Part shown: in pieces, positions 1 through 64,000 of the stretch
How the letters are laid out: each line of letters begins with the position of its first letter
How positions within the stretch are numbered: the stretch's first letter is position 1
NCBI GenBank assembly: GCA_028704015.1
Contig: JAQVLT010000002.1
Location: forward strand, 9,499 to 73,498
Length of the DNA stretch: 64,000 bases
Origin: Patescibacteria group bacterium
GTDB lineage: Bacteria; Patescibacteriota; Patescibacteriia; Patescibacteriales; JAQVLT01
Reading direction: 5' to 3'
Notes under the pieces: model-generated
What the model was told of the DNA's origin: nothing
Databases searched by the model: none
Seen by the model: only the letters and a program-made list of their open reading frames with translations
Translations under genes and position numbers: made by a program

Positions 1-579
1 ATCACCACGGTAACGCATAAACGTTTTTCGTATTTTTCCGAAGAGATATTTTGTGATTTGTTTATTGATAATTTGCGGATTTGTAAACAATTGAAAGATT
101 TTAAATTATATGGATTTATAATCGTTCCCGATCACGCACATTTGTTAATCAAGTCGGGAGAAAAATTTAATATTTCTGAGAAGATGTTTTCAATCAAAAA
201 GCAATTTTCGCATGATGTTAATCGCGTATTGGGTTTTAATGAGCCATATCCTGAAAATGTAAAAATTGAAGGCGGGCAAACGTTTGCCCGCCTTCAATGG
301 GAGAAAATTATTTTTCCACATCAAAAAAGAGTTAATAAATATCGCGAACAATTTATAAACAAATACGGCCACGATCAATTTCAAATCCCACCATTCAAAT
401 GGCAGGAATCGTTCCGTGACCATGTTATCCGTAACGAGAAAGATTTTTTAAATCATCTCAATTATATTTTTAATAATTGTGTCAAACATAATATTTATAA
501 TAATCCGGAAACATATCATTGGTCGTTTTGCAATGAAGAATTTAAGGATTTGATTGATGATTATTTTGGACAAAAATAA
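1..579 (+). CDS. HUH/Y1 IS200-like (RayT-like) transposase-family protein, 5' end outside window
   Basis: Frame is open from nt 1 (ITTVTHKRFSYF...). HUH motif in PDHAHLLIK; Tyr region LNYIFNNC. Paralogue of the 27186 and 62449 genes. Confidence 0.55.
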   Translation: MTTVTHKRFSYFSEEIFCDLFIDNLRICKQLKDFKLYGFIIVPDHAHLLIKSGEKFNISEKMFSIKKQFSHDVNRVLGFNEPYPENVKIEGGQTFARLQWEKIIFPHQKRVNKYREQFINKYGHDQFQIPPFKWQESFRDHVIRNEKDFLNHLNYIFNNCVKHNIYNNPETYHWSFCNEEFKDLIDDYFGQK

Positions 580-759
580 AAATTTAAAATTAAGCAAAAA
601 GCCGATTATATCGCCTTTTTAATGTTGATATTAAAAAAATTGGGAAGTAATCTCTCCTCTACCGGAATTATTCCATTTGTTTTTTTATAAGTAATTAGAT
701 AAACTATACCCAGAAACAGAACTTTGGCAAAAACAATCAGGGGACAGGAGGGTGCGGCC

Positions 760-1029
760 ATGGCGAAAGAAACAGAGGCCAAAGATAATGGGAAAAAAGT
801 CAGAGTCAGAACAGATATTTCACCCGGGGAAGTCAGTTTTACTTTTATTTTCAGGCCGAAGGTCGTGGTGAACGAGCAGGCGTTCAGGGATCTCTACCAG
901 ATGGTCGTTGATGGCTTACTCAAGGTGACCGGTGTTTCGGACACCGCAAAGCTGGCGACCTGGGCCAAGAAACATTTTGGACTCTCTTTTCGCAGGAAGA
1001 AAGAGGGACCGAAAAATATTCCGAGCTGA
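760..1029 (+). CDS. hypothetical small protein (GC-rich island)
   Basis: ATG at 760 preceded by SD ggacaggaggg. The ORF-track start at 724 has no SD. No recognisable motif. Confidence 0.45.
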   Translation: MAKETEAKDNGKKVRVRTDISPGEVSFTFIFRPKVVVNEQAFRDLYQMVVDGLLKVTGVSDTAKLATWAKKHFGLSFRRKKEGPKNIPS

Positions 1030-1154
1030 TTCCGGAAGGAGGGAAAATATAAACAAGTGGTAGGTCGAAGAAGACACTACCTCTTTTTTTATTCAGCACC
1101 ATAAAAATACTGGATGAATTTTGAAAAATATTTTATAATAAAGATATCACAAAT

Positions 1155-1220
1155 CACATAACACACAACACATATCACATAGCAGGCAATTATAGGTTGT
1201 TACATGATATGTGTTATGTG
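1155..1220. repeat. CACATAACACAT-family inverted repeat (family D), gene-less hairpin
   Basis: Left arm cacataacacacaacacatatcacat; right arm acatgatatgtgttatgtg; ~21-nt loop. Lies directly upstream of smc. Confidence 0.6.
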
Positions 1221-1231
1221 TTTATTGAAAA

Positions 1232-3880
1232 ATGTTTTTAGAAAAATTAGAAGTACAAGGGTTTAAATCTTTTGCCAATAAAAATACATTGGTGTTTCCG
1301 GGCATGGTGGACAAAAGCAGGCGCGGCCTTACCGCCGTGGTCGGGCCGAACGGTTCGGGCAAATCCAACGTGGCTGATTCCATCCGCTGGGCGCTCGGAG
1401 AGCAGTCTATGAAAACTCTCAGGGGAAAAAAAGGCGAAGACGTAATTTTTTCCGGATCGGACAAGAAAGGCAAACTCGGCATGGCGGAGGTTTCTTTGTT
1501 TTTGAATAACGCGGATCGCAAGGCGGCGATTGATTATTCGGAAGTAGTTCTGACTCGCCGTCTTTTTCGGAGCGGCGAAAGCGAATACTTAATTAATAAT
1601 TCACGCGCCCGGCTCTATGACGTGCAAATGCTTCTCGCCAAAGCGAATTTTGGCCAGCGAACGTATAGCGTCATCGGACAGGGAATGGTGGAGGGATTTT
1701 TAAACACTTCGCTTGCAGAACGCAAGGAATTTTTTGACGAAGCTACGGGTGTCAAGCAATTTCAAATCAAGCGCGATGAAGCACTCAATAAGTTAAAAAA
1801 CAGTTACGAAAATTTGAGCCAGGCGGAAATGCTTATTTCGGAAATTGAGCCGCGCGTTCAGAGTTTGACGCGCCAAGTGAATAAGCTGAAAAGGCGCGGC
1901 GAGATTGAAACCGAACTCAAAGAATTGCAGATTCAATATTACAGTAAAATTTGGCATGAGATTTTTACCAAATTTTCCGAGCATAATAATCAATATTTGG
2001 AATTGGAAAAAAATAAAATAGAAAAAGCGAAAAAATTGGAACAACTGCAACGCGAACTGGAAAAAATGGAAGCACAAAAAGGCGCGGGCGAGGAATTTGT
2101 TAATTATCAAAAAGAATTAAATAATCTGCAAATCTCCAAAGATTCTTTGGTAAAGCAGATTGCCAAGATTGATGCGCAAATTGAAATGAATCTGGAATCG
2201 CAAGGCAAGTTTGATGTTTCGTGGCTCCTCGCAAAAAAGAACGAACTGGAAGCAGCTATCAAGCGCGCCCAAGAAGAATTGTCTCTGATTTCCGGAAATG
2301 AAAAAGAAGAGAACGAATTAAAAAATCTGGAAAGCGAACGAAAAAATATTGTTGAAAAAATAAAAAATTTAAATGAAAAAGTTTTAAAATTATCGAGCGC
2401 GAAAAGCGGCACAGGCGAACAGCAAACTTTGAACACACGGCTGGAAGATTTGGCGGAACGTTTAAAAAATTTGGAAGGCGAAGAAGATGCGGCGGTAGTT
2501 AGAAAAATAGTTCGGGAAATCAGAGAAGAAATCGTAAAATTGGTTAAGCTGGTTAAAAAAGAAGACGAAAAATTGGAACTGGAAAAAGCGCATCGCGAGT
2601 TAATGAATTTAGGCGAAGAGCGCGAAAAAATATCTTTTAAAATTAATGAATTAAGTTTGAAAATAAATTCCGCGAAAGAAAAAGAGCGGCTATTTTCGGG
2701 CGAATTGGCGAAATTAAAAGTAGAACTGACCGGCATTGAGCAGAAATTAAAAGAGCAAAAGACCGAAGTAAAGACAGGCGATCTGGACGCGGAGAAAAAT
2801 AAGTTAAAAAAAGACTTAGAAAAGATAGAGGCGGAAATGGCGCGCGTCAAGGGTGATGCCGGAGAGATTTCACGGCTGGAAGAAGAGAAGCGAAACAAAC
2901 TATTTGGTTTACAGAAAAATTTGCAGACTCTGCAAAATGAAGTAAATGAATTGTCCAATCGTCTAAATGAAATAAAAATAAATTCTACGCGGTTTGAAAC
3001 TCGTCTGGAAGATTTGGAAACGGAAATCCGGCAGAATCTCGGCGGACTCAAAGAAGTTAAAGAGCGCAAAGTTGAAGGCGAGATTGATATTGAGGCGGCG
3101 TTAGCTAAAATTAATCAGCTCAAGCATCAGCTTGAACAGATCGGTGGTATTGATCCGGAAATTGAAAAAGAATATATTGAGACAAAAGAGCGCTATGATT
3201 TTCTCTCCGGGCAAGTTAATGATTTGAACGGCGCAATCGGTTCTTTGGAAGAAATTATTAAAGAATTGGACGCGGTAATCAAAGAAAGATTTGATAAAGA
3301 GTTTAAAATAATTTCCGAGAAGTTTGAGGAATATTTTAAAATTTTGTTTAATGGCGGAAACGCGAAGATTGTGAAAGTAATGGACGAGCCGACAGTTGAC
3401 AAGGGACAATTGACAGTTGACCTTGAAAATTCAGAAGAGGGCGAATCCTCTTCCGCTAAGGCTACGGAGGACAAGAGCGCGGTTGATTTGAAGCGGATAA
3501 AATATTTGCAGAAGTATAATGCAACCGGTTTGGCGGGTATTGAGATTCAGGCGACGCCTCCGGGAAAAAAGATTAAGTCAATTTCCATGCTTTCGGGCGG
3601 CGAACGCGCTCTCACCGCGATCGGTTTGATCTGCGCGATTATCAGCGCCAATCCTTCGCCATTTGTGGTGTTGGATGAAGTTGATGCCGCGCTGGACGAA
3701 GCGAATTCGGAACGGCTCGCGAAAATTCTTGACGACCTTTCTAATAAAACACAGTTTATCGTCATTACTCACAACCGCGCCGCCATGCGCCGCGCCAATG
3801 TTCTCTACGGTGTGACTATGGGAGACGATGGGGTGTCAAAGTTGCTTAGCGTAAAGTTGGATGATGCCATGGTAAAATAA
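1232..3880 (+). CDS. smc: SMC-family chromosome segregation ATPase, short, no recognisable hinge
   Basis: Walker A GPNGSGKSN; signature LSGGE; Walker B VLDEVDAALD. About 440 aa of K/E-rich coiled coil lies between the head halves. Confidence 0.85.
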   Translation: MFLEKLEVQGFKSFANKNTLVFPGMVDKSRRGLTAVVGPNGSGKSNVADSIRWALGEQSMKTLRGKKGEDVIFSGSDKKGKLGMAEVSLFLNNADRKAAIDYSEVVLTRRLFRSGESEYLINNSRARLYDVQMLLAKANFGQRTYSVIGQGMVEGFLNTSLAERKEFFDEATGVKQFQIKRDEALNKLKNSYENLSQAEMLISEIEPRVQSLTRQVNKLKRRGEIETELKELQIQYYSKIWHEIFTKFSEHNNQYLELEKNKIEKAKKLEQLQRELEKMEAQKGAGEEFVNYQKELNNLQISKDSLVKQIAKIDAQIEMNLESQGKFDVSWLLAKKNELEAAIKRAQEELSLISGNEKEENELKNLESERKNIVEKIKNLNEKVLKLSSAKSGTGEQQTLNTRLEDLAERLKNLEGEEDAAVVRKIVREIREEIVKLVKLVKKEDEKLELEKAHRELMNLGEEREKISFKINELSLKINSAKEKERLFSGELAKLKVELTGIEQKLKEQKTEVKTGDLDAEKNKLKKDLEKIEAEMARVKGDAGEISRLEEEKRNKLFGLQKNLQTLQNEVNELSNRLNEIKINSTRFETRLEDLETEIRQNLGGLKEVKERKVEGEIDIEAALAKINQLKHQLEQIGGIDPEIEKEYIETKERYDFLSGQVNDLNGAIGSLEEIIKELDAVIKERFDKEFKIISEKFEEYFKILFNGGNAKIVKVMDEPTVDKGQLTVDLENSEEGESSSAKATEDKSAVDLKRIKYLQKYNATGLAGIEIQATPPGKKIKSISMLSGGERALTAIGLICAIISANPSPFVVLDEVDAALDEANSERLAKILDDLSNKTQFIVITHNRAAMRRANVLYGVTMGDDGVSKLLSVKLDDAMVK

Positions 3881-3915
3881 AAATTTAAAAAAATAAAAAT
3901 CAAGGCAAGATATTT

Positions 3916-3947
3916 ATGAAGGCGACATTTACAAATGTCGCCTTCAT
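3916..3947. terminator. bidirectional hairpin between convergent smc and the 673-aa gene
   Basis: Perfect 15-bp arms atgaaggcgacattt / aaatgtcgccttcat, followed by tttta. Confidence 0.55.
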
Positions 3948-3961
3948 TTTATTAATAATGT

Positions 3962-5983
3962 TTATTGAGTTTTTTCCAAAACTAAATATCTAATATCCCC
4001 TTTTTCTTTTACATCCTGAAAATATCGAGTGAGGACATATTTTTTTTCGCCTAATAATTTTTGCATGGCTTCGTGATATTCTTGAAATTCTTCTGGATTT
4101 TTAAAATTGTATTTTAAAATAATAGTTTCTTGGCCTGTTTGATAATCATTATTTTGCCACTGGCTGATTATATCTTTTGGAGAATTTAACATTTTGCCTT
4201 CTTCGTTTGCTCGGCGATATTCAAAACGAGAATTTTTTTCTTCATCAATTTCAATTTCTATGAGTGGTTCGCCGGTTTGGTGGTAGTTTGGGATATAACC
4301 GGTGCCGACAAAGCCGGTTTTTTCAATGTAGCAGGTTCCTATCCGGATGCGCGGTGAAACAGTCGCGCGAATATTTTTTTCTTTGACTTTTTCTTTGACA
4401 ATTTCCAAAAGCGTTTGTTCGGCGATTTTTAAACCGTGCAAGTCTTTAAAAATATTAAATGAGCCGAAAATAACATTATTATCGTCAATTTTCTCAAATC
4501 GTAAAAAGCCGATGATTTCATCTTTGTATTTTAAAATGACAAATTCCTGTTCTTTTTCTTTGCTTTTTAGGTCTTTTTCCAATCCTTCAACTACGGTTGA
4601 TTGCATGGCGGGAATTTGGCGCCAGTTAGTTTGCGCCATTATTAAAATATTTTTAATTTCGGCGTCTGCTAAATTATTTTTTATTTCCAAATTAAAATCT
4701 TCCAGTTTTTTTAAATTAATTTGTTGTTTCTCTGTTTTCGCGGCTTTAAGAACGGAAGCCAGAAGAGTTATTTTAATTTTACTGTTTTCCAAATCTTCAA
4801 GCAGTTGGTTTATTTTTTCTTCTTTTTCTTCTTCTCCTCCAAGTTCGTCGGCAAATTTAATTATAATTTCTCGGGCTTTTTTTAGCATTTCCGTTCTAAT
4901 TGAAAATATATTTATTTTTTGTTCTTCGGCAATATCGCTCAGCTCATCGGTTTGCCCGTCGGCATAATTAATAATTTCAGCGATTTTGGAAAAACATTTC
5001 ATCGCGTCATCCGGTTCAAGGTTCCGGTTGATTGCCAAGATTTTTTCACCGGCGTTTTTGTCAATTTCTAGAGAGAGAAAAGATAATATTCTATTTCTTG
5101 CGTCTTCCGGATTAGCGGCGTTTTGGAAAAATTTTTCTATTTCAGCAAAATCTTTATTTTTTCTAGTGCGTAAAAATTGCAATAATTGAAATTGCACGGC
5201 CGGCGAATAATCGCCAAGTTCAATATTAAAAAATTTATTCAAAACAGCGCGAAAGGGCAAAGAGAAAAGCTTTTTTAAAACCGCTTGCTCTTCCTTGCTC
5301 TCAAAAGGATGCTTTAAGATTGCCTCCAAATCATTAACTTCATCTCTATACTCATCCAAAGCTCCCAAAGATTCCCCGTCCTCCGCAGAATAAATTCCTA
5401 GAATTTTTGGGGCAATCTTGGCGTGGAGATCTTCATCTTCCGGCTCATAGTAGTCTTTGGTTATTGATTCAATGTATGAATCCTCTTCTTCCGGACTAAT
5501 GTAGTATTGAAGCGGCACTGGCATGGATTCGCGAAAAAAGTAATTGCGGCCGGCGCGAGATATGGATTCACAAATCAAAGTTCTCAGAAAAATGGTTGTT
5601 TCCGGATCTTCTCCGATATTTTCCAATTTTTTTAACAGCTCGTATGATTCTTCTTCTCGCGATTCTTCAAAAAGATCAGTGGAAATTTCCACCAGAAGAT
5701 TCAAAGCCGCTATTTTTTTAGCTTCATTAATATGGTTATCGGCTATGTCGGAAAATAGATTTTGCATCAGTTCTTTATTTTGAAACATTTCATAATATTC
5801 CGTTTCGCCGCCAAAAAATTCTCTCAGAACTTCATGCGCTTCTTCAGCTTCTCGCATGTTAATAATTTTCCCTTCTTCGGCAATTAATTTTTTATATAGC
5901 AAATCAAGCATCTGTCTGGCGTTTAATGCTTGCTCTCTTTTATTTTGATTTATCCCTTGGTTTAGATTTAGCGGTTTTTCCAT
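3962..5983 (-). CDS. hypothetical acidic protein, possible C-terminal GNAT-like fold
   Basis: Long ORF of 673 aa. The C-terminal segment FVILKYKDEIIGFLRFEK...GLKIAEQTLLEIV resembles an acetyltransferase core; the similarity is weak. Confidence 0.55.
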   Translation of the reverse strand: MEKPLNLNQGINQNKREQALNARQMLDLLYKKLIAEEGKIINMREAEEAHEVLREFFGGETEYYEMFQNKELMQNLFSDIADNHINEAKKIAALNLLVEISTDLFEESREEESYELLKKLENIGEDPETTIFLRTLICESISRAGRNYFFRESMPVPLQYYISPEEEDSYIESITKDYYEPEDEDLHAKIAPKILGIYSAEDGESLGALDEYRDEVNDLEAILKHPFESKEEQAVLKKLFSLPFRAVLNKFFNIELGDYSPAVQFQLLQFLRTRKNKDFAEIEKFFQNAANPEDARNRILSFLSLEIDKNAGEKILAINRNLEPDDAMKCFSKIAEIINYADGQTDELSDIAEEQKINIFSIRTEMLKKAREIIIKFADELGGEEEKEEKINQLLEDLENSKIKITLLASVLKAAKTEKQQINLKKLEDFNLEIKNNLADAEIKNILIMAQTNWRQIPAMQSTVVEGLEKDLKSKEKEQEFVILKYKDEIIGFLRFEKIDDNNVIFGSFNIFKDLHGLKIAEQTLLEIVKEKVKEKNIRATVSPRIRIGTCYIEKTGFVGTGYIPNYHQTGEPLIEIEIDEEKNSRFEYRRANEEGKMLNSPKDIISQWQNNDYQTGQETIILKYNFKNPEEFQEYHEAMQKLLGEKKYVLTRYFQDVKEKGDIRYLVLEKTQ

Positions 5984-6036
5984 GTTTTTATTTTAGCATT
6001 AAGTAAAAAGTAAATAAATATCGGCAAAATAAAAAG

Positions 6037-6069
6037 GGGCGCCAGCTCCGTAGTTTGGAACTGGCGCCC
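6037..6069 (-). terminator. rho-independent terminator of the 406-aa gene
   Basis: gggcgccag / ctggcgccc stem, with a T-run on the minus strand (aaaaa at 6031-6035 on plus). Confidence 0.6.
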
Positions 6070-6078
6070 AGTGGTTTT

Positions 6079-7299
6079 TCATTTGGACAAGAGACACATG
6101 GACGCAAAGTTTGCGTCCTGAAACGCTTTTTCATCCCTACCAACTTCCCCTGAAAGTTGGTAGTCAAGAGCATCTTCCAGATATCGTCTATTTTCTGGAG
6201 AAACGCTCTTCCTCAAAGTCGCCAACCGCTGAAGCGGCTGGCGCACCAAACTCACGAACTCATCGCGTGCCAAAAGCGGCGCCGCGATGAACTCCAGAAA
6301 CATCCGCTCCAACTCAAGAAGGCTGGAGGGCTGAAATTCCCAACACCCCCCGCCCTCTTGACGGATTTTTGCTAAATCCGCCTTCTCGCAGGCCTGAGTC
6401 ACTTCTTCTCTTGCCTGTGACAAGAGAAGTTTGTTTTCCTTGGCCAGTTTCATAATCCTACTGGCCACATAGACTGAAGTGGCTCTGAAAATATCCACTT
6501 CATCCCAATCCTGGGATGTTTCGTATTCCTCCTCCCAGGATTCTTTATCATCCTGGTTAGCAGCAAACTCCTTGGCCGCTTCCAGAAAAATTTCCGCTGC
6601 GATTAAAGCAGCGTCTATATTTTCCACTGCCTCAGCCACAAACATCTCGTGGCTGGTTTCTTTGCGAGGATAAACTTTAACCTCGCTAACATTCAGTGCC
6701 CACCATCCCGCCGAATGGTAGGCTAATTGTGAGCCGTTCACCTGACGAAAGTCCGCCAGGTGAGAGCAAATTGCCCGATATGTGATGCAAGCCTTGCGCC
6801 ACGTATCAAAAATTTCCTCAAAATCCTTTTGGTGGCAAACATGTGCCACCCTTTCCGCCCTTTCCAGCTCGCGGCAAAAAGCACTCACCGCGTCTTTCAA
6901 GGGCTCCCCGGATTTTTGAGGAGGGATTTCCCCCTCCAAATTAAAATATTCGGGATTCTCCCTCATTTTTTTTATTGCCCTGATCAACCAAATTGACAGG
7001 GCAAAAGAAGGGGTTCCGATGTGATATCCATCGGTACCAACTGAAATTCCGATATATCCCCCGAAGGATTTACCCTCAAGAGGAATAACCTCGCCCGACT
7101 CCCTCTGTCGAAAAATCGGCTTATTGAGAGTGGCAGGGGTCGGGAAATGGTTCCAGTAAACATAGAAAGTTCCCATTTCTGGGAAATTCCATACCTCGAA
7201 ATCCCTATCGCCATTATGAAGCCGATCGTCATGATAAAGCTCGGCCTCTTTAAAAGATAAAAAAATTTTTATCCCGTTTCCATCTTCTTTTATTCTCAT
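6079..7299 (-). CDS. hypothetical protein (GC-rich island), 406 aa
   Basis: Long ORF with SD ggagaggag 7 nt before the ATG. No motif recognised. Confidence 0.6.
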   Translation of the reverse strand: MRIKEDGNGIKIFLSFKEAELYHDDRLHNGDRDFEVWNFPEMGTFYVYWNHFPTPATLNKPIFRQRESGEVIPLEGKSFGGYIGISVGTDGYHIGTPSFALSIWLIRAIKKMRENPEYFNLEGEIPPQKSGEPLKDAVSAFCRELERAERVAHVCHQKDFEEIFDTWRKACITYRAICSHLADFRQVNGSQLAYHSAGWWALNVSEVKVYPRKETSHEMFVAEAVENIDAALIAAEIFLEAAKEFAANQDDKESWEEEYETSQDWDEVDIFRATSVYVASRIMKLAKENKLLLSQAREEVTQACEKADLAKIRQEGGGCWEFQPSSLLELERMFLEFIAAPLLARDEFVSLVRQPLQRLATLRKSVSPENRRYLEDALDYQLSGEVGRDEKAFQDANFASMCLLSK

Positions 7300-7356
7300 T
7301 TTTTTCTCCTCTCCCCGCCTTCGCCCGCGGGGTGGGCCATGAAATTTTAAAAGTTC
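7300..7356 (-). promoter_or_regulatory. conserved 5' leader, copy 1 (hairpin next to the SD)
   Basis: Sense strand reads ttttaaaatttcatGGCCCACCCCGCGGGCGAAGGCGGGGAGAGGAGaaaaaaATG. Near-identical to the leader at 7959-8015. Confidence 0.5.
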
Positions 7357-7406
7357 TCAACTCTTTGAGCCGGCCAACCGAAATGGTTGATAAGCTCGAA
7401 AAGTTG

Positions 7407-7449
7407 GGGGGACGAATTGGAAGTTGGTATCTTCTCAAATTCGTCCCCC
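7407..7449 (-). terminator. possible terminator hairpin after the 162-aa gene
   Basis: 12-bp arms gggggacgaatt / aattcgtccccc. Only a weak T tract follows on the minus strand. Confidence 0.35.
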
Positions 7450-7472
7450 TGTTTATGGTTCCTGGAGAGAGT

Positions 7473-7958
7473 TCACTCCTCCAGGAGGGGCAAGTCGCCC
7501 CTTGAGCTTTCAACCTCGAACTGGTTGAAAGCTCCGTAATGAAGTTTCAGCCCCAAAGGACCAATCGGGGCAAAAACTTCGATGTCAATCCGGGACAGGT
7601 CAGAAATCAGCTTGTCCTCTCCCTGGAAAATCGGGGTGAACCTGCAAAGCAGGCACCCCTTCTGGAAACTTCCCCGGTAGCCCTTGAAGGTCACCGAGCC
7701 GGGTGTGAATTCATACACCCCCTTTTTGGAGGCCGTGGTATAGCGCACCAGGGCCTCTCCGATTTCAATCTCGGCGTTGCCTTCCCATGATGGAAGGTCG
7801 CCGATGGAGCAACCTTTATAAGGCCACCCCTCAAGGCCAGTCACGCTACGCTGACCGGTCCAGAGTTCGGCGGCAAACTTCGCCGCCGCAAACAGCTTTT
7901 CCGTTTTTTGGAAATCCAGAGCCAAACGCTCCGGAGAAGAAAGAAGGGTCACTTTCAT
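7473..7958 (-). CDS. hypothetical protein (GC-rich island), 161 aa
   Basis: Start moved to the ATG at 7958 (MKVTLLSS...), which follows SD ggaaggag. No motif recognised. Confidence 0.55.
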   Translation of the reverse strand: MKVTLLSSPERLALDFQKTEKLFAAAKFAAELWTGQRSVTGLEGWPYKGCSIGDLPSWEGNAEIEIGEALVRYTTASKKGVYEFTPGSVTFKGYRGSFQKGCLLCRFTPIFQGEDKLISDLSRIDIEVFAPIGPLGLKLHYGAFNQFEVESSRGDLPLLEE

Positions 7959-8015
7959 ATTTTCTCCTTCCCCGCCTTCGCCCGCAGGGTGGGCCAAATA
8001 TTTTTAAAAAGAACT
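7959..8015 (-). promoter_or_regulatory. conserved 5' leader, copy 2
   Basis: Sense strand reads ttttaaaaatatttGGCCCACCCTGCGGGCGAAGGCGGGGAAGGAGaaaatATG. The 29-nt core differs from copy 1 at one position, C to T, which keeps a G-U pair. Confidence 0.5.
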
Positions 8016-8161
8016 TTTTTGACAGTTAAACTTTTTTATTGTTTAACAAAATAGTATAACATAGAATAATAATATTGTCAATTATAATATAACAAAAATA
8101 GGCATTATATTTAAATAAGCTTGATAAAATTATAAATTATTCAATATATTATTATAAATAA

Positions 8162-8203
8162 TTGTCAAAAATAATTTGACAAAATATGGAGATGTGATAT
8201 AAT
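8162..8203 (+). promoter_or_regulatory. sigma70-type promoter with an overlapping inverted repeat (candidate operator)
   Basis: TTGACA 8176-8181, 16-nt spacer, TATAAT 8198-8203. The inverted repeat ttgtcaaa (8162-8169) / tttgacaa (8175-8182) overlaps the -35 box. Confidence 0.5.
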
Positions 8204-8249
8204 CAATAATAGCTTAAAGCTTTTAGCTGTTAGCTTTTAGAAATAATAA

Positions 8250-8284
8250 CCTCACCCTATCCCTCTCCTTTGCAAGGAGAGGGG
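8250..8284. repeat. CCCTCTCC/GGAGAGGG hairpin (family C)
   Basis: cctcaccc tat ccctctcc tttgcaa ggagagggg. The 3' arm sits 9 nt before the ATG at 8293 and looks like an SD. Confidence 0.6.
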
Positions 8285-8292
8285 ACGAAAAT

Positions 8293-9075
8293 ATGTATCA
8301 ACAATTACTCACAAATTCAGGTTTGGATAATAACCAGGCGGAGGTGCTGGAGTTTTTACTTATAAATGGTGAGCAGAAAGCCGGTGATATTTCAAAAAAT
8401 ACCAAGCTGGGGCGCGGCTTGGTTTATAAGGCCTTAGTTGAGCTAGAAAACATGAAGTTAATTGTTAAGAAAGAAAAAGATGGCGCTGTCGCCGTGTTTC
8501 TCGCCGAGCACCCGATTAATATTAAGAAAGTTTTAGAAAGTAAAGAAAAGCAAGCCGAGGAAAAGAAAAACGAAATAGTTAAACAACGCGAACTTCTGGA
8601 ACGCAGTCTACCGGATTTGGTCTCGGTTTATAATCTGAGCCATCATAAGCCGGGTGTCAGGTATTATGAAGGCGATGAAGGAATTCGCGAGGTGCTATAT
8701 GATACTTTGAATTCCAAAACAGAAATTTATACTTTTATTGATGTGGAGGCGGTGGAGAAAAATTTAAAAGAAATAAATTCCGAATACGCCAAGAAACGCG
8801 AGAAGCTTGGCGTTAAGAAAAAAATTATTGTAGCCGACACTGATGAAAATCGTAAGTTTTTTATGAATTATAACAAAACCATTACCGAGATTAGATATCT
8901 GAAAAAAGAGTTTTATCCTTTTGCGTCCGGCCTCCAAATTTATAATGGAAAAATTTCTTATCAGACTTTAAGTCAAAATCACAAAATCGCCGTATTAATT
9001 GAAGATCGGAATATTTACGAGATGCAGAAATTGTTTTTTGAATATATTTGGGAGAGTCTGGAAAAGTATTATTAG
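8293..9075 (+). CDS. TrmB-family transcriptional regulator
   Basis: N-terminal winged HTH (LDNNQAEVLEFLLINGEQKAGDISKNTKLGRGLVYKALVELENMKLI) plus a C-terminal TrmB-like domain. Confidence 0.65.
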   Translation: MYQQLLTNSGLDNNQAEVLEFLLINGEQKAGDISKNTKLGRGLVYKALVELENMKLIVKKEKDGAVAVFLAEHPINIKKVLESKEKQAEEKKNEIVKQRELLERSLPDLVSVYNLSHHKPGVRYYEGDEGIREVLYDTLNSKTEIYTFIDVEAVEKNLKEINSEYAKKREKLGVKKKIIVADTDENRKFFMNYNKTITEIRYLKKEFYPFASGLQIYNGKISYQTLSQNHKIAVLIEDRNIYEMQKLFFEYIWESLEKYY

Positions 9076-9172
9076 AAATTTATCCTGTCTCGTTTCTTCA
9101 CGAGGAGCGAGACGCTACGCAAAATTTCCCTATCTCCCACCAAGGGTGGGTAGGCAAGAGAGGATTTGTTTG

Positions 9173-9201
9173 TTGACAACTTTCTAAAATTGGTATATAA
9201 T
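9173..9201 (+). promoter_or_regulatory. consensus sigma70-type promoter
   Basis: TTGACA 9173-9178, 17-nt spacer, TATAAT 9196-9201, 27 nt before the ATG at 9229. Confidence 0.6.
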
Positions 9202-9228
9202 AAAGCTGTAAACTATTATTTAGATTTT

Positions 9229-10260
9229 ATGAAAGATATAAAAGAGTTAATTTTAGCTAAAATTGAAAAATATGGGAGAGTGAATGCTTCGGTGATAGTT
9301 AAAGAAACCGGCTTTTCCCGCGCTTATGTTAACCGTTTTTTTCAAGAGTTAAGAAATGAGGGAAAAATAGTCTTAATTGGCAAAGCCAACCAAGCCAGTT
9401 ATATTAAGGCCGGCAAAAATGAGCTGGCTAAGGCAAAAAAATTATTTACCAAAGCTAAGAAGAAATATAATAATATTGGTTTATCAGAAGATGCAATTTT
9501 AGACCAAATCAAAAGAGAAACGGGAATTTTTTTAGATTTGCCTGTCGGCACCGCGAACATTGTGAGTTATGCTTTCACCGAAATACTTAATAATGCGATT
9601 GAACATTCCCGGTCAAAAGAAATAGAAATTTCCTTGAAGCGCGATTCGGCCGGCATACTATTTGAAGTGGTTGACCGTGGAGTTGGAATTTTTAAGAATA
9701 TTATGGCTATAAAAAGATTGCCTAGCGAGCTGGAGGCTATTCAAGATTTGCTTAAAGGCAAGCAGACAACTGCGCCGGCCGCGCATTCCGGCGAAGGTAT
9801 TTTCTTCACTTCCAAAGCGGCTGACATGCTGATAATTTCCAGCTTTACCAAAAAATTGATTTTCAATAATAAATTGGAGGATATTTTTATCCAAGACATT
9901 AAAAATTTTAAGGGTACAAAGGTAATTTTTTCGCTGGCGCTTAATACTAATAAAAATCTCGCTGCCATTTTTTCTGAATATTCTTCCGGTTCTTATGAAT
10001 TTTCCAAAACCAGAGTCAATATAAAATTATTCAAAATGGGAAATGAATATCTTTCTCGTTCGCAAGCCAGGAGGGTAATGAACGGCCTGGAAAAATTTAA
10101 AGAAATCATCTTGGATTTTAAAAATATTACTACTATCGGGCAGGGATTTGCCGATGAAATTTTTAGGATCTGGCAGAATCATTTTCCGCGAATCAAAATA
10201 ACAACAAAAAATTCCAATGAGAATATTGACTTTATGATTAATCGAGCCAGGGAAAGATAA
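9229..10260 (+). CDS. HTH + GHKL (HATPase_c) kinase-like + STAS-like DUF4325 fusion protein
   Basis: Start moved to 9229, downstream of the consensus promoter. N-box NNAIEHS and G1 box DRGVGIF. C-terminal SRSQARRVMNGLEKFKEIILDFKNITTIGQGFADEIF matches the DUF4325 pattern. Confidence 0.6.
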   Translation: MKDIKELILAKIEKYGRVNASVIVKETGFSRAYVNRFFQELRNEGKIVLIGKANQASYIKAGKNELAKAKKLFTKAKKKYNNIGLSEDAILDQIKRETGIFLDLPVGTANIVSYAFTEILNNAIEHSRSKEIEISLKRDSAGILFEVVDRGVGIFKNIMAIKRLPSELEAIQDLLKGKQTTAPAAHSGEGIFFTSKAADMLIISSFTKKLIFNNKLEDIFIQDIKNFKGTKVIFSLALNTNKNLAAIFSEYSSGSYEFSKTRVNIKLFKMGNEYLSRSQARRVMNGLEKFKEIILDFKNITTIGQGFADEIFRIWQNHFPRIKITTKNSNENIDFMINRARER

Positions 10261-10328
10261 AATATTCGGCAATAGAAATCGCCTATCGGGCGGTTTTTTG
10301 ATTTTAATAATTTTTTAAAATAAAAAAG

Positions 10329-10370
10329 CCCGACCGTTTACGTTCAGAACTTTGAACGTAAGCGATCGGG
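10329..10370 (-). terminator. rho-independent terminator of the lipoprotein gene
   Basis: Long hairpin cccgaccgtttacgttca ... tgaacgtaagcgatcggg, with a T-run on the minus strand. Confidence 0.65.
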
Positions 10371-10380
10371 TGAAGTTGGT

Positions 10381-11481
10381 CTACCGGAGAAAGACCGTTG
10401 TTGACATTTGAGGCGTGTCCGAGAGTTCGTGCTCACCGAGTTCGTCGGTCCACGCCCAACCCGAGATTTTTGACGCGATGACATCTCCGCTCGTCGCGCC
10501 GACGGTGTCAAGGAAGACGACAAACCTCCGCATGCAGTTAGCGGAGATATTGTTTTTGTCAAAGAAGAGAAGGCGGAATATGTTTTTGCCTTCCGTCCAC
10601 TCAACATTTTGGCGGTATATTACCTCTGCGGTTCCGGCATCAACAACCCAGAACACGCCGGAGCCAGTCCAGGTCAGCCAGGTTTCCAGATCCAGCCAAT
10701 TCAAGGTCACGTCTTGGCCGATCTGGCTGGAATTGGATGCCTGGAAATCTGTGGCTTTGGCTCTGGGCAGCCATTGTTCGCTCGGCACTTGTTGTGCCGC
10801 AATCACAACCTGAGCCCCGACCAGCACCAGCTCGTTGCTAATCGGCTTAGTCGCGGGTTGGTCCGTGTGGCAAGTCAGAAATTTGCCATCCGTGACGGTC
10901 CAGCCTTCAAGACTCTGGCCGTCTGCAGAATCGAAGAAGAGCTTGAAACTCTTCGGGCCGCCGAAGTATTCAGATGGTGGAGTATAAAAAATTTCCGCGT
11001 AGACAGTGCGATGCGCGAGAACGGCGACCTCGAAGTTGTCGAAAATCACCATCCCACCTGCTGCCGATATCTGGTGAGCAATTTCCTCGCCCGAGGATCG
11101 GAGGGAGAATTCTCCGGGCGGATCCTCACCGGTCTCCGACACGACCTTCACCCCGAACCTGCTGATAACCGCATTCTCGGCAACGTAGAAGTGAGGATTG
11201 CACGCCGCCACTTTCTGTCCGCTGAGAAGAACGTGCTGTTGATTGCCACCCATGTTGTCGGGCGGGTCAAAAGAAACTTGAGCCACGACCGACTCCTCAG
11301 GTATTGGAATAGTGGTTGTAGTAGACGTGGTGGGCGCGGTGGTTGTTGTGGTGGATGCGGTCGAAGTCGTCGTAATTGTAGGGAAAAATGCCGAAAAGTT
11401 TCCAGTTTTTTCGGGCCGGGTGTTGTTGCATCCGGTTACGATTGCCAGCAATACCGCGAATACCGCCAACGCTTTATTCAA
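10381..11481 (-). CDS. secreted lipoprotein of unknown function (GC-rich island)
   Basis: A TTG start at 11481 preceded by SD gaaggag gives (M)NKALAVFAVLLAIVTGC, a signal peptide with a lipobox. A Thr/Ser-rich linker (TTTSTASTTTTTAPTTSTTTT) follows. Confidence 0.6.
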   Translation of the reverse strand: MNKALAVFAVLLAIVTGCNNTRPEKTGNFSAFFPTITTTSTASTTTTTAPTTSTTTTIPIPEESVVAQVSFDPPDNMGGNQQHVLLSGQKVAACNPHFYVAENAVISRFGVKVVSETGEDPPGEFSLRSSGEEIAHQISAAGGMVIFDNFEVAVLAHRTVYAEIFYTPPSEYFGGPKSFKLFFDSADGQSLEGWTVTDGKFLTCHTDQPATKPISNELVLVGAQVVIAAQQVPSEQWLPRAKATDFQASNSSQIGQDVTLNWLDLETWLTWTGSGVFWVVDAGTAEVIYRQNVEWTEGKNIFRLLFFDKNNISANCMRRFVVFLDTVGATSGDVIASKISGWAWTDELGEHELSDTPQMSTTVFLR

Positions 11482-11707
11482 TTTGTTGCTCCTTCTGCCG
11501 TGAAATGAACGTGAAAACACAAGAAATAGCCAAAGGCAACCGACCTGCTAATTTATAACATTTTTATAGTTTTGTCAAGTATTTAATATTTTGTGCTATA
11601 ATGTAAATGAAATTTTAAATTTTAAGTTTTAAATTATTAGTTAATTTATAATTTAGTCATTTAAAATTGATTTAAAATTTAGAATTTAGAATTTATAATT
11701 TTACTTT

Positions 11708-13228
11708 ATGTCTTCAAAAATATTATCAGGCGCCGTCGTAGGTTTGGACGCAGAAATCGTGGAAGTGGAAGCGGACACTGGCGGCGGCGAACTGGGAAAA
11801 TTTGCGATTGTCGGCCTGCCGGATTTAGCAGTGTCAGAATCAAAAGAGAGAGTGCGCAGCGCAATCAAAAATTCCGGACTTAATTACCCGAAGGTAAAAG
11901 TGACCGTAAATTTGGCGCCGGCGGATCTCAAAAAACACGGCCCGAGTTATGATTTCCCAATTGCGGTGAGCATTTTGTCAATGACGCATACTTTTCCAGT
12001 TGGTTTTGATTTTTCTAAAATGCTTTTTGTCGGCGAGTTGGCTTTGAGCGGCGATTTGCGGCCGGTGAATGGAATTTTACCGATTGCCATCAAGGCCGGA
12101 AAAGTAGGAATAAAAACAATCTTTGTGCCGCGCGATAATGCGAGTGAAGCCAAATTGGTAAAAGAACTGGAAGTGATTCCGGTGAGTAATTTGCGAGAAT
12201 TAGTCTCGCACTTGCTTGAAGAAGATCGTCTTACGCCGCTTGCAGAAAGCGATTTTGATTTTGCGAACGCGTCTACACTTTCTGACATGGCGCATATTCG
12301 CGGCCAGGAGCATGTGAAGCGCGCGATGGAAATTTCCGCAGCCGGCGCGCACAATATGCTCATGTCCGGTCCCCCCGGATCGGGAAAAACTTTGATTGCC
12401 CGCACCATGCCGTCAATTTTACCAAATTTAACTTTGGAAGAAGCGTTGGAAATCACCAAAATTTATAGTGTGTCCGGAGAATTGCCGAATGACACCGCGC
12501 TCATTACCGCGCGGCCATTTCGCGCGCCGCACCATACCGCTTCGGGAGTAGCCTTGGTGGGCGGAGGCGCCTGGCCGAGGCCGGGAGAAATTTCCATGGC
12601 ACATCGCGGTGTTTTGTTTCTAGATGAATTTGGTGAATTCCCGCGGCAAGTCTTGGAAAATTTGCGCCAGCCGTTGGAAGACGGGATTATCAATGTCAGT
12701 CGCGCGGCCGGCAATCTCACATTTCCGGCAAAATTTATTTTAATTGCGGCCATGAATCCGTGTCCTTGCGGTTTTAGTGGCGATCAAGAACGCAATTGCG
12801 TCTGCTCGCCGATTCAGATTATTAATTACAAAAAAAGAATTTCCGGCCCGATTCTTGACCGCATTGATCTTCATATTGAAGTGCCGCGCCTCAAGTTTGA
12901 AAAATTGTCCGGCGAAAGTCTGGGCGAAAGCTCCTGTGATATTAAAGTGCGCATTGAGAAAGCGCGTGCAATACAACATGAAAGATTTAAGAACACGCCT
13001 TTTATTACCAATTCGGAAATGAATTCCGAGGCGGTGAAGAAGTATTGCGAAGTTGATGAGCCGTCCAAACAGCTTTTGCGTACGGCGGTTGACCAGTTGC
13101 ATCTGTCGGCGCGCGCGTATTTTCGTATTTTAAAATTGGCGCGAACCATCGCAGATTTGGTGGGCGAGACAAAAATTTTAACGCCGCATATTGCCGAAGC
13201 CCTGCAGTACCGGCCAAAGGTGGAATAG
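11708..13228 (+). CDS. comM: YifB/ComM-family Mg-chelatase-like ATPase
   Basis: The N-terminal Lon-protease-like domain, Walker A GPPGSGKT and the C-terminal region are typical of ComM. Confidence 0.85.
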   Translation: MSSKILSGAVVGLDAEIVEVEADTGGGELGKFAIVGLPDLAVSESKERVRSAIKNSGLNYPKVKVTVNLAPADLKKHGPSYDFPIAVSILSMTHTFPVGFDFSKMLFVGELALSGDLRPVNGILPIAIKAGKVGIKTIFVPRDNASEAKLVKELEVIPVSNLRELVSHLLEEDRLTPLAESDFDFANASTLSDMAHIRGQEHVKRAMEISAAGAHNMLMSGPPGSGKTLIARTMPSILPNLTLEEALEITKIYSVSGELPNDTALITARPFRAPHHTASGVALVGGGAWPRPGEISMAHRGVLFLDEFGEFPRQVLENLRQPLEDGIINVSRAAGNLTFPAKFILIAAMNPCPCGFSGDQERNCVCSPIQIINYKKRISGPILDRIDLHIEVPRLKFEKLSGESLGESSCDIKVRIEKARAIQHERFKNTPFITNSEMNSEAVKKYCEVDEPSKQLLRTAVDQLHLSARAYFRILKLARTIADLVGETKILTPHIAEALQYRPKVE

Positions 13229-13311
13229 CTTTTAGGTTTTAGCCATGCCTCGCCGGCAGGTAAACTTTTAGGTTTTTATTTTTTAGATGGTTTGTGGTAT
13301 AATAAAGGTAG

Positions 13312-13415
13312 AATTTTTAATTTCCAATTTTTAATTTTTTAAATAATTTTTAATATCAAATTTTAAAAATTAAAATATTAAGTTATTATTTAAAAATTAC
13401 AAAATTAAAAATTTT
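13312..13415. repeat. ~105-nt AT-rich palindromic element (family E)
   Basis: Arms aatttttaatttccaatttttaattttttaaataat / attatttaaaaattacaaaattaaaaatt. Related to the copies at 42421 and 47532. Confidence 0.5.
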
Positions 13416-13430
13416 TAAATTTATATTTTT

Positions 13431-14834
13431 ATGAAAAATAAACTTATAATTATATCATTATTATTTGTCTTCCTCATGACCACCGGCCTGGGTTGCAGCG
13501 CGCCGAGCGCTGAAGTGCAAAAAGCAATTGAGCCGATAAAACTTACGTATTGGCGGGTTTGGGATGATTCCGATGCCTTTGACGAAATTATTGCCAATTA
13601 TAAATTGCTTCATCCTTTTGTAACCATTGAATATAAAAAATTTCGCTACGGAGAGTATGAACAAGCTCTCTTGGAGGCTATGGCCGAGGATCGCGGGCCG
13701 GATATTTTTTCTATTCATAATACTTGGACGGAAAAATATCAAAATAAAATTGCTCCTTTGCCGATAGAAACAACCATGGCTTATCCAGTAACGCAAGGAA
13801 CTATTAAAAAAGAAGTGGTAAATGAATTAAGAACAACAAAAAGCTTGACTATTAATGATATAAAAAATAATTTTATTGATACTGTCTATAATGATGTGGT
13901 TTTAAAAGATGTTGATGTTGCCACCAAGCAAGAAACGGAAAAAGTTTACGCTTTGCCTTTGGCGATGGATACTTTGGCGTTGTATTATAATAAGGATTTG
14001 TTTAATAACGCCGGCATTGCCACTCCGCCGAATTATTGGAACCCAGAATTTCAACAAATAGTAAAAAAATTAACCAAACAAGACTCCAAGGGTGGGATAA
14101 TACAATCAGGTGTAGCTATGGGAGGAGGTAAAAATATTGAGCGTTATAGTGATATTTTATCAATTTTAATGATGCAAAATGGCGCCGAAATGATGAGCGA
14201 AAATGGCGCGGTGTCTTTTAGCGAAACTCCGGTTGCTTTGCGCAGCCAAGGGTACAATCCGGCGTTGGAAGCGCTGCGTTTTTATACTGATTTTGCCAAC
14301 CCTGCCAAGGAAGTATATTCATGGAATGCTAACTTAGAAAATTCTTTGCAAATGTTTATGTATGGTAAATTGGCCATGATGTTTGGTTATGCATATCACC
14401 TGCCCACTATTCGCGCGCAAGCGCCAAAACTTAATTTTGGCATTGCTAAATTGCCGCAAATTGAAGGCAGTCAGTCACAGATTAACTTTGCTAATTATTG
14501 GGTGGAAACAGTTTCCAAAAAAAGTAAAAATATTGACACGGCTTGGGATTTTGTTCAGTTTGCCACCAGAGCGGAACAGGCAAAAACTTATATAGCGAAA
14601 ACCGGGAAACCAACCGCTCTAAGGTCATTGGTTAATGAAGAATTAGAAAGTCCGGATCTTGGAATATTTGCGAGCCAAGTTTTGACAGCGAAGAGCTGGT
14701 ATAAAGGGGCTGATTCTAACGCTGCCGAATTAATATTTGCCGACATGATTAATGAAGCAAACCAGAGCGCTCCTGATAAATTAATGAGCGTATTAAACAC
14801 GGCGGCGGCGAGAGTGCAGCAGACGGTTGAGTAG
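13431..14834 (+). CDS. ABC-transporter extracellular solute-binding lipoprotein (family 1)
   Basis: Signal peptide plus lipobox TTGLGCS. Length and motifs are typical of sugar-type SBPs. No permease or ATPase gene is adjacent. Confidence 0.7.
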   Translation: MKNKLIIISLLFVFLMTTGLGCSAPSAEVQKAIEPIKLTYWRVWDDSDAFDEIIANYKLLHPFVTIEYKKFRYGEYEQALLEAMAEDRGPDIFSIHNTWTEKYQNKIAPLPIETTMAYPVTQGTIKKEVVNELRTTKSLTINDIKNNFIDTVYNDVVLKDVDVATKQETEKVYALPLAMDTLALYYNKDLFNNAGIATPPNYWNPEFQQIVKKLTKQDSKGGIIQSGVAMGGGKNIERYSDILSILMMQNGAEMMSENGAVSFSETPVALRSQGYNPALEALRFYTDFANPAKEVYSWNANLENSLQMFMYGKLAMMFGYAYHLPTIRAQAPKLNFGIAKLPQIEGSQSQINFANYWVETVSKKSKNIDTAWDFVQFATRAEQAKTYIAKTGKPTALRSLVNEELESPDLGIFASQVLTAKSWYKGADSNAAELIFADMINEANQSAPDKLMSVLNTAAARVQQTVE

Positions 14835-14847
14835 CTTTAAGCTTGAA

Positions 14848-14870
14848 GCCTTGCCTATCGGCAGACAGGC
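14848..14870. repeat. degenerate family B palindrome
   Basis: gccttgcctatcggcagacaggc, directly after the SBP stop codon. Confidence 0.4.
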
Positions 14871-14958
14871 TTTTAGGTTTTAGGTTGTGGGTTTTTGGTT
14901 GAAATATTTGGTTTATCCCTGATTACTTATTACTATTTACTAATTACTATATTATTTT

Positions 14959-15672
14959 ATGAAAAAAAGTTTGCATTGTTTTATTTTTATACTTTTATTT
15001 TTTGTTGCGATTTTATATACAAATAAAATGGTATTAGCAGATTGTGATGACGATTTAGTGGATTGTCTTGCAAATTGTAACAGCGCCAACAATCCGACTT
15101 GCCAGAATAATTGCAATACCGTGTATGATGATTGTAATTGCAGCGATGATTTGTCCGCGTGTATTACGGCATGCAAACCGCAAAATCTTGCGAGTTGCGT
15201 AAATCCTTGCGATACCTCTTTTGATAATTGCGAAAATAAAATATCAGCCGCAGTTTCTACGGTTAATACAGAAACTACAAACTCCGCCAGCACTTGCGAT
15301 ACACCAGCGGCCGGAGGATCGCTTTGGGTAGGTTTAGAGAGATGCCAAGCTTGCGGCAATTGTACTTTAAATGATTTTGTTCAGCTGGCAGTTAATGTGG
15401 CTAATTATATTTTAGGGATTGTTGGCTCGTTGGCCTTGCTAATGTTTATTTATGGCGGAGTAACGTGGTTGACTTCTTCTGGTAATAAAGAGAGGGTAGA
15501 AACAGGAAAAAAGATTATTATCGGCGCGGTGGTTGGCATTGTGATTGTATTTGCCAGTTATTTGATAATTCAGTTTGTCATGGAATCGCTAAATGTTGTT
15601 AGCAGCAAGGGAACATTTACCAATAGCGAATTTGGCTCGCAGCAATGGAACACAACTCCGACTACCAAATAA
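14959..15672 (+). CDS. VirB2/TrbC-like (T4SS-pilin family) protein with a Cys-rich N-terminal extension
   Basis: Signal peptide, 16 Cys in CX3C-type spacing, then a two-TM pilin core: ILGIVGSLALLMFIYGGVTWLTSSGNKERVETGKKIIIGAVVGIVIVFASYLI. Confidence 0.6.
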   Translation: MKKSLHCFIFILLFFVAILYTNKMVLADCDDDLVDCLANCNSANNPTCQNNCNTVYDDCNCSDDLSACITACKPQNLASCVNPCDTSFDNCENKISAAVSTVNTETTNSASTCDTPAAGGSLWVGLERCQACGNCTLNDFVQLAVNVANYILGIVGSLALLMFIYGGVTWLTSSGNKERVETGKKIIIGAVVGIVIVFASYLIIQFVMESLNVVSSKGTFTNSEFGSQQWNTTPTTK

Positions 15673-15678
15673 TTTATT

Positions 15679-16368
15679 ATGAATATTTTTACAACCAATA
15701 AGATTTTTACCGAGAACGAAGCGATTGCTGAAGGATTAAGAAATGCCAGGACGGAAAAAAAATTGTCCCTTAAAAATGTTTCCAAAAAATTAAATATTAA
15801 TTATAAATATTTAAAAGCCCTGGAAGATGGAGATTTCAATAAATTGCCCTCAGGAGTATACGGAAGAAATTTTTTGCGAGAATACGCGATTTTTCTCGGG
15901 CTGGATGTAAAAAAATTTTTGGCAGATTTTGATCAAGGGTATAAAAATATTAAATTTAAAGACAAAAAAGAATATTTTTCCCAGCAAGTAGTCAATAGAG
16001 AAGATTTGATTATTTGGCCGAAAATTTTTCGTAATATTTTTATTGTTTTGGCCGTGGTCGTTTGCTTTCTTTATTTGGGTCTGTCCTTGCAGAGAATTTT
16101 TTCCGCGCCGAGTCTGGTAATTTTATCACCCGAGGATAAGCAAACGATTAATGAATATTTTATTGGCGTTGAGGGGAAAACCGAGCCGGAAGCGGATATC
16201 ACCATTAATAGCGAGCCGATATTTGCCGATAGCAATGGATATTTTTCCAAGCAGGTTGGATTAAAAGAAGGAATTAACACCTTGGTTATATCAGCAAAGA
16301 AAAAACATAGCAAAGAGATAATTTTAACCAGACAAGTTTTAGTTAGAGGTGAAAATAAAGAAAATTAA
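15679..16368 (+). CDS. RodZ-like HTH membrane protein
   Basis: HTH (LRNARTEKKLSLKNVSKKLNINYKYLKALEDGDF), a single TM helix, and a C-terminal beta-rich domain. Confidence 0.6.
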   Translation: MNIFTTNKIFTENEAIAEGLRNARTEKKLSLKNVSKKLNINYKYLKALEDGDFNKLPSGVYGRNFLREYAIFLGLDVKKFLADFDQGYKNIKFKDKKEYFSQQVVNREDLIIWPKIFRNIFIVLAVVVCFLYLGLSLQRIFSAPSLVILSPEDKQTINEYFIGVEGKTEPEADITINSEPIFADSNGYFSKQVGLKEGINTLVISAKKKHSKEIILTRQVLVRGENKEN

Positions 16369-16382
16369 TTTTAAATAAAAAT

Positions 16383-16937
16383 ATGGCTACTATCACAGGA
16401 GGAAATGCGTTGCTTGATCCTAATTATATTTTGGAAAAAGCCAAACTGGGCGAGGGCATGCGCGTGGCTGATTTGGGCTGTGGAACTTCCGGCCATTTTG
16501 TTTTTCCAGCCGCTCGGATTGTCGGTAAAAAAGGAAAAGTATTCGCCGTAGATATTCTTAAAACCGCCTTGGAAAATATCAATCGGCGGGTTAAAGTAGA
16601 TAATTTTGAAAATATTGAGACAATATGGAGCAATTTGGAAATTTTTGGCGCAGCCAAGATTGAATCAAGCAGTTTGGATGTGGCGATGCTTATTAATACA
16701 TTATATCAATCAAACAAAAGAGGAGATATTCTGCGGGAAGCCGTGCGATTGCTTAAAAAAGGCGGGAATTTGTTGGTGGTGGAATGGCGAAATATTTCTC
16801 TGCCTTTTGGTCCGCCAGCCAGCGAGCGAGTAGACCAAGAGTTAATAAAAACTATGGCGAGGAAATTAGGCACGGAGATTAAAGAAGAGTTTAACGCTGG
16901 ACAATACCATTATGGTATGCTATTTGTTAAAATGTAA
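16383..16937 (+). CDS. class I SAM-dependent methyltransferase
   Basis: Motif I VADLGCGTSG. Confidence 0.7.
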   Translation: MATITGGNALLDPNYILEKAKLGEGMRVADLGCGTSGHFVFPAARIVGKKGKVFAVDILKTALENINRRVKVDNFENIETIWSNLEIFGAAKIESSSLDVAMLINTLYQSNKRGDILREAVRLLKKGGNLLVVEWRNISLPFGPPASERVDQELIKTMARKLGTEIKEEFNAGQYHYGMLFVKM

Positions 16938-16945
16938 TTTGTTAA

Positions 16946-17045
16946 AGATTTTTAGGAGCTTTAAGATTTTTAGGATTGTTAGGATATTATATCTTAAAGA
17001 TCCCAAAGATCCTCATAATCCTAATAATCCTAATAATCCTATTTA
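16946..17045. repeat. ~100-nt AGGATT/AATCCT palindromic element
   Basis: ttaagatttttaggattgttaggatatt ... cataatcctaataatcctaataatcct. A second copy lies at 35578-35680. Confidence 0.5.
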
Positions 17046-17051
17046 TTAAGT

Positions 17052-17438
17052 ATGCGCAATTTACTTACTCTAAAATATTGGTTCACTTTGAGGCCGGAAG
17101 CTTTTCTCCCGGTTTATTTGAAAGCTTTTATAGCTTTGATAATTTTATTTGCAGTTTTGTTTGTGGTTTTTTGGCTTTTAGGCAAAAAAAAGAAAGCGCT
17201 TTATGCTAATATTTTTCGACGTTTGTCATCTTTTTTCGCCAGTAATTTTTTTATTGGCTTGGTAATATTATTTTTTAGCTATGAAATGGTTGTTTTTTTG
17301 TCGGCCAGATTTTGGATTATGTTTTGGGGCATTGAAATGTTGGTTTGGCTTATTGCCATTATTAGAAAACTAAAGGAAATACCGGAGAGAAAAAAACAGC
17401 TGGAAAAAGATAAGGAATTTAAGAAGTATATTCCGTAA
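17052..17438 (+). CDS. small membrane protein, unknown function
   Basis: Three or four hydrophobic helices and a basic C-terminus. Confidence 0.5.
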   Translation: MRNLLTLKYWFTLRPEAFLPVYLKAFIALIILFAVLFVVFWLLGKKKKALYANIFRRLSSFFASNFFIGLVILFFSYEMVVFLSARFWIMFWGIEMLVWLIAIIRKLKEIPERKKQLEKDKEFKKYIP

Positions 17439-17493
17439 GAATTAAAAATAAAATAAATTAAAAATACAAGAATATAAAAATATAAAAAGAGCA

Positions 17494-17526
17494 GAAGGCG
17501 GCTCGCCAAATCGGCGAGCCGCCTTC
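17494..17526. repeat. GC-rich perfect hairpin (GCCGCCTTCG type)
   Basis: gaaggcggctcgcc aaatc ggcgagccgccttc. No T-run follows. Confidence 0.5.
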
Positions 17527-17538
17527 GTTAATTAGATA

Positions 17539-19236
17539 ATGGACAAAAATATTTATAAAAAAGAGATTGATGAATTGCTAAAAGTGAAGATTGGTTCGCG
17601 CCAAGATTTAATGGTAGCAAAAAGGAAAATTGCCAAGAAATATGGAATGGGAATTTTAACCAATTCTCAGATTTTGAGTTTTATTAAAAAACAAAATATC
17701 AAGAAAGAAACACCGGCATCTCGCCTTCTGGAAAATATTTTGCGTAAACGCGCGGTGCGAACGCTCTCCGGGATTGCTCCGGTCGCAGTATTAGTTAAAC
17801 CTTATAAATGTCCGGGAAAATGCGCTTATTGTCCAACAGAAAAAGACGTGCCGCAGAGTTATTTGTCAAACGAGCCGGCAGTGATGCGCGCGATTCGTTG
17901 TGATTATGATCCTTACACGCAAGTGCAAATGCGGCTTCGCGCTCTGGAAGCGAATGGACATCGGCCGGAAAAAATTGAATTGATTGTCATCGGCGGTACG
18001 TGGTCCTATTTGCCGGAAGAATATAAATTTTGGTACATCAAGGAATGTTTTCGAGCGGCGAACGAGTTTGTAAAAAATCAAAATGCAAAAATCAAAAGTC
18101 AAAATTACAATTCAAAATTAAAAACCTGCCTGCCGGTAGGCAAGGTTGAAAATTTAAAATTGAAACTTAAAAAAGAGCAGGAGAGAAATGAAAGTGCAAA
18201 ATACAGGATTATTGGAATTACGTTAGAGACCCGCCCCGATTATATTAATGAAAAAGAATTATTAGAGATGCGGGAGTTGGGTTGTACGCGCGTGGAATTG
18301 GGTGTGCAAGCGATTGATGATAAAATTTTAAATAAAAATAAACGCGGGCATGGTGTCAAAGAAATCGCGGCCGCGACAAAACTGCTGAAAGATTTCGGGT
18401 TTAAAGTAACTTATCATTTTATGCCCGGGCTTCCAGGATCAACGCCGGCCAAGGATTTAAAAATGTTTAAGCAATTATTTACTGATGAGCGCTTCCAGCC
18501 GGACCAAATAAAATTTTATCCAACCGTGGTGACGCGCGGCAGTTTGCTTTATCGTTGGTGGAAGGCAGGTAAATATAAACCATACTCAAATAAAATTTTA
18601 GAAAATTTAATTATTGCCTGCAAAAAAATCGTGCCGTCATATGTGCGAATAATTCGGTTGATTCGAGATATTCCGGGCGAGTCAATTATAGCCGGAAATC
18701 GCGTGACAAATCTGCGGCAGGTTCTAGAACAACGAGGCGTAAAGTGTAATTGTATTAGATGTAGAGAAGCACGTGGACAACAATTTACAATTAACAATTT
18801 ACAATTAACAATTCTAAAATATAAATCATCAGACGGAGAAGATTATTTTATTAGCGCGGACAGTAAAGATGGAAAAATTTTGTATGGATTTTGCCGATTG
18901 CGCCTTAAATCATCAAAACATGAAAACATTAAATCATTAAAACAAGATCGAGAAAATATGAAACTTGGTTTCGGGTACCCGAAACCAAGTTTCTTGGATG
19001 ACGCCGCGTTGATTCGGGAGTTGCATGTTTATGGAGAATTGGTGCCGGTGGGCGGTGGGAAAAAAGTTCAGCATGTTGGATTGGGAAAAAAATTAATGGC
19101 CGAAGCAGAGAGAATCGCGTATAAAAATGGTTTTAAGAAAATCGCAGTGATTGCCGGCATAGGCGTGCGTGGGTATTATCGGAAGTTAGGGTATCGACTG
19201 GAAAATAGTTATATGGTTAAGCAGTTACCTGGTTAA
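17539..19236 (+). CDS. elp3: Elp3-type radical-SAM/GNAT tRNA-modification enzyme
   Basis: Radical-SAM cluster motif CPGKCAYCP. C-terminal GNAT (HVGLGKKLMAEAERIA). Several repeat-derived in-frame inserts. Confidence 0.8.
   Translation: MDKNIYKKEIDELLKVKIGSRQDLMVAKRKIAKKYGMGILTNSQILSFIKKQNIKKETPASRLLENILRKRAVRTLSGIAPVAVLVKPYKCPGKCAYCPTEKDVPQSYLSNEPAVMRAIRCDYDPYTQVQMRLRALEANGHRPEKIELIVIGGTWSYLPEEYKFWYIKECFRAANEFVKNQNAKIKSQNYNSKLKTCLPVGKVENLKLKLKKEQERNESAKYRIIGITLETRPDYINEKELLEMRELGCTRVELGVQAIDDKILNKNKRGHGVKEIAAATKLLKDFGFKVTYHFMPGLPGSTPAKDLKMFKQLFTDERFQPDQIKFYPTVVTRGSLLYRWWKAGKYKPYSNKILENLIIACKKIVPSYVRIIRLIRDIPGESIIAGNRVTNLRQVLEQRGVKCNCIRCREARGQQFTINNLQLTILKYKSSDGEDYFISADSKDGKILYGFCRLRLKSSKHENIKSLKQDRENMKLGFGYPKPSFLDDAALIRELHVYGELVPVGGGKKVQHVGLGKKLMAEAERIAYKNGFKKIAVIAGIGVRGYYRKLGYRLENSYMVKQLPG
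18123..18147. repeat. family B palindrome inside the elp3 reading frame
   Basis: aacctgcctgccggtaggcaaggtt encodes TCLPVGKV. It sits in a ~100-nt AT-rich-armed insert (about 18076-18175). Confidence 0.65.
18960..18993. repeat. family A (GGGTACCC-core) perfect palindrome inside the elp3 reading frame
   Basis: gaaacttggtttcgggtacccgaaaccaagtttc encodes KLGFGYPKPSF. Confidence 0.7.
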
Positions 19237-19331
19237 ATTGTTAAATGGTTATATTGTCAAATTGTTTTATTATTTTATTATTTTTTATCAAAAAGAGCTC
19301 GCATCAAGAATTGAATTCAGGTGCGATTTTT

Positions 19332-19360
19332 TTGACAAAAATATTTGTTAGGAATATTTT
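19332..19360 (+). promoter_or_regulatory. sigma70-type promoter upstream of the prs-like gene
   Basis: TTGACA 19332-19337, 17-nt spacer, TATTTT. Confidence 0.4.
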
Positions 19361-19407
19361 ATAAGCAAGGAAGTTTTTACGAACCTTTTTCAGGATAAGG
19401 AGGAATT

Positions 19408-20442
19408 ATGTTTGTGCCAGCGAATGTCATGGTTTTTAGCGGAACGGGGAATCATGACTTGGCTCGTGATATTCTCGCAAAATTTGGCGAGCTGGGGTCA
19501 TGCAGGTTGCAGTTTTCGCATCTTAACATGGATACATTCCCGGATGGCGAGTCTGACCTCCGGATCCCTGACTGGAAAGATATTCGGGGCAAAACCGTCA
19601 TTCTTTTTCAGTCTATGCCGACCAGCGAGCTCGCGGACCAGTTTCTCGCACTTGCCTGGGTCATCAAACACCAGTATGGCGCCAGTGAGATCGTTGCGGT
19701 GGTGCCGTTCATGCTCTACCGCCGGCAGGACCACCCGGAAAACATGGATGAGATTCACCGCAACCTTTGGCTCATCCAGAATATGAAGGCCAACGGGGTG
19801 GACAAGTTGATTCTCTGTGACATCCATTCCGGAGTGACGCTCGCCAACTGCGAGAAAGTTGGCATTCAGGCATGGAACGTTGATCCCACACCGGCTTATC
19901 GCCAACATTTGCAGATGCGCCAGGACGTTGCCATGCGTGGCGGGCGAAAACTTTTTGTCTATTCACCGGACCGAGGTAGTGTTGGCCGTGCAGTGACCCT
20001 GGCCAAGGAGCTCGGAGTCGGAGTTGCCGTGACTCTGAAGAAACGGCTCCATAGCGGCGAGGTGATGATTGACGACGAAGCTAAAAAGATCATCGAGGAA
20101 TTGCGAGCCACTCACAATGTCGAGATCATCTTGGCCGACCAGACGCTTGCGGGCCAGAGCGTGGTCATGCGCGAAGACGAGCTTTCCACCGGTGGTACGG
20201 CGCATAAGACTGGAAGGATGCTCATGAACGATCTTAGGGTTCATGAGGTATTTTTTTGTGCTACGCACGCCGTCTGCGCACCGGGCTGGAAAAGAAAGCT
20301 TATTGATCGAAGCCCGTTCGCGCACATCTATCTCGGGGACACGATTGAACGGCCATATGCCAAAGCCACAGGCGGCATGGTGACGCCGGTGAGCATGGCT
20401 GGAGTGATCGCGGTTACGCTTTTCGAGGTATTAAGCCGCTAA
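19408..20442 (+). CDS. divergent ribose-phosphate pyrophosphokinase-like protein (GC-rich island)
   Basis: Prs-like layout: FPDGE...I, YRRQD, CDIHS, and a C-terminal PRPP-loop-like REDELSTGGTA. SD aaggagg. Confidence 0.6.
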   Translation: MFVPANVMVFSGTGNHDLARDILAKFGELGSCRLQFSHLNMDTFPDGESDLRIPDWKDIRGKTVILFQSMPTSELADQFLALAWVIKHQYGASEIVAVVPFMLYRRQDHPENMDEIHRNLWLIQNMKANGVDKLILCDIHSGVTLANCEKVGIQAWNVDPTPAYRQHLQMRQDVAMRGGRKLFVYSPDRGSVGRAVTLAKELGVGVAVTLKKRLHSGEVMIDDEAKKIIEELRATHNVEIILADQTLAGQSVVMREDELSTGGTAHKTGRMLMNDLRVHEVFFCATHAVCAPGWKRKLIDRSPFAHIYLGDTIERPYAKATGGMVTPVSMAGVIAVTLFEVLSR

Positions 20443-20468
20443 CCTCGGAATACAGCGATTTCTTCATA

Positions 20469-20501
20469 GGTATCCGACGAACATCGGGTACCTCTTTTTT
20501 T
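20469..20501 (+). terminator. rho-independent terminator
   Basis: ggtatccga / tcgggtacc stem, followed by tcttttttt. Confidence 0.6.
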
Positions 20502-20570
20502 GACAAAAAATGTGTATTTGATAAGGTTAAAGTAAATAGTAAAAGTTTAAAGATTAAGTAATTTAGAAAT

Positions 20571-20960
20571 ATGACTAAGATTATAATTGTTTCCGGGCCG
20601 GTGATTGTGGAAAATAACAAAGTACTTTTAGATATTTCTAGCGGCGATAATTTTTGGAAATTTTGTGGTGGTAAAATTAAAGATGAGGAAGATTTAGTTA
20701 TGGCGGCTAAAAGGCGAGTAAAAGAAGAATTAAATATTGAAATTAATATAATAAATAAAGAACCTTTTTTATTATGTGTTAAAAAACCAGGAGATGAGAA
20801 TGTTGATGTTATTTTAGTTCATTTTTTAGCTGAGCGTATCGGAGAAATTAAGCCCGGCGAAGATATTCGCGAGTGGGGCTGGATAGATATGAATAGTTTA
20901 CCTGAAAATTTGGGGCCGAATATTTTGCCGGCATTGAAGCATTTTGGATTTATAAAATAA
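20571..20960 (+). CDS. NUDIX hydrolase
   Basis: Nudix box GGKIKDEEDLVMAAKRRVKEELNI. Confidence 0.75.
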   Translation: MTKIIIVSGPVIVENNKVLLDISSGDNFWKFCGGKIKDEEDLVMAAKRRVKEELNIEINIINKEPFLLCVKKPGDENVDVILVHFLAERIGEIKPGEDIREWGWIDMNSLPENLGPNILPALKHFGFIK

Positions 20961-21106
20961 TTTGAATTTATTAAAAATAAATGGGGCAAAAATCAGCCCT
21001 TTTTTGTTTTGACTAAAAGGGTTTTTTTTATTAAGATATTAATATATTAAGTTTTTTTGGCTAGTACTTTCAATCCTGGCGATTTGAGCCGGGGAAGGAG
21101 GGAACA

Positions 21107-21403
21107 ATGATAGGCCAGATATTGCGGCAGATTTTTTCACCTCGCAGGTTGCCGGACGTAAAGGTTACCTATTACGTGAGGCCGGTAAAATATGAATTTC
21201 CCGAAGAACCTCAGGACGTTCATGAGGCGGTGATGACTTTTCCTTGTGGCGCTTTCAGCATAGTCGCCACCGGGAAAAAGGAAGATTTGGTGTCGGCAAA
21301 ATGTCCGACTAAGTTCGGCTGGGTCAGGGCGGCCATGGAAGAGATTGGATGCTCGACCTGTAAGAGAGAAACTTGTCGGGTTCGCCGCGAAGTTCAAGGC
21401 TAG
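21107..21403 (+). CDS. hypothetical small Cys-containing protein (GC-rich island)
   Basis: SD gaaggaggg. C-terminal CSTCKRETC. An AT-rich hairpin terminator lies at 21412-21435. Confidence 0.45.
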   Translation: MIGQILRQIFSPRRLPDVKVTYYVRPVKYEFPEEPQDVHEAVMTFPCGAFSIVATGKKEDLVSAKCPTKFGWVRAAMEEIGCSTCKRETCRVRREVQG

Positions 21404-21526
21404 CAGAAATAACTATTCATTTCCATATGAATAGTATTTTATCTTTAATAAATTTAAAATAGATATGATATAATTTATCGCTAATTTTAAGTCGTTTGAT
21501 TTTTAAATTTTTAATATTTTAAAACT

Positions 21527-22774
21527 ATGTTAAATTATAAATTTTTAGCCGAGCACGATCCAGAAGTAATGGCAGTTGTCAAAAAAGAAATGAAGCGGCA
21601 GATCGAAGAAATGGAAATGATTGCTTCGGAAAATTATGTTTCCAAGGCAGTACTTGAAGCTATGGGTACGGTGCTTACTAATAAATATAGCGAAGGTTAT
21701 CCGGGGCATCGTTATTATGGCGGCAATCAAGTGATTGACGAAGTGGAAAATATCGCGATTGAACGCGCCAAAAAATTATTTAGCGCCGAACACGTAAATG
21801 TACAACCGCTTTCCGGTTCGCCTGCTAATGCTGCGGTATATTTTGCATTTTTAAAACCGGGCGAAAAAGTAATGGGTCTGCGGCTTGATCATGGCGGGCA
21901 TTTGTCGCATGGCCATCCGGTAAATTTTTCCGGCATGCTTTATAATTTTGTTCAATATGAAGTTGATTCGGAAACCGGGAAGATTGATATGGAAAAAGTT
22001 AGAGAAATAGCACTCCGTGAAAAGCCGAAAATGATTGTCGCTGGTTATAGCGCCTATTCGCGCGAGATTGAATGGCAAAAGTTTAAAGATATCGCCGATG
22101 AAGTGGGGGCATTCACTTTTGCCGATATTGCTCATACGGCCGGTTTGATTGCGGCGGGCGAAATGAATAACCCAGTGCCTTTTTTTGACGTGGTTACAAC
22201 CACTACGCATAAAACTTTGCGTGGCCCACGCGGCGCTATGATAATGTGCAAAGAGCGGTTTGCTAAGCAAGTCAACCGCGCAGTTTTCCCGGGAATGCAA
22301 GGCGGACCGCATGATCATATTAATGCGGCTAAAGCTGTAGCATTTGGTGAGGCGTTAAAACCGGAATTCAAAATTTACGCCAAGCAAGTGGTTGCTAACT
22401 GCAAAGTTTTATCCGAAGAATTTATTAAGCGCGGCTACCGTGTGATTTCCGGCGGCACAGATAATCATTTGATCGTGGTTGATATGACGAGCAAAGGACT
22501 TTTGGGCAAGGAAGCGGAAGTAATTTTGGATCGCATTGGCATTTCGGTTTCACGCTCCACTATTCCAAATGATCCAAATCCGCCGATGAATCCATCGGGT
22601 GTTCGTTTTGGCACCCCGGCGATTACCACTCGCGGCATGAAAGAAAACGAAATCAGGAAAATTGCCGAATGGATAAATGACGCAATAGAACAAAAAGAAG
22701 AAATCGAGCTCTTAGATAAAATCAGAATTGAAGTTAAAGAAATGTGTGAAAGATTTCCGGTGCCTAGTATATAA
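21527..22774 (+). CDS. glyA: serine hydroxymethyltransferase
   Basis: Full-length SHMT with the PLP-Lys region TTTTHKTLRGPRG. Confidence 0.95.
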   Translation: MLNYKFLAEHDPEVMAVVKKEMKRQIEEMEMIASENYVSKAVLEAMGTVLTNKYSEGYPGHRYYGGNQVIDEVENIAIERAKKLFSAEHVNVQPLSGSPANAAVYFAFLKPGEKVMGLRLDHGGHLSHGHPVNFSGMLYNFVQYEVDSETGKIDMEKVREIALREKPKMIVAGYSAYSREIEWQKFKDIADEVGAFTFADIAHTAGLIAAGEMNNPVPFFDVVTTTTHKTLRGPRGAMIMCKERFAKQVNRAVFPGMQGGPHDHINAAKAVAFGEALKPEFKIYAKQVVANCKVLSEEFIKRGYRVISGGTDNHLIVVDMTSKGLLGKEAEVILDRIGISVSRSTIPNDPNPPMNPSGVRFGTPAITTRGMKENEIRKIAEWINDAIEQKEEIELLDKIRIEVKEMCERFPVPSI

Positions 22775-22778
22775 ATAA

Positions 22779-22815
22779 ACCTCTCCCCCAGCCCCTCTCC
22801 TAGTCAGGAGAGGGG
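22779..22815. repeat. family C hairpin, left flank of the DUF559 gene
   Basis: acctctccccca g cccctctcc tagtca ggagagggg. Confidence 0.6.
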
Positions 22816-22832
22816 AGATAAATTTTTAGTTT

Positions 22833-23183
22833 ATGAAAAATAGCCGAGTTTTGATGATGGCGAAAATTTTAAGAAAACAAATGACGCCAGCAGAGAAAAT
22901 TTTGTGGGAAAAATTAAGGAGGGGCGTGCTAGGTAAAAAATTTAGAAGACAAATGCCATTTGTTTTTGGCGCCTATTATTATGTTGCTGATTTTTATTGC
23001 GCAGAATGTAAATTAATTATAGAAATTGACGGCGATATTCATAATTTGGGAGAAATAAAAGAGCACGACGATTTTCGCGAGGATGTTTTTAAAGAAATGG
23101 GTTATGAAATATTAAGATTTAAAAACGAAGAAGTGTTAAATAATATCAGAAGTGTTGTTGAAAAAATAAAAAAATTAATTTAG
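22833..23183 (+). CDS. DUF559 endonuclease-domain protein
   Basis: Pattern typical of DUF559 (Vsr-like fold): MTPAEKILWEKLR...FRRQ...YVADFYC...IIEIDGDIH. Confidence 0.7.
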   Translation: MKNSRVLMMAKILRKQMTPAEKILWEKLRRGVLGKKFRRQMPFVFGAYYYVADFYCAECKLIIEIDGDIHNLGEIKEHDDFREDVFKEMGYEILRFKNEEVLNNIRSVVEKIKKLI

Positions 23184-23185
23184 TT

Positions 23186-23219
23186 CCCTCTCCTGGCTAG
23201 GAGAGGGACAGAGAGAGGT
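23186..23219. repeat. family C hairpin, right flank of the DUF559 gene
   Basis: ccctctcc tggcta ggagaggg aca gagagaggt, ending at the folD ATG. Confidence 0.6.
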
Positions 23220-24065
23220 ATGCAAATTATTGATGGAAAAAAAATAGCGGAAAAAATAAAAGATCAAGTGACGAAAAAAATTTTTGCGCTCAAGGAGGCA
23301 CGGCCGAACTTGGCGATTATTTTAGTTGGCGAACGCGAGGATTCTAAGCTTTATGTCAATATGAAAGAGCGGGAGGCGAAGAAAGTCGGCATTGATACAC
23401 ATATTTATCGCTGCGAAGCGGACATAAGCGAAGTGGAAATTATTAAAACAATTGAATTTTTAAATAATGATAATTTGATTGACGCGATTTTGGTTCAGCT
23501 TCCCCTGCCATCCGGTTTTGATACTGATAAGATTATTGCCAAGATCGATCCGAAAAAAGATGTTGATTGTTTTCATCCGGAAAATGTAAAAATATTATTA
23601 AGCACTTGCAATCACGAGGAAGTGATTCCGCCACTCATTAAGGTGGTATTGGAAATTTTAGGAAGTATTAAGTGTAATTTAGTTAAGAAAAAAGTCTGCG
23701 TAATTGCCAATTCTGATATTTTTGGCAAAAGCATGGCGAAGGTTTTGGAATGTCGCGGCGCAGAAGTAGAAATTACCGCGAGTGATCAAGAAGATTTAAA
23801 AAATAAAACTTGCAAGGCTGATATTTTAATCACCGCCATAGGCAAACCAAAATTTATTAAGAAAGATTTTATAAAAAAGGACGCGGTGGTAATTGATATT
23901 GGTATAACCAAGGAAGGTGAAAAGGTTTTTGGCGATGTGGACTTTGAAGATGTAAAAGATACAGTTGGATTTATTACGCCGGTGCCGGGCGGAGTCGGGC
24001 CGATGACAATTGCGATGCTGTTTAAGAATACGCTTGAGTTATATAAACGGAGACATGAATTATAG
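23220..24065 (+). CDS. folD: bifunctional methylenetetrahydrofolate dehydrogenase/cyclohydrolase
   Basis: Full-length FolD (YVNMKEREAKKVGI...; TPVPGGVGPMTIAML). Confidence 0.9.
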   Translation: MQIIDGKKIAEKIKDQVTKKIFALKEARPNLAIILVGEREDSKLYVNMKEREAKKVGIDTHIYRCEADISEVEIIKTIEFLNNDNLIDAILVQLPLPSGFDTDKIIAKIDPKKDVDCFHPENVKILLSTCNHEEVIPPLIKVVLEILGSIKCNLVKKKVCVIANSDIFGKSMAKVLECRGAEVEITASDQEDLKNKTCKADILITAIGKPKFIKKDFIKKDAVVIDIGITKEGEKVFGDVDFEDVKDTVGFITPVPGGVGPMTIAMLFKNTLELYKRRHEL

Positions 24066-24094
24066 CTTTTAGATTTTAGGATTTGAAGAAAAAG

Positions 24095-24120
24095 ACCTGC
24101 TTATAAGAAGCGGGTTTTTT
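24095..24120 (+). terminator. rho-independent terminator of folD
   Basis: acctgctt / aagcgggt stem plus tttttt. Confidence 0.6.
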
Positions 24121-24122
24121 GT

Positions 24123-24151
24123 TTGACAAGTTTGACTAGTTAGCATAATTT
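24123..24151 (+). promoter_or_regulatory. sigma70-type promoter upstream of pyrK-pyrD
   Basis: TTGACA 24123-24128, then CATAAT (15-nt spacer) or TAATTT (17-nt spacer). The string gttagcataattt recurs upstream of tRNA-Arg at about 33131. Confidence 0.45.
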
Positions 24152-24216
24152 TAAATTAACACAAGAACTGAACGAACCTTCACATTTATGAACTCTAAAG
24201 GCAAGGAGAAGGTGCC

Positions 24217-25950
24217 ATGTTTCATCAATTTTTGACCCGTGAGTTGTACAGTTGCGAAGAGGTAAGACCCGGGATTATCCGTCTGGCATTTTTTTGCAGC
24301 CAGGATTCAATGCCGGCACCAGGTCAATTTTTTGTTATAAAACCTTTTTCCGGGGTTATGCGCCGGCCGTTTTCCGTCGCCGAGCTTGGCGAGGGAATAG
24401 TGTCTTTGTATATACGGGTGGTGGGTAAAAATACCTTGGCATATTCCCGTCTGAAAAAAGGTGACAAAATTGAAATGGCGGGGCCGAAAGGGCGGCCGAT
24501 TGTTTTGGCGCCGGAATTGGAAAATTTGATTTTGGTCGCCGGCGGCATTGGCTTTGCGCCGTTCCTGTTTTTGCTTAAAGAAGCGGTGCGGCAAGGCAAG
24601 AAGGTCACAATTTTGCTCGGCGCGAAAAACAAAAGCCAGCTTTTCTCGGCTCCTTTCAAGGGATGGGGCGCGGCCGTGGAAACAATCACTGATGCAGACG
24701 GCTTCGTTACCGATTTGCTGGCCGGTTATCTCAAGAGCGATGCCGGCAAATCGGCGGTAATCGCCTGCGGACCGGTGGCGATGTTGGCGAAGACTGCTGA
24801 GATGTGTGCGGCCAGAAGCAATCCTTGCCAGGTCATCATGGAGGAAATGATGGCCTGCGGCGGCACGGGAGCCTGTAAAAGCTGTGCGGTTTTTGGCAAG
24901 GACGGTAGCGTCAAATACGTCTGCCAGGATGGCCCAGCTTTCCCGGCAAAATGGGTGGACTGGCCAAGACTTGAACAGCGTTTCAAGGTTATTTCACTAC
25001 CAGAGTCCTCGCCACATAGAGCCAATCCGTTGGCAATAGTCCTTCGCGGGCAACATGGTAGACAGCTTGTGCTTCGTTCGCCTCTTTTGCCTGCATCGGG
25101 TTGTTTTGACATCGGCCATGAAGGACCTACGGCTGAAATCGCAAGCGCCGGTGCTTTGATTTCCAAGGGTATAAAACCCCAGGTGACCAGCGGCAACCAG
25201 ACGCCTCGAGTTTGTGAGGTAAACGGCGGGATGCTCAATTCCATCGGTCTTGCCGGCCCAGGGATTGATGCGTTCATCGCCGAGCACCTGCCTTTTTGGC
25301 TGGCGACTGGATTGCCGGTGTTTGTGAACATCGCCGGTGCAACGATTGAGGACTATGAGGTAAACGCGGACAAGCTGGCGGGCACGGGAATCGCAGGCGT
25401 GGAAGTCAATGTCTCTTGTCCAAACCTCAAAAAAGGCGGAATGGCGTTTGGTACGTTGCCTATTGCCATCTACGAAATCACCAGCCGAGTGCGCCAGAAA
25501 TTACCCCATGCTTTTATCATCGTCAAGCATACGCCGCGCGCCATGGGCAACATCGTGATGGCAGCGCGGGCAGCGCGGGATGGCGGAGCAGATGCCAACT
25601 CCCTGATCAATACCATTCCGGCCCGGGCGATTGATATTCGTACCAGGAAGCCAAAGCTTGGCGCTGGTAGCGGCGGATTTTCTGGGCCAGCGATTCTGCC
25701 GATCGCCGTTCAACTCGTGTACGAGTTGGCCAAAGCCAATCTCGGCATCCCGATTATTGGCTGCGGTGGCGTTAATGACCCGGATGGCGCGACCCAGTTG
25801 ATTCTCGCTGGTGCGAGCGCGGTTGCGATCGGTGCAGGGCTTTTTGCCCAGCCCGATCTTTTGACTAAGATCGCCAGGTTTTGGAAAGAGGAATATCTTC
25901 CGTCGCAAGGAGTATATTCCATCCAGGATTTGGTCGGGAAAGGAGAATAA
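24217..25950 (+). CDS. pyrD: fused dihydroorotate dehydrogenase: PyrK electron-transfer domain + class 1B PyrD catalytic domain
   Basis: N-terminal half: RPFS FAD site, GGIGFAP, and the 2Fe-2S Cys cluster CGGTGACKSC...C. C-terminal half: LNSIGLAGPG, NVSCPN active-site Cys, GCGGV. One uninterrupted 577-aa ORF. Confidence 0.8.
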   Translation: MFHQFLTRELYSCEEVRPGIIRLAFFCSQDSMPAPGQFFVIKPFSGVMRRPFSVAELGEGIVSLYIRVVGKNTLAYSRLKKGDKIEMAGPKGRPIVLAPELENLILVAGGIGFAPFLFLLKEAVRQGKKVTILLGAKNKSQLFSAPFKGWGAAVETITDADGFVTDLLAGYLKSDAGKSAVIACGPVAMLAKTAEMCAARSNPCQVIMEEMMACGGTGACKSCAVFGKDGSVKYVCQDGPAFPAKWVDWPRLEQRFKVISLPESSPHRANPLAIVLRGQHGRQLVLRSPLLPASGCFDIGHEGPTAEIASAGALISKGIKPQVTSGNQTPRVCEVNGGMLNSIGLAGPGIDAFIAEHLPFWLATGLPVFVNIAGATIEDYEVNADKLAGTGIAGVEVNVSCPNLKKGGMAFGTLPIAIYEITSRVRQKLPHAFIIVKHTPRAMGNIVMAARAARDGGADANSLINTIPARAIDIRTRKPKLGAGSGGFSGPAILPIAVQLVYELAKANLGIPIIGCGGVNDPDGATQLILAGASAVAIGAGLFAQPDLLTKIARFWKEEYLPSQGVYSIQDLVGKGE

Positions 25951-25957
25951 AAAAAAC

Positions 25958-25990
25958 AAGGTCGGTTTGCATGAACGCAAATCCGACCTT
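25958..25990. terminator. bidirectional terminator between convergent pyrK-pyrD and pyrC
   Basis: aaggtcggtttgc atgaac gcaaatccgacctt, flanked by an A-run and a T-run. Confidence 0.7.
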
Positions 25991-26001
25991 TTTTATTTCC
26001 G

Positions 26002-27090
26002 TCACGAGAGCGGAACTGGGAAAAGCAACCGTGAACCGTTCCACGGATTCACGACTTTCCCGTTGTTGTATTGGAGGTCATCGATTTTTTCGATGAGTTG
26101 GTATGGCCGCAGTTTTCGTGGCGCTTTGATGCCAAGGAAATCAGCGGCGTTCCAGGAAAGGAGTTCGGCAACCCGTTCTTTGGGAATACCGAACATCGTC
26201 GCCAGAGTTACCACCACTGGGACCATTTCCTGATTAGATGGTATGCCTGAGGCGCCGGCGAGTTTTTCCGCATCAAGGTGGCAGGCACTGTCTGATGCTA
26301 CCCACAGAAGCTGGTTTTTTGTCCAGAGCTGTCTGACGAGAAATTCGCGGTGCGGGGCTGGCCGCAAGCGATTAAGACAGTCGTAGAATTTTGGATCCAG
26401 CGCCGGATTCCAATTGGTGCCGTCACTGTCAAACCACAGATATTGCGGCATGAGTTCCATGGCAATCAGCATGCCTTGCGCCTGCGCCTCGAGAATCAGC
26501 TCGGCGCTTTCACGGCAGGAGACATGGCAGATCAACACTTTGACTCCAGGCATCATTTTGGCGAGGCGGATTATCTTGCGGACGTACTCAACTTCTGCCC
26601 GGATAGTGTACCCTTCGCTGACAATGATCTTGGGATCGTCGCAGTGGACGGCCACTACTTTGCCAGCGGCGCGTGCGAGTTTGAGGATAGAGGTAATAGT
26701 TTTGTCGCGCGCCACGCCGATTTGGGAGCCAGTAGTTACCGACTTGCCGGCTTCGTCACGGGGATAAATTTTTGCCCCGATGACAAAGTCGTTTTGGAGC
26801 GCCAGCTGGCACTCGCGCAAATTGTCATCCGTTGCCCCGAACCAAACATACTGCTTGGGCCAGATGCTCAGTTTGTTTTTGGCTCTGATGATCAGGCCCA
26901 AATACTCAGTGAGCCTTACTAGGCTGGTTAAAGGCAAGTCGGTGTTGGGCTGGAAGCAGGTGATAGAAATGTGGGCCAAAAGAGCTTCGTGCAAGACTTG
27001 TTCAAGGGTGGTTTTGCGCGCCTGTTTTAAGTCGCGGCCATGGCAGTGACTGTCAACGATTACCCAAGGAAGCCAAAATATTTGGAACAT
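26002..27090 (-). CDS. pyrC: dihydroorotase-like amidohydrolase
   Basis: Metal ligands DSHCH, AKIY (candidate carboxylated Lys), HCDD, CHVS, ASDSACH. SD gaggaggg. Confidence 0.65.
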   Translation of the reverse strand: MFQIFWLPWVIVDSHCHGRDLKQARKTTLEQVLHEALLAHISITCFQPNTDLPLTSLVRLTEYLGLIIRAKNKLSIWPKQYVWFGATDDNLRECQLALQNDFVIGAKIYPRDEAGKSVTTGSQIGVARDKTITSILKLARAAGKVVAVHCDDPKIIVSEGYTIRAEVEYVRKIIRLAKMMPGVKVLICHVSCRESAELILEAQAQGMLIAMELMPQYLWFDSDGTNWNPALDPKFYDCLNRLRPAPHREFLVRQLWTKNQLLWVASDSACHLDAEKLAGASGIPSNQEMVPVVVTLATMFGIPKERVAELLSWNAADFLGIKAPRKLRPYQLIEKIDDLQYNNGKVVNPWNGSRLLFPVPLS

Positions 27091-27185
27091 GCGTCCCTCC
27101 TCATGTGTGAAAGGTACGAAGTTAGAAAAATGTCTGTTATAATTAAATTAGTTTAAGTTTAGTTTCCTGTCAAACGCGAGTTTTT

Positions 27186-27917
27186 ATGCGAAAAATGAGT
27201 TTCCAAAATGAAAATTATTATCATATTTATAATAGAGGTGTTGATCACCGGGATATTTTTGGCGATGCCAATGATTTTGGCAGGTTTATCAGAAGTATGA
27301 GAATAATGAATAATAACTCAAATGAAGGACAACGTGATTATGTTTTGAGAAAAATGTTTAAAAGTGGTAAATATCCGGAGCTTAGCTCTGGGTACCCAGA
27401 GCTAAGCTCCTTAACGTCTGGTCTTTTTAATATTTTTAACCAGGAATTAAGATTAGTTGTAAGGAACTATTATAATTTTGTCGAAATAATTTCTTATTGT
27501 TTAAATAAAAATCACTATCATTTATTATTAAAACAATTAATTGATAAAGGCGTTGAAAAATTTCTCCACAAGATTGGCACTAGTTATACAAATTATTTCA
27601 ATTTGAGAAGTAAGCGTTCCGGCTCTCTTTTTGAAACCACTTATAAATCTGCTTATCTCGATACCGAAGGAAAAATTATTCGCGCGTCCACCTATATCAA
27701 CGGCAACCCGGAAATTCATAAAATTTGCCGGGCGGAAAATTGGCCGTGGTCCAGTTATTTAGATTATCTGGGGTTGAGAAGCGGCACGATGTGTAATAAA
27801 GAAATAATTTTAAGTCAATTTAGGTCTATTGAAGAATATCGGAAGTTTGTTAAGATGATTATAAGGGATGAAAAGGCGATTAAAGATGAATTGGAGAAAA
27901 TTGATGATAAATATTAG
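27186..27917 (+). CDS. HUH/Y1 IS200-like (RayT-like) transposase-family protein
   Basis: YHIYNRG strand, HUH motif NHYHLLL, Tyr region STYINGNP, NWPWSSYLDY tail. Carries an internal palindrome. Confidence 0.65.
   Translation: MRKMSFQNENYYHIYNRGVDHRDIFGDANDFGRFIRSMRIMNNNSNEGQRDYVLRKMFKSGKYPELSSGYPELSSLTSGLFNIFNQELRLVVRNYYNFVEIISYCLNKNHYHLLLKQLIDKGVEKFLHKIGTSYTNYFNLRSKRSGSLFETTYKSAYLDTEGKIIRASTYINGNPEIHKICRAENWPWSSYLDYLGLRSGTMCNKEIILSQFRSIEEYRKFVKMIIRDEKAIKDELEKIDDKY
27377..27410. repeat. family A palindrome inside the RayT-like ORF
   Basis: ggagcttagctctgggtacccagagctaagctcc is a perfect 34-nt palindrome. It encodes PELSSGYPELSS. Confidence 0.7.
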
Positions 27918-27950
27918 AAACTTAGTTTCGGGTACCCGAAACTAAGTTTC
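27917..27950. repeat. family A palindrome abutting the stop codon of the RayT-like gene
   Basis: gaaacttagtttcgggtacccgaaactaagtttc is a perfect 34-nt palindrome. Confidence 0.7.
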
Positions 27951-27961
27951 GTTAATTAAAA

Positions 27962-30097
27962 ATGTCCGACAAAAAACAACAACTCAAAGATCTTCTGAAA
28001 ATTCATTACGGCTATGATTCTTTTCGTCCTGGGCAGGAAAAAGCGCTGGATAATATTTTGGCCGGTAAAAGTTCAATTATTATTATGCCAACTGGCGGCG
28101 GCAAGTCTTTAATTTACCAATTACCTTCTTTAATCTTGGAAGGTGTCACTATTGTCATTTCTCCTTTGATTGCCTTGATGAAAGATCAGGTTGATTCGCT
28201 TACTCGCATCGGCATTCCGGCAACTTTTATTAATTCTTCCATTGGCATGGCAGAAGCTTTGGAACGTTTGGAAGCGGTAAAGAGCGGACATTATAAAATT
28301 CTCTACATCGCGCCAGAAAGATTTTATAATGAAGATTTTATTAAAGCGCTTAAAGAAATCGAAGTTAGTTTATTTGCAATTGATGAAGCGCATTGTATCA
28401 GCCAGTGGGGACATGATTTTCGCCCCAGTTATTTGAAATTAAAATATGCGGTTGAGCAGGCGGGAAATCCTACGGTAGTGGCTTTGACAGCCACGGCCAC
28501 TCCTGAGGTAAAAGAAGACATCGCGAAACAAATAGGATTGGTTGATCCCGAATTTATAGTCACCGGTTTTGGCCGGCCGAATTTACAGTTTGGCGTGATT
28601 CAAGCGAAAGACGCGGAGAAGTTCAGGCTGGTGGTTGATGCTGTTAACAGCGCGCCTGATGGAGCGGGAATAATTTACACGGGCACGAGAAACAAGGCGG
28701 AAGAAATCGCCCAAATACTTCTGGATCAGGGAATTGACGCGGTGGTATATCACGGCGGTATGGATGCGGAAGATAGAAAATGGGTGCAGGAAAATTTTAT
28801 GGCGAACAAAGCCAAAGTAATTGTCGCCACTAACGCTTTTGGGCTTGGCATCGACAAGCGCGACATCCGTTTCGTGATTCATTTTGAAATGCCCGGAACG
28901 ATTGAGGCTTATTATCAGGAGGCAGGACGAGCCGGGCGTGATGGCAAGCCGAGTTTTTGCCTATTATTTTATCACCCGCGCGATCGCTATCTTCAAGAAT
29001 TTTTTATCAAAGGCGACAATCCGCCGCCAAACATAGTTTTAGAAATTTATGAACTGCTTTTGAATTACGAAACCGACAATATTTTAATTACTTATGCTGA
29101 ATTGGCGGAAGGTTTGTCGGAAAAATTGCCGGAGATGGCGATTGGCACAAGTTTAAAAATTTTGGAACGTGAGGGATACATAACTCGTCCGAACGAGAAA
29201 GTCGGGAGCGCGTACTTGGAGTTAATTTCACGGCCCGAAGCAATTTTAGAAACGCTCGGGAAGCGCGCGAAAAATAGTATAGAAATTTTTAATAAATTAG
29301 TCGTTCGCTATCACGATGATATGACTAATGGTTGGCGTTTTAATCCCGATGAAGTGGCCGGCATTTTGGAAATTAACAAAGAACCGCTCATGCGTTTGGT
29401 GCGAAAAATTGCTGATGCCGGTTTGGTAAAATATGAACCGCCTTTTCGCGGCACAGAAATTAATATTCTTAAACGAGTAGATTCAAGCGAAATTAAAATT
29501 GATTTTTCCGCCATGAAAGCGAAACTAAGAAACGCCTACGATAAGTTAGATAGGATTGAAGACTATATTTACCATTTTGACTGCCGGCAGAAATATATTT
29601 TGGATTATTTTGGTGACGCGAACGCGCATGTCTGCGGCAAATGTGATAATTGTTTGACCGGTTCGGGCTATAAAAGAAAAAATCAGGCGCCGGAAAGAAA
29701 AAAAGAGGAAGAAAAATTTGATTATAAAAAATTTAGAAAGAAAAAAATAGCGGATGAGAGTGAGTTTGAAATTGAACCGCCAAAGAAGGGTGGGCTAAAT
29801 ACAAAATTAACCCAGCTGGAAACTTTGGACTTGTTTGTTAAAGGATCAAGTATTGATGAAATTGCCGAAGAGCGTGAACTTAAGCGTGATACGGTTATAA
29901 ATCACCTGTGTTTTTTAATTGAGAAAAAATTAATCAAAGATATTGATAAATTAGTAACACCGGGAATACAGAAAAAGATTTTGAAAGCGGTTGAGAAAGT
30001 TGGTGTTGAAAAATTAACACCGATCAAAGAAGAACTCGGAGACGAAGTTGGCTGGGATGAGATAAAGTTGGTGGTGGCGAAAGAACGAACGAAATAG
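27962..30097 (+). CDS. recQ: ATP-dependent DNA helicase RecQ
   Basis: [23 protein letters not shown], Zn-binding C...CGKCDNC, and a C-terminal HTH extension. Confidence 0.9.
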
Positions 30098-30121
30098 CAC
30101 CGTCCAGCCATGATCTTCCAA

Positions 30122-30227
30122 AGGCGGACAAGATGGCCGGGCTATTTTATCAAAAAGCCCCATTAATGGGGCTTAATTTTTAGCCCAATCCATTTATGAT
30201 TGGGCTTGCCGGCAGGCAGGTTGGGCG
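30122..30227. repeat. two-hairpin intergenic element (family G), copy carrying a family B insertion
   Basis: Aligns by eye with 52214-52291 (gggctatttt..aaaagccc..gggctt..ttagcccaa.ccatttat..ttgggc). Has 21 extra nt at 30206-30226. Confidence 0.55.
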
Positions 30228-30323
30228 ACTTAATCAGCTTGAAATTATTGGTTAAAAATGATAAGTTTACTATATAAATAAGTCATCTTTTTAAGCTTCG
30301 CGAGAGTCTCTTAAATAAGACTT

Positions 30324-30719
30324 ATGCAAAACACAAATAATATGGGTAGTTTTATTGAAATTAATGACACTTTGCAACTGACAAAAGAACAGGGGTTTCC
30401 CAAGGTTTTGGATTATAAAAAACATCAAATAAAACCGTTTACCGCCGCTGATTTTAAAAATAAAATTTTTGAATTCAAAAACAAACCGCAAATTCGTTTA
30501 TACAAAGTGCCTCCGGTTCGTAATTTTTTGGTGCAGAACATCAACGGCCAATGGCTTTATTGGGGGCTAGTTCATATTATTGAAGTCCATCATGACAATA
30601 TCAAGCAGACCACTTCCGGGAAATTCAAAATAATTTATATTTACACCTCGGAAGAAATGAAATGCGCGCATAGAATAATAGATAGAAATAAAAAAACCGA
30701 TTTTTTGAAAGTAATGTAA
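30324..30719 (+). CDS. hypothetical protein
   Basis: ORF of 131 aa with no recognised motif. Confidence 0.45.
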   Translation: MQNTNNMGSFIEINDTLQLTKEQGFPKVLDYKKHQIKPFTAADFKNKIFEFKNKPQIRLYKVPPVRNFLVQNINGQWLYWGLVHIIEVHHDNIKQTTSGKFKIIYIYTSEEMKCAHRIIDRNKKTDFLKVM

Positions 30720-30727
30720 TTTGATTT

Positions 30728-31051
30728 ATGTATATTGATGGCGAGCAAACAAACAAAAAAATAGTCGGGCCGATGAATATCGCGGAATATAAAATTACAC
30801 CGCAATTCAGCGGAGCGCTCATTGAGATCGATGGCGATCACGGCAAAATTAAATGTTTAAATGAAGACAGAATTTATTATATTGTCGAAGGTGCGGGAGA
30901 TTTTTTTATTGAAGAAGAAAAATTTTCAGTAAAAAAAGACGATGTTATTTTCGTGCCGATGAATACCGTCTATAATTTCATCGGACGAATGAAAATATTT
31001 TTAGTTTGTTCGCCGGAATTTAAAAAGGGCGATGATGTCCATTTGGAGTAA
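30728..31051 (+). CDS. cupin-domain protein
   Basis: Cupin-like strands YYIVEGAGDFFIEEEKFSVKKDDVIFVP. Confidence 0.55.
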   Translation: MYIDGEQTNKKIVGPMNIAEYKITPQFSGALIEIDGDHGKIKCLNEDRIYYIVEGAGDFFIEEEKFSVKKDDVIFVPMNTVYNFIGRMKIFLVCSPEFKKGDDVHLE

Positions 31052-31182
31052 GTATTTTAACCAATTCTTGATTTTTTATATTTTTTAAATTATTGTTTAG
31101 ATAGGCAGGTTAACAGGAGGGACCAGTTCGGTCGCTCTTTTCATTTTTAATAACTCTTAGGCGAGAAAGGACGAGTTGTGCC

Positions 31183-32232
31183 ATGAAAAGAAGAATGACA
31201 TACGCGGACGCGGGCGTGGACGTTGAAAAGGCCGAAGGAACCATTTCGGAAGTAAGAGGGTTGGCGGCGAGCACTCTTATCCCGGGAGCAGGCGCAATCG
31301 GAGGTTTTGGCGCCGCTTTCGATTTGTTAGCCGGGGGCATGGAAGGAATGAGGAGGCCAATACTTCTGACTTCAACCGACGGCGTCGGGACCAAGTTGAA
31401 AATCGCCTTCGCGATGAACAAACACGATACGGTCGGCATCGATCTGGTCGCCATGGCCGCGGATGATGTGGCTGTCCAGGGAGCTCAGCTTCTTCTTTTC
31501 TTGGACTACTTTGCCACTGGCAAACTGGAGACGGGTGTCATGCTCGAGGTGATCAAGGGAATTGCGGAAGGGTGTCGTCAGGCCGGTTGTGCTTTGATCG
31601 GCGGAGAAACTGCCGAGATGCCTGATGCTTATCCGGCGGGAGAGTATGACTTGGCCGGTTTTGCCGTCGGCATCGTTGACAAGGATAAAATGATTGATGG
31701 CTCGCGGATCATTGCCGGCCACCAACTCATCGGTATCGCCTCCAGCGGACTGCACAGCAACGGTTACTCATTGGTGCGCAAGGTGGCGGCGAAAAAGAAG
31801 ATAGGCATCGACGGATATATCTCGGAGTTAGATAAAACCTGGGGAGAGGAGCTGCTGATTCCGACCAAGATCTACGCCAGAACCATCTTGAATTTGATTG
31901 GAGTGGTCAAGGTTTTTGGTATCGCCCATGTTACAGGGGGAGGGCCGATAAGAAATATTCCTCGGATTCTCCCCGATGGTTTACGAGCCGTGATCAAGCG
32001 CAAGAGCTGGGTGATACCTCCTGTTTTTTCGCTCATCCAGAAACTGGGTCAGATTTCCGAGCACGAGATGATGTGCACTTTCAACAACGGCATCGGTCTC
32101 GTGGTCGCCGTCCGAGAAGAAGATGTGGACTGCGCCTTGGCTTTTCTTAAGGGTCACGGCGAGCAGGCTTTCCATATAGGCGAGGTGAAAAAGCTCGGCA
32201 GGTTGAAGAACAGAGCGTGCCTCATTAATTAG
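31183..32232 (+). CDS. purM: phosphoribosylformylglycinamidine cyclo-ligase (AIR synthetase), GC-rich island
   Basis: YADAGVDV start, DGVGTK, GGETAEMP, HSNGYSL motifs. Confidence 0.85.
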   Translation: MKRRMTYADAGVDVEKAEGTISEVRGLAASTLIPGAGAIGGFGAAFDLLAGGMEGMRRPILLTSTDGVGTKLKIAFAMNKHDTVGIDLVAMAADDVAVQGAQLLLFLDYFATGKLETGVMLEVIKGIAEGCRQAGCALIGGETAEMPDAYPAGEYDLAGFAVGIVDKDKMIDGSRIIAGHQLIGIASSGLHSNGYSLVRKVAAKKKIGIDGYISELDKTWGEELLIPTKIYARTILNLIGVVKVFGIAHVTGGGPIRNIPRILPDGLRAVIKRKSWVIPPVFSLIQKLGQISEHEMMCTFNNGIGLVVAVREEDVDCALAFLKGHGEQAFHIGEVKKLGRLKNRACLIN

Positions 32233-32396
32233 GCGGAATAACCGCATACTCTCGTTCTTTGAATGGGGGCAGACCGCAAATCCGCCCTCTTTTATTTTTT
32301 TGAATAACGAGTAAAATGGAATTAGTAAATAGTAAACAGTAAATTGTTAAAATTATTCCCTGTTTGCTGATTGCTATTTACCATTTACTAAATTTT

Positions 32397-33101
32397 ATGG
32401 ATAAACAAACACAAAAACAACTTTTGAATATTATAAAAAAAGGATACGAAAAAGAAGCGGAAAAATTCAGCGAAACCAGAAAAAGACATCTTTCTCCTCT
32501 CTGGAATGGATTGGTTGAGATTGCCAAGGACATTAAAGAAGGGGATAAAATTTTTGACGCCGGTTGCGGTAACGGAAGATTATTGCAGATTATTGGCGAA
32601 AAGAAAATTGAATATCTGGGAGTGGATGCGAGCGAAAGATTAATTAATTTGGCTAAAGAGTTATACCCGGATTATAGATTTACTGTCAGTGATATTTTTG
32701 AACTTAGCAAATTGTCGGAAATTAATTTTGACTATGTTTTTTCCGTGGCAGTGCTTCACCACATTCCCGGAGAAGATTTGCGCGTGGCGGCTTTAAAACA
32801 ATTAAAAAATAAAATTGCCGACAATGGAAAAATTGTTATTGTTGTTTGGAATTTGTGGAGCCAAAAAAAATATCGAAAATTGATTTGGAAGTTTGCGCTT
32901 TTAAAATTATTCAAAAAAAATAATTTTGATTTTGGCGATATTATCTTTATGGGATGGATAGGCGATAAAAACGGCGGCAGTGAACGCTACTATCACGCCT
33001 TTACCCGGCGCGAGCTAAAAAGAATTTCTAAAAAAGCCGGCCTTAATATTGAAAAAATTTATAAAGATTCCCACAACTATTATCTTATTTTAAGAAAATA
33101 A
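32397..33101 (+). CDS. class I SAM-dependent methyltransferase
   Basis: Start moved to MDKQTQ. Motif I FDAGCGNG. Confidence 0.65.
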   Translation: MDKQTQKQLLNIIKKGYEKEAEKFSETRKRHLSPLWNGLVEIAKDIKEGDKIFDAGCGNGRLLQIIGEKKIEYLGVDASERLINLAKELYPDYRFTVSDIFELSKLSEINFDYVFSVAVLHHIPGEDLRVAALKQLKNKIADNGKIVIVVWNLWSQKKYRKLIWKFALLKLFKKNNFDFGDIIFMGWIGDKNGGSERYYHAFTRRELKRISKKAGLNIEKIYKDSHNYYLILRK

Positions 33102-33186
33102 GCGATAATACTCTTGATTTTAATAAAAAGTCGTGTTAGCATAATTTCAAACTCCCCCGAGGAGTTTTTATAGTAAAAGATAGTTC

Positions 33187-33261
33187 GCTTCCGTGGTGAA
33201 ATGGATATCACGCTTGGCTTCGGACCAAGAATTTCGGGTTCGAATCCTGACGGGAGCACCA
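33187..33261 (+). tRNA. tRNA-Arg (anticodon TCG), CCA encoded
   Basis: Hand-folded cloverleaf: acceptor gcttccg/cgggagc, D stem gtga/tcac, anticodon stem cttgg/ccaag with loop cttcgga, T arm tcggg ttcgaat cctga. Confidence 0.75.
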
Positions 33262-33341
33262 AGAGATTTAAGATTTTTGATTTGCGATTGTTGATTTTTG
33301 TTTAGATTTTAAATCGTAAATCATAAATTGTAAATTAGCGA

Positions 33342-33415
33342 GGCTGGGTAGCTCAGTTGGTTAGAGCGTAGCACTCATAACGCTAAGGTCGAGAGTTCGA
33401 GCCTCTCCCCAGCTA
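33342..33415 (+). tRNA. tRNA with CAT anticodon (elongator Met or Ile2)
   Basis: Acceptor ggctggg/cccagct, D arm gctcagttggttagagc, anticodon loop ctcataa, T arm gagag ttcgagc ctctc. CCA is not encoded. Confidence 0.75.
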
Positions 33416-33522
33416 CAAAGTCAACTTTTAACAGTTGACAATTGACAGATTGACAATTAGTTGCGAGTATTTTTTGTGTAATTAGTTAATTGTTAAATGT
33501 TAAAAGTCAATAGTTGTTATTT

Positions 33523-33595
33523 GCGCTCATAGCTCAGCTGGTAGAGCAGTTGCCTCTTAAGCAAACGGTCGCAGGTTCGAATCCTGCTGGGCGCA
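33523..33595 (+). tRNA. tRNA-Lys (anticodon CTT)
   Basis: Acceptor gcgctca/tgggcgc, D arm gctcagctggtagagc, anticodon loop ctcttaa, T arm gcagg ttcgaat cctgc. Confidence 0.8.
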
Positions 33596-33654
33596 CAAAA
33601 AATAAATTTCTACTTTACATTTTTTAAAAAACTGAGAATCTGCCGAGCGTGCGA

Positions 33655-33723
33655 GCGCCTGCCCGCCTCTGGAGGGAGGCATCCCGCGATTTGCGAAGCA
33701 AAGTAGCGGGACTGCTGGGCGCA
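33655..33723 (+). pseudogene. degenerate partial copy of tRNA-Lys (3' half remnant)
   Basis: ctgctgggcgcac (33712-33724) exactly repeats 33584-33596. tttgc gaa gcaaa mimics the Lys anticodon stem. No full cloverleaf can be drawn. Confidence 0.5.
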
Positions 33724-33736
33724 CGGAAATAAAAAA

Positions 33737-33771
33737 GCGGACTGATCAATTTTATGACCAGTCCGTTTTTT
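33737..33771. terminator. bidirectional terminator (tRNA cluster / GNAT gene)
   Basis: cggactg..tca / tga..cagtccg stem, flanked by aaaaaa and tttttt. Confidence 0.6.
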
Positions 33772-33780
33772 ATTATTTTT

Positions 33781-34272
33781 TTATTTAACAATCAGTAGCA
33801 TCGGCGTTTCGTTGCATTTTGGATGACCGGGGTAGCCGGCGTTTTTGGCGCACTTCACGCAATCGGTCCAAACTTTTGCCGGAAAATATGAAAAATTAAC
33901 GCAGGAAAAACCTATTTTTTCAAAAAATTTCGGGCTGGTAGACAGAGCGAAAAATTCTTTAATACCATGTTCCTTTCCTTTTTCAATACATTTTTTAATC
34001 AACTCTCTGCCCCAACCATTTTTACGATAATTTTTGTTAACCCAAAGAGAAATTATTTCCGCTTGTCGACTGGGCCAGATTTTTAGGCCGCAAATTCCAA
34101 TAATTTTATTTCTATCTTTGATAGTAAAATAGCCGAAGAGATTAACTAAAATGTCCGTTTCATTTTTAGAAAGTATATCACCGTATTTTTTTGTTTCCCG
34201 AGTAATTATTTTTGCGATTTCAACCGCGTCTTTCATTTTTGCGGGTTGAATGGTAGTTTCATTTTTTTTCAT
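33781..34272 (-). CDS. GNAT-family N-acetyltransferase
   Basis: Acetyl-CoA site WVNKNYRKNGWGRELIKKCIEKGKEHG. Cys-rich C-terminal tail. Confidence 0.75.
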   Translation of the reverse strand: MKKNETTIQPAKMKDAVEIAKIITRETKKYGDILSKNETDILVNLFGYFTIKDRNKIIGICGLKIWPSRQAEIISLWVNKNYRKNGWGRELIKKCIEKGKEHGIKEFFALSTSPKFFEKIGFSCVNFSYFPAKVWTDCVKCAKNAGYPGHPKCNETPMLLIVK

Positions 34273-34408
34273 AAATTATTAAACAAAAAAACAACCCCGG
34301 CGGAGGTTATTTTTTAACTGACTTTTATAATTATAAAATAACAAAACAAAAATTAGATGTCAAACAAAAAAACCGCCTCGGTAGTTATTGGGGCGGTTTT
34401 TTGTAATT

Positions 34409-34693
34409 TTATATTTTTCCTTTCAATGCGTCTTTCAAAGTTTTTCCGGTTTTGAATTTCGCCACTTTGACTTCCGGAATCTGAATGCGCTCGGTCGGTT
34501 TCTGCGGATTCACTCCGCCGCGGGCATGACGCGTGCGGGCAGAGAAAGTGCCAAAGCCGGTGATGGTAACTTCACGGCCTTCTTTCAGCTCAGCAATAAT
34601 AGTGTTGACCAAAAGATCAATCATGTCTTCCGCCTGTTTTTTTGAAACCTTTGTTTCATTAGATATTTTTTCAATTAGAGATGCTTTATTCAT
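34409..34693 (-). CDS. hup: HU-family DNA-binding protein
   Basis: MNKASLIEKIS...ITGFGTFSARTRHARGGVNPQKPTERIQIPEVKVAKFKTGKTLKDAL. Confidence 0.9.
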   Translation of the reverse strand: MNKASLIEKISNETKVSKKQAEDMIDLLVNTIIAELKEGREVTITGFGTFSARTRHARGGVNPQKPTERIQIPEVKVAKFKTGKTLKDALKGKI

Positions 34694-34773
34694 AGAAGAT
34701 ATTAGTTATTTGCGAATTTTCTCCCGTTAAATTCGCCGGTTTGGCGGAAAGCGGGAGTATGGGTCAAATAACT

Positions 34774-35571
34774 TTATTTTATATTAATAAATTTGACAAT
34801 TGATTTAATAGAGTTAGCTTTGCCGGTTTTTTCGTCTATTTTTAAAAGCACCGATCCAAATATTGCTTTGCCGGATTCGGGGATGACGTGCGGATATTTT
34901 ATTTGTGTTAAATAAGTTTTGATAATTCCTTCTTTGCTAACTCCGATGCATTCATCAGCCGCTCCAACCATGCCAACATCGGTGATATAGGCCATTCCTT
35001 TGCCAGTGATTTTTTCGTCAGCCGTCATTATATGAGTGTGAGTTCCCAAGACAGCCGTAGCGCGTCCATCGGCAAAATGTCCAAAAGAGATTTTTTCCGA
35101 AGTAGCTTCCGCGTGTATATCAATAATTATAGCAAATAATTTTTGGTTTTCAAAATTAGCCAAAATTTCTTGGAATTTTCTGAACGGGCAATCCAAATCA
35201 GGCTGCATAAAAACTCGTCCGATTAAATTAATTAATAAAATATCGCCTTGTTTGGTATTGATAAGAGTATAGCCTTGGCCGGGAACATCGGGCGGGAAAT
35301 TTGCCGGACGAATAATCGGAAATTTTTCATAGCAAATTTCCGCTTGTTTAATGCGGTCAAAAGCGTGATCGCCATTAGTAAAATAATCTATGCCGGCGCT
35401 TTGTAATTCTTTAAGACTTTCTTCCGTGACACCTGAGCCATGAGCGGCGTTTTCCGCATTGGCAATCACCAGATCTATTTTTTCTTCACGTTTAAGCTTG
35501 GGTAGAATTTTTTTTACCGCCTCGCGCCCGATTTTACCGTTAATATCGCCGATAAAGAGAATGTTGAGCAT
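34774..35571 (-). CDS. ymdB: YmdB-family metallophosphoesterase (2',3'-cyclic-nucleotide phosphodiesterase-like)
   Basis: LFIGDINGKIGREAV, ANAENAAHGSG, GTHTH motifs. Confidence 0.8.
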   Translation of the reverse strand: MLNILFIGDINGKIGREAVKKILPKLKREEKIDLVIANAENAAHGSGVTEESLKELQSAGIDYFTNGDHAFDRIKQAEICYEKFPIIRPANFPPDVPGQGYTLINTKQGDILLINLIGRVFMQPDLDCPFRKFQEILANFENQKLFAIIIDIHAEATSEKISFGHFADGRATAVLGTHTHIMTADEKITGKGMAYITDVGMVGAADECIGVSKEGIIKTYLTQIKYPHVIPESGKAIFGSVLLKIDEKTGKANSIKSIVKFINIK

Positions 35572-35577
35572 ATATTA

Positions 35578-35680
35578 GTTAGGATCATTAAGATTTTTAA
35601 GATAATTAGGATTATTAGGAGTTTGATATTGTCCTAAAATCATAAAGTTCCTAATAATCTTGATAATCATAATAATCACA
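35578..35680. repeat. ~100-nt AGGATT/AATCCT palindromic element, second copy
   Basis: aggatcattaagatttttaagataattaggattattagga ... cctaataatcttgataatcataataatc. Confidence 0.5.
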
Positions 35681-35848
35681 AATCAATTTAATCTTAGCAC
35701 AGAGGCAGAACGCTATCAAGGTTTTAATTGTAAAGGTAAAATATTTTGAATTTGACATAAGGACGCAGAAAGTTGGTAATATTTAATTAAAAAATTAATA
35801 AATTTAAGCTAAAATTAGAGAAAATTGGGGGAAATAATGTTAAAGTGC

Positions 35849-35877
35849 TTGACATTGTTTTAGTTTTATGTTATTAT
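35849..35877 (+). promoter_or_regulatory. near-consensus sigma70-type promoter with no downstream ORF
   Basis: TTGACA 35849-35854, 17-nt spacer, TATTAT 35872-35877. It points into a GC-rich hairpin region. Confidence 0.45.
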
Positions 35878-36118
35878 ATAAGGTCTTGTATGATGCCCCT
35901 CCTTCGCCCTTTTGGGCTTTGGAGGGCAACCATCCTTCGCTAAAGCTTCGGATGGCAAGGCCTTTCTAAGTTTAACTTGGAATGTGCTAAACCATGCAAG
36001 ATAAACATAAAAAATGCGGGGGCGTCGCCTTGATTATTCGGGGAGGCGCCCCATAAGCACTGTTCGTTAATCGCGTATCACATATCACACATCACGTAAC
36101 GCTAACGAAAATAAAAAA

Positions 36119-36145
36119 TCCGAAAATTTAACCAAAATTTTCGGA
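36119..36145 (-). terminator. rho-independent terminator of the 84-aa gene
   Basis: tccgaaaattt / aaattttcgga stem, with a T-run on the minus strand. Confidence 0.65.
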
Positions 36146-36170
36146 CAAACAAAATCAATACTCTTTACAA

Positions 36171-36425
36171 TTAGTTTTTTACAGCAGAAAAGTTATAAGG
36201 GTTAATACCTAAATGTTGTTCAATATTAGAAATGCGCTGTTCAAAGCGATCATGCGCGGCTTGGTTAGAAACAAAGGCATGCTCAATAATACCAAGTTTA
36301 TGCATCACCGCGTCCACGGCAGTTAGCACTTGATCAAATTTTTCGTTCGTTTCGTCTCTGGTGGCATAATTTTTCAGATCTTCTTTGGTTGCCAATTTAT
36401 TGAATTGTTCAGGCGTTAAAGTCAT
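36171..36425 (-). CDS. hypothetical small helical protein
   Basis: 84-aa ORF bracketed by a strong promoter and a strong terminator. No motif recognised. Confidence 0.55.
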   Translation of the reverse strand: MTLTPEQFNKLATKEDLKNYATRDETNEKFDQVLTAVDAVMHKLGIIEHAFVSNQAAHDRFEQRISNIEQHLGINPYNFSAVKN

Positions 36426-36446
36426 ATAAATTTATTTAATAATAAT

Positions 36447-36474
36447 ATTATAACACAACAGAAAAACAGGTCAA
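36447..36474 (-). promoter_or_regulatory. sigma70-type promoter of the 84-aa gene
   Basis: Minus strand: TTGACC, 16-nt spacer, TATAAT, about 20 nt before the ATG. Confidence 0.55.
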
Positions 36475-36806
36475 TATAGTGAAACGTGAAACGTGGAACA
36501 TGGAATACATAACATATAATTTGAAACAAATTAGTAAAACAATTTGATAATTTAAAAATTCCGCACTTTTCTTTCAATAAAACTTACTGATGAAGGCGAA
36601 ATGGTTGGAGAAATGCAATATGTTCTGCCATTTAATTTCGTTTTAATCGGTTTGTTTTATTGGGAGAAAATAGAGCGTTCGGGTGGTCCGGACTGCTCTT
36701 TGACAATTAAATTTTTTAAGAATTTTGGGCTCGTTATAGTATCGCTAAACACTGGAGCCCCGGCCCATTCATGGCGGCCGTAATCTTCACGAGAAAGGAG
36801 AAAGCC

Positions 36807-38279
36807 ATGGCAAAGCAGCAGAAGAAAAAGCCGGGTGGCGGTGGAGTAAAAACCGAGAAAATTCGGTTACTGAACGCCGCGCCCGTGCGAAACGGCGACA
36901 ATTTTGACATCGCCATCGAGGCGATGGTTACGGGCATGGACGGCAAAGTGAAACCTAATTGCCCGTTGACGCTGTACGAGGCTTTGGCCGCTATCGGAGC
37001 TGGGCAAACGGGTGGGGATGGGAAAGTGGTTTTCAACATCACCGTCCCCATTTCGAGGAACGGAAAGGAAATCGAGGTTCGGGCCCAAATCGACGGGTCA
37101 TCGGCCGAGGTTTTTTTGAAGATCGCCTTGCCGGAAATTGAGGAGAAGAAGTTAACGGCGACCCTGGTCGAAGTGAGGGAAGAGGAAGACGGTTTTATCG
37201 TCGAGCTCGCCCTCAAGGCTACGGACGCCGGCCAGCCGACGGCCATGACGGCCATCCTCTCGGCCGATAGCAAGGAACTTGCGCGCGTGGATATTGGCCC
37301 GACTGGTCAGGAAACCACGACCGTGAAGTTCCCGCAGTCGGAAGGCGGGAAGGAAAAGACTGTCAGCGTGCAGTGGCACCGCGCCGACGAGAAAGCCGAT
37401 GTCAAGGTGCAGCTGCCCGTCCCGGTCAAGGGCACCTATTCCAAGAGCATCCAGGAGTTGGCCAAGGCCAACCTCCGCCTCTGGAAGAAGGAGCCTCGGC
37501 GGATCTGGCAGCACTTCGGTGCGGCCACAGTCATGTTTTGCTTGGCGGCCTGGATCTTTTCGGCTGCCGGCGCTGGCAACCTCGGCCTGATTTTTGCGAT
37601 CGTTTGCGCGATCATGGCCGGCAAGGGTGCTAAGCGCATGGGGGTTTCGTTGGGGCTCATTCCACTCGTCATCGTGGGTGGCATCGGACTCCTCGCGCCC
37701 CAACTGATTGCGGAGCCGATGTTCTATGCGCTTTTGACGGCGTATACCATTGGCGGGGTCTGCTATTTTGTGGAGGCCCTGACAACCCGGCCGGATGGTA
37801 CCCCGGTGTTAAATTGGTACCCCAAACTGGCCACCATCGTTTTTGTGGGTTTGATCGTCTTCGCCCTGATGGGAGGATTCGTGTCCAGCTTTGGCGAAGA
37901 CGAATTCGCCAGTTACTGGGCAAGCGGCGATTTCCAGGAAACCGGTCTTTTTTCGTTGGTCGGCGACGCTACCAGGGTTTTATATAAAATTCCTTTGGTG
38001 GGTGGATTATTTGAAAAGGTCGCCGAACTCCTGGAAAGGGCGAAGTACGCTATCGTTTTTCTCTTGGGCCTCATGATTATGCTGGCTTACGCTGGCGCAA
38101 GTGAGGGTTTTCAGAAGCTTTTCGGCGGGGCGAAGAAACCCGCGGAAGCTGGGAAAAAGGATGGCGCGCCTTCGATGGGGAAACTCATACAGAGCGACAT
38201 CATCGGCGAGGGCGTTTGGGCCGCGATTTCCAAGGGCCTCGCTGGAATTTTTATGAGGAGAGGAGACAAGAAAAAATGA
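36807..38279 (+). CDS. unknown polytopic membrane protein with an N-terminal beta-rich soluble region (GC-rich operon, gene 1)
   Basis: Start at MAKQQKKKPGGGG after SD aaaggag. About 225 soluble residues, then 6 or more hydrophobic helices and a basic tail. Confidence 0.6.
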   Translation: MAKQQKKKPGGGGVKTEKIRLLNAAPVRNGDNFDIAIEAMVTGMDGKVKPNCPLTLYEALAAIGAGQTGGDGKVVFNITVPISRNGKEIEVRAQIDGSSAEVFLKIALPEIEEKKLTATLVEVREEEDGFIVELALKATDAGQPTAMTAILSADSKELARVDIGPTGQETTTVKFPQSEGGKEKTVSVQWHRADEKADVKVQLPVPVKGTYSKSIQELAKANLRLWKKEPRRIWQHFGAATVMFCLAAWIFSAAGAGNLGLIFAIVCAIMAGKGAKRMGVSLGLIPLVIVGGIGLLAPQLIAEPMFYALLTAYTIGGVCYFVEALTTRPDGTPVLNWYPKLATIVFVGLIVFALMGGFVSSFGEDEFASYWASGDFQETGLFSLVGDATRVLYKIPLVGGLFEKVAELLERAKYAIVFLLGLMIMLAYAGASEGFQKLFGGAKKPAEAGKKDGAPSMGKLIQSDIIGEGVWAAISKGLAGIFMRRGDKKK

Positions 38280-39148
38280 AAAAGCTCGTCATTGCGGCTT
38301 TGGTCTTAGCGGCCATCGCCGCTGGACTATGGCTAAGGAAAGAGGATGGTAAGAGTGGCCACGTCGGAAGTTCATGGTTCTCTTCTACCACTCTCAAAAT
38401 CAGGGCTACTCAGACAATCGAGTCGGCCTCGGTTTCGCCCGGAAGTTTTTCCGCTGGTCCGGGGATGGTCGTCAAGATCACTCCCTTGAATGCCAGAGGC
38501 GCTGTTGCAGTCGGTCACGCCAAGCTGGGGAAGCACGTGAAATATGCGTCCCCCAAGTGGTTCGTGGCCGGCGCTGTTGGTGTCAAGAAATTTCGCTTCG
38601 GCGACGCCGAGATTGTGGAATTCAAGATGCCCAAGGGCGCCACGTCGGTAGCGTTCAGTTTTCAGAACGCGGTCATTACCCGGCTCGGTGCAGTAATCAA
38701 GACGGGCGAGGAAACGCCGACCGGCGGGTTTGAACCCGGGCCGCTCAAGTACAAGCTTGAGATCCTTCCGGCCTTTGACGGTCAAGGGCGGGTCATCGAC
38801 TTGGAAAAGGTCGGCCCGCTGGAAAATGGGGTCTTCCCATGGCTGGCTAGTCTGGACCCGAAGCAGTTGTTGGAAACGGTGCGTTCGTACGCGCCTGATT
38901 ACGCCAAGACGGTCCAGGACGCAAATGCGGCGCGGAAGAAGTCCAAGGAAAAACTGGACGAGATGCTCGTGCCGTCGGAACCGGCGCCAGTCACCAAAAC
39001 GGCTTCACCACCTCCGCCGCCGAAGAACAAGGTGGAGGAGGTGCAGAGGGGACTGGAGGAAAGGAAAAACGCGGCCATTGACAAGACGGCCGACTGGGTA
39101 AAACGGAATGCTTTCGGGGAGCCGGAGGACATCCTCCCGCCCAAGTGA
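38276..39148 (+). CDS. unknown N-terminally anchored/secreted protein with a Pro-rich tail (GC-rich operon, gene 2)
   Basis: ATGA start/stop overlap with gene 1. MKKLVIAALVLAAIAAGLWL anchor. C-terminal PSEPAPVTKTASPPPPPKNK. Confidence 0.55.
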   Translation: MKKLVIAALVLAAIAAGLWLRKEDGKSGHVGSSWFSSTTLKIRATQTIESASVSPGSFSAGPGMVVKITPLNARGAVAVGHAKLGKHVKYASPKWFVAGAVGVKKFRFGDAEIVEFKMPKGATSVAFSFQNAVITRLGAVIKTGEETPTGGFEPGPLKYKLEILPAFDGQGRVIDLEKVGPLENGVFPWLASLDPKQLLETVRSYAPDYAKTVQDANAARKKSKEKLDEMLVPSEPAPVTKTASPPPPPKNKVEEVQRGLEERKNAAIDKTADWVKRNAFGEPEDILPPK

Positions 39149-39164
39149 TAGAAAGGACACGGAC

Positions 39165-40475
39165 ATGATCGGAACATGTTTCTTCGTTTTTTCGCTTCTT
39201 CTTTCCATCGTCGTGGGGCGCATGCTCTACGGCGTGTGGAAGAAAGAAATTACCGAGACTGGCAGCATCAGGGCCGCCATCTTCAACGCTGGCGGGCTGA
39301 TTCTTGCCGTTATCGTCGTGGTGGGGATATGGAGCGTGCTTCATAACCATATCATGGGATTACTGGCAAGCACCGCCGGAACTTCGCCCCTTTGGGCGGG
39401 CGTGCTGATGGGCTTCGTGCTCATCGCTATCGCGTTGTTCGCGGAGTGGTATTTCTTGCTTCGGCAAGGAGCTGCTCTCTGCGGGCAGCCACCGCTTGTC
39501 AGAGGTGCGGTTACCGTGGCATTGGGGTTTGCGGCCATTACTGGCGCGCTTTATGCTATGGGCTTGGACATGGATCAGGCCATGTGGGTTGCGGCCCATG
39601 CGATTCTGGCTGGGCTTATCGGGCTCGGCACCTGGAAAGTCGTCTCGCAGTGGACGGCTTACCGGGACAACCTGGGCGTGGTCGCCACCTACATCGTCGA
39701 CGTGCTCGCTACGAGCGTGCTCGTTGGCATGTGGGGATGGAGTTCGTTTTCGGAGATGAGGGGAAGCTTGCTCTTTCTCACCCCGCTCCTTGGCTTCCAT
39801 GCCATGGCCTTCTGGTTCGGCTATGGACTTGGAAAGGGAGTCCGTGTCGCAAAAGCTGTCTTTTGGTTATGGACACTCTGCCTCGTGGCCGCATACGGCT
39901 GGATCTTCTTCGGGCAAGCGTCTCATATGCTTAACCGCTATGAGATGTTGAGCGCACGGACCCAGACCCGCCTGGAGATCGAGATCAATGATCTCGAGAG
40001 TTATCAGGCGATGGAGGGTTACCGTACTCTCCTGAAGGAGGTCAACCGCGCGGTTAAGGCGAAGGACCTTCCGGCGCTTCAGAAAGCCCGTGAGCAGGCC
40101 AAGCAGTATGAGGTCAAGCTCCGGGCGGTCAAGAGGCCGAAGATGGCCATGCCGGAATGGGTGGAAACGCCTTTCCGGTTTGCCAAAAACGGAGTTGTCT
40201 GGGTGGGGAAAAAGGTGCACGCCATCAGCGCTCCCCAGACGTTCAATACCTTAACCTTAACCCGTCTCGATGAGAGGCAGACCACCGAAATTCTTCGGAA
40301 AGGAGGGAAGTACAAGATTTCGGTGGCGCAGGGGGACGTCCTCCTGGAAGTCCCCCACGGGCTTACCCGCCTGGAGGTTGGGGACCATGTCCTCACCTAC
40401 AAGGCGGACGACGTTATCGCCTTCATGGGCGCCGGCAACTGGCGCTCTGAGGTGACCGTCATCAGGGCGGAGTAG
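39165..40475 (+). CDS. unknown polytopic membrane protein with coiled-coil and C-terminal beta domain (GC-rich operon, gene 3)
   Basis: Start at MIGTCFFVF, 16 nt after the gene 2 stop. About 8 hydrophobic helices, then a charged helical region. Confidence 0.55.
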   Translation: MIGTCFFVFSLLLSIVVGRMLYGVWKKEITETGSIRAAIFNAGGLILAVIVVVGIWSVLHNHIMGLLASTAGTSPLWAGVLMGFVLIAIALFAEWYFLLRQGAALCGQPPLVRGAVTVALGFAAITGALYAMGLDMDQAMWVAAHAILAGLIGLGTWKVVSQWTAYRDNLGVVATYIVDVLATSVLVGMWGWSSFSEMRGSLLFLTPLLGFHAMAFWFGYGLGKGVRVAKAVFWLWTLCLVAAYGWIFFGQASHMLNRYEMLSARTQTRLEIEINDLESYQAMEGYRTLLKEVNRAVKAKDLPALQKAREQAKQYEVKLRAVKRPKMAMPEWVETPFRFAKNGVVWVGKKVHAISAPQTFNTLTLTRLDERQTTEILRKGGKYKISVAQGDVLLEVPHGLTRLEVGDHVLTYKADDVIAFMGAGNWRSEVTVIRAE

Positions 40476-40496
40476 TTCATCCGTCGAGTTCATACA

Positions 40497-40546
40497 GCGG
40501 CAGGGACCTTAAGCGCAAGCTTTCGGGACCTGCCGCTTTTCTTTTT
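40497..40546 (+). terminator. rho-independent terminator of the GC-rich operon
   Basis: gcggcagg ... cctgccgc stem, followed by ttttcttttt. Confidence 0.65.
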
Positions 40547-40591
40547 GGTTTATTTATAATATAATATATATATAAGAAATAATTTAAAAAT

Positions 40592-41044
40592 ATGTTTAAA
40601 AAAATAATAGTGTTTTTATTCTTTTTATTAATTTGTAATACTGGTTTTGTTTTAGCGGATTATGATTGTCAATGCGTAAGTGGATCTGGCGGAACAGTTT
40701 CTAAATGTAGTCCCGATTGTCAAAACGCTTGTGCATCAAAAGGGACAATGAAAGACTGTAAAGAGAAAGTCGATTCCGGCGCTTCCGCTAAACTAGAAAA
40801 TCCTCTCAAAGGCGTTACTTCTGTTCAGCAGTTTATTGGTTTAATTATCCGAGCCGCTCTTGGGATTGTCGGGTCACTCGCTTTGCTCATGGTGATCTAC
40901 GGCGGTTTTCTATTGATGACCGCACATGGCAACGAACAGCAGGTGACAAAAGGAAAGGACGTGCTCATCTGGGCGGTGCTTGGGCTTATCATAATATTTA
41001 CTTCGTATGCGGTGGTCAAGAATATATTGGATATTTTAAAATAG
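40592..41044 (+). CDS. VirB2/TrbC-like (T4SS-pilin family) protein
   Basis: Signal peptide, 6 Cys, then the core ALGIVGSLALLMVIYGGFLLMTAHGNEQQVTKGKDVLIWAVLGLIIIFTSYAV. Confidence 0.6.
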   Translation: MFKKIIVFLFFLLICNTGFVLADYDCQCVSGSGGTVSKCSPDCQNACASKGTMKDCKEKVDSGASAKLENPLKGVTSVQQFIGLIIRAALGIVGSLALLMVIYGGFLLMTAHGNEQQVTKGKDVLIWAVLGLIIIFTSYAVVKNILDILK

Positions 41045-41147
41045 GTAACATAAAAAATAATTAAATTAACAAAAAAAGACGAAAAATCGTCTTTTTTTAA
41101 AGATACAAATACCAAGAAACAAGATACAAAAATTTCAAATTTAAAAA

Positions 41148-41513
41148 TTATTTTTTATTTTTGCTATTAACTTTATTTATCATCGCAGATAGAATATTTT
41201 TTAATTCCAAAGATTCTTTTTTTATTTCATTCATCAGAGGCTTTAAATTAGGATTTGCTTCTTCAATAAGTTCAAGCCAATGTGATGTTTCTTTAGCTTC
41301 TTTTCTAGATATTTTTAGTCTATGCACAAAATCTTTGTCGCCCAAAGCATCATTGGCTTCCCGATAGTTAGCGCCAATAGAGCCAGCCGAGCCGACAACT
41401 TGGCTTATTAGACGGATATTAATAGCATTTTGTGGTGTGGCTTTACAAAGTCGTATTACTCTTTTAGCAAATTCAGTAGTTCTGACTTCAAAATCAAATA
41501 TTTTTTCCTCCAT
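41148..41513 (-). CDS. four-helix-bundle protein (23S rRNA intervening-sequence protein family)
   Basis: Start moved to MEEKIFDFEV. Family pattern SAGSIGANYREANDA...F..RLKISRKEAKETSHWLELI. Confidence 0.75.
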   Translation of the reverse strand: MEEKIFDFEVRTTEFAKRVIRLCKATPQNAINIRLISQVVGSAGSIGANYREANDALGDKDFVHRLKISRKEAKETSHWLELIEEANPNLKPLMNEIKKESLELKNILSAMINKVNSKNKK

Positions 41514-41523
41514 AAAAATTTGG

Positions 41524-42414
41524 TTATTGTATCTTGGAATTTGTTTCTTGCTTGCCAACAAGCAAGCTCGCTCCAATAACCCCCGCCATATTCCCTAGTT
41601 TTCCCACAAGCACCTTCACTTCTTTTCGGGCGCGGGAATTCATAATATATTTTTCCATTTCTTTTTTCGCTGCGGGCAGGAATAATTCTGCTGAACCGGT
41701 TACGCCGCCACCAATAATAATCGCTTCGGGATTCAAAATATTTATAATATTGGCAAACGCCAAGCCAAGATTCCGGCCAATTTCTTGGTAAGTTTTCTCC
41801 GCCAAAGGATCGGCGTGAAAAGCCCGTTCCGCCAATTCTATGGGATTTTTTCCGTTTAATTGATGGTACACTTCTTCCAGCTCTATTGGTTTTTCAAAAT
41901 TTGTAATCATGCGGCCAATTTCTCCGGCATTGCCAAAAACGCCCTGATAAATCTCGCCGTTTACCCACCAGGAGCCGCCAATGCCGGTGCCAATAATCAC
42001 GCCAAAAGCATTATTGAATTTTTTTCCTGCGCCCATTTTCATTTCGCCGCGCAAAAAACAAGCAGTGTCATTATCCATAGTTACCGGAAGATTATATTTC
42101 TCTTCGATCTTCTCGGCGATTTTTACGCCGTTAATCAAGGGGATGTTCGGGGATTTGAGCATTCGTTTTTCCGCCAAATCAATCACGCCGGCAATGCCAA
42201 CACCAATGCCAGATATTTTTATCTTGTCTTTCTTTGCTTGTTCCACGAGCGGTTCCACTAGGGCGTTAAGCATGACAAAAAAATGGTCCAAAGTGTCTTT
42301 GGGGGTAGCCAAGAGATAGTCGGCGATAATTTTTTCGCCATCAAATAATCCGGCGCGCATGTTCGTGCCGCCGATGTCGAGGCCGATGGTGTAGGTTTTT
42401 GTTTGTTTGGACAT
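41524..42414 (-). CDS. ROK-family sugar kinase (glucokinase-like)
   Basis: IGLDIGGTNMRAGL ATP motif, ROK signature region, GGGV. Confidence 0.8.
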   Translation of the reverse strand: MSKQTKTYTIGLDIGGTNMRAGLFDGEKIIADYLLATPKDTLDHFFVMLNALVEPLVEQAKKDKIKISGIGVGIAGVIDLAEKRMLKSPNIPLINGVKIAEKIEEKYNLPVTMDNDTACFLRGEMKMGAGKKFNNAFGVIIGTGIGGSWWVNGEIYQGVFGNAGEIGRMITNFEKPIELEEVYHQLNGKNPIELAERAFHADPLAEKTYQEIGRNLGLAFANIINILNPEAIIIGGGVTGSAELFLPAAKKEMEKYIMNSRARKEVKVLVGKLGNMAGVIGASLLVGKQETNSKIQ

Positions 42415-42420
42415 AGGGTA

Positions 42421-42527
42421 AAATTTTTAATTTTGTAATTTTTGAATTTTTAAATAATATTTTAATTTTTAATGTTTAAAAATTTGTTATTAAAAAATTA
42501 TTTATAAAATTAAAAATTCAAAAATTA
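42421..42527. repeat. ~105-nt AT-rich palindromic element (family E)
   Basis: Shares a 37-nt identical block, aatttttaattttgtaatttttgaatttttaaataat, with 47532-47636. Confidence 0.6.
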
Positions 42528-43526
42528 TTCAAATAGCTTCCTTGCTTCTTCCCACATTACCGGATTATTTTTTACCGTCTTCTCCCAGTACCACCATTCT
42601 GCTCCCCAAAGATAGAATTCTTTAAATCCGGTTTGTGAAGAGAATTTAATTATATCACGGAATTTGGTTAAGTCCATGGTGCGCGATTTTTCCGCATCAG
42701 TCATGCTTTGATAAGGAATCGGACCCCAGGGTTCAGCTTCCAACTCTATAACTATCCAATCTTTTGGATGAGCGAAAATGCGCGCCAGATTTTTCTTGAA
42801 TCGGAAAAATCCCGGTGTAATCGGATAGTGAACGTATGTTTTTAAAAAGCGGGAATAAGTATCACGGTACATGGTAGTGCCAAAAATATCCGCTCGCTTG
42901 GCGGCCGGAATCCAAAATGACAATTCACCTGAATCGGTGATTATTATTGGTCGAGAATCTAAAGATTTTACCAAAGAAATTTCTCTATCCAAAAAATTTT
43001 TATCCAGTTTTGGGCATTCGCCGAAGTGAGTTAAAAAAGGTTCATTCTCAATCTGCCAGGCAGTAATTTGCGGTTTGTCGCGATAATGTTCTACGGTTTT
43101 GGCGATGTATGATAATATTTTTGTCTCTCGTTCGGTTTGACCTAGACCTTGCGCCCACTCGGGGAAATGGCATTCAGGCCAGCGCGGCAGACGGCCGCCG
43201 ACTGCTAAAATAATATTGGCATCATAACGCCCGGCTTCATTGATCTGCCAATCCAGGTCTTTGAAACTATATTGTCCGCTATTGCTTTCTATTTCATCCC
43301 AATAAGCCGGCAGGCGGATTTTTTTTGCTCCTAGATTTTCCAAAATCTCCAAATAGGTTTTTTTCCAATCCAGTCCCAGATTTTGCGCTTGTTTTTTGGA
43401 AAAAGTCAGGCCGTAAGACAATTCGCTTTTTTTGTAAATATGGCCACGGCTCAAAATAAATATGACAAAAATTAAAATAATTAAGACGAATATTAGTTTT
43501 TTAAAAAATTTTAGAGAGTGGAACAT
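42525..43526 (-). CDS. membrane-anchored TIM-barrel glycoside-hydrolase-like protein
   Basis: N-terminal TM helix. GH5/GH42-like segments (IRLPAYWDEIE, WQIENEPF). Confidence 0.5.
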   Translation of the reverse strand: MFHSLKFFKKLIFVLIILIFVIFILSRGHIYKKSELSYGLTFSKKQAQNLGLDWKKTYLEILENLGAKKIRLPAYWDEIESNSGQYSFKDLDWQINEAGRYDANIILAVGGRLPRWPECHFPEWAQGLGQTERETKILSYIAKTVEHYRDKPQITAWQIENEPFLTHFGECPKLDKNFLDREISLVKSLDSRPIIITDSGELSFWIPAAKRADIFGTTMYRDTYSRFLKTYVHYPITPGFFRFKKNLARIFAHPKDWIVIELEAEPWGPIPYQSMTDAEKSRTMDLTKFRDIIKFSSQTGFKEFYLWGAEWWYWEKTVKNNPVMWEEARKLFE

Positions 43527-43534
43527 AGTTTAAA

Positions 43535-43629
43535 CCTCTCCCCGACTCTCCGCCAGCTGGCGGATCGTCATCCCTCTCCTAATTAGCCTGCCTGTCCGGT
43601 AGGCAGGGAGAGGGGTTGGGGGTGAGGGA
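43535..43629. repeat. composite repeat: family C hairpin with family B palindrome nested in its loop
   Basis: ccctctcc taattag [cctgcctgtccggtaggcagg] gagagggg, plus outer arms cctctcccc / ggggtgaggg and an extra gccagctggc palindrome. Confidence 0.65.
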
Positions 43630-43635
43630 TGAAAT

Positions 43636-44061
43636 TTATTTGCACATCCAAACAGTATAGCCGCTGGTGATATCAAGCAAGCAGTCAGTAACAAATTGGG
43701 TAATAGAATAAGCGGCTAAAATAATTATGAGTCCGATAACCGCGCGTTTAATCGTGTTTACGGATTCTTTAACCTGCTCTTCGTTCCCTTGGGAAGTCAT
43801 ATATTTAAAACCCGAGTAGATAATGAGAACAATAAAAATAATTCCCAAAAGGCCCAGCATTATTTTTATCAATTTTGCGATAATGACGCGAATGTCTTGA
43901 GGCGCGCCAAAAGTATTTTGCAATTCAGTTTTGCCTACTTGCTGGCTCCAAAGAGATTGTTCGGCAGAGGCAACGGGCGCACTTGCCAAAAATAAAAATT
44001 GCCCTAAGATAAGAGTGCCAAAGATTAAACTGACGATAAAAATTTTTTTGGAAATTTGCAT
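43636..44061 (-). CDS. VirB2/TrbC-like (T4SS-pilin family) protein
   Basis: Signal peptide, then the core MLGLLGIIFIVLIIYSGFKYMTSQGNEEQVKESVNTIKRAVIGLIIILAAYSI. Confidence 0.6.
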   Translation of the reverse strand: MQISKKIFIVSLIFGTLILGQFLFLASAPVASAEQSLWSQQVGKTELQNTFGAPQDIRVIIAKLIKIMLGLLGIIFIVLIIYSGFKYMTSQGNEEQVKESVNTIKRAVIGLIIILAAYSITQFVTDCLLDITSGYTVWMCK

Positions 44062-44318
44062 AGTATTTATGTTATAATGTAAATAGTTGCTTAGTCGCTT
44101 GGTTAATTAGTTTATCTTATTTAAAAACATATATTCGTTCAACTACGTAACTAATATTAATTATAACTAATATTGGGAAATAAGTAAAAACCACTTTTAA
44201 TAATTTTAAATTTTAAGTTTTAAATTTTAAGTCAATTTTAAATAATAAAATGACAAATTGCGGTTATAATTTATAAAAAAGATTAACAGAAAAAGCTCTA
44301 AATCCCAATATCTAAATC

Positions 44319-44931
44319 CCTGTCTGCCGGCAGGCAGGCTAAATAAATTCAAAATACTAAATCTAAATGATCAAAACAGCGACTAATTATTACGATTTGG
44401 AAGAAAGAACGTTAAAATTCGCTAAAATGGTAAGAGAATTTATTAAGAAATTGCCGAAAACAATTTCTAATATAGAAGATAGTAAACAATTAGCTCGTTC
44501 ATCCGGATCGGTTGGCGCTAACTACATTGAAGCTAACGAAGCATTAAGCAAGAAAGACTTTGTCATGAGAATAAAAATTTGCCGCAAAGAAGCGAAAGAA
44601 TCAAAATATTGGCTGTTACTAATTGATTGCCAAAAAGAATTAATACTAGAACGTGACACCTTAATTAAAGAAGCAACCGAACTAACTAAAATATTTGGAG
44701 CAATTTTAGAGAAATGCAAATAAAATAGTTGTATAATAGTGTTTTGAGTTTAAATAATTAGAATTTTGAATTTGTTTAGGATTTAGAGTTTAGTGCTTAG
44801 GGTTTCAGGAATGTTATAGCAGGAAGCGCAGGAATTAACTCTAATTTTTTCACGAATCACGCTCACCTTAGAAAAGAAAATTTAAAATTTAGTAATTTAT
44901 CATTCAATTAACCTGCCTGCCGGCAGACAGG
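44319..44931. mobile_element. 613-bp cassette: four-helix-bundle gene between inverted family B palindromes and AT-rich subterminal inverted repeats
   Basis: 44319-44338 (cctgtctgccggcaggcagg) is the exact reverse complement of 44912-44931. Inner arms (ctaaat.../aaattcaaaat versus attttgaattt/...atttag) match the gene-less element at 58564-58695. Confidence 0.5.
44367..44723 (+). CDS. four-helix-bundle protein (23S rRNA intervening-sequence protein family)
   Basis: SSGSVGANYIEANEALSKKDFVMRIKICRKEAKESKYWLLLI. Confidence 0.75.
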   Translation: MIKTATNYYDLEERTLKFAKMVREFIKKLPKTISNIEDSKQLARSSGSVGANYIEANEALSKKDFVMRIKICRKEAKESKYWLLLIDCQKELILERDTLIKEATELTKIFGAILEKCK

Positions 44932-44962
44932 AATTTATAATTTAGAATTTAAAATTTTTGTT

Positions 44963-46396
44963 ATGCGTTTATCTACCAAAGTCGCTTACAATACAATTAT
45001 TCAGGTCGCGGGAAAAATTATTTCCACAATTTTGGCCTTGATAGCTGTTGCGGTTATTACACGTTATTTAGGGCAGACGGGATTCGGACAGTTTACCATC
45101 GCGACAACTTTTGTGTCTTTTTTTGCCATTATTGCTGATTTTGGTCTCACTCTCGTAACCGTGCAGATGATTAGCCGGCCGGGAATTAATAAAAATAAAA
45201 TATTAAACAACCTTTTTTCTTTGCGTTTAGTTTCCGCTTTGTTTTTGCTATGCCTTGCTCCGCTCGCAGTAATGTTTTTTCCCTACGAGCCGATAGTCAA
45301 GTTAGCCGTTCTCTTAACTATAATTTCTTTTCTTTTTGTCGCCTTGAATCAGATTTTGGTAGGATTATTTCAACGGGAATTGAGAATGGATAAGATCTCA
45401 ATCGCGGAAATTGTGAGCCGCGTTTTTTTGTTAGTCGGCGTTATTGTGGTCGCCAAGGAAGATTATGGCTTGATAGGCGTGATTGGCGCCAACGTGCTGG
45501 CGGCCATGATAAATTTTGTTTTGCATTTTGTTTTTTCCCGTCCTTATGCTCGCATACGTTTGGAATTTGATTTTACATTATGGCGGGAAATTTTTAGAAA
45601 ATCTTGGCCGCTTGCCATTACCATTGCGCTAAATTTAATCTATCTTCGGGCCGACACCCTGATTCTTTCAATATTCAAAAGCGAAGCTGAGGTTGGTCTT
45701 TATGGAGCGGCTTACAAAGTGATTGATGTGCTTACCGCTATTCCTTTTATGTTCGCCGGTTTAGTACTGCCGATTCTAACAATCAGTTGGACGGAAAAAA
45801 ATAAGGAATATTTTAAAAAAGTTTTATTAAAGTCTTTTGACTTGATGGCGATTTTGGCGATCCCAATGGCTGTGGGCGCGCAATTCACTTCGCGTGAAAT
45901 TATGTCAGTTGTGGCCGGCGCCGATTTTGCCGCTTCCGGGACGATTTTACAGATTTTAATCGCGGCAGTGGTTTTTATTTTTTTGGCCTGTATGTTTTCC
46001 CATGCGATTATCGCCATAGACAAACAGAAAAAATTAATTGGCGCTTATCTTTTTGTGAGTTTAACGTCGCTCGCTTTATACTTTATTCTTATTCCGCGCT
46101 ATTCATATTATGGCGCGGCCGCGGTGACGATCTACAGCGAATTAACTATCGCGGTTTTTGTGGTTTATTACGTCTGGAAATATGCCGGTATTTTACCAAA
46201 TTGGTTGGTCGCAATAAAATCGTTAGCCGCCTCCATGGTGATGGGCGCCGTGCTTTATGTTTTGCCGCCTTCGTTTTATGAAATCCGCGGCGGAATCTTT
46301 TTGGTTTTAGGGGTTGGAGCGATTGTATATTTCCTTTTTTTGTATTTACTCCGCGGACTTACCAAGGAAGACTTGCGGATATTGTCAAAAAAATAA
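44963..46396 (+). CDS. Wzx-like polysaccharide/oligosaccharide flippase
   Basis: About 12-14 TM helices with MOP-superfamily layout. Confidence 0.65.
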   Translation: MRLSTKVAYNTIIQVAGKIISTILALIAVAVITRYLGQTGFGQFTIATTFVSFFAIIADFGLTLVTVQMISRPGINKNKILNNLFSLRLVSALFLLCLAPLAVMFFPYEPIVKLAVLLTIISFLFVALNQILVGLFQRELRMDKISIAEIVSRVFLLVGVIVVAKEDYGLIGVIGANVLAAMINFVLHFVFSRPYARIRLEFDFTLWREIFRKSWPLAITIALNLIYLRADTLILSIFKSEAEVGLYGAAYKVIDVLTAIPFMFAGLVLPILTISWTEKNKEYFKKVLLKSFDLMAILAIPMAVGAQFTSREIMSVVAGADFAASGTILQILIAAVVFIFLACMFSHAIIAIDKQKKLIGAYLFVSLTSLALYFILIPRYSYYGAAAVTIYSELTIAVFVVYYVWKYAGILPNWLVAIKSLAASMVMGAVLYVLPPSFYEIRGGIFLVLGVGAIVYFLFLYLLRGLTKEDLRILSKK

Positions 46397-46403
46397 AACA
46401 ACT

Positions 46404-47549
46404 ATGAAAAAGAATATTTTAATAGTAAATTCAGCTTCGGATAAAAATAGTTTTTTGGAAGATTTTTTGGTGGAGCTGGAGAAAAGAGATTTTTGTTTTT
46501 ATCTTCTTTCGTCGCGTTCCGAACTTTTGGAACAATTTAGAAATAGGCATTGGAGCGCGCGCCGCATTTATTTCGGGCCGGATATATCTAATAATTTTAA
46601 ATTTATTTTTTGGCTCACGCTTTTTCCGTTTTTATTTATTTATTTCATTTTTAAAATTTTATTTTTAAAATATAAATTACGCATTAGGACGGTGGTTTGT
46701 CTTAATTTCAATGAAAAAATAATTTTATCCGCCGTTGGCGCAGTTTTAAAATTAAAAATTGTTTGGCTGGAAAATACAGAAATTAATTATCGCAAACTGC
46801 CTAGTTTGGTTCTAAGATTTTATAAATTTTTTTCCGGGCGTGTTGTTATTATCGTTCCGACCAACCGCGTCAAAGAGCAATTGCTCAGTCTGCATTTTTC
46901 TGAAGAAAGGATTGCTGTAATTTTTCCCGGCATTCGGTTTGGAGAGGCCAGACATCAGGAAAATATTTTTTATAATTTGGCGAAGAGCGAGCAATCCAAC
47001 CATAGGCGCCGCTATTTTACCGTCGGAGTGGTAACAAGATTTAACCAGCCAAATCAGATAGAGAGTTTGCTTAGGGCGGCAAAAGTGATTTTGGCGGTTA
47101 TTCCAAATTTGCAAATAATAATTGTCGGCGAGGGATCAAATGACGAGAAAAAACAAGTTAGCTGGGCGGCCAAAAAAATCGGGATAGAAAACGTAATTTG
47201 GCTGGTTGGTCGACAAGAGAATTTGAAAAAATGGCTGGAAAGCTTCGCGGTTTATTTTATCGCCAGCGAAATTCCGACGAGCCTGGATTTGAAACTGGCG
47301 CTCAAGGCCATGGCCGCGGGATTGCCGGTTATAAGTGTAAGTGGGCGCGGTTTTGAAGATTTGATCTTGGAAAACACGGGATTATTTTTTGAAGCCGGCG
47401 ACAGTGAAATGCTTGCTGGCCAGATTATTAGGCTATACAAAAATAAACTTTGGCTGTATAAATTAGGTCAGGCCGGTAAGGCTCTGGCAGAAGAAAGATT
47501 TAATATAGAAAAGCAGGCGAGAGAGCTAGAAAAATTTTTAATTTTGTAA
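46404..47549 (+). CDS. glycosyltransferase family 4 (GT-B)
   Basis: Start moved to MKKNILIVNS. C-terminal GLPVISVSGRGFEDLILENTGLFFEAGD. The last 5 codons lie in a family E repeat. Confidence 0.65.
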   Translation: MKKNILIVNSASDKNSFLEDFLVELEKRDFCFYLLSSRSELLEQFRNRHWSARRIYFGPDISNNFKFIFWLTLFPFLFIYFIFKILFLKYKLRIRTVVCLNFNEKIILSAVGAVLKLKIVWLENTEINYRKLPSLVLRFYKFFSGRVVIIVPTNRVKEQLLSLHFSEERIAVIFPGIRFGEARHQENIFYNLAKSEQSNHRRRYFTVGVVTRFNQPNQIESLLRAAKVILAVIPNLQIIIVGEGSNDEKKQVSWAAKKIGIENVIWLVGRQENLKKWLESFAVYFIASEIPTSLDLKLALKAMAAGLPVISVSGRGFEDLILENTGLFFEAGDSEMLAGQIIRLYKNKLWLYKLGQAGKALAEERFNIEKQARELEKFLIL

Positions 47550-47636
47550 TTTTTGAATTTTTAAATAATTTCAAATTTATAATTTTAAAATATTAAAAAT
47601 TAATTTATTAAAAATTATTTATAAAATTAAAAATTT
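47532..47636. repeat. ~105-nt AT-rich palindromic element (family E)
   Basis: See 42421-42527. It overlaps the glycosyltransferase stop codon and ends 5 nt before the next ATG. Confidence 0.6.
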
Positions 47637-47640
47637 TAAC

Positions 47641-48642
47641 ATGAAATACACAATAGCAAATGAAAATTCGGGAGAACGTTTAGATAAATTTTTAACTGTC
47701 AAGCTAACTGATATCACCCGCAGCCAAGTACAGAAATTAATCAAAGCGGGTGGAATCACGGTCAATAAAAAAATTGTTACGCCGCATAATTTTTTGAAAC
47801 AGGATGATGTGGTGGAGATTCGGGAAATTTCCAATAAATCGTCGGAAACTAAAAAGAACGAAGAAGATTTTTTTGGCGACAAAAATATATTTTCTCGGAT
47901 TGAAATTATTGAAGATGCTCCGGAATATTTAGTTATTAATAAGCCGGCGGGTTTAACCGTGCATGGCGGCGAAGGGGTGAAAACAATCACCTTGGTTGAC
48001 TGGCTCGTGGAAAAATATCCCGAAACAAAAAAAGTCGGTGAGGATCCATTGCGTCCGGGCATTGTTCATCGGCTTGACCGCGAGGTGAGCGGTCTTATGG
48101 TGGTTGCTAAGACGCAGGACTCTTTTGAAAATCTGAAAAAACAATTTCAAAAAAGAACCGCGAGAAAAGATTATTTGGCCTTGGTTTATGGAGCGGTAAA
48201 AAAAGAAGCCGGCGAGATTGATTTTCCGATCAAGCGTTCAACGCTTGGCTACAAAATGGCCGCCATGCCAACAACGGACAAAAAGGCGGAAGATATTTTT
48301 AATTATAATATCAAAGGCGCGCGACGCGCGACCACTGAATTTAAAGTCGCCAAAAGATTTATAAATTATACTTTGTTAAAATTAAAAATCAAAACCGGCC
48401 GCACGCACCAGATACGCGTTCATCTCTTCGCCTATGGCGCGCCGATTGTCGGCGATGATTTGTATAGCACCAAAAAAACTCGTGAGAAAAATGCGCGTCT
48501 GCGCAAAGAGCAAAAATTGAATTCAGAAAGAATTTTCTTGGTGGCGGAAAAATTGTCATTCAATGATTTGGCTGGAGAAAAAAAATCTTTTCAAATAGAC
48601 TTGCCTGAGGAGCTAAAAACATTTTTAGAAACCGTGAAGTAA
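47641..48642 (+). CDS. RluA-family (RluD-like) pseudouridine synthase
   Basis: S4 domain, HRLDREVSG catalytic Asp motif, GRTHQIRVHL. Confidence 0.85.
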   Translation: MKYTIANENSGERLDKFLTVKLTDITRSQVQKLIKAGGITVNKKIVTPHNFLKQDDVVEIREISNKSSETKKNEEDFFGDKNIFSRIEIIEDAPEYLVINKPAGLTVHGGEGVKTITLVDWLVEKYPETKKVGEDPLRPGIVHRLDREVSGLMVVAKTQDSFENLKKQFQKRTARKDYLALVYGAVKKEAGEIDFPIKRSTLGYKMAAMPTTDKKAEDIFNYNIKGARRATTEFKVAKRFINYTLLKLKIKTGRTHQIRVHLFAYGAPIVGDDLYSTKKTREKNARLRKEQKLNSERIFLVAEKLSFNDLAGEKKSFQIDLPEELKTFLETVK

Positions 48643-48728
48643 TTTCAAACGGATTGACTTTTCTCCAAAAAACTTGTAAACTAAAGTCATTAAAAATAAT
48701 CCAAAATTTTTACATTTTACATTTAGCT

Positions 48729-50702
48729 ATGAATATAACAGAACTGGCTAGAATTTTAAGAGTCACTCCGCAAGAGTTAAAAGATAAGTTGCCGCTTATT
48801 GGTTTTGATATTGGCCAAAAAGCTATTAAAATCGACAACGCCACCGCCCAAAGAATTATCCGCGAGTGGCCTTTTTTGATTAGAAGATTGGAACAGCAAA
48901 AGATAGGTGAAACAAAAAACAGCCAGACGCTTAGCCAGGAACATGCGGTAGAAAAGAAAATAGTTATTGTACCTAATTTTATTATTGTTAAAGATTTCGC
49001 CGTATTAGCGCAACTGCCAATTAGCAAAGTGTTGGCGCAATTAATGAAAAATGGCATTTTTACTTCCATGAACGAACGTATTGATGCCGACACAGCGATG
49101 ATTATCGGCGCTGACTTGGGGCTGGATGTAAAATTAAAAGAAGGCGAAGACGAAACAGAAGCTAAGGAAGACGAAAAATTAAAGAAAATATTAAGTTTGG
49201 AAAAAGAAGAGGATTTAATCAAACGTCCGCCGGTGATTGTTGTGATGGGACACGTTGACCATGGCAAGACTAAACTTTTAGATGCGATTAGAAAAACCAA
49301 TGTCGTGGCGGGTGAAGCCGGCGGTATAACTCAGCATATTGGCGCATATCAAGTAGAACGCAAGGGTAAATTGATTACTTTTATTGATACTCCCGGTCAT
49401 GAAGCTTTCACGGCGATGCGTAGCCGCGGCGCCAAAGTAGCGGATATTGCTATCTTGGTCGTAGCCGCTGACGATGGCGTAAAGCCGCAAACCGTGGAAG
49501 CGTTCAGAATTATTGAAGCGGCCAAGATTCCTTATGTTGTTGCGATTAATAAAATTGATAAACCCGGCGCGGATATTAACAAAACCAAGCAAGAATTATC
49601 CACGCAATTGAATATCACTCCTGAAGACTGGGGCGGCAAAGTTACCTGCGTTCCGGTTTCCGCCAAGGACGGAACGGGCATAGAAGAACTTTTAGACATG
49701 ATTCTTCTAACCGCTGACATGGAAGCTGGCAATATGAAAGCGAATCCGAATGCTCCGGCAGTCGGGACGGTAGTGGAATCAAACGTAAACAAAGGCGCCG
49801 GTCCGGTAGCAACAATTTTAATCCAAAATGGGACTTTGCATTTGGGCGATCAGCTCTGTTTTGAAGGAAAGATTTATGGCAAAGTGCGTGCTTTCAAAAA
49901 TTACAAAGGAGAAATAATTACTGCCGCCAGTCCTTCAACTCCTATTATGGTAATCGGTCTCAAGGTTGCGCCGCGCGTTGGCGATATTCTGGAAGTTGGC
50001 GAGGGCGAAAAAGTTAAATTTAATAAAACTAAAATGGGCGGCAAAGATATGCCGACAAAACAGGAAACAGAACAAGAAAAAGCTAAAATTAAAAAATTAA
50101 AATTAATTATCAAGAGCGACGTTTTCGGTTCGGCCGAAGCGATTGAAGAGTCGCTGGAAAAAATTTCTACGGAATTAGTAGGTATTGATATAATTCACAA
50201 GGGATTGGGTAATATTACCGAGGGTGATGTTATCAAGGCCGAGGCATCGGGAGCGGTAGTTATCGGTTTCAATGTAAAGACACCGGTGCAGATTGAGAAT
50301 TTGATCCGCGAAAAAAATGTTAAGGCCAAAACTTTTAATATTATTTATGACTTGATTGAATATGCAAGAAAAGAGATGGAGGCCTTGATTGAAATTGAAA
50401 TAAAAAGAATTGATATGGGAAGATTAAAAGTTCTGGCTATTTTTCGTACGGAAAAAAACGCGCAGATTGTCGGCGGCAAAGTGTTGGATGGCAAGATTGA
50501 AAAAAACGGCTTGATTGAAGTGACGCGCGATAAAAATATTATTGCTATGGGAAAAATGACCATGCTTCAATATAACAAGCAGGAAGTGAGTTCCGTGGAA
50601 GAAAATCAAGAATGTGGTATCCGCTACGAAGGCAAACCGCTTATTCAAGTCGGCGACATTTTACAAATTTATAAAGAAGAAAGAATAATAAAAAAATTAT
50701 AA
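48729..50702 (+). CDS. infB: translation initiation factor IF-2
   Basis: Start moved to [11 protein letters not shown] domain [17 protein letters not shown]. Confidence 0.9.
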
Positions 50703-50792
50703 GGGCATAGTAAAATAGTAATTAGTAAATAGCACTTAATTAAAACGGCTTTGCCCTATTTACTGTTTACTATTTACTGTTTACTAAATACC

Positions 50793-51119
50793 ATGCGCAT
50801 TGAACAAGTAAATTCTTTACTACAAACTGAACTGGGAAATTTAATAATCCGTGAAATTCCCACGGATAATTTTTTGATTACCATAACTTATGTTGATACG
50901 GCTCCCAATTTGGCCAGTGTCAAAATCGGTGTTTCAATTCTACCGGATAGATATTCAGGCACGGCCTTAAAATTTTTAAAAGCGCACTCATCGATATTTT
51001 CAAGAAGTATACTAAAAAATACGCGCCTGCGGAAAGTTCCTCATTTTATCTGGGAGATAGATGCCACGGAAAAAAAGGCCAGCGAAATTGAAGAGATTTT
51101 AAGCATCATTAGAGAATAA
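50793..51119 (+). CDS. rbfA: ribosome-binding factor A
   Basis: Start moved to MRIEQVNSLLQTELGNLI. Sits in the conserved infB-rbfA position. Confidence 0.8.
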   Translation: MRIEQVNSLLQTELGNLIIREIPTDNFLITITYVDTAPNLASVKIGVSILPDRYSGTALKFLKAHSSIFSRSILKNTRLRKVPHFIWEIDATEKKASEIEEILSIIRE

Positions 51120-51215
51120 ATAAATTTCTTAAAAGCCTCTAAGAGCCTCCGAAGGTTTTTAGAGGCTTTTAATATCTCTTGCCTTTTTTCACGTTCTATT
51201 ATATATTAAAAAACT

Positions 51216-52184
51216 ATGAATTTTGAGATTAAATTCCAAAAAGCCTGGGCGAAAATCAAAGAGGCGAAAAATATTTTGGTAGTTACTCATGTGCGGCCGG
51301 ATGGCGATGCGCTTGCTTCACTATGCGTGATGGTTGAATTATTAATTTCCCAGAATAAAAATTATACAGCCTTTTGCGCCTGGGAAGTAGATAAAATTTT
51401 TTCTTACTTGCCGCATTTTGAAAAAGTTATTAATAAAAAAGAATTAATTAATTTTAATGATTACGACCTTATCATTTCTCTTGATTGCGGAAGTATTGAC
51501 CGTACCGGTTTGGCAGAAGAAATAAAAAATAGAGACAAAAAACAATTTTTTTTGGAAATTGACCACCATCAAAAGATTGAAAATATATCCGATCTGGAAA
51601 TAAGAGATTCGGCTATGTCAGCCACGGCGGAAGCGCTTTATAATTTCTTTAAAAATAATAAAATCAGAATCAATAAAAATATTGCCACCTGCATTTTGAC
51701 GGGGATCCTCACTGATACTGCCAATTTTCTCTATCCCTCTACTTCCGATCAGACAATCAATATCGCTTCGGAAATGCTGGTGCGCGGCGCTCGTTTCCCG
51801 GAAATAGTTCATAAAACTTGGTACAATAAAAGCCTGCCCTCTATGAAATTATGGGGCCTGGCACTGAGCAATTTAAAAATAAATGAGAAGTATAATTTTG
51901 CTTTTTCAATATTGACTCTGGAAGAAATAAAAAGCATCGGCGGGAATGATGACATCTACGATTCAATTGTTGGCTTCCTGAGTAATCTTAATAATGTTCA
52001 GGGCGTACTGCTGCTTCGCGAGGAAGAGGGAGGAAAGCTTAAAGGCAGTTTGCGTTCCAGCCATCCGACTGCCGACATTTCCCGTCTGGCCCGCTTCTTT
52101 GGCGGCGGCGGACACCCGAAATCATCGGGATTTTTGGTTGAAGGAAAGCTGGAAAAAGTCGGAAAAAACTATGTTATTAGTTAA
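51216..52184 (+). CDS. nrnA: DHH/DHHA1 phosphoesterase (NrnA-like)
   Basis: HVRPDGDALAS, DHH motif IDHHQ, GGGGHPKSSG. Confidence 0.8.
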   Translation: MNFEIKFQKAWAKIKEAKNILVVTHVRPDGDALASLCVMVELLISQNKNYTAFCAWEVDKIFSYLPHFEKVINKKELINFNDYDLIISLDCGSIDRTGLAEEIKNRDKKQFFLEIDHHQKIENISDLEIRDSAMSATAEALYNFFKNNKIRINKNIATCILTGILTDTANFLYPSTSDQTINIASEMLVRGARFPEIVHKTWYNKSLPSMKLWGLALSNLKINEKYNFAFSILTLEEIKSIGGNDDIYDSIVGFLSNLNNVQGVLLLREEEGGKLKGSLRSSHPTADISRLARFFGGGGHPKSSGFLVEGKLEKVGKNYVIS

Positions 52185-52213
52185 AATTTAAACCCACGCT
52201 CAGACCGCCGAAT

Positions 52214-52291
52214 AGGCGGACAGGGCTATTTTGAAAAGCCCAATTATTAGGGCTTTTATCTTTTTTAGCCCAAACCATTTATAGTTGGGCG
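52214..52291. repeat. two-hairpin intergenic element (family G), copy without the family B insertion
   Basis: aaagccc aattatt agggcttt and gcccaa accatttatag ttgggc hairpins. Aligns with 30122-30227. Confidence 0.55.
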
Positions 52292-52305
52292 TAATCTGAT
52301 AGAAT

Positions 52306-52333
52306 TTGACATTAAACTACAATAATTTATACT
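52306..52333 (+). promoter_or_regulatory. sigma70-type promoter upstream of a GC-rich orphan gene
   Basis: TTGACA 52306-52311, 16-nt spacer, TATACT. Confidence 0.45.
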
Positions 52334-52423
52334 TTAACCACGCCCTTTAACATCAATCTTTTTAATCTTCTCTTGGAGCTGAGTTCCAAAAAAGGTGATT
52401 TACGATCGCAAAGGAGGAAAAAC

Positions 52424-52954
52424 ATGGAAGATCCCCGTAGCGAATTTCAACGAGCTCAAGGTATTATTGCTATCGAGAGCACAGTTTATAGGGACGGAGA
52501 AAATCTAGAGACGGTTTCCGAGCTTCCTTTCCTGTGGATGACAAACATAGGAAAGTCTATCGTTAAATGTTTTCTTGAGTTGTTGGATTTCCGAGTCAAA
52601 GATTTTTCAGCCAGTTTCACTTTTCTGAAAAGAAACGGGACGGCTGACTTCAGGATCCTTCTAGTGGATCGAAGCAACAAAATACACGAGTTTTTCGGTA
52701 CTTGGAGCTTCGGGGGCTGTAAGTTGTTGAACATTGGCATGGCTTTCTCGGCGCACCCCGATAAAACTCCATGTCTGGCGCCTATAACATACGCGCAAAA
52801 CATCGCGGCTGAGGATGTGGCCCTCGACATCACCCGGCTTCTCATGGAGGAAATGATTAACGAAGAGAAGGCGGAAATAACATCTCGGAAGTTAATCTTG
52901 TCAAGGTTGCAAGCCCAGGTGGAAAAAGCCGGGCTTGTTCCCAACAAAAAGTGA
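52424..52954 (+). CDS. hypothetical protein (GC-rich island)
   Basis: Start moved to MEDPRSEF after SD aaaggagg. No motif recognised. Confidence 0.5.
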   Translation: MEDPRSEFQRAQGIIAIESTVYRDGENLETVSELPFLWMTNIGKSIVKCFLELLDFRVKDFSASFTFLKRNGTADFRILLVDRSNKIHEFFGTWSFGGCKLLNIGMAFSAHPDKTPCLAPITYAQNIAAEDVALDITRLLMEEMINEEKAEITSRKLILSRLQAQVEKAGLVPNKK

Positions 52955-52968
52955 AATAGCAACCTCGT

Positions 52969-52996
52969 GAGCCGCAAAATATCGCGGCTCTTTTTT
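52969..52996 (+). terminator. rho-independent terminator
   Basis: gagccgc / gcggctc stem plus tttttt. Confidence 0.65.
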
Positions 52997-53072
52997 ATTG
53001 CCAAATTTTATAAATAGGTATATTTTTAAAGTAAGTTTTTGGTGTGAATAGAGAAATACAAGGAGGGGGTGA

Positions 53073-53339
53073 ATGTACAAGGCACTTGGTTTTTTAATAA
53101 TATTTGGCTTGCTCTCCGTATTTTTTCAAAGGAGAGCCAAAAAGCGTTTTGAAACGTGGATTTCTTCCGCTGAAAATTTTAAGATAGCAGAAAGGAAAAT
53201 TTCACCTGTCGAAAGGACGAGGCTGTCCTTGATAGTTGGCAAAAACGAGCGGCTCTTTATCATAATTAGGCGGTGGAAGCGCTTATTTGTGTTTGCTACT
53301 GTAATAAGTGCGATCATCTTTTTGCTTTATACCATTTGA
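53073..53339 (+). CDS. hypothetical two-TM small protein
   Basis: SD aaggaggggg. Hydrophobic N- and C-terminal helices. Confidence 0.45.
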   Translation: MYKALGFLIIFGLLSVFFQRRAKKRFETWISSAENFKIAERKISPVERTRLSLIVGKNERLFIIIRRWKRLFVFATVISAIIFLLYTI

Positions 53340-53351
53340 ACGCCAAAAGAA

Positions 53352-53380
53352 AGAGAGGCCATTTAGACCTCTCTATTTTT
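53352..53380. terminator. hairpin terminator shared with the convergent isomerase gene
   Basis: agagagg / cctctct stem plus attttt. Confidence 0.5.
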
Positions 53381-54455
53381 ATTTATCCAATTCTTTTTTA
53401 AACCAATCTACCCAAGGAATTTTTACCGGATCAACTCCGTTAAGCATGCCAAGATAGTAAGTTATCCAAGAGCCAATTTGTAAAAATTCAAATGATTGCA
53501 TTAATTTATTTGTGCCCTTGAGAGTATATTCGGAAGTTTTAACTCCATTCTTTTTTATTACTTGTTTGGTAAGATTGCTTCTTTTCTGAATGCGCGGATG
53601 ACAAAGGTTGGAATTGACGAAGAAAAATATCAGGTTATTTTTATTAGTCTTCGGGTTAGACAGTCCTTCCATGGTGTAATGGTTGAGTTCGGGAAGCGAA
53701 AGATAGCTAGCGAAGTTTTTGCTATTTTCGCAAAATTGGTTGCGCAGGACGTGCGAATTGCCGTCTAAAAATTCCGCCGCGATGATAATTGGTTCACGTC
53801 CGTAGATTTGAGTGGCGATTTTTTTTGCTTGGTTATTGATTTTAGCGGTTGGTCTTAATTCGCGGTCCCAAATTTCCAAATTGGCGATTATTTCTTTTAT
53901 TTCTTTTGGATTAATTTTGAATAATCCGGCTTTAGCAAGGAGAATCATTATGCCGAACATTGAATAGCCAATGCCGAGGCGCGGTTGATTGGAAGGATTA
54001 AATTCTGGTTTTGCAATGTAGCCGGGGATGTTGTCGCGTAACATCAAGTCTTTTAATTTACTTTTTGGATTATCGGTAGTAAAGGCAATAATTTTTGCGC
54101 CGCGTTTTTTTACCTCTTTATAAACGCTTAATGGTTCTTCGGTTGTACCAGAATAAGAGGAGATCAAAAAGAGGGTGTTTTTATCAACAAAATTTGGCAC
54201 TTCATAGCCCGGAGCAATAATAATCGGAGATTTTAATTGCTCATTAAAAACTGCTTTGATTATTCTGGCGCCAAGATTAGAACCACCCATTCCATTGACA
54301 ACAACTTTATTTATTTGGCTGTATTCTCGCGGAATTTTTATTAGATGTTCCTCGTCAAGAACTTGCCGGATTTGATCCGGTAAAAGTTCAATGGATTCCG
54401 ACACTCGTTCAGTGTCCAGTTTTTTAAATTGTTTTAAGTCGTTTAAATTCAGCAT
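53379..54455 (-). CDS. bifunctional phosphoglucose/phosphomannose isomerase (SIS domain, PGI/PMI type)
   Basis: SIS motifs VVNGMGGSNLGARI and LISSYSGTTEE. Length matches the archaeal/bacterial PGI-PMI family. Confidence 0.7.
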   Translation of the reverse strand: MLNLNDLKQFKKLDTERVSESIELLPDQIRQVLDEEHLIKIPREYSQINKVVVNGMGGSNLGARIIKAVFNEQLKSPIIIAPGYEVPNFVDKNTLFLISSYSGTTEEPLSVYKEVKKRGAKIIAFTTDNPKSKLKDLMLRDNIPGYIAKPEFNPSNQPRLGIGYSMFGIMILLAKAGLFKINPKEIKEIIANLEIWDRELRPTAKINNQAKKIATQIYGREPIIIAAEFLDGNSHVLRNQFCENSKNFASYLSLPELNHYTMEGLSNPKTNKNNLIFFFVNSNLCHPRIQKRSNLTKQVIKKNGVKTSEYTLKGTNKLMQSFEFLQIGSWITYYLGMLNGVDPVKIPWVDWFKKELDK

Positions 54456-54515
54456 ATTGTTTATTTCTTAAAATTATTTAATTATTTAGAATTATATCAT
54501 ATTTATAAAAAAAAG

Positions 54516-54545
54516 ACCCGCTCATACCGATTGGTTTGAGCGGGT
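54516..54545 (-). terminator. rho-independent terminator of the HD-GYP gene
   Basis: acccgctca / tgagcgggt stem, with a long T-run on the minus strand. Confidence 0.65.
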
Positions 54546-55174
54546 TAGGACGTGAATGAACTTAAAGCCTGGCGGAGGCATTGCCGGCTCTCAAGAAAAG
54601 CCTCATAGGCCAGGGGATGAAAGTGCGAGGGTTGTGTTCGCGGTCCTTCATCACCGTTAAATATCGCAACAGCTTGTTCGAAAGAGTTTCTTTCGCGATA
54701 GGGGCGATTTGATGTTAATGCATCAAATACATCCACTATCGAAGCTGCGCTTATTTCCACTTCGATAGAATTTCCGCAACAACCGTAGGGATATCCATCG
54801 CCAGAACGCTTCTCGTGGTGAAGCAAGGCTATCCGCGATGCTAATTTTTGAAATTCCGAGAGTTGCGGTCCTTGGAGAAGGAAGTGTAATATATTTGCCC
54901 CAAAGATTGGATGCCTTTTTATAATCTCCCATTCTTTTTGGTCAGGAGGGCCTTTTTTGTAGAGAATTTCATTTGGCACCCACATCTTCCCCAAATCGTG
55001 CAACTTGATCGCCAGTTTGTAGACAGCTATTTCTTCCGTCTTCATACCGAGCGCTTGGGCGATAATTTCAAAATACACGCTCGTTCTGTTTCCATGAGAC
55101 GCTGTCCACTTGCGAGGAATGGATAGCCATGCAAAAATGGCAGCCACTTGTTTTTCAACCATTTCATTATTCAT
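54545..55174 (-). CDS. stand-alone HD-GYP-type HD-domain phosphohydrolase (GC-rich island)
   Basis: Start moved to MNNEMVEKQ after SD aaggagggggg. HDLGK and HHEKRSGDGYPYG motifs. Confidence 0.7.
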   Translation of the reverse strand: MNNEMVEKQVAAIFAWLSIPRKWTASHGNRTSVYFEIIAQALGMKTEEIAVYKLAIKLHDLGKMWVPNEILYKKGPPDQKEWEIIKRHPIFGANILHFLLQGPQLSEFQKLASRIALLHHEKRSGDGYPYGCCGNSIEVEISAASIVDVFDALTSNRPYRERNSFEQAVAIFNGDEGPRTQPSHFHPLAYEAFLESRQCLRQALSSFTS

Positions 55175-55244
55175 AAGTGCCCCCCTCCTTTTGTGGCGAC
55201 AGCGATAGTAAAGGCCAAAGAATATTATTAAATTTTCTGCCATT

Positions 55245-55273
55245 AATATAATACAAAAGTTATATAATTGCAA
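55245..55273 (-). promoter_or_regulatory. sigma70-type promoter of the HD-GYP gene
   Basis: Minus strand: TTGCAA, 17-nt spacer, TATATT. Confidence 0.4.
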
Positions 55274-55422
55274 TCTTGATTTTTTGGTTATTTTATGATA
55301 AATTTTTATTAGAAAATAGATAGCAGAAAGCAGACGGTAAATTAATAATAATTTTACTGTTATTTATTTCCTGCTATTTGGTATCTAATTTTTAATTTTT
55401 TATATTTTTATATTTTTAAACT

Positions 55423-56151
55423 ATGTCCGGACATTCCAAATGGGCAACAACTAAAAGGCATAAAGCGGTTATTGATTCTAAGCGCGCCGCTGTTTTTACT
55501 AAAATCGCCAACATAATTACCATTGCCGCGCGTGAAAAAGGCGGTGATCCAACGACTAATTTTTCTTTGCGCATGGCAATGGACAAAGGACGGGCGGTTA
55601 ATATGCCAAAAGATAACATTGAACGCGCGATCAAGCGCGGTACCGGCGAAGGTGATGGGGCGCAGATTGAGGAAATAATTTATGAAGGCATTGGCCCGGT
55701 GAAATCTCAGTTTATAATTAAATGTTTGACAGATAGTCGTAACCGCACAGCCTCCGAGGTTCGTCATATTTTTTCTGAATATGGCGGAGCGCTTAGTTCT
55801 GTTATGTGGAATTTTTCTAAAAAAGGAGTTTTGCGAATTATGAATGAAGAATTACAAAGCAAGAATTTAATAAATGAGGAATTTGAGTTAGAGCTGATTG
55901 ATGCTGGCGCCCAGGATATTTTGAAAGAAGAAGAAGGCTGGACAATTTATACTAAGATGGAAGATTTGGTAAAAGTTAAGAATTTTTTAGAAAGTAAAAA
56001 TTTAGCAACAGAATCAGCTGATATTGAGTATGTTGCCAAAGATACGGTAAAAGTTGAAAATGCGGAAGATCAAGAAAAAATGGAAAAATTTATTGAAGAA
56101 TTGGAAAATAATGAAGATGTGAGCGATTATTATACGAATGCAATCACATAA
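55423..56151 (+). CDS. yebC: YebC/PmpR-family transcriptional regulator
   Basis: MSGHSKWATTKRHKA start and full-length family pattern. The last codons run into a family D repeat. Confidence 0.9.
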   Translation: MSGHSKWATTKRHKAVIDSKRAAVFTKIANIITIAAREKGGDPTTNFSLRMAMDKGRAVNMPKDNIERAIKRGTGEGDGAQIEEIIYEGIGPVKSQFIIKCLTDSRNRTASEVRHIFSEYGGALSSVMWNFSKKGVLRIMNEELQSKNLINEEFELELIDAGAQDILKEEEGWTIYTKMEDLVKVKNFLESKNLATESADIEYVAKDTVKVENAEDQEKMEKFIEELENNEDVSDYYTNAIT

Positions 56152-56218
56152 CACATATCACATAACACATATCACTTAGCAATAATTGTTTTGTGATATG
56201 TGTTATGTGCTATGTGAT
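56143..56218. repeat. family D (CACATAACACAT) inverted repeat, gene-less hairpin
   Basis: atcacataacacatatcacataacacatatcac / gtgatatgtgttatgtgctatgtgat with a 17-nt loop. Overlaps the yebC stop and the ruvC start. Confidence 0.65.
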
Positions 56219-56687
56219 TTTAGGAATTGATCCCGGAATCGCCGATACCGGCTGGGGAGTTATTGAAAAAAATAAGCAGGGAGGCTTGTCCTGTTTGGCT
56301 TATGGTTCAATTAAAACTAAGGCAAAAACTGAATTGGCCGATAGATTGGAAATCATAAATTTAGAGCTCGCAAAAATTATCAAAGAATATAAACCTCAAC
56401 TAATCGCGGTTGAGGAACTGTTTTTTTGTAACAATGTAAAAACTGCCTTGGTGGTCGGGCAGGCGCGCGGCGTGGTGATTCTAACTGCCAAGCAAAACAA
56501 AGTAAGATCGGTAGAATTTACTCCGCTTCAAGTTAAACAAGCAGTGTCAGCCTATGGCAAAGCGGGAAAATTGCAGGTACAAAAAATGGTGAAGCTTCTG
56601 CTTAATCTGAAAGAAATACCAAAGCCAGATGACGCGGCGGACGCGCTGGCAATCGCGATTTGCGCGAGTAATTCACGCAACATATAG
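56205..56687 (+). CDS. ruvC: crossover junction endodeoxyribonuclease RuvC
   Basis: ILGIDPG, catalytic E in AVEELFF, DAADALAIA. The start is ambiguous (ATG 56205 or GTG 56214). Confidence 0.85.
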   Translation: MCYVILGIDPGIADTGWGVIEKNKQGGLSCLAYGSIKTKAKTELADRLEIINLELAKIIKEYKPQLIAVEELFFCNNVKTALVVGQARGVVILTAKQNKVRSVEFTPLQVKQAVSAYGKAGKLQVQKMVKLLLNLKEIPKPDDAADALAIAICASNSRNI

Positions 56688-57086
56688 CACATAACACATA
56701 GCATATGAATTTTCATGATAGCTTAAAAATAAAAATGCATTTGTATGTTAAACAAGTATATAAAGTGACAAAAAATTTTCCGCGTGATGAGTTGTACGGC
56801 GTTACCTCGCAATTCAGAAGAGCGGCGATGTCTGTTATTTTAAATTATATAGAAGGTTATGCTCGAAGAAAGGGTAATAATTGTAAAGTGTATAAAAATT
56901 TTTTAGAGATATCTTACGGCTCGCTTCGAGAGACAAAATATCTAATTTATTTTTCTTTCTCTGAAAATTATATCAATCAAAAAAATTATAATTTTTTAAT
57001 TAGCCAAGCCGATGAGCTAGGCAAAATGATCTGGACCACAATAAAAAGCAACTAATTTGCTATATGTTATGTGTTCCATGATATGC
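56681..57086. mobile_element. cassette: four-helix-bundle gene between inverted family D motifs
   Basis: Left catatagcacataacacatagcatatg; right gctatatgttatgtgttccatgatatgc. They share cacataaca in opposite orientation. The repeat is imperfect. Confidence 0.4.
56705..57055 (+). CDS. four-helix-bundle protein (23S rRNA intervening-sequence protein family)
   Basis: FPRDELYGVTSQFRRAAMSVILNYIEGYAR...SYGSLRETKYLIYF. Confidence 0.7.
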   Translation: MNFHDSLKIKMHLYVKQVYKVTKNFPRDELYGVTSQFRRAAMSVILNYIEGYARRKGNNCKVYKNFLEISYGSLRETKYLIYFSFSENYINQKNYNFLISQADELGKMIWTTIKSN

Positions 57087-57087
57087 G

Positions 57088-58563
57088 ATGATGAAAAAGT
57101 TAAAGATAGTTTCTATTTCCAGCGAGCTCGCCCCGTTCTCCAAGACCGGCGGCTTGGCTGACGTGGCGCGCAGTTTGCCCAAGGCCTTGAAAAGATTGGG
57201 GCATGAGGTAATTGCGATTACGCCATTTTATGGGCAGATAATCAGTCCGAAAGAATATGATTTGAAATTGATTTACGAAGATATTGAGATTTATTTAAAT
57301 TCCGAAGAGTCGGTAAAGATTAATTTTTGGAAAGGTTATTTAATGAAGGGCCTGCCGATTTATTTTATCGAAAATAAAAAATATTTTTCTTGCCGCAAAA
57401 ACCTTTATGGATCCAGCCATGAGAACGCGCGTTTCTTAATATTTGATGTCGCGGCATTGAAATTAATTTCACTCTTGAAATTTTCGGCTGACATTATCCA
57501 ATGCCATGATTGGCACACGGGCTTGATCCCTTATTATTTAAAAACCGATTTTCGTTATTCAAAAACTTTAAAAAAAGCAAAAACAGTTTTTACTATTCAT
57601 AATTTAGTTTTTCAATTCGGAAAAAATTGGTGGGAGGTGCCATTAGAGAAAAAAGATTATGGCCGCAGTCGTCTTCCGCATTTATCCAATCCAGACATAG
57701 AATATATAAATTTTGCCAAGCGAGCCATTTTAACTGCTGACGCGATTAATACTGTTAGCGAACAATATTGCGAAGAAATAATGACTAAGGGGTTTGGTCA
57801 AGATTTGCACCGCATATTGAAAAATCGCGCCGATCGGCTTTATGGAATTATCAACGGGATAGATTATAAGGCGTTTAATCCGGCGCTTGATTCGGGACTC
57901 GAAAAAAATTATAACCATCGGAAAATTCATCGCAAAAAACTTAACAAAAAGGTTTTGCAAAAAAAGGTTGGTTTACCAGTTGACGATAATACACCCTTGC
58001 TTTGCGCTACATCGCGGGTGACTTTTCAAAAAGGTTTTGAATTGATTACTCAAATTTTGAATGATCTTTTGAAATTAGATTTGCAGATTATTATTTTGGG
58101 CGATGGCGACAAAAAATATATTGACGTCTTGAAAAAGTATAATAAAAATTATCCCAAAAAAATTATTTGGTTGCCGTTTAGTGGCAATAAAGATCTGGAA
58201 ACAATGATCTATGCCGGTTCGGATATTTTTCTCTTGCCTTCGCATCATGAGCCGTGCGGCATAAATCAGCTAATCGCGATGCGTTATGGCTGTATTCCGG
58301 TTGTAAGGCGAGTGGGAGGGCTTCATAATACGGTGGAAAATTTTGATCCCAAGAAAAGCAAAGGAACCGGTTTTTTGTTTGACGAATTCAACGCCGAGTC
58401 TTTCCTCGTGTCAATCACTAAGGCGCTGGAAAGTTTTAAGAATAAAAAAAGTTGGCGTGATTTGGCGGCGCGGGCGATGAAAAAATCTTCCAGCTGGGAA
58501 ATACCCGCGAAGAAGTATGTTGAATTATATAAGAAAGCGATTAAGATGAATAATAATAAATAA
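57088..58563 (+). CDS. glgA: glycogen/starch synthase (GT5)
   Basis: SSELAPFSKTGGLADV N-terminal KXGG motif and full-length GT5 pattern. Confidence 0.85.
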   Translation: MMKKLKIVSISSELAPFSKTGGLADVARSLPKALKRLGHEVIAITPFYGQIISPKEYDLKLIYEDIEIYLNSEESVKINFWKGYLMKGLPIYFIENKKYFSCRKNLYGSSHENARFLIFDVAALKLISLLKFSADIIQCHDWHTGLIPYYLKTDFRYSKTLKKAKTVFTIHNLVFQFGKNWWEVPLEKKDYGRSRLPHLSNPDIEYINFAKRAILTADAINTVSEQYCEEIMTKGFGQDLHRILKNRADRLYGIINGIDYKAFNPALDSGLEKNYNHRKIHRKKLNKKVLQKKVGLPVDDNTPLLCATSRVTFQKGFELITQILNDLLKLDLQIIILGDGDKKYIDVLKKYNKNYPKKIIWLPFSGNKDLETMIYAGSDIFLLPSHHEPCGINQLIAMRYGCIPVVRRVGGLHNTVENFDPKKSKGTGFLFDEFNAESFLVSITKALESFKNKKSWRDLAARAMKKSSSWEIPAKKYVELYKKAIKMNNNK

Positions 58564-58695
58564 ATCCTAAATTCTAAGCACTAAATTCTAAACAAGCATA
58601 AAATTAAAATGTTTTAAATTCAAAACAGTTTTGGATTTTGAAATTTGATATTTGGATTTATTTAGTATTTAGAGTTTAGTATTTAGAATTTTAAA
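58564..58695. repeat. 132-bp MITE-like palindromic element, gene-less relative of the 44319-44931 cassette
   Basis: Left cctaaattctaagcactaaattctaaa...aaattcaaaac; right attttgaaattt...tttagagtttagtatttagaa. Fills the whole glgA-GH57 spacer. Confidence 0.55.
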
Positions 58696-58697
58696 CT

Positions 58698-59879
58698 ATG
58701 ATTTGGTTAAATTTTCTCCATCTCTATCAGCCGGCGAATGCGGATGAAAAAACAATTCGTGAAGCGACGGAAAAAAGTTATTGGCGGCTGGTCAGGGCAT
58801 TGGAAGAACATCCAAAAATAAAATTTACTTTTAATATCGCCGGTTGTTTGGTTGCGCGCTGGTTTGAGCTTGGCTATTTTGATTTAATCAAAAGAATTAA
58901 ATGTTTGGTAAAAAAAGGACAATTAGAAATTACCGGCTCCGCAGCTTATCATCCGATTTTACCATTGATTTCGGAAGAAGAAACAATCAGACAAATCAAA
59001 GAGAACGAAGAAATTTTAAAAAAATATTTTGGTGTCAAACCACGCGGTTTTTTCTTTCCAGAAATGGCAAGCGATGAAAGAACTTTGAAATTGGTAAAAA
59101 AATTGGGTTACGAGTGGGCAGTGCTTGATGAATTAGCAATCAATAACCTTGTTGGGACTCGAAATGACAAAAACAAGGTGTTCATAGATCAAAAAAGCGG
59201 CCTTAAAATAATTTTTCGTTCACGTCAATTTTCCAACGGCTATGTTCCGGATATTATTTTACATAACATAAAGCACATAACACATAACACAATTATTATT
59301 TCCGCAAACGATGGAGAATTGTATGGACTCCGGCACGAGGATCCGACGGGGGAATTTGAAAAATTATTGGATGAAAAAAATTTGGAAACCGAAACAATCT
59401 CGGAATTCATTGCCCTAGCGGAAAAACCAGAAAAAATTAATTTATGCGCTTCCAGCTGGGAATCAACCGAGGCGGAATTAAAACGTGGCGAACCATTTGC
59501 CTTGTGGCATAGCAAAAAAAATAAAATTCAGATGAAATTATGGAATTTTGCCGATTTGGCGTATGAAGCGCTGGAAAAAAATAACAAAGACAAAAATTAT
59601 GATTGGGCGCGCTGGCACTTGGTGCGCGGTTTGGCTAGTTGTACTTTTTGGTGGGCGAGCGGCAAAGATTTTAAAGCGATATTCGGTCCGGTTGCCTGGA
59701 ATCCTGATGAAATTGAACGTTACATGAGCGAACTTTTGCGCGCGATTCGGTCGCTTCAAAATAAAAAAACTCTACCCCTAAAAATCAAAGCGGAAAAACT
59801 GTATGCCGAAATCAGATTTTTGATTTGGCAGAAACATTGGCAAAAGCGTTGGAAAAATACAATCCAAATCTACAAATAA
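58698..59879 (+). CDS. glycoside hydrolase family 57 protein
   Basis: N-terminal FLHLYQP and GSAAYHPILPL are typical of GH57. Contains a family D derived insert. Confidence 0.65.
   Translation: MIWLNFLHLYQPANADEKTIREATEKSYWRLVRALEEHPKIKFTFNIAGCLVARWFELGYFDLIKRIKCLVKKGQLEITGSAAYHPILPLISEEETIRQIKENEEILKKYFGVKPRGFFFPEMASDERTLKLVKKLGYEWAVLDELAINNLVGTRNDKNKVFIDQKSGLKIIFRSRQFSNGYVPDIILHNIKHITHNTIIISANDGELYGLRHEDPTGEFEKLLDEKNLETETISEFIALAEKPEKINLCASSWESTEAELKRGEPFALWHSKKNKIQMKLWNFADLAYEALEKNNKDKNYDWARWHLVRGLASCTFWWASGKDFKAIFGPVAWNPDEIERYMSELLRAIRSLQNKKTLPLKIKAEKLYAEIRFLIWQKHWQKRWKNTIQIYK
59261..59292. repeat. family D motif inside the GH57 reading frame
   Basis: acataacataaagcacataacacataacacaa encodes HNIKHITHNT. 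Confidence 0.55.
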
Positions 59880-59950
59880 TCTGCGAATGCCTCAAATACT
59901 AAGACGGAATTTGCAGTATTTGTATAAATTCTAGTATTTGCATTATTTTT

Positions 59951-60970
59951 ATGAACATAATCAACAACCTTTTTAGTGAACAATTTGTGATAGATTTATT
60001 CCGCAAGAATTTGTTGCCGCATTATTCCGATTTTTCTGATATCAAAAAAGTGAAGGTTGTGCCGCACAAACAATATATCTGGGAAAAAACTTATCATGTA
60101 GTTTTGGAATTCAGCACTGTATTAATAACCAAGGACGGCAAAGAAGAAGAATTGGAAATTTTTTGTACGGCGCATTCCAGTGAACCTCGCCAGAACGCCT
60201 ATGAAGCGCTTCGTTATTTGTGGGACAAAGATTTTTCCCAAGGCGACTTAACTACGCCCCATCCGCTTTTTTTTGACAAAAAATTAAAAGCGTTTTTTTA
60301 TCGCGGTGTCAGCGGTCGCAGTATGTATTATTATATTAAAGAAAAGAAATTCAGCGAAGTAGAGAGAATCATTCCTCTGTCAGCGGCTTGGTTTAGCAAA
60401 TTGCACAGCATTCCCGTCGCCAATGCAAAAAATTTCAACGAAGAAAATAGCCGAATTATGACAGTGGTTCCAGGGAAAGAGAAGGTTTTAGATAATATTA
60501 AGAATAATTACCCCGATCATTACGAAACCTACAAAAAAATTTACGAAATTTTTATAAAAAACGAAGAAGATTTTCTAAAATCAACCAGCCAGCGCTGGCT
60601 GATACATGGAGATGCGCATCCGGAAAATATTATTAAAATGGGCGAAACAAAGATTGCCGGTATTGATTTTACCGATGTTTGTTTAGCTGATTTTGCGCGT
60701 GATTTGGGGTCGTTTTTACAGCAGATTGAATATATGGCCGGTCGTAAAATAGGAGATTTTGTTTTTACGGAAAGAATGAAAGATTTATTTTTGGTTAGCT
60801 ATTTGAAATGTGCTAAAATAGAGTTATCAGACAGTTTAAAATCGCGAATTGATAATTATTATAATTGGACTGCTATTCGTACCGCCACTTTTTTTCTGAT
60901 GAAGCATAATCCTCAGCCGGATAGAGCGGAACCATTGCTGAATACGGTAAGAGAAAGGCTGGGAATATAA
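59951..60970 (+). CDS. aminoglycoside-phosphotransferase-fold kinase (possibly sugar/maltose kinase-like)
   Basis: HGDAHPENI catalytic loop and IDFTD. Confidence 0.6.
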   Translation: MNIINNLFSEQFVIDLFRKNLLPHYSDFSDIKKVKVVPHKQYIWEKTYHVVLEFSTVLITKDGKEEELEIFCTAHSSEPRQNAYEALRYLWDKDFSQGDLTTPHPLFFDKKLKAFFYRGVSGRSMYYYIKEKKFSEVERIIPLSAAWFSKLHSIPVANAKNFNEENSRIMTVVPGKEKVLDNIKNNYPDHYETYKKIYEIFIKNEEDFLKSTSQRWLIHGDAHPENIIKMGETKIAGIDFTDVCLADFARDLGSFLQQIEYMAGRKIGDFVFTERMKDLFLVSYLKCAKIELSDSLKSRIDNYYNWTAIRTATFFLMKHNPQPDRAEPLLNTVRERLGI

Positions 60971-61007
60971 TTTTAGATTTAAGAATTAAGAAGATTAAAT
61001 AATTGTT

Positions 61008-61871
61008 ATGTTAATAGACTTACAAGTTCACTCAACTTATTCCGATGGCTATTTGTCCCCCACAGATGTGGTGCGTTATTTGGCGTCAAAAAAGGTTCGC
61101 GTCGCTTCTTTGACAGACCACAATACTGTCGGCGGCTTGGATGAATTTAAATGGGCTTGCAAACAGCATAAAATCAAACCAATCAACGGGCTTGAACTTT
61201 ATGTAAAATATAAAAACAAAAAGATGAATTTGCTTTGGTATAATTTTAATGAAGATAATACTGAATTACATGGCTTGCTTAGAGATACTCATGTTCGTCG
61301 AAGAGCTAAGGTAAGAAATATTTTGACTAATTTGAAGAAGCGCGGTTTTATTATGGATATTGATAAAATTCTTGATCGTTATAATCGATATATTCCGATT
61401 AATCGCTTGGTTGACGAAATTATTTCTTCGCCGGAAAATTTTAAAAAAGTAAAGAAAGAATTGGACTTAAAATTTCCACGCGAAGAAGATGTTATTCATA
61501 ATTATTTTAGAAATAGAGATTTGGGAGTTCTGGAAGAAAGCTATACTAGTCTTGAAAGAGTTATTAAATTGCGCCATCAGATTGGCGGGCAGCTGATACT
61601 TTGTCATCCGGCTAAATATAATTATATTTACCGTGAGGTGTGGGCCGAATTAAATAAATTAGGCATAGATGGTGTAGAAATATTATCACCGCATCATAAC
61701 TATGGAGCGATTATGTATATTCAATATTTGGCGCGTGAATTTAATTTCATTGAAACAGGCGGATCTGATTTTCATCGCCCCGAAGGAAATAATTTTCCAA
61801 TTCAAAATTCTTGGGATTATTTTGAAATTAAAACAAGATTTTTGCGTGGGGTGAGCAAAATAATTGGATAA
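61008..61871 (+). CDS. PHP-domain metal-dependent phosphoesterase
   Basis: IDLQVHSTYSDG and TDHNT motifs. Confidence 0.7.
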   Translation: MLIDLQVHSTYSDGYLSPTDVVRYLASKKVRVASLTDHNTVGGLDEFKWACKQHKIKPINGLELYVKYKNKKMNLLWYNFNEDNTELHGLLRDTHVRRRAKVRNILTNLKKRGFIMDIDKILDRYNRYIPINRLVDEIISSPENFKKVKKELDLKFPREEDVIHNYFRNRDLGVLEESYTSLERVIKLRHQIGGQLILCHPAKYNYIYREVWAELNKLGIDGVEILSPHHNYGAIMYIQYLAREFNFIETGGSDFHRPEGNNFPIQNSWDYFEIKTRFLRGVSKIIG

Positions 61872-61874
61872 ATT

Positions 61875-62495
61875 ATGTCCGTGGAAACCCATATTTATGA
61901 TAAGCGTTTTTTTAAGAATACCATCAAATTGGAAGATGATTCTGCGGCGGCCGCAGTTTCTATTTTGATAAAATATTTTTTGCCCAGATCAGTTATTGAT
62001 ATTGGTTGCGGTTGTGGAATTTATTTGAAAGAATTTTCAAATCAAGGCGTAGAAATTTTTGGATACGACGGCGCTCCGGCAGCGCTTGAATCTTCACTGG
62101 TTGGCGACAAAATCAAGCTTCATGATTTATGCGTGCCATTGGTAATAAATAAAAAATTTGATCTTTGCCTCTGCGTTGAAGTCGCTGAACATTTACCGCC
62201 CGAATACGCTAATATTTTAGTTGAGACTTTGGCAAATTTATCTGACATTATTATTTTTTCTGCCGCCACTCCGGGCCAAGGTCCGCGTTCCATCGGACAT
62301 ATCAACGAACAGCCGCCGGAATATTGGCTAGAAAAATTTCAATCTAAAAATTTTATTTTTGACCAAAATATATCTTTAAAGATAAAAAAAGAAATGGAAG
62401 AAAAGGGTGTTGTCTGGTGGATTACTAAGAATTTAATGATATTTAAAAATGACCCGTGTCAAACCCGAGCCGGAAAAAATTTACCACATTTATAA
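61875..62495 (+). CDS. class I SAM-dependent methyltransferase
   Basis: Motif I IDIGCGCG. The 3' tail overlaps the 5' fragment of the disrupted RayT-like gene in another frame. Confidence 0.65.
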   Translation: MSVETHIYDKRFFKNTIKLEDDSAAAAVSILIKYFLPRSVIDIGCGCGIYLKEFSNQGVEIFGYDGAPAALESSLVGDKIKLHDLCVPLVINKKFDLCLCVEVAEHLPPEYANILVETLANLSDIIIFSAATPGQGPRSIGHINEQPPEYWLEKFQSKNFIFDQNISLKIKKEMEEKGVVWWITKNLMIFKNDPCQTRAGKNLPHL

Positions 62496-62515
62496 CCTGC
62501 CTACCGGCAGGCAGG
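62496..62515. repeat. family B palindrome interrupting the YHIYN|RG motif
   Basis: cctgcctaccggcaggcagg. Removing these 20 nt restores one continuous ORF. Confidence 0.7.
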
Positions 62516-62660
62516 TCGTGGCGTTGAAAAAAGAAAGATATTTATGGATAAATGGGATTATATTAGATTTTTAGAAAGTACGAGAGAGTTTAATTGTGAT
62601 GAACCGATTGGCAGTCTCTATTTAAAAAAATATCTCGCCCAAAAAAACAAAGTTAGCCAA

Positions 62661-62692
62661 GGTGTCGGACACCCTATAGGGTGTCCGACACC
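62661..62692. repeat. perfect 32-nt palindrome inside the RayT-like reading frame
   Basis: ggtgtcggacaccctatagggtgtccgacacc encodes GVGHPIGCPTP. It occupies the same position as the family A palindrome in the 27186 paralogue. Confidence 0.7.
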
Positions 62693-63155
62693 TAAACAAG
62701 AGATTTTAGTTGAATATTTAGCTTATTGTCTACTGCCTAATCATTTTCATTTTTTAATTATAGAAAAATCAGAGGGAGGTATCCCAAAATTCATGAAAAG
62801 GCTAAGCGGTGGCTATACTAATTATTTTAACAAAAAATATCTTCGCACCGGTTCATTGTTCCAAGGGAAATATAAAATATTTGAAGTAAAGTATAGTCAT
62901 TTTTTAAAATTATCCGTTTATGTTAATTGTAATGCCGAAGTGCATAAAATCAACCGAGCGGAAAATTGGCCATGGTCAAGCTATTTGGATTATATCAATG
63001 AAAGAAACGGAACTTTATGCAATTAAGAATTAATTTTGGAAGAATTTGGCAGCCGAAATAATTTTAAAAAATTTTGCCAAACAATTTTACCTGATATAAT
63101 AAAAAATAAAGAGTTATCGGAAAATTTAACTGAATAATTAAATTGCAAAGGGTTC

Positions 63156-64000
63156 ATGAAAAACAAGGGGGAAAAATTAAAAATTTTAATGCTCGCGGCT
63201 GAAGCCGCTCCGCTGGTTAAAGTTGGAGGGCTTGGTGATGTAGTAGGCAGTTTGCCGCCGGCTTTGGCGCGGCTGGGGTGCGATGTCAGGATTATTATTC
63301 CTAAATACGGGGGAATTGATGAAAAAAAGTATAAACTTAAAAAGTTTTTATCCGATATTGAAATTTCCACAGCGGATAAAATTGAAAAAATAAATTTATG
63401 GCAGGCGAATCTTCCTGGTAGCAAAGTGCCGGTTTATTTTATTGAAAATAATAATTTTTTTAGTAGCCCCGACCCTTACGCCGGAAACAATTCAGAAAAA
63501 TTTCTTTTCTTTTTGCTGGCAGTAATGCGCGTCATGCCGCTTATTAATTTCGTTCCCGACATTCTGCATTGCCACGATTTTCACGTAGCCATGGCTATTG
63601 ATTTAATCAAAGTGGAAAATCAATATAATAATTTTTTTAAAAAGATTAAAACTCTCTATACTATTCATAATTTGAATAACCAAGGGCAAACCGGCATAGA
63701 AACTTTGCGCACAGGAAATCTGAATAAGAATTTGCTTGCTTCGTTGAGCAGAGATTCTGACGATGGCGATATTAATTTTATGGTGCAAGGAATTATTAAT
63801 GCCGATTTGGTGAACACCGTGAGCCCGACATACGCCAAAGAAATCTCCACTTCTATTTACGGCGCTGGGTTGGAAAAGGTTATTAGGCAAAACCAGTATA
63901 AAATTTTCGGAATTTTAAACGGCGTTGATGTAAATTTTTTTAACCCGGAGAAAGATAAATATATTTTTAAGAAATATAGCGCAAAGACTTTAAAAAATAA
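63156..64000 (+). CDS. glgA: second glycogen/starch synthase paralogue, 3' end outside window
   Basis: MKNKGEKLKILMLAAEAAPLVKVGGLGDVVGSLP... stays open to the window end. It is absent from the ORF track because no stop codon is reached. Confidence 0.8.
   Translation, partial: MKNKGEKLKILMLAAEAAPLVKVGGLGDVVGSLPPALARLGCDVRIIIPKYGGIDEKKYKLKKFLSDIEISTADKIEKINLWQANLPGSKVPVYFIENNNFFSSPDPYAGNNSEKFLFFLLAVMRVMPLINFVPDILHCHDFHVAMAIDLIKVENQYNNFFKKIKTLYTIHNLNNQGQTGIETLRTGNLNKNLLASLSRDSDDGDINFMVQGIINADLVNTVSPTYAKEISTSIYGAGLEKVIRQNQYKIFGILNGVDVNFFNPEKDKYIFKKYSAKTLKN

Follow-up and report, generated by a model that had tools for sequence, protein, structure and literature searches.

The window analysed here is a stretch of 64,000 nucleotides from a Patescibacteria group bacterium (assembly GCA_028704015.1, contig JAQVLT010000002.1, positions 9,499 to 73,498). 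Downstream of recQ it contains an element with a terminator-like hairpin, a second hairpin and an additional short block, and downstream of nrnA a paralogue of this element without the block. The block contains a copy of a 20-base palindrome, CCTGCCTGCCGGCAGGCAGG, hereafter P, which consists of two half-sites, CCTGCCTGCC|GGCAGGCAGG. A fuzzy search found seven copies of P in the window, all slightly decayed. The relevant features are as follows (coordinates of the window; strand given where assigned):

30122..30227 (+), host element downstream of recQ, with a terminator-like hairpin (30155-30174), a second hairpin (30181-30205) and the inserted block
30205..30220, P copy in a 16-nt form, cTTGCCGGCAGGCAGG, with one CCTG unit missing and one substitution, flanked by TTGGGC at 30200-30205 and 30221-30226; the 21 nt extra relative to the nrnA copy are 30206-30226
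52214..52291 (+), empty paralogue of the host element downstream of nrnA, with a terminator-like hairpin (52234-52257) and a second hairpin (52267-52290)
62496..62515, P copy CCTGCCTACCGGCAGGCAGG, splitting codon N16 of a Y1 (IS200-like) transposase gene by exactly 20 nt, with no duplication
62449..63026 (+), Y1_Tnp gene remnant interrupted by P, also lacking about 35 C-terminal residues and therefore a likely pseudogene, of which NCBI annotates only the 160-aa tail
43587..43607, P copy of 21 nt (CCTGCCTGTCCGGTAGGCAGG), nested in the loop of another palindrome, CCCTCTCC-TAATTA-GGAGAGGG, followed by GTTGGGGGTGAGGG
18125..18144, P copy CCTGCCTGCCGGTAGGCAAG, in frame inside the ELP3-family radical-SAM gene (reads CLPVGK), in a hypervariable linker
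44319..44338, P copy CCTGTCTGCCGGCAGGCAGG, 28 nt upstream of a 23S_rRNA_IVP (four-helix-bundle) gene
44912..44931, P copy CCTGCCTGCCGGCAGACAGG, downstream of the same IVP gene and 31 nt upstream of the next gene
14849..14869, degenerate P copy CCTTGCCTATCGGCAGACAGG (4 differences), intergenic

Filled and empty sites in the window

The initial annotation had proposed that the recQ and nrnA elements differ by the insertion of a palindromic unit of only 20-21 nt, and that this unit is mobile. An affine-gap global alignment of 30122-30260 against 52214-52325 scored 95.4, compared with 18.3 +/- 5.4 (maximum 36.6) for shuffled sequences, and contained one 21-nt gap opposite 30206-30226, TTGCCGGCAGGCAGGTTGGGC, whose placement is ambiguous by rotation because TTGGGC occurs on both sides. 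The recQ copy also has a second, 8-nt extra block (AGATGGCC). Default MAFFT did not place the gap cleanly, so the result depends on using a low gap-extension cost. The two hairpins are shared, and no third copy of the host element exists in the window. The palindrome family itself is real, as CCTGCC-N8-GGCAGG with up to 1 mismatch gave 4 hits against 0.05 expected, and the half-site CCGGCAGGCAGG gave 9 hits against 0.08 expected. The recQ copy is not a full unit, but its 16-nt form recurs elsewhere (loci L055, L089, L106, L214 and L215; L numbers denote loci retrieved from other genomes and viruses).

The nested copy at 43587-43607 and the frameshifting copy at 62496-62515, also noted initially, were both confirmed. 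Deleting exactly 62496-62515 restores the invariant YHIYNRGV motif of a Y1 transposase. The host element of the nested copy carries P in L102, L210 and L211 as well. For the copy in ELP3, an orthologue (L171) lacks it and has a 9-residue gap at this position. Only the ELP3 site could be compared with an orthologue, since the closest metagenome relatives for the recQ and nrnA intergenic regions are only 63-74% identical at the protein level and the gene order after recQ differs. A search against Rfam identified only three tRNAs in the window.

Distribution, insertion and site preference of P

P is not local to this genome. A partial scan of species genomes gave 128 copies in 120 loci from about 11 phyla, including cultured Bacteroidota (Winogradskyella, Olivibacter, Flagellimonas, Longitalea and Flavivirga), and a further 49 viral loci carry it. 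By contrast, no full copy was found in 9.6 Gb of plasmids and cultured phages. Annotation of a P-rich phage contig showed terminase and adaptor genes but no candidate mobilising gene, and all-against-all BLAST of the flanks of about 190 copies found no longer master element around solo copies.

Eight within-locus filled/empty pairs in other genomes show exact 20-nt insertion with no target duplication. In L056, L227, L097 (two copies), L025 and L046, orphan and intact tRNA pairs in one locus differ by exactly P, and in L006 and L075 tandem-repeat units are split by exactly P. The 6-bp target duplication suggested by the TTGGGC repeat at recQ is therefore an exception. Among 179 copies, the duplication length is 0 nt in 101, 1 nt in 61, 2 nt in 10, and 4, 4, 7, 7, 7, 8 and 14 nt in the remaining 7, and the three of these longer cases examined by eye lie in repetitive flanks. 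Likewise, the A/T-rich 5′ flanks that had been noted initially reflect the composition of this genome. Across 358 half-flanks, the only rule is that the base just outside the unit is almost never A (7%), which means T on the 5′ side, and there is no other consensus at -8..-1 or +1..+8. However, P is over-represented in loops and dyad centres of hairpin-forming DNA: a perfect stem of at least 6 bp surrounds the junction in 14.6% of copies against 2.9% of control positions, and a stem of at least 8 bp in 5.7% against 0.2%. Copies are also nested at the centre of P itself in L020, L026, L032, L063, L069 and L114.

In-frame copies are 21 nt long (P plus one G) and read LPAGRQ. In-frame insertion was found in TrpRS, FtsK, ScpB, a histidine kinase, membrane glycosyltransferase-like proteins and ELP3. 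TrpRS has an exact 7-residue gap opposite GLPAGRQ when aligned to PDB 2a4m, whereas in RfbB (L032) the insert lies in a variable loop and the alignment to PDB is not crisp. In Daviesbacteria, 10 of 120 TrpRS orthologues carry the insert at one codon, scattered over the tree, and Fitch parsimony needs at least 7 gains or losses. Four carriers (TrpRS sequences P0121, P0127, P0144 and P0230) are each nearer to non-carriers than to other carriers, for example 90.1% against 83.2% for P0127. In the four carrier sequences and one empty orthologue compared, the flanks look, as judged by eye, as diverged as the host genes and are not shared among carriers. By contrast, apparent ORFs restored by deleting P in GC-rich loci are spurious reading frames. 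Taken together, the inference that a unit of only 20-21 nt behaves as an insertion and is mobile is supported, more strongly than could be known from the window alone.

A GIY-YIG nuclease gene at tRNA genes

P is not tied to the Y1 genes of the window. A jackhmmer search of the ORFs of the 120 P-selected loci found a Y1 gene in one locus only, 0.8-1.6 kb from P, and no P occurs in nine loci around close Y1 homologues. A link to 23S_rRNA_IVP genes is weak, as only the window and L075 show it. Instead, P is linked to a small gene encoding a GIY-YIG nuclease of the Slx1/YhbQ (UPF0213) type next to tRNA genes. In the P-selected loci, 8 of 9 GIY-YIG ORFs lie within 150 nt of P. In the reverse direction, three GIY-YIG proteins were chosen blind to P, from a Salinimicrobium isolate, a Patescibacteria MAG and a soil lineage. 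All seven places examined have P, most of those copies being perfect, and each place has a tRNA-Leu gene 3-6 nt after the stop codon, or in L253 upstream of it, although this test covers only three protein clusters. Overall, 16 of 186 P copies lie within 300 nt of a tRNA gene, against 2.5% of random positions. Named sources for the nuclease clade are CPR, Bacteroidota and Omnitrophota, the groups that dominate the range of P; a nuclease of the clade is present in Mucilaginibacter.

The nuclease proteins are 77-88 amino acids long and comprise the catalytic domain only. All listed relatives match PF01541, and the profile hits UPF0213 (1ywl, 1zg2) and SLX1 structures, while NCBIfam grpIintron_endo scores 19 bits against a cutoff of 56. 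The gene sits at tRNA genes in L056, L227, L097, L025 and L253-L260, and related contigs (88-97% nucleotide identity) encoding the identical nuclease differ in P-bearing modules. The tRNA pieces in L021 and L056 are not interrupted tRNA genes, since deleting P does not restore a tRNA; they are orphan duplicated 5′ parts.

We therefore consider it somewhat more likely than not that P is a miniature palindromic element that codes for nothing, has been inserted into many unrelated sites, and has its conserved, perfect master copies in a selfish cassette. In this model, the cassette consists of a 78-82-aa GIY-YIG nuclease gene inserted at a tRNA gene and duplicates part of the tRNA so that an intact tRNA survives, with P exactly where the duplicated piece is broken, in the D-loop, the anticodon arm, or the junction of the T-stem and T-loop. 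The seven copies in the window, including the one in the recQ terminator element, would be solo derivatives, as all are mutated and no nuclease gene lies nearby. In coding regions only rare 21-nt products survive. We infer that the nuclease recognises P, either as a dimer on the palindrome or as an extruded hairpin, and causes it to be copied or pasted into single-stranded loops, with host ligation or repair finishing the job, and that conserved tRNA targets and phages carry the system between phyla. However, no experiment or sequence here shows that the nuclease binds, cuts or moves P. About 90% of P copies have no nuclease gene or tRNA nearby, and the window has none, so any action must be in trans, or the copies are ancient. 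GIY-YIG enzymes form no covalent intermediate, so clean insertion without duplication needs an unspecified joining step, and one clean mechanism does not predict the minority of copies with duplications of 4-14 nt or the 5-6 nt at recQ. Further, one orphan tRNA beside a GIY-YIG remnant (L058) carries a different 33-nt palindrome at the same D-loop site, and therefore the cassette may need only some hairpin rather than P specifically. P could instead be a regulatory hairpin, ending 17-19 nt before the ATG in four unrelated cassettes, and its spread could then have another cause.

Alternative origins and related elements

Alternative to the nuclease cassette, P might be a REP-like hairpin moved as single-stranded DNA by a HUH Y1 transposase (a RAYT/IS200-like enzyme), such as the two encoded in the window, with GIY-YIG cassettes merely collecting copies because tRNA-derived DNA is a good target. 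P has the size and GC-rich hairpin of a REP (-8 kcal/mol), exact insertion without target duplication is the hallmark of Y1 peel-and-paste transposition, REP insertions inside RAYT genes are documented for subclass 2.4 (PMC6006769), and other palindromes in this genome do appear tied to Y1 genes. This is nevertheless unlikely, since every Y1 gene of this family carries its own 32-38-nt in-frame palindrome unrelated to P, perfect P has no GTAG or CGTC tag (GTAG occurs only inside the 3′ arm of the T13 variant), there is no conserved target tetranucleotide, and P disrupts one of the two Y1 genes of the window rather than flanking it. It is about equally doubtful that P has no dedicated enzyme and is filler DNA captured at breaks, or copied by template switching where replication stalls at hairpins, its palindromy making it a frequent donor. 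The enrichment at hairpin loops and dyad centres, the lack of a target consensus, the variable duplications, the extra G in some copies and the loss or gain of CCTG units by slippage are in line with such a process, but it does not explain why one 20-mer stays identical in about 11 phyla while individual copies decay, nor why perfect copies sit at fixed places in GIY-YIG cassettes, and P ends share no microhomology with the target sites.

Solo copies could also be scars of whole cassettes that inserted with a duplication and were later lost by recombination between the duplicated segments, in which case P never moves on its own. Recombination between the repeats to the right of P in the type-A cassette architecture would leave a solo P in the target, L046 and the pseudo-tRNA in L255 look like such remnants, and two P copies flank a small cassette gene in the window. 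However, a cassette would have had to enter and leave essential single-copy genes such as TrpRS, leaving a clean in-frame 21 nt, at least 4-7 separate times, and likewise terminator loops and the centre of P itself, and no shared flanking remnant is seen around solo copies, so we regard this as improbable. Less likely still, P might be a selected functional motif, such as a protein-binding site, an RNA-processing or stability hairpin, or an uptake-type signal, that accumulates by selection or biased recombination. The spacing to the ATG is constant at 17-19 nt in four GIY-YIG cassettes, copies lie 28-31 nt upstream of two window genes, and the common variant keeps a G.T pair. Yet the filled/empty pairs show whole-unit insertion rather than point-mutational origin, copies lie inside coding regions, orphan tRNA pieces and a disrupted gene, and the window copies are decaying. 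An artefact such as adaptor dimers, which would produce a perfect head-to-head 10+10 palindrome, is effectively excluded, because copies carry individual point mutations, slipped arms and nested forms, are in frame in conserved genes, occur in cultured isolates, a single-cell genome, complete chromosomes and assemblies from many laboratories, and were not found in the plasmid and phage records.

Among known elements, REP/REPIN sequences with their RAYT (TnpA_REP) transposases are likewise short GC-rich palindromes in many copies that code for nothing, are presumed to be moved in trans by one nuclease gene per genome, and can sit inside the nuclease gene (PMC3116915; PMC6006769). P, however, is found inside genes and tRNA-derived DNA, keeps one sequence across phyla instead of co-evolving with a lineage-specific RAYT, and is linked to a GIY-YIG rather than a HUH nuclease. 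Small dispersed repeats (SDR4-6; Elhai et al. 2008, Genome Res 18:1484, cited in PMC3116915 and PMC5861425) are reported only in Nostocaceae (PMC5861425). None of the 120 P loci is cyanobacterial. Free-standing GIY-YIG homing endonuclease genes (T4 seg/mob genes, I-TevI type) are also small selfish genes lodged in or next to a highly conserved gene, with structural polymorphism between relatives, but here the protein has no DNA-binding domain, the target tRNA is partly duplicated rather than split by an intron, and a 20-nt palindrome marks the break and also occurs alone at many other sites. Rickettsia palindromic elements are tolerated in frame inside protein-coding genes, including essential ones, but are 100-150 bp and confined to one genus, whereas P adds 7 codons and no Rickettsiales are among the loci. 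MITEs are non-autonomous with inverted-repeat ends, but are longer than 50 bp, carry a fixed-length target duplication and derive from an IS with the same ends, none of which applies to P. Mitochondrial GC clusters and palindromic microsatellites of fungi (e.g., PMC7218506) are small GC-rich palindromes spreading in AT-rich genomes alongside homing-endonuclease genes, but are organelle-restricted and differ in sequence, and no defined partner gene or tRNA-loop junction is known for them. In the literature searched, no paper contained the 20-mer, LPAGRQ, PACRQAG or CLPAGR, and nothing was found on GIY-YIG cassettes at bacterial tRNA genes.

It is possible, though only tentatively proposed, that P and its ~80-aa Slx1/YhbQ-like gene form a previously unrecognised class of mobile element, in which a structure-specific nuclease pastes a bare 20-nt hairpin into single-stranded loops of hairpin-forming DNA, and which crosses phylum boundaries by homing into universally conserved tRNA loops and by riding on phages, seeding in-frame LPAGRQ inserts in essential proteins along the way. 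P would then be the smallest mobile DNA with an identified partner gene, setting a lower size limit of 20 nt for such elements, and GIY-YIG enzymes of the structure-specific Slx1/YhbQ type would be added to the HUH enzymes thought to move bacterial palindromic repeats. An enzyme that recognises a 20-bp palindrome or hairpin could also be useful as a tool. If this is right, it would explain a recurrent LPAGRQ/PACRQAG peptide in proteins of uncultured bacteria, part of the fragmented gene calls and orphan tRNA pieces seen in CPR, Bacteroidota and Omnitrophota genomes, and why thousands of tiny "GIY-YIG nuclease family" genes include members sitting next to tRNA genes.

The recQ and nrnA elements and the seven copies of P in the window

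The window is 40.5% G+C, and its gene content, including T4SS pilins, 23S_rRNA_IVP genes and an ELP3-type radical-SAM gene, fits the Candidate Phyla Radiation (CPR). The features discussed below are as follows.

27962-30097: recQ, followed downstream by the first of two related elements
51216-52184: nrnA, followed downstream by the second
30206-30226: the 21-nt block of the recQ element, TTGCCGGCAGGCAGGTTGGGC
62496-62515: copy of P interrupting the Y1 transposase gene Y1a
43587-43607: copy of P nested in another palindrome
18125-18144: copy of P in frame in ELP3

An affine-gap global alignment of the two related elements scores 95.4, against 18.3 +/- 5.4 for shuffled sequences, and has a single 21-nt gap opposite 30206-30226. 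However, the placement of this gap is ambiguous by rotation because TTGGGC flanks the block on both sides, and default MAFFT misplaced it. The first hairpin of both copies is terminator-like, and the window holds no third copy of this element. The palindrome, called P here, has the consensus CCTGCCTGCC followed by GGCAGGCAGG, which can be written (CCTG)2-CC-GG-(CAGG)2. The window has seven copies against fewer than 0.1 expected, none of which is perfect. The recQ copy is the 16-nt form cTTGCCGGCAGGCAGG, lacking one CCTG unit, a form that recurs in other genomes.

The initial annotation had pointed to two further cases, a frameshifting copy and a nested copy, as evidence that the unit is mobile. 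Removing exactly 62496-62515 joins ...IYHIYN to RGVEKRKIF... and gives a 185-aa protein that passes Pfam Y1_Tnp. In an alignment with ten homologues plus the second Y1 protein of the window (Y1b), the YHIYNRG stretch is almost fully conserved and is contiguous in every sequence. This is therefore a clean 20-nt insertion without duplication, although the gene also lacks its C-terminus and is probably dead. The copy at 43587-43607 sits in the loop of CCCTCTCC-TAATTA-GGAGAGGG. This host palindrome (window 43572-43628), CCCTCTCC..GGAGAGGGGTTGGGGGTGAGG, recurs in distant genomes and phage contigs (loci L102, L210, L211, L080 and L017; L numbers denote loci outside the window) and carries P at three different positions; in the four copies that carry the T13 variant, P has the same orientation relative to the host palindrome. 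A second short palindrome, TCCGCCAGCTGGCGGA (window 43549-43564), lies within the same nested composite as P and is also shared between phyla (L014, L022).

The copy at 18125-18144 lies in a linker that is absent from the solved Dehalococcoides protein, and among four ELP3 orthologues at 65–67% identity, the one in L171 has a 9-residue gap where the window reads TCLPVGK. Notably, this linker after the radical-SAM core (window 18070-18170, and the ELP3 genes of L124 and L125) is a hot spot for unrelated in-frame palindromic inserts in different lineages, such as PHVILSVAKNLE, HGILHSEASEFRMT and STCPPAPGFGRRE. Three 23S_rRNA_IVP (four-helix-bundle, Avd-like) genes also lie in the 64 kb (41148-41576 on the reverse strand, 44367-44723 and 56705-57055), flanked by AT-rich 7–9-nt tandem repeats, and copies of P bracket the middle one.

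Distribution of P and its insertion sites

P is not a local family. A degenerate pattern was scanned over one genome per species, for which about 9 hits are expected by chance for the whole collection. By record title, the loci comprise 41 Bacteroidota, 30 CPR, 9 Omnitrophota, 8 Planctomycetes/PVC, 8 labelled Gammaproteobacteria, 8 delta-proteobacterial or Desulfobacterota, 3 Nitrospirota, 2 each of Chloroflexi, Bdellovibrionales and Ignavibacteria, 1 Stahlbacteria and 6 unclassified. However, some of these taxon labels are unreliable, as the record titles of L098 and other "uncultured Gammaproteobacteria" TPA assemblies conflict with their content; at least one such label is wrong, since the nearest homologues of L098 are Daviesbacteria and its TrpRS is 72–84% identical to Daviesbacteria proteins. 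The set includes seven cultured isolates, a single-cell genome and complete chromosomes, which excludes an artefact, as do the point-mutated, slipped and nested forms. A complete scan of IMG/VR found 49 loci, and one phage contig carrying a terminase gene has six copies. By contrast, no full copy exists in 7.3 Gb of plasmids or 2.3 Gb of cultured phages. Relatives of the window organism are poor in P, with 2 copies in 512 kb, and abundance is therefore lineage-specific.

Within-locus comparisons give exact boundaries. Tandem-repeat units are split by exactly P in L006 and L075, and duplicated tRNA pieces differ from the intact tRNA by exactly P in L056, L227, L097 (two copies), L025 and L046, none with a target duplication. 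Among 179 non-redundant copies, 101 have no flanking repeat and 61 have 1 nt, whereas seven have 4–14 nt, three of which (L110, L187, L193), examined by eye, lie in repetitive flanks. The TTGGGC repeat at recQ, which the initial annotation suggested may be a 6-bp target duplication, belongs to this minority. Sites are enriched in loops of other hairpins: a perfect stem of at least 6 bp surrounds the junction in 14.6% of copies against 2.9% of controls, and for stems of at least 8 bp the figures are 5.7% and 0.2%. These sites include terminator loops and the centre of P itself, in L020, L026, L032, L063, L069 and L114. In one viral tRNA-Met (L216, 2239-2330), P occupies the variable loop, and ARAGORN still predicts a 92-nt tRNA, as if P mimicked a long variable arm.

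In real genes P is read through, almost always as x-LPAGRQ-x, for example in FtsK, TrpRS, ScpB, a histidine kinase, membrane glycosyltransferase-like proteins and RfbB, and these inserts must be 21 nt long. TrpRS of L098 aligns to PDB 2a4m with an exact 7-residue gap opposite GLPAGRQ. Among 120 Daviesbacteria orthologues, ten carry an insert at this codon, of which eight read G/SLPAGRQ and two are decayed to A/TSSGQV, and on a neighbour-joining tree they need at least 7 changes. The orthologues P0121, P0127, P0144 and P0230 are each closer to non-carriers than to any other carrier (84.0 vs 76.6%, 90.1 vs 83.2%, 84.7 vs 80.6% and 80.5 vs 73.4%, respectively). DNA from four carriers and one empty relative shows the same junction, ..GAAGG, P and TTTTC.. 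against ..GGGGAT followed by ATTTTTCC.., where the insert is P plus one G; judged by eye, the flanks are as diverged as the host genes and are not shared among the carriers. This pattern means repeated gain, repeated precise loss, or very short-tract conversion, and in any of these cases the site is polymorphic for the unit. Another scattered in-frame insert, KRILT-LRQAQGENxx-KRILT, sits near the N-terminus of TrpRS orthologues P0122, P0140, P0142, P0205 and P0214; it carries a target duplication of about 15 nt and is thus a different small element with a different insertion signature.

Y1 and GIY-YIG genes as candidate partners of P

The obvious candidate for moving P was the pair of Y1 genes in the window, but it fails. 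Every Y1_Tnp gene of this CPR family carries its own perfect 32–38-nt palindrome, in frame and at the same position (window 62660-62693 and 27377-27410; L175, 10178-10215; L179, 1853-1885; L183, 3662-3695; L136, reverse strand). The sequence differs in each gene, but the palindrome is kept by paired changes; in Y1a it encodes GVGHPIGCPTP. In the window, a 34-nt palindrome family, GAAACTTRGTTTCGGGTACCCGAAACYAAGTTTC, has one copy in frame in ELP3 (18960-18993; KLGFGYPKPSF) that is absent from orthologues, one at the 3' end of the Y1b gene (27917-27950), and a diverged one inside Y1b (27377-27410), and it looks like the REP-type partner of Y1b. These palindromes, not P, look like the cognate repeats of the Y1 genes, and nine loci around close Y1a homologues have no P. 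The Y1b-recQ gene pair (window 27186-30097) is conserved in a relative with 64% RecQ identity (L136), where a GTAG...CTAC palindrome lies between the two genes, suggesting a domesticated Y1 nuclease working with a helicase.

Unexpectedly, P is linked to a small GIY-YIG gene. In the P-selected loci, 8 of 9 GIY-YIG ORFs lie within 150 nt of P, and most of them lie next to a tRNA gene. In what we call the type A architecture, the tRNA from position 1 to a loop is followed by P, the next 8–40 nt of the tRNA, the ATG, GIY-YIG and stop, and then the intact tRNA, as in L056 (Lys), L227, L097 (Leu) and L025. In type B, the intact tRNA is followed by GIY-YIG, the 5' strand of the T-stem, P, and then TTCGAWTCC and the tRNA 3' end, as in L253 and the second gene in L259. 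More broadly, small GIY-YIG genes are inserted at tRNA genes (Leu, Lys, Val, Arg) with 30–100 nt of the tRNA duplicated (L056, L227, L097, L025, L046, L058, L202 and L253-L260), and the orphan copy always carries a palindromic insert in a loop. However, in L058 this is a different 33-nt palindrome at the same D-loop site. In L227 (850-960), the tRNA copy downstream of the GIY-YIG gene continues after GGTTGGCT with a long structured-looking insert and no tRNA is predicted, which may be an intron in the anticodon loop.

The link was also tested in reverse, starting from the nuclease. The GIY-YIG profile finds at least 7360 proteins, whose named sources are CPR, Bacteroidota and Omnitrophota, matching the groups that dominate the range of P. 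Three proteins were followed: P0294, from the isolate Salinimicrobium sediminis; P0253, from a Patescibacteria MAG; and P0277, from soil, with six places. All seven places examined have P, most copies being perfect, and each also has a tRNA-Leu gene 3–6 nt after the stop codon, or in L253 upstream of the gene. In the type A cassettes (L254, the L255 family, L227 and L056), P ends 17–19 nt before the ATG. Related contigs (88–97% nucleotide identity) encode the identical P0277 protein but differ in structure: L255 has a pseudo-tRNA bearing two P copies, L259 has a second GIY-YIG gene and a tRNA 3' piece carrying P, and L256 has a 24-nt slipped P. The nuclease profile matches UPF0213 proteins and the structure-specific nuclease SLX1, and does not match intron-type homing endonucleases. 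Overall, 16 of 186 P copies lie within 300 nt of a tRNA gene, against 2.5% of random positions.

Origin of solo copies and relation to known elements

Individual copies decay, yet the consensus is identical across phyla, and new copies must therefore keep coming from a constrained source. On present evidence, that source is the GIY-YIG/tRNA cassettes, which hold perfect copies at fixed positions. We therefore read P as the cis hairpin of this cassette, and the seven copies in the window, including the one in the recQ terminator element, as solo derivatives. It is an inference that the nuclease recognises P and causes its transfer into loops; a structure-specific Slx1-like enzyme fits the loop preference, but nothing here shows catalysis. 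Alternatively, P might be moved by a Y1-type single-strand mechanism, be captured at breaks independently of any enzyme, represent scars left by lost cassettes, or be a regulatory hairpin, and these rivals remain.

P resembles the SDRs of Nostoc, which appear to be 21–27-nt units that nest; those are reported only in Nostocaceae. It resembles RPEs in tolerating translation, and free-standing GIY-YIG homing genes in its cassette. No paper in the literature searched contains the sequence or its peptides. P works like a REP or REPIN with its RAYT, but lacks two defining features of that family, the GTAG tag and a cognate Y1 gene, and there is a substantial chance that the hairpin-plus-GIY-YIG pairing is a new class of element.

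Follow-up and report, generated by a model that had tools for sequence, protein, structure and literature searches.

The 109 nt spacer between a pilin gene and a glycoside hydrolase (GH)-like gene, which are co-directional on the (-) strand, is likely to be a nested stack of BoxC, B and D palindromes gained in the lineage of this organism, B being a separate element that behaves as an exact 20 nt unit. The whole stretch of DNA analysed, hereafter the window, comprises 64,000 nucleotides with a GC content of 35-40%, and every element that the original prediction had placed in the spacer was located in its sequence. On the + strand the spacer reads aaCCTCTCCCC gactct CCGCCAGCTGGCGG atcgtcat CCCTCTCC taattag CCTGCCTGTCCGGTAGGCAGG GAGAGGGG ttg GGGGTGAGGG a, and its features, together with the other copies of the repeats found in the window, are shown in Table 1.

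Table 1. Features of the pilin-GH spacer and copies of its repeats elsewhere in the window
Feature	Position	Strand	Remarks
Family C / BoxC-like copy without B	8249-8283	-	Loop TTGCA
Family B copy	14850-14869		Four GC>AT transitions; intergenic
Family B copy	18125-18144		In Elp3-like ORF
Family C / BoxC-like copy without B	22781-22815	-	Upstream of DUF559 gene
Family C / BoxC-like copy without B	23185-23219	+	Downstream of DUF559 gene
Downstream gene, GH-like protein (Cellulase / GH42 matches)	42525-43526	-	
Outer C-rich block CCTCTCCCC	43535-43543	+	
Imperfect 26 nt palindrome GACTCTCCGCCAGCTGGCGGATCGTC	43544-43569		Core is family D
BoxC-type hairpin (family C), C-rich arm CCCTCTCCT	43572-43580	+	
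Loop AATT (43581-43584) plus AG	43581-43586	+	AG is the start of the G-rich arm, split off by B
Family B palindrome CCTGCCTG-T-CCGGTAGGCAGG	43587-43607	+	T-form (GGTAGG)
BoxC G-rich block 1, rest, GAGAGGGG	43608-43615	+	
BoxC loop 2 (TTG) and G-rich block 2 (GGGGTGAGGG)	43616-43628	+	
Upstream gene, T4SS-type pilin (PF18895)	43636-44061	-	
Family B copy	44319-44338		Left of four-helix-bundle gene; exact reverse complement of the 44912 copy
Family B copy	44912-44931		Right of four-helix-bundle gene
Family B copy, exactly 20 nt	62496-62515		Interrupts RAYT-like gene

The stem of the scaffold hairpin (family C; CCCTCTCC...GGAGAGGG) was found four times in the 64 kb (at 8261, 22793, 23186 and 43572), always in intergenic DNA, and in none of 100 shuffled sequences. 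As originally predicted, the copies at 8261, 22793 and 23186 have loops of 6-7 nt; the copy at 43572 encloses 27 nt. All four stems proved to be longer by one T/A pair (CCCTCTCCT / AGGAGAGGG), and because of this extension the deletion of the 21 nt at 43587-43607 left CCCTCTCCT-AATT-AGGAGAGGG, that is CCCTCTCCTAATTAGGAGAGGG, a perfect 22 nt palindrome with a 9 bp stem that resembles the other three copies. Removal of B therefore restores a canonical hairpin, as had been proposed, although with a loop of 4 nt (AATT) and not of 7 nt. The proposal that B entered the tip of the hairpin was not borne out, since the G^G step that B occupies is where the loop meets the 3' arm, two bases inside the extended 3' arm. 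Among 31 C hairpins from loci that had not been selected for the composite, 24 had loops of 3-7 nt and the rare long loops contained other nested palindromes, so that long heterogeneous loops are not a common property of the family. The idea that the B-like sequence is mere loop variation of family C, which can draw on the differences between the loops of C copies and on nothing further, has next to no chance of being right in view of these loop lengths, and also because the family of the insert has hundreds of identical copies outside C.

Judged from its sequence, family C appears to be a diverged form of the BoxC / PIT / TMECO repeat, whose motif is 5'-CCCTCNCCC-N3-6-GGGNGAGGG-N3-GGGNGAGGG and of which Holder et al. 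(2015, PMC4666352) give 23 copies for Escherichia coli MG1655 and 3610 across 262 genomes of Proteobacteria. A fuzzy TMECO pattern with up to four substitutions matched three of the window copies as they stand (8249-8283 and 22781-22814 on the - strand, 23186-23219 on the + strand) and the 43572 copy only once B had been deleted, with no matches in 20 shuffles. The window copies carry 3-4 substitutions in the 24 specified bases of this pattern, whereas the published search looked for three consecutive blocks and allowed one mismatch (PMC4666352). The three-block layout is the same as that described for BoxC/PIT/TMECO (Bachellier; Hoyne et al. 2000; PMC4666352), and the block sequences CCCTCTCC, GGAGAGGG and GGGTGAGGG are common to family C and the E. 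coli copies (Table 1 of PMC4666352). Both are intergenic and sometimes form inverted pairs, as do the copy at 23185 and the one at 22781, which are inverted with respect to each other and flank the DUF559 gene. On the other hand, TMECO has been reported from Proteobacteria (G/C-rich triplex motifs also from cyanobacteria), whereas family C is found here in a CPR-type genome; the E. coli BoxC copies have no B, unlike the 43572 copy; and BoxC has been described as a purine-motif intrastrand triplex, whereas for family C it was hairpin folding that was computed. Canonical BoxC was also present in unrelated fetched loci (L029, L030, L085, L074 and L174), which came from a viral contig, a member of the Chitinophagaceae, a deltaproteobacterium and a relative of the window organism.

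According to this arrangement, the scaffold of the spacer would be a BoxC repeat (C-rich and G-rich blocks separated by a loop, and another G-rich block 3 nt further on) with an extra complementary block on its left and the family D palindrome in the linker. The outer arms described in the original prediction do exist and 43535-43543 pairs imperfectly with 43619-43628, but the right arm GGGGTGAGGG (43619-43628) corresponds to the third block of BoxC/TMECO, because the window copies share the three-block TMECO layout, and the left arm CCTCTCCCC is the complement of a BoxC block of the third type. Similarly, the third small palindrome is present but does not stand alone: it is part of the family D repeat TCCGCCAGCTGGCGGA (43549-43564), a small palindrome separate from C and B, for which six further copies were found in unrelated genomes within 1.46 Mb of fetched loci, where about 0.01 would be expected.

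On the sense (-) strand the left outer block is GGGGAGAGG, which resembles a Shine-Dalgarno site because 8 nt separate it from the downstream ATG of the GH-like gene. Folding of the sense strand of the spacer as RNA gave -53.1 kcal/mol (z = -4.7) and folding of the + strand as DNA gave -26.7 kcal/mol (z = -4.3), and in each case none of 200 shuffles was as good; the computed structure consists of two hairpins within one outer stem, in which the GGGGAGAGG upstream of the GH start codon is predicted to be paired. A search of the window with Rfam gave three tRNAs only and no match at the composite, and no intrinsic terminator was found in the spacer. Since the composite lies between co-directional genes and the RBS-like GGGGAGAGG is paired in the modelled outer stem, one may speculate that the folded composite affects mRNA stability or translation of the GH-like gene. 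Any action at this locus would probably be incidental, that of a stable intercistronic structure holding a GGAGAGG RBS-like site.

The consensus of family B is a perfect 20 nt palindrome with an 8-4-8 structure, CCTGCCTGCCGGCAGGCAGG, that begins with CCTG and ends with CAGG. We take the element to be CCTGCCTGCCGGYAGGCAGG and the enclosed copy CCTGCCTGTCCGGTAGGCAGG, flanked by G on either side and bearing one extra T, to be a probable decayed version of 21 nt. Five more copies were found in the window, which gave a total of six with up to three mismatches to CCTGCCTACCGGCAGGCAGG, where none would be expected by chance; together with the many external copies they support the reading that the C hairpin holds a distinct unit, family B, nested within it. 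The ten substitutions across these six copies were all GC>AT transitions, suggesting that the window copies are old and decaying. The copy at 18125 is read in frame together with its A/T-rich low-complexity flanks.

Outside the window, the pattern CCTGYCTRCCGGYAGRCAGG matched 49 stretches in IMG/VR viral contigs and at least 120 loci in GTDB contigs taken from one genome per species, where about 9 would be expected by chance. Among the matches listed, the hosts were Bacteroidota, many CPR lineages, Omnitrophota, Planctomycetota, Nitrospirota, Chloroflexota, Desulfobacterota-type 'delta' lineages, Bdellovibrionales and uncultured Gammaproteobacteria; cultured Bacteroidota bearing B were Winogradskyella, Olivibacter, Flagellimonas, Longitalea and Flavivirga, among them the isolates Winogradskyella echinorum KCTC 22026, Olivibacter oleidegradans CCM 7765 and Flagellimonas yonaguniensis. 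Identical copies were found in hosts of 26-72% GC. Two forms predominated: the perfect palindrome (117 copies) and a T-form, CCTGCCTGCCGGTAGGCAGG, which differs by one C>T change (58 copies); from this GGTAGG variant the orientation of B can be read. Long open frames contained 20% of the B copies as compared with 51% of random positions. In E. coli genomes, PLSDB plasmids and cultured phages there were only partial matches at chance level, E. coli having the BoxC part only, and a match in Sinorhizobium was discarded because it proved to be a BoxC-like hairpin whose apical extension is not B. Of 187 loci outside the window, none linked B with four-helix-bundle (23S_rRNA_IVP) genes. A literature search by sequence found no description of B or of its 14-15-mers, and a keyword search added nothing; element B, its identity across phyla and phage contigs and its stereotyped landing site in BoxC appear to be new.

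Several loci with and without B corroborated the claim that B inserts into pre-existing DNA. Two viral contigs, L022 and L039 (...CATTTCCAAG(B)TCCGACAACC...), differed from a third, L299 (...CATTTCCAAGTCCGACAACC...), by an exact 20 nt indel without duplication, in flanks about 91% identical, and within one viral contig (L029/L030) paralogous BoxC modules with and without B differed by 20 nt; the filled and empty BoxC pairs found are paralogous cases only. B was also inserted into B in seven loci (including L077, L114, L071, L165, L120 and L091), and the outer halves rejoined to the exact 20-mer. In the window, the copy at 62496 splits the RAYT-like gene between YHIYN and RGVEKRKIF, and its deletion restores a 185 aa Y1_Tnp ORF. 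A phage tRNA-Met bearing B in its variable loop was called by ARAGORN as a 92 nt tRNA that became a normal one of 72 nt after B deletion, and the intact form of this tRNA was present in another contig. Other copies were found in tRNA 5' fragments, at the D-loop, and, in L166, in the 4 nt loop of an intrinsic terminator. Empty sites were also sought for L033, L004/L044 and L029@959, and these searches returned filled loci only. The loci with and without B support the insertion of an exact unit into pre-existing DNA, with no duplication of the target site; the same exact unit is possibly also lost from DNA. We considered as well that B copies might commonly break ORFs that close on its deletion, and this was rejected because there was no excess (12% versus 15% in the control).

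That B is instead an operator or recombination site of a conserved protein, kept by selection at regulatory positions, could be argued from its perfect 8-4-8 palindrome, its mostly intergenic location and its high conservation. Its presence in coding genes (in one case breaking the frame), in tRNA genes and fragments, in itself and in phage contigs, as well as the decay of the window copies by GC>AT transitions, makes this very improbable.

The nesting seen in the window recurs elsewhere. The arrangement CCTCTCC-N0-10-B-N0-10-GGAGAGG was present in at least 120 metagenome contigs with a GC content of 32-57%, the dominant composite being cCCCTCACCC-nnn-CCTCTCCCC-AGCG-(T-form B)-GGGAGAGG-nnn-GGGTGAGGGG; the strict pattern gave no matches in viral contigs. 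Among the matches listed, the loop bases were always 5' of the oriented B, which abuts the G-rich 3' arm, and the window copy, TAATTAG(B)GAGAGGG, has exactly the polarity of these contigs. Empty hairpins in the same loci had the loops of the filled ones minus 20 nt (CCAGCGG as compared with CCAGCG(B)G). B was also found between BoxC G-block 1 and loop 2 (L029, L030 twice, L068), inside G-block 2 (L153, twice) and at other BoxC positions (L131 and L265), and this occurrence at four or more different BoxC positions shows that B and BoxC are separable. When copies were found without reference to BoxC, about 95% of them were B alone, outside BoxC. B is an independent family, separate from BoxC.

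These same composites could be read as one integral structured RNA or DNA element, spreading or kept as a whole, in which selection would maintain the B stem as an apical module and no insertion has occurred, in keeping with a very stable fold and with an architecture and polarity so stereotyped in at least 120 contigs, almost always with the GGTAGG form. We regard this as quite unlikely, because B is mostly alone, occupies at least four BoxC positions, and has empty BoxC counterparts with identical loops and filled and empty paralogues that differ by exactly 20 nt; moreover, no Rfam family matches. The proportion of forms nevertheless deserves attention: GGTAGG to perfect copies were about 110:10 in BoxC contexts and 58:117 overall, and this excess means that the composites could share descent instead of being independent insertions.

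As for the history of the pilin-GH locus, three relatives encode a GH protein about 70% identical to that of the window and keep the gene order (polysaccharide-synthesis gene, pilin, GH and ROK), and their pilin-GH spacers, which measure 5, 14 and 71 nt, are AT-rich and lack all of these repeats. Because these spacers have no GC-rich palindromes, the whole composite would be a gain of the window lineage, in which three small GC-rich palindromic repeats came to be nested; at about 70% amino acid identity, it is only the state of the spacer that can be compared with the relatives. The comparison of strains at this spacer, which the original prediction had advised, gave only identical copies, since exact-protein look-ups for an allele without B returned L001 and L002 (GCA_028707515.1). 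The composite may have arrived at the locus ready-made, because BoxC::B is so common elsewhere, and both this abundance and the bias to the T-form favour arrival as a unit; the T/A-extended stem that the 43572 copy shares with the three B-less copies of the window favours insertion in place. On either history, the nest traces back to the insertion of B into a BoxC hairpin.

The sequences flanking B were then compared. With the T-form oriented, position -1 was G in 76% and A in 21% of the copies, while at position +1 G made up 55% and T 36%, and A never occurred; the perfect form showed the same R^K tendency at its flanks. A strong target motif was sought and only these biases, R at -1 and K at +1, were detected, with no conserved target of 4-5 nt. 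Hence B, oriented by GGTAGG, would sit between a purine (mostly G) and a G or T, and in BoxC it would land at the last loop base, beside the G-rich 3' arm. Of 183 B copies, 8.7% had a perfect stem of 7 bp or more in their flanks, within 10 nt, and the corresponding share was 1.1-1.5% for random sites and 1.9% for non-coding-like ones (p = 7e-7); stems of at least 8 bp accompanied 6.0% of the B copies and 0.8% of the controls, so that flanking hairpins are 4-7 times enriched. The suspected preference for hairpin loops is therefore real but partial, because about 85-90% of the copies lie outside any detectable flanking hairpin. The lag-7 identity of the flanks rose modestly (0.311 versus 0.262), with clear embedding in tandem heptamers at 44319 and 44912 of the window and in L004, L034, L032 and L126. 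The four orientable copies of the window were distributed 2:2 on a uniformly skewed segment, a ratio based on four copies only.

Tentatively, B can be viewed as a mobile hairpin of 20 nt, with one sequence across at least ten phyla and phages, that is moved in trans by a widespread enzyme acting on single-stranded DNA and whose choice of targets (R^K steps at hairpin tips, BoxC loops, tRNA loops and B itself) depends partly on its own sequence, a reading that is possible but that we hold with considerable doubt; the C-to-T variant with a shifted target spectrum would fit such a choice. On this reading BoxC, B and D would form a cross-phylum 'ecosystem' of nesting palindromes. More generally, B would move as single-stranded hairpin DNA mobilised in trans, and hairpin tips would be targeted because they expose single strands. 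The most plausible mobiliser would be a Y1 HUH (RAYT/IS200-like) enzyme, since this chemistry needs hairpins and leaves no duplication and since the window encodes RAYT-like proteins: there are at least three RAYT-like Y1 proteins, with best scores of 23, 23 and 77.9 bits against the NCBIfam model REP_Tyr_transpos, whose cut-off is 80. RAYT-like proteins are encoded at 27186-27917 and, once repaired, by the gene at 62449-63026. Among 170 loci, only one had a RAYT-like gene near B within the fetched 8 kb, and in the window B disrupts a RAYT-like gene rather than flanking one. This scarcity of linked genes counts against the Y1/RAYT candidate, as do the lack of a conserved tetranucleotide target and the sameness of the 20-mer in many phyla, which a REP and a RAYT evolving together would hardly show.

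The spread of B without a dedicated transposase seems unlikely; it would proceed by replication template switching or by repair synthesis primed at stalled hairpins, an existing B being copied with the help of 1-2 nt of G microhomology, or else by gene conversion between repeats. The lack of target duplication, junctions ambiguous by 1-2 G, the enrichment at hairpins, the modest period-7 signal of the flanks, the absence of a linked enzyme gene among those found and the very different hosts all agree with it, but template switching usually gives variable end points, whereas the exact 20 nt unit of B, sharp-ended in over 300 copies, and the rule at its flanks, which depends on orientation, fit an enzyme cut better.

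Among known systems, the Rickettsia palindromic elements and the mitochondrial GC clusters and double-hairpin elements are selfish, enter genes in frame, nest and have entered tolerated loops of structured-RNA genes; they are of about 30-150 nt and lineage-restricted, and some have target duplications. B shares with these palindromes the entry into coding genes and structured-RNA genes and the nesting, but it is much shorter and cross-phylum. The SDR1-8 repeats of the Nostocaceae, described by Elhai et al. in 2008, are reportedly mobile hairpin-forming repeats of 21-27 nt that nest in themselves and in other repeats and frequently lie within tandem heptamers. Like B, they are small discrete insertion units capable of self-nesting; B, for its part, is associated with heptamers to a modest degree only. 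According to PMC5861425, the Nostocaceae are the only group from which SDRs have been reported, and as described these repeats of 21-27 nt differ from B, which is of 20 nt and identical across many phyla and phage contigs.

REPs are extragenic palindromes of 20-40 nt, some of them inside ORFs (Bertels & Rainey 2011, PMC3116915; Di Nocera et al. 2013, PMC3733652), and for some REP families insertion into other small palindromes has been described (PMC3733652, section 7). As in REP/REPIN systems, B is a short, mostly extragenic, multicopy palindrome, and the window genome encodes RAYT-like Y1 proteins as REP hosts encode RAYT genes. However, the terminal GTAG/CGTC tag of REPs is absent from B, where GTAG is only internal and occurs in the GGTAGG variant only, and B has neither the REPtron (REPs flanking their cognate RAYT) nor the genome specificity of REPs. 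We therefore rejected B as a member of REP/REPIN. IS200/IS605 elements resemble B in that they show no target duplication, hairpin dependence and strand-specific insertion beside a defined base context, but unlike B they have separate left and right ends, a conserved target of four or five nucleotides at whose 3' side they insert, an orientation tied to the lagging-strand template and a transposase, whereas B has only R at -1 and K at +1. B is not a MITE either (terminal inverted repeats, target duplication, 70-300 bp), because it has 20 nt and makes no duplication. The nesting of palindromes thus has precedents in the Nostoc SDRs and in the REPs found within palindromes (PMC3733652).

Small palindromic repeats are usually viewed as genome-specific partners of a local transposase (REP/RAYT), and B contrasts with this view, offering a system in which it can be tested how minimal DNA hairpins move and stay identical across phyla. 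The nests of B and BoxC bear on how composite intergenic structures that hide an RBS or break genes and tRNAs are built. For annotation, such nests create spurious ORFs, frameshifts and over-long 'tRNAs'.

Two copies of B, the 20-nt GC-rich palindromic repeat, flank a four-helix-bundle (23S_rRNA_IVP) gene of the window; each is the exact reverse complement of the other, and both carry the same C>T variant and lie within heptamer-like arrays. This segment looks like a cassette bounded by the inverted B copies, because the whole of it is missing from the orthologous spacer in three relatives. B was not seen next to this gene family in 170 other loci. On viral contigs, B pairs with longer inverted flanks enclose segments of 0.6-1.4 kb; larger inverted-repeat units may thus exist that have B at their ends. 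A DUF559 (Vsr-like endonuclease) gene has a BoxC-like hairpin repeat on either side, the two in inverted orientation, an arrangement similar to that known for pairs of TMECO in E. coli.

At one fetched locus (L131) a three-level nest is present, in which the loop of a BoxC hairpin carries a B-like palindrome that is itself split by the GC-rich palindrome GCGAAGCCGCTTCGGCGAAG, and a BoxC-like hairpin of Sinorhizobium meliloti pSymB bears at its tip another palindromic extension, GCATGC-GGCG-GCATGC. The tips of BoxC hairpins may be a general landing place of small palindromes. The viral contig IMGVR_UViG_2848964341_000001 contains more than 12 BoxC modules, located between genes, in which two subtypes alternate, one with GAGTGTAGC upstream and a GGGGTGAGG tail and the other with CTCTCGGCACG upstream and a GGGGAGAGG tail; B is found within three of these modules. 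Family D, TCCGCCAGCTGGCGGA, is a small palindrome common to unrelated genomes (CPR, Saccharibacteria and a gammaproteobacterial MAG), which adjoins B at L065 and L073 and lies in the loop of a longer hairpin at L110:4469. Some B copies are located at the D-loop position of tRNA remnants, either isolated 5' fragments or partial duplications; at L097, the B-bearing fragment is immediately upstream of an intact tRNA-Val.

B also lies within genes of the window. A RAYT-like (Y1_Tnp) gene is interrupted by a 20-nt copy, and the ORF upstream of it stops within the same few bases. An Elp3-like radical-SAM/GNAT ORF has a B copy flanked by low-complexity A/T-rich sequence and, elsewhere in the ORF, a palindrome of 34 nt (18960-18993), both being read in frame (…KLKTCLPVGKVENLK… and …KLGFGYPKPSF…). 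This palindrome is one of the perfect palindromes of 32-34 nt found in the window, with stems of 15 bp and centres of 4 nt (e.g. GTAC). Several of them are contained in RAYT-like ORFs, where they are translated in frame, and at 27917 one coincides exactly with the stop codon of such a gene. The palindromes at 18960, 27377 and 27917 have a common scaffold, NNNNCTTRGNTNNGGGTACCC..., with compensatory changes between them. The RAYT-like genes of the window may have their true REP partners in these palindromes.

Coordinates of the repeats and associated genes
Feature	Window	Other loci
Segment with inverted B copies	44319-44931	
Four-helix-bundle gene	44367-44723	
B pairs on viral contigs		L031:9001 + 10422; L004/L044 pairs 658 nt apart
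Segment with inverted BoxC-like copies	22781-23219	
DUF559 gene	22833-23183	
Three-level nest		L131:3717-3771
BoxC modules, viral contig		L030:3900-7450; L029
BoxC-like hairpin, pSymB		L298 (793794-793844)
Family D	43549-43564	L065:3333; L072:2858; L073:161; L099:967; L110:2963; L110:4469
B at tRNA-fragment D-loops		L046:515; L072:4041; L107:2127; L097:3628
B-interrupted RAYT-like gene	62449-63026 (B, 62496-62515)	
ORF upstream of it	61875-62495	
Elp3-like ORF	17539-19236 (B and flanks, 18060-18200)	
Perfect palindromes, 32-34 nt	265-298; 3916-3947; 17494-17526; 18960-18993; 27377-27410; 27917-27950; 62660-62693	
RAYT-like ORFs containing several of them	58-579; 27186-27917; 62544-63026	
7-nt-period arrays	8180-8250; 14870-14900; 44290-44360; 44880-44960	

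Finally, several intergenic regions of the window around the B and BoxC-like copies consist of short arrays of tandem repeats whose period is 7 nt (units such as agctttt/agctgtt, ctaaatc and aatttat).

What the first reader, a model, noticed from the sequence alone, without database searches (positions are those of the whole stretch)
62449..63026. A 20-nt palindrome splits the conserved YHIYN|RG motif of a RayT-like gene, and a different perfect palindrome lies in frame further in
Seen: 62449-62496 reads ATG ACC CGT GTC AAA CCC GAG CCG GAA AAA ATT TAC CAC ATT TAT AAC (MTRVKPEPEKIYHIYN). Then comes cctgcctaccggcaggcagg (family B, 20 nt). Then CGT GGC GTT GAA AAA AGA AAG ATA TTT ATG... (RGVEKRKIFMDKW...). 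This continues into the 160-aa ORF carrying PNHFHFLII (HUH), SVYVNCNA and NWPWSSYLDY. Deleting the 20 nt yields one ORF with the same YHIYNRG..(K/D)IF start as the intact paralogue at 27186. Because 20 is not a multiple of 3, the gene is frameshifted as it stands. A perfect 32-nt palindrome (ggtgtcggacaccc ta ta gggtgtccgacacc, 62661-62692) is translated as GVGHPIGCPTP. It sits at the position where the 27186 paralogue carries its own, unrelated 34-nt palindrome. Inference: hairpins repeatedly land in, or are retained at, one hotspot of the very gene family expected to mobilise hairpins. The family B copy has either inactivated this copy or acts as a reversible switch if it can be excised precisely.
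Basis: partly seen in the sequence, partly recalled or inferred. Interest (0 to 1): 0.7.

Follow-up and report, generated by a model that had tools for sequence, protein, structure and literature searches.

The report
Hairpin-broken RayT-like transposase pseudogene
A Patescibacteria copy of a REP-type (RayT-like) single-strand DNA transposase gene has been killed by the exact insertion of a widespread 20-base hairpin plus a stop codon, while the second palindrome inside it is a normal, conserved feature of this whole gene family.

Summary
62449-62496 encodes MTRVKPEPEKIYHIYN. A 20-nt hairpin follows (62496-62515). Then RGVEKRKIF... continues in another frame. Removing the 20 nt restores a Y1_Tnp (HUH) protein collinear with about 2,900 homologues, those named being Patescibacteria.

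New: a second lesion. An in-frame TAA (63024-63026) replaces a conserved Lys, and the still-recognisable tail runs to 63137. The gene is therefore a recent pseudogene, and a switch is unlikely.

The 34-nt palindrome (62660-62693) is not a chance landing. Of 83 intact homologues, 44 carry a perfect hairpin at this loop, 22 just after the catalytic Tyr, and 45 at the stop codon. It is usually the same hairpin within one gene. In the closest clade the arms covary perfectly, and synonymous sites are conserved (0.80 vs 0.53).

In-frame REPs inside tnpA-REP genes were already described (Quentin 2018), so this is a new variant of a known kind.

Family B (CCTGCCTRCCGGYAGGCAGG) is a sharply bounded 20-mer. 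It occurs in at least 120 metagenome contigs and 48 viral stretches, and also in frame in housekeeping genes. It is not linked to any gene family, and its mobiliser is unknown.

The parts
62449..62495 (+). 5' fragment of the Y1_Tnp pseudogene: MTRVKPEPEKIYHIY plus the first two bases of the Asn codon. It encodes strand beta1 with the start of the YHIYNRG motif.
   Evidence: In the AlphaFold model of homologue P0006, beta1 is residues 11-18.
62496..62515 (.). Family B hairpin CCTGCCTACCGGCAGGCAGG, an exact 20-nt insertion with no target duplication. With the flanking A and T it forms a 22-nt hairpin (62495-62516). It shifts the reading frame.
   Evidence: The empty site is inferred from 83 of 83 homologues with an uninterrupted YH[IV]xNRG motif.
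62516..63023 (+). Main body of the pseudogene (T + CGT GGC...AAT): RGVEKRKIF...GTLCN. It carries the HUH motif HFHFLI (62742-62759), GSLFQG (62850-62867), the catalytic-Tyr motif YVNCN (62919-62933) and NWPWSSY (62964-62984).
62660..62693 (.). Perfect 34-nt palindrome AGGTGTCGGACACCCTATAGGGTGTCCGACACCT. It consists of two inverted 13-nt mini-hairpins (GGTGTC-G-GACACC) around CTATAG. It is in frame (GVGHPIGCPTP) at the family's conserved 'site 1' loop, and it encodes the same peptide on both strands.
63024..63026 (+). In-frame TAA nonsense codon replacing the conserved Lys of ...LCNK(E/D)(I/V)IL...
63027..63137 (+). Orphaned C-terminal tail ELILEEFGSRNNFKKFCQTILPDIIKNKELSENLTE plus the original stop codon. 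It still aligns with homologue C-termini.
27186..27917 (+). Intact paralogue (243 aa, 39% identical). It carries its own site-1 palindrome at 27377-27410 (GGAGCTTAGCTCTGGGTACCCAGAGCTAAGCTCC).
27917..27950 (.). Site-3 palindrome GAAACTTAGTTTCGGGTACCCGAAACTAAGTTTC, which begins on the last base of the paralogue's stop codon. It has the same GGGTACCC-centred design as 27377-27410. A further copy at 18960-18993 lies in frame inside Elp3.
14850..14869 (.). Family B copy, intergenic (3 mismatches).
18125..18144 (.). Family B copy translated in frame (TCLPVGK), inside an insertion of about 30 aa with A+T-rich flanks in the Elp3 gene.
44319..44338 (.). Family B copy, intergenic, upstream of a 23S_rRNA_IVP-family gene.
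44912..44931 (.). Family B copy, intergenic, downstream of the same small gene.

Best explanation
The locus is a recently inactivated copy of a RayT/TnpA-REP-like Y1 HUH single-strand DNA transposase gene; every named homologue or locus title that matches is a metagenome-assembled genome, mostly Patescibacteria. Two lesions are shown.
1. An exact 20-nt copy of a dispersed hairpin (family B) sits between the Asn and Arg codons of the invariant YHIYN|RG motif. This is inside core strand beta1. There is no target duplication, and the frame is shifted.
2. A TAA replaces a conserved Lys and cuts off the conserved 36-aa tail.

The second palindrome (62660-62693) is not damage. It is the family's normal 'site-1' element, a REPIN-like inverted doublet of a small hairpin carried in frame in a surface loop before the HUH strand. 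In this family the same hairpin typically recurs just after the catalytic-Tyr helix and at the stop codon, and sometimes upstream. The gene therefore sits in, and partly contains, its own REP cluster, in a REPtron-like arrangement.

**Inferred, not shown**
- The intragenic hairpins are kept by constraint at the DNA level, most likely as cognate substrates or recognition sites of the encoded enzyme, at the few protein loops that tolerate 7-15 extra residues.
- Family B was inserted as single-stranded DNA by an HUH-type 'peel-and-paste' reaction supplied in trans. This would explain the exact, duplication-free junctions.
- Here B hit an intolerant site and killed the gene, after which a nonsense mutation accumulated.
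For: **Gene identity**
- Pfam Y1_Tnp is above its cut-off for the repaired gene and for the paralogue.
- 2,906 homologues were found; the few with source names are labelled Patescibacteria or related candidate phyla, with one Omnitrophota.
- All invariant residues are retained.
- The AlphaFold model of the nearest intact homologue has pLDDT 90.3. Its best PDB match is 4er8, the E. coli REP-associated tyrosine transposase (E 6e-7), ahead of the IS608 and ISDra2 TnpA structures.

**Lesions**
- Frame change at 62496-62516 and TAA at 63024-63026, with a collinear alignment running through both.
- None of 83 intact homologues has anything inserted in YH[IV]xNRG.
- The three short database entries checked (P0063, P0098, P0115) are start-codon mis-calls.

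**Site-1 palindrome as a family feature**
- Perfect hairpins occur at site 1 in 44 of 83 genes, at site 2 in 22 of 83, and at site 3 in 45 of 83.
- Of the 38 genes with two or more occupied sites, 32 share a 10-mer between sites.
- Only 1 hairpin lies elsewhere in a gene.
- Hairpin density is 1.89 per kb in these genes against 0.21 per kb in the rest of the loci.
- In the GVxHPIGCxTP clade the consensus is GGTGT-NNN-ACACCCTATAGGGTGT-N'N'N'-ACACC. Copies also lie upstream and just after the stop codon.
- On 10 palindromes, 99.3% of cells are paired, with 17 double-sided and 0 one-sided changes.
- The peptide pairs G/P, R/R, K/L, K/F and Q/W are as expected from arm complementarity.
- Nucleotide identity is 0.85 in the palindrome against 0.68 in the rest of the gene. 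At third codon positions it is 0.80 against 0.53.

**Family B as an independent dispersed element**
- 5 loci in the window.
- 8 copies in 1.17 Mb of other Patescibacteria genomes.
- At least 120 metagenome contigs, with no conserved flanks, and 48 viral stretches.
- In frame in Elp3, PheS, PurH and LigA.

**Precedent.** In-frame REPs inside tnpA-REP genes, and REPs in unrelated genes, are described in PMC6006769, section 12.
Against: - No reads are available, so the 20-nt insertion and the TAA cannot be verified at read level. The only support is that two NCBI protein accessions carry the same 160-aa call.
- This copy has no hairpin upstream or after its original stop codon, unlike most relatives.
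- No enzyme has been shown to move family B. B is not enriched next to Y1 genes (5 of 120 loci) or next to any Pfam family. The peel-and-paste step is therefore inference from the junctions alone.
- B in frame in other genes implies net insert lengths that are multiples of 3 (for example +6 aa in PheS). This does not follow from a fixed 20-nt unit.
- The function of the intragenic hairpins is untested. Repeated replacement by gene conversion could mimic constraint.
Confidence: 0.8

Rival explanations
1. Reversible switch. Family B is excised precisely by a Y1 enzyme (for example the intact paralogue), restoring the reading frame, so that the gene toggles between off and on.
For: Removing exactly 20 nt restores an invariant motif with no scar. 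In the IS200/IS605 family, HUH Y1 transposases excise seamlessly (own knowledge; family reviewed in PMC6006769). An intact paralogue and a third Y1 gene are present in the same window.
Against: A second disabling mutation (TAA at 63024) would remain after excision. No intact allele was found among 5.8 billion protein clusters; the next best hit is 65% identical. None was found in the JGI contigs either. No other family member has a hairpin at this site. B is not associated with Y1 genes.
Confidence: 0.08
2. Assembly or sequencing artefact. The 20-nt palindrome, the TAA, or both are errors in the metagenome-assembled genome, and the real gene is intact.
For: The source is a metagenome-assembled genome, and palindromes can be created or collapsed by assemblers (own knowledge).
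Against: B is a genuine evolving repeat. Diverged copies occur in the window, including one translated in frame in Elp3. It is found in hundreds of independent assemblies. The insertion is mid-contig, with both flanks exactly collinear with homologues. Two protein accessions carry the same truncated call.
Confidence: 0.05
3. For the second palindrome: a neutral passenger. Hairpins insert all over these genomes and survive only where a protein loop tolerates them. The shared position would then reflect tolerance plus repeated independent landing, not function.
For: Hairpins also sit in frame in loops of unrelated housekeeping genes (Elp3, PheS, PurH). Site 1 is a low-confidence surface loop in the model. 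Different clades carry different hairpin sequences at the same site. PMC6006769 proposes loop tolerance for intragenic REPs.
Against: Hairpin density is 9-fold higher in these genes than in the surrounding DNA, and hairpins occur only at three fixed sites. The same hairpin recurs within a gene (32 of 38). Within a clade at about 60% protein identity the palindrome stays perfect, with only compensated changes and conserved synonymous sites. Neutral decay would not give this.
Confidence: 0.2
4. Recoding. The interruption is bypassed at the RNA or translation level (a small intron, ribosome hopping, or a -1 frameshift), so that a full-length protein is still made.
For: A hairpin directly at the break and a G_AAA_AAA stretch 10 nt downstream resemble recoding signals (own knowledge of dnaX-type sites and T4 gene 60).
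Against: A -1 shift at G_AAA_AAA re-enters the frame only after replacing the invariant R17 and G18 with LPTGRQVVAL (the ORF at 62449-62574). There are no matched take-off and landing codons. B is translated straight through in PheS and Elp3, so it is not generally removed. No Rfam family matches. The TAA lesion remains.
Confidence: 0.02

Closest known systems
REP/REPIN-RAYT (TnpA-REP) systems: E. coli TnpA-REP (PDB 4er8) and Pseudomonas REPINs
   Same: - Y1 HUH fold, with 4er8 as the best structural match.
- Low copy number, with diverged paralogues (39% identity).
- Each gene is accompanied by its own hairpin family next to the gene.
- The hairpins are inverted doublets (REPIN-like), with compensatory changes keeping the long hairpin.
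   Different: - Sequence is far below the NCBIfam RayT cut-off (23 vs 80 bits).
- The hairpins lie inside the ORF at fixed loops and on the stop codon, not only in the flanks.
- Most lack a GT[AG]G foot. Their outer stems read ACTT[GA]G...C[CT]AAGT or GGTGT...ACACC.
- The doublets have no spacer.
- Genome-wide copy number is unknown.
TnpA-Y1 subclass 2.4 of Quentin et al. 2018 (PMC6006769): REPs inserted in frame within the tnpA-REP gene, and 'double-foot' REPs
   Same: In-frame, non-disruptive REP copies lie inside the transposase gene itself, in a peripheral loop. REPs also occur in unrelated genes. Some relatives here have GTAG...CTAC double-foot hairpins (L007, L012, L015, L076). The window's third Y1 gene (58-579) has its palindrome between the HUH and Tyr motifs, as described there.
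   Different: In the family studied here the sites are before the HUH strand and after the Tyr helix, not between the two motifs. A third copy overlaps the stop codon. The paper's text never mentions Parcubacteria or Candidatus taxa. Subclass membership was not tested.
Rickettsia palindromic elements and other 'selfish DNA in protein-coding genes' (own knowledge)
   Same: Short palindromic repeats are found in frame in loops of housekeeping genes (Elp3, PheS, PurH, LigA), as well as in intergenic DNA.
   Different: Family B is only 20 nt, whereas RPEs are about 100-150 nt. It has no conserved flanks. It is shared by very different genomes (GC 29-71%) and by viral contigs.
IS200/IS605 TnpA and their hairpin-only derivatives (PATEs)
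   Same: The insertion leaves no target duplication and has exact boundaries at a hairpin. The fold is related.
   Different: - There are no identical multi-copy IS copies.
- There is no tnpB gene; the neighbours are a methyltransferase and a starch-synthase-like gene.
- No conserved target tetranucleotide lies next to B.
- A 20-nt unit is far smaller than any described element.

Membership tests
Y1_Tnp / HUH single-Tyr transposase superfamily (PF01797) | Pfam model matched above the gathering score | tested here: met
   Repaired gene 33.6 bits and paralogue 26.4 bits, against a cut-off of 23.
Y1_Tnp / HUH single-Tyr transposase superfamily (PF01797) | HUH motif and a single catalytic Tyr motif (Y-x3-N) in the right order | tested here: met
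   HFHFLI at 62742-62759 and YVNCN at 62919-62933. Both are invariant columns in A1.
Y1_Tnp / HUH single-Tyr transposase superfamily (PF01797) | Fold of solved Y1 transposases | tested here: met
   Model of homologue P0006 (pLDDT 90.3). Foldseek hits 4er8_A at E 6e-7, and IS608 and ISDra2 TnpA at E about 1e-4. Tested on the homologue, not on the pseudogene product.
RayT / TnpA-REP (REP-associated tyrosine transposase) | NCBIfam equivalog NF047646 matched above its cut-off | tested here: not met
   22.7 and 23.0 bits against a cut-off of 80. The third Y1 gene (58-576, truncated by the window edge) scores 77.9.
RayT / TnpA-REP (REP-associated tyrosine transposase) | Gene flanked by its own cognate REP/REPIN hairpins (REPtron) | tested here: inconclusive
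   Met for the paralogue (27377 and 27917). Met for clade relatives, with upstream, internal and post-stop copies and 45 of 83 genes with a hairpin at the stop codon. This pseudogene has only the internal copy.
RayT / TnpA-REP (REP-associated tyrosine transposase) | Low copy number with diverged copies, unlike an insertion sequence | tested here: met
   Three Y1 genes in 64 kb. The two compared here, the repaired gene and the paralogue, are 39% identical.
RayT / TnpA-REP (REP-associated tyrosine transposase) | 5' GT[AG]G guide tetranucleotide at the foot of the hairpin | tested here: inconclusive
   This clade has ATAG/CTAT at the centre of the doublet. Some relatives have GTAG...CTAC (L007, L012, L015, L076). 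Most have ACTT[GA]G.
RayT / TnpA-REP (REP-associated tyrosine transposase) | Cognate REPs dispersed in many copies over the genome | not testable with these tools
   Only 64 kb of the genome is available. There is one extra copy of the paralogue's palindrome type (18960) and none of the 62660 type. In 41 of 83 related loci at least one further copy lies elsewhere in the locus.
RayT / TnpA-REP (REP-associated tyrosine transposase) | Sequence-specific cleavage and rejoining of the REP as single-stranded DNA | not testable with these tools
   Requires a biochemical assay.
Intragenic-REP tnpA-REP genes (subclass 2.4, PMC6006769) | REP inserted in frame within the tnpA-REP gene | tested here: met
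   62660-62693, 27377-27410 and 265-298 are all in frame. 64 of 83 homologues carry a hairpin at one of the three sites, two of which lie inside the ORF.
Intragenic-REP tnpA-REP genes (subclass 2.4, PMC6006769) | [quoted passage not shown] | tested here: not met
   Here the sites are 39-59 aa after the first Tyr of the YHxYNRG motif (before HUH) and 7-13 aa after the catalytic Tyr. Only the third gene (58-579) fits.
IS200/IS605 insertion sequence | Multiple near-identical copies with left and right subterminal hairpins, often with tnpB | tested here: not met
   The copies are 39% identical. The neighbours are a methyltransferase and a starch-synthase-like gene.
REP-like repeat (for family B) | Short G+C-rich imperfect palindrome, dispersed, mostly extragenic, with several copies per genome | tested here: met
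   5 loci in 64 kb against 0 expected. Most copies are intergenic.
REP-like repeat (for family B) | Species-specific sequence linked to one cognate RayT gene | tested here: not met
   The same 20-mer occurs in contigs of 29-71% GC and in viral contigs. A Y1 gene is present in only 5 of 120 loci. No Pfam family is enriched next to B. A GTAG foot is seen only in some other genomes (L237).

The most novel reading that the evidence does not exclude
Family B (CCTGCCTGCCGGCAGGCAGG) would be a bare 20-nt palindrome that is itself the mobile unit, the smallest transposable DNA so far described. It would be inserted without duplication into single-stranded DNA by HUH-type enzymes supplied in trans. It would spread across unrelated bacteria and their viruses, where it is then built into longer genome-specific repeats. 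This locus would be its cleanest filled site against an empty site. It would also be a case of one hairpin family knocking out the transposase that serves a rival hairpin family.
Probability: 0.2. Interest if true: 0.7.

Novelty: new variant of a known kind. Interest (0 to 1): 0.45.

Why it matters
The locus itself is a dead gene, but it is informative in three ways.
1. It gives a base-exact picture of a hairpin insertion. The 20 nt sit between two codons of an invariant motif, with no duplication and no loss. This constrains how such mini-palindromes move.
2. Following the second palindrome showed that a RayT-like family with about 2,900 detected homologues, whose named members are mostly Patescibacteria, carries its cognate REPIN-like hairpins inside the coding sequence. 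They sit at two fixed protein loops plus the stop codon, with perfect arm covariation and conserved synonymous sites. This extends the intragenic-REP observation of Quentin et al. 2018 to Patescibacteria, which their text does not mention. It also argues that these hairpins are maintained at the DNA level rather than merely tolerated. It offers a compact system, with enzyme gene and substrate in about 650 nt, for testing what RayT-like proteins do.
3. Family B is one 20-mer shared by genomes of 29-71% GC and by viral contigs. No paper in the searchable library holds its sequence. Its spread needs an explanation.

Tried and rejected
- **Intact allele or strain polymorphism.** The junction pattern with a 0-24 nt gap gave 0 hits in the JGI metagenome contigs. 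Exact look-up of the 160-aa product found no contig on record. The best non-self protein is 65% identical.
- **Conserved short form.** P0063, P0098 and P0115 start at the equivalent Met, but their contigs carry the full N-terminus in frame. They are start-codon mis-calls.
- **Recoding.** A -1 slip at G_AAA_AAA re-enters the frame but loses the invariant R17 and G18. There are no hop codons. B is translated through in other genes. No Rfam family matches beyond three tRNAs.
- **B as the cognate REP of this Y1 family.** No B-type peptide occurs in the 120 top homologues. B is not at sites 1-3 in any of the 83 genes. A Y1 gene is present in 5 of 120 B loci.
- **A gene that travels with B.** Pfam scan of 150 ORFs within 150 nt of B found no family in more than 2 members. 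The 23S_rRNA_IVP gene flanked by two B copies in the window is not found next to B elsewhere.
- **Conserved target or duplication for B.** The flank logos are flat apart from depletion of T at -1. The palindrome does not extend into the flanks in 103 of 134 copies.
- **PDB by sequence profile.** No hit at E <= 0.01. The relationship is visible only by fold.
- **Literature.** No paper was found that links REP or RAYT with Patescibacteria or the Candidate Phyla Radiation, and none holds the B sequence.
Full report
**1. The observation**

The sequence ATG ACC ... TAT AAC at 62449-62496 encodes MTRVKPEPEKIYHIYN. Twenty extra bases follow. Then CGT GGC GTT GAA AAA AGA AAG ATA TTT ATG... encodes RGVEKRKIFM... 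in a different frame.

The 20 bases can be taken as 62496-62515 (CCTGCCTACCGGCAGGCAGG, the repeat consensus) or as 62497-62516. Either deletion gives Asn-Arg. With the flanking A and T the insert forms an 8-bp stem with a 6-nt loop (-8 kcal/mol as ssDNA, z = -2.2).

The repaired product hits Pfam Y1_Tnp above its cut-off, as does the paralogue at 27186-27917. The two are 39% identical.

The second palindrome is perfect and is 34 nt long, not 32 (62660-62693). Its folding energy is -19.1 kcal/mol, z = -7.9. It is translated as GVGHPIGCPTP. In the protein alignment it occupies the same variable loop as the paralogue's 34-nt palindrome at 27377-27410.

**2. The gene is broken twice**

A search with the repaired protein found 2,906 homologues. 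The top 120 are mostly 190-240 aa long, and 94-100% of the query is covered in nearly all of them. Few carry a source name; those that do read Patescibacteria, Falkowbacteria or Moranbacteria, with one Omnitrophota. The only 100% match is the 160-aa ORF itself, annotated "MAG: transposase [Patescibacteria group bacterium]" under two accessions.

In the alignment the N-terminal fragment matches the family consensus YYHIYNRGVDKRxIF residue for residue. Every invariant column is retained.

The ORF stops at ...GTLCN-TAA (63024-63026), where 90% or more of homologues have Lys. The same frame continues as ELILEEFGSRNNFKKFCQTILPDIIKNKELSENLTE up to 63137. That stretch aligns with the conserved tail ...FKNFCxQVLPDIIxxKEL..LLE. 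A tblastn of P0002 gives a single HSP from 62502 to 63134 running through the TAA (E = 8e-96). It gives a separate HSP for EPEKIYHIYN in the other frame, ending at 62496.

So there are two independent disabling lesions in an otherwise well-preserved gene, which makes it a recent pseudogene.

Four other hits looked short. P0063, P0098 and P0115, which start at the equivalent Met, were checked on their contigs. All have the complete N-terminus in frame upstream, so they are start-codon mis-calls. P0119 keeps its N-terminus and looks cut at the C-terminal end. No homologue examined has anything inserted at YHIYN|RG.

In the AlphaFold model of the nearest intact homologue with the same palindrome peptide (P0006, pLDDT 90.3), YHIYNRG is strand beta1 (residues 11-18) of the core sheet.

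**3. The second palindrome is a family feature, not an accident**

I fetched 80 genomic loci encoding homologues and scanned the 83 intact genes for perfect hairpins (stem >= 9 bp, loop <= 7 nt, GC >= 40%).

| Site | Position | Genes with a hairpin (of 83) |
|---|---|---|
| Site 1 | 39-59 aa after the first Tyr of the YHxYNRG motif, before the HUH strand | 44 |
| Site 2 | 7-13 aa after the catalytic Tyr | 22 |
| Site 3 | -13 to +61 nt from the end of the stop codon | 45 |
| Anywhere else in the gene | | 1 |

- 64 genes have at least one of the three sites occupied, and 38 have two or more.
- In 32 of those 38 the hairpins at different sites share a 10-mer, so they are the same hairpin.
- Hairpin density is 1.89 per kb in these genes against 0.21 per kb in the remaining 1.1 Mb.
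- Examples with three copies of one hairpin are L035, L045, L080, L021 and L077. There it is read as LGSxTSK in the same frame at both internal sites.
- Between genes the inner stem differs, while the outer stem (often ACTT[GA]G...C[CT]AAGT, sometimes GTAG...CTAC) is shared.
- Several are "palindromes of palindromes", 34-52 nt long: two inverted copies of a unit hairpin (L017, L020, L005, L023, L040, L048). The three 34-nt palindromes in the window are of this type.

**4. The closest clade shows constraint at the DNA level**

Homologues with GVxHPIGCxTP were taken at the DNA level. Their site-1 element follows GGTGT-NNN-ACACC-CTATAG-GGTGT-N'N'N'-ACACC.

- L089 has the identical 32-nt core, although the proteins are about 61% identical.
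- Elements of the same type lie upstream of the gene (L083, L087, L088) and just after the stop codon (L001, L088). This is a REPtron-like arrangement.
- On 10 distinct copies, 99.3% of the pair cells are Watson-Crick. Seventeen cells carry changes on both sides and none carries a one-sided (G-T type) change. No shuffle reached the observed covariation score, and all slid registers fall to 29-50% paired.
- The same covariation is visible in the proteins as the pairs G/P, R/R, K/L, K/F and Q/W.
- Across the six genes, nucleotide identity is 0.85 in the palindrome against 0.68 in the rest of the gene. At third codon positions it is 0.80 against 0.53.
- Because it is a palindrome, it encodes the same peptide on both strands.

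Together this argues for retention under a nucleic-acid-level constraint. The alternative is an active copying process that keeps the two arms identical. It argues against repeated chance landing.

**5. What family this is**

By fold, the best PDB match is 4er8, the E. coli REP-associated tyrosine transposase bound to a REP hairpin (E = 6e-7, TM 0.66 on the target). The IS608 and ISDra2 TnpA structures follow.

By sequence the relationship is distant. A profile search of the PDB finds nothing at E <= 0.01. The NCBIfam RayT equivalog scores 23 bits against a cut-off of 80. The third Y1 gene at the window's start (cut by the edge) scores 77.9 bits. It carries its own in-frame palindrome (265-298, IEGGQTFARLQW) between the HUH and Tyr motifs.

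Quentin et al. [quoted passage not shown] They also note that REPs occur in unrelated genes. Their text never mentions Parcubacteria or Candidatus taxa. I found no paper linking REP or RAYT with Patescibacteria.

The phenomenon is therefore known in kind. The three fixed sites, the identity of the copies within a gene, the mostly non-GTAG hairpins and the lineage are the new variant.

**6. Family B**

*In this window and in related genomes*
- The 20-mer has five loci in the window (14850, 18125, 44319, 44912, 62496), against none expected in shuffles.
- Three are intergenic. Two of these flank a small 23S_rRNA_IVP-family gene.
- The copy at 18125 is translated in frame (TCLPVGK) within an A+T-rich insertion of about 30 aa in Elp3, relative to solved Elp3 structures.
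- The same Elp3 gene also carries, in frame, a copy of the paralogue's GGGTACCC-centred palindrome (18960-18993).
- B recurs with 2 or fewer mismatches 8 times in the 1.17 Mb of other Patescibacteria loci.

*In public collections*
Median GC is 44%, with a range of 29-71%.
- B is in 48 stretches of IMG/VR contigs, with median GC 62% and often several copies per contig.
- The flanks carry no conserved sequence, and in 103 of 134 copies the palindrome does not extend beyond the 20 nt.
- Two alleles dominate: the perfect palindrome (83 copies) and an A8 variant, seen in both orientations (24 + 23 copies). The window's disrupting copy is the A8 variant.
- About 30% of copies lie inside ORFs. These include PheS (+6 aa relative to solved structures), PurH and LigA.

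*Associations and context*
- B is not associated with Y1 genes (5 of 120 loci). It is not associated with any Pfam family among 150 neighbouring ORFs.
- In other genomes B is the core of longer, genome-specific repeats.
- In L237 some copies have a canonical 5' GTAG foot.
- In L147 a copy sits at the stem-loop junction of the T-arm of a tRNA 3' fragment.
- No paper in the library holds the sequence.

B is thus a real, evolving, mobile mini-palindrome of unknown mobiliser. Here the invariant motif provides a base-exact "empty site".

**7. Mechanism, and what is inferred**

*Shown*
- The gene's identity, its two lesions, and the exact duplication-free 20-nt insertion.
- The family-wide three-site hairpin architecture, with covariation and synonymous-site conservation.

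*Inferred*
- (a) The intragenic hairpins are the enzyme's cognate REPIN-like elements, held at the only loops that tolerate them.
- (b) B was inserted as single-stranded DNA by an HUH-type enzyme acting in trans. This would explain junctions without duplication.
- (c) The insertion came first or second, but either way the gene is no longer under selection.

*Arguments against a switch*
- The TAA lesion would remain after excision.
- No intact allele was found.
- No other family member carries a hairpin at this site.

*Arguments against recoding*
- The only nearby slippery site restores the frame at the cost of the invariant R17 and G18.
- B is translated through in other genes.

*Argument against an artefact*
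- B evolves and is found in hundreds of independent assemblies. Read-level confirmation of this particular insertion was not possible.

**8. Verdict**

- **Observation:** confirmed.
- **Interpretation:** partly supported. Inactivation and a conserved hairpin site are supported, but a switch is not. "Retained" fits better than "landing".
- **Novelty:** a new variant of a known kind.
- **Interest:** moderate. The locus itself is a pseudogene. It does expose a compact Patescibacteria RayT-like system with built-in hairpins, and an unexplained cross-taxon 20-nt palindrome.

Noticed in passing
window 17539-19236 (Elp3-family radical SAM/GNAT gene); inserts at about 18079-18170 and at 18960-18993: A housekeeping gene carries two different hairpin repeats in frame. 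One is family B, inside an insertion of about 30 aa with A+T-rich flanks (VKNQNAKIKSQNYNSKLKTCLPVGKVENLKLKLKKEQ). The other is a 34-nt GGGTACCC-centred palindrome (MKLGFGYPKPSF) of the type that follows the stop codon of the 27186 gene. Both fall in gaps relative to the solved Elp3 structure 5l7j.
   Followed up: partly
window 1-579 (ORF cut by the window start); palindromes at 265-298, 3916-3947 and 17494-17526: This is a third, more canonical RayT-like gene (NCBIfam REP_Tyr_transpos 77.9 bits). It has an in-frame 34-nt palindrome between the HUH and Tyr motifs. Two further palindromes with GAAGGCG-type arms lie in intergenic DNA and are probably its cognate family.
   Followed up: partly
window 44319-44931: Two family B copies bracket a small 23S_rRNA_IVP-family (four-helix bundle) gene at 44367-44723, giving a cassette-like layout. 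The arrangement was not seen next to B in 120 metagenome loci.
   Followed up: partly
L001-L080 (83 homologous genes), for example L035:10001-10660, L045:10010-10720, L080:10034-10750: The same gene-specific hairpin recurs at up to three fixed positions: the loop before the HUH strand, the loop after the Tyr helix, and on or after the stop codon. At both internal sites it is read in the same frame as LGSxTSK-like peptides. The outer stem ACTT[GA]G...C[CT]AAGT is conserved across genomes, while the inner stem covaries.
   Followed up: yes
L237:2648, 2897, 9001, 10422, 10690; L211 and L250; L217:2773 and 2806 (IMG/VR contigs): Family B occurs several times per contig in high-GC (60-67%) viral contigs. 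There it is embedded in longer genome-specific inverted repeats, and some copies have a 5' GTAG foot like canonical REPs. Two related contigs from different samples keep the copies at the same relative positions.
   Followed up: partly
L147:300-370: A family B copy sits between the 5' strand of the T-stem and the T-loop of a tRNA 3'-end fragment (GGGAG-[B]-TTCGATTCTCCCCGGGTCCACCA), just downstream of an intact tRNA-Ala. This may mean that B inserts into the loops of existing hairpins.
   Followed up: no
window 8261-8283, 22792-22815, 23185-23208; also L236:310-331: This is another hairpin family, (C)CCCTCTCC-loop-GGAGAGGG(G), with three intergenic copies in the window. A similar motif directly abuts family B in an unrelated viral contig.
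   Followed up: no
window 61875-62495 against 62449: The upstream methyltransferase ORF overlaps the start of the Y1 pseudogene by 47 nt. Its stop codon TAA (62493-62495) lies within the TAT AAC codons, immediately before the B insertion.
   Followed up: no
window 62660-62695, both strands: Because of its symmetry and phase, the palindrome encodes the identical peptide LGVGHPIGCPTP on the minus strand. Inverting the element would therefore leave the protein unchanged.
   Followed up: no
L157:3331-4140: Family B lies in frame (TCLPAGR) directly before an FVVMPNHVHGIVV stretch, which looks like the HUH strand of a different Y1-type protein. It would correspond to site 1. The ORF has no Pfam hit at E <= 0.001.
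   Followed up: no
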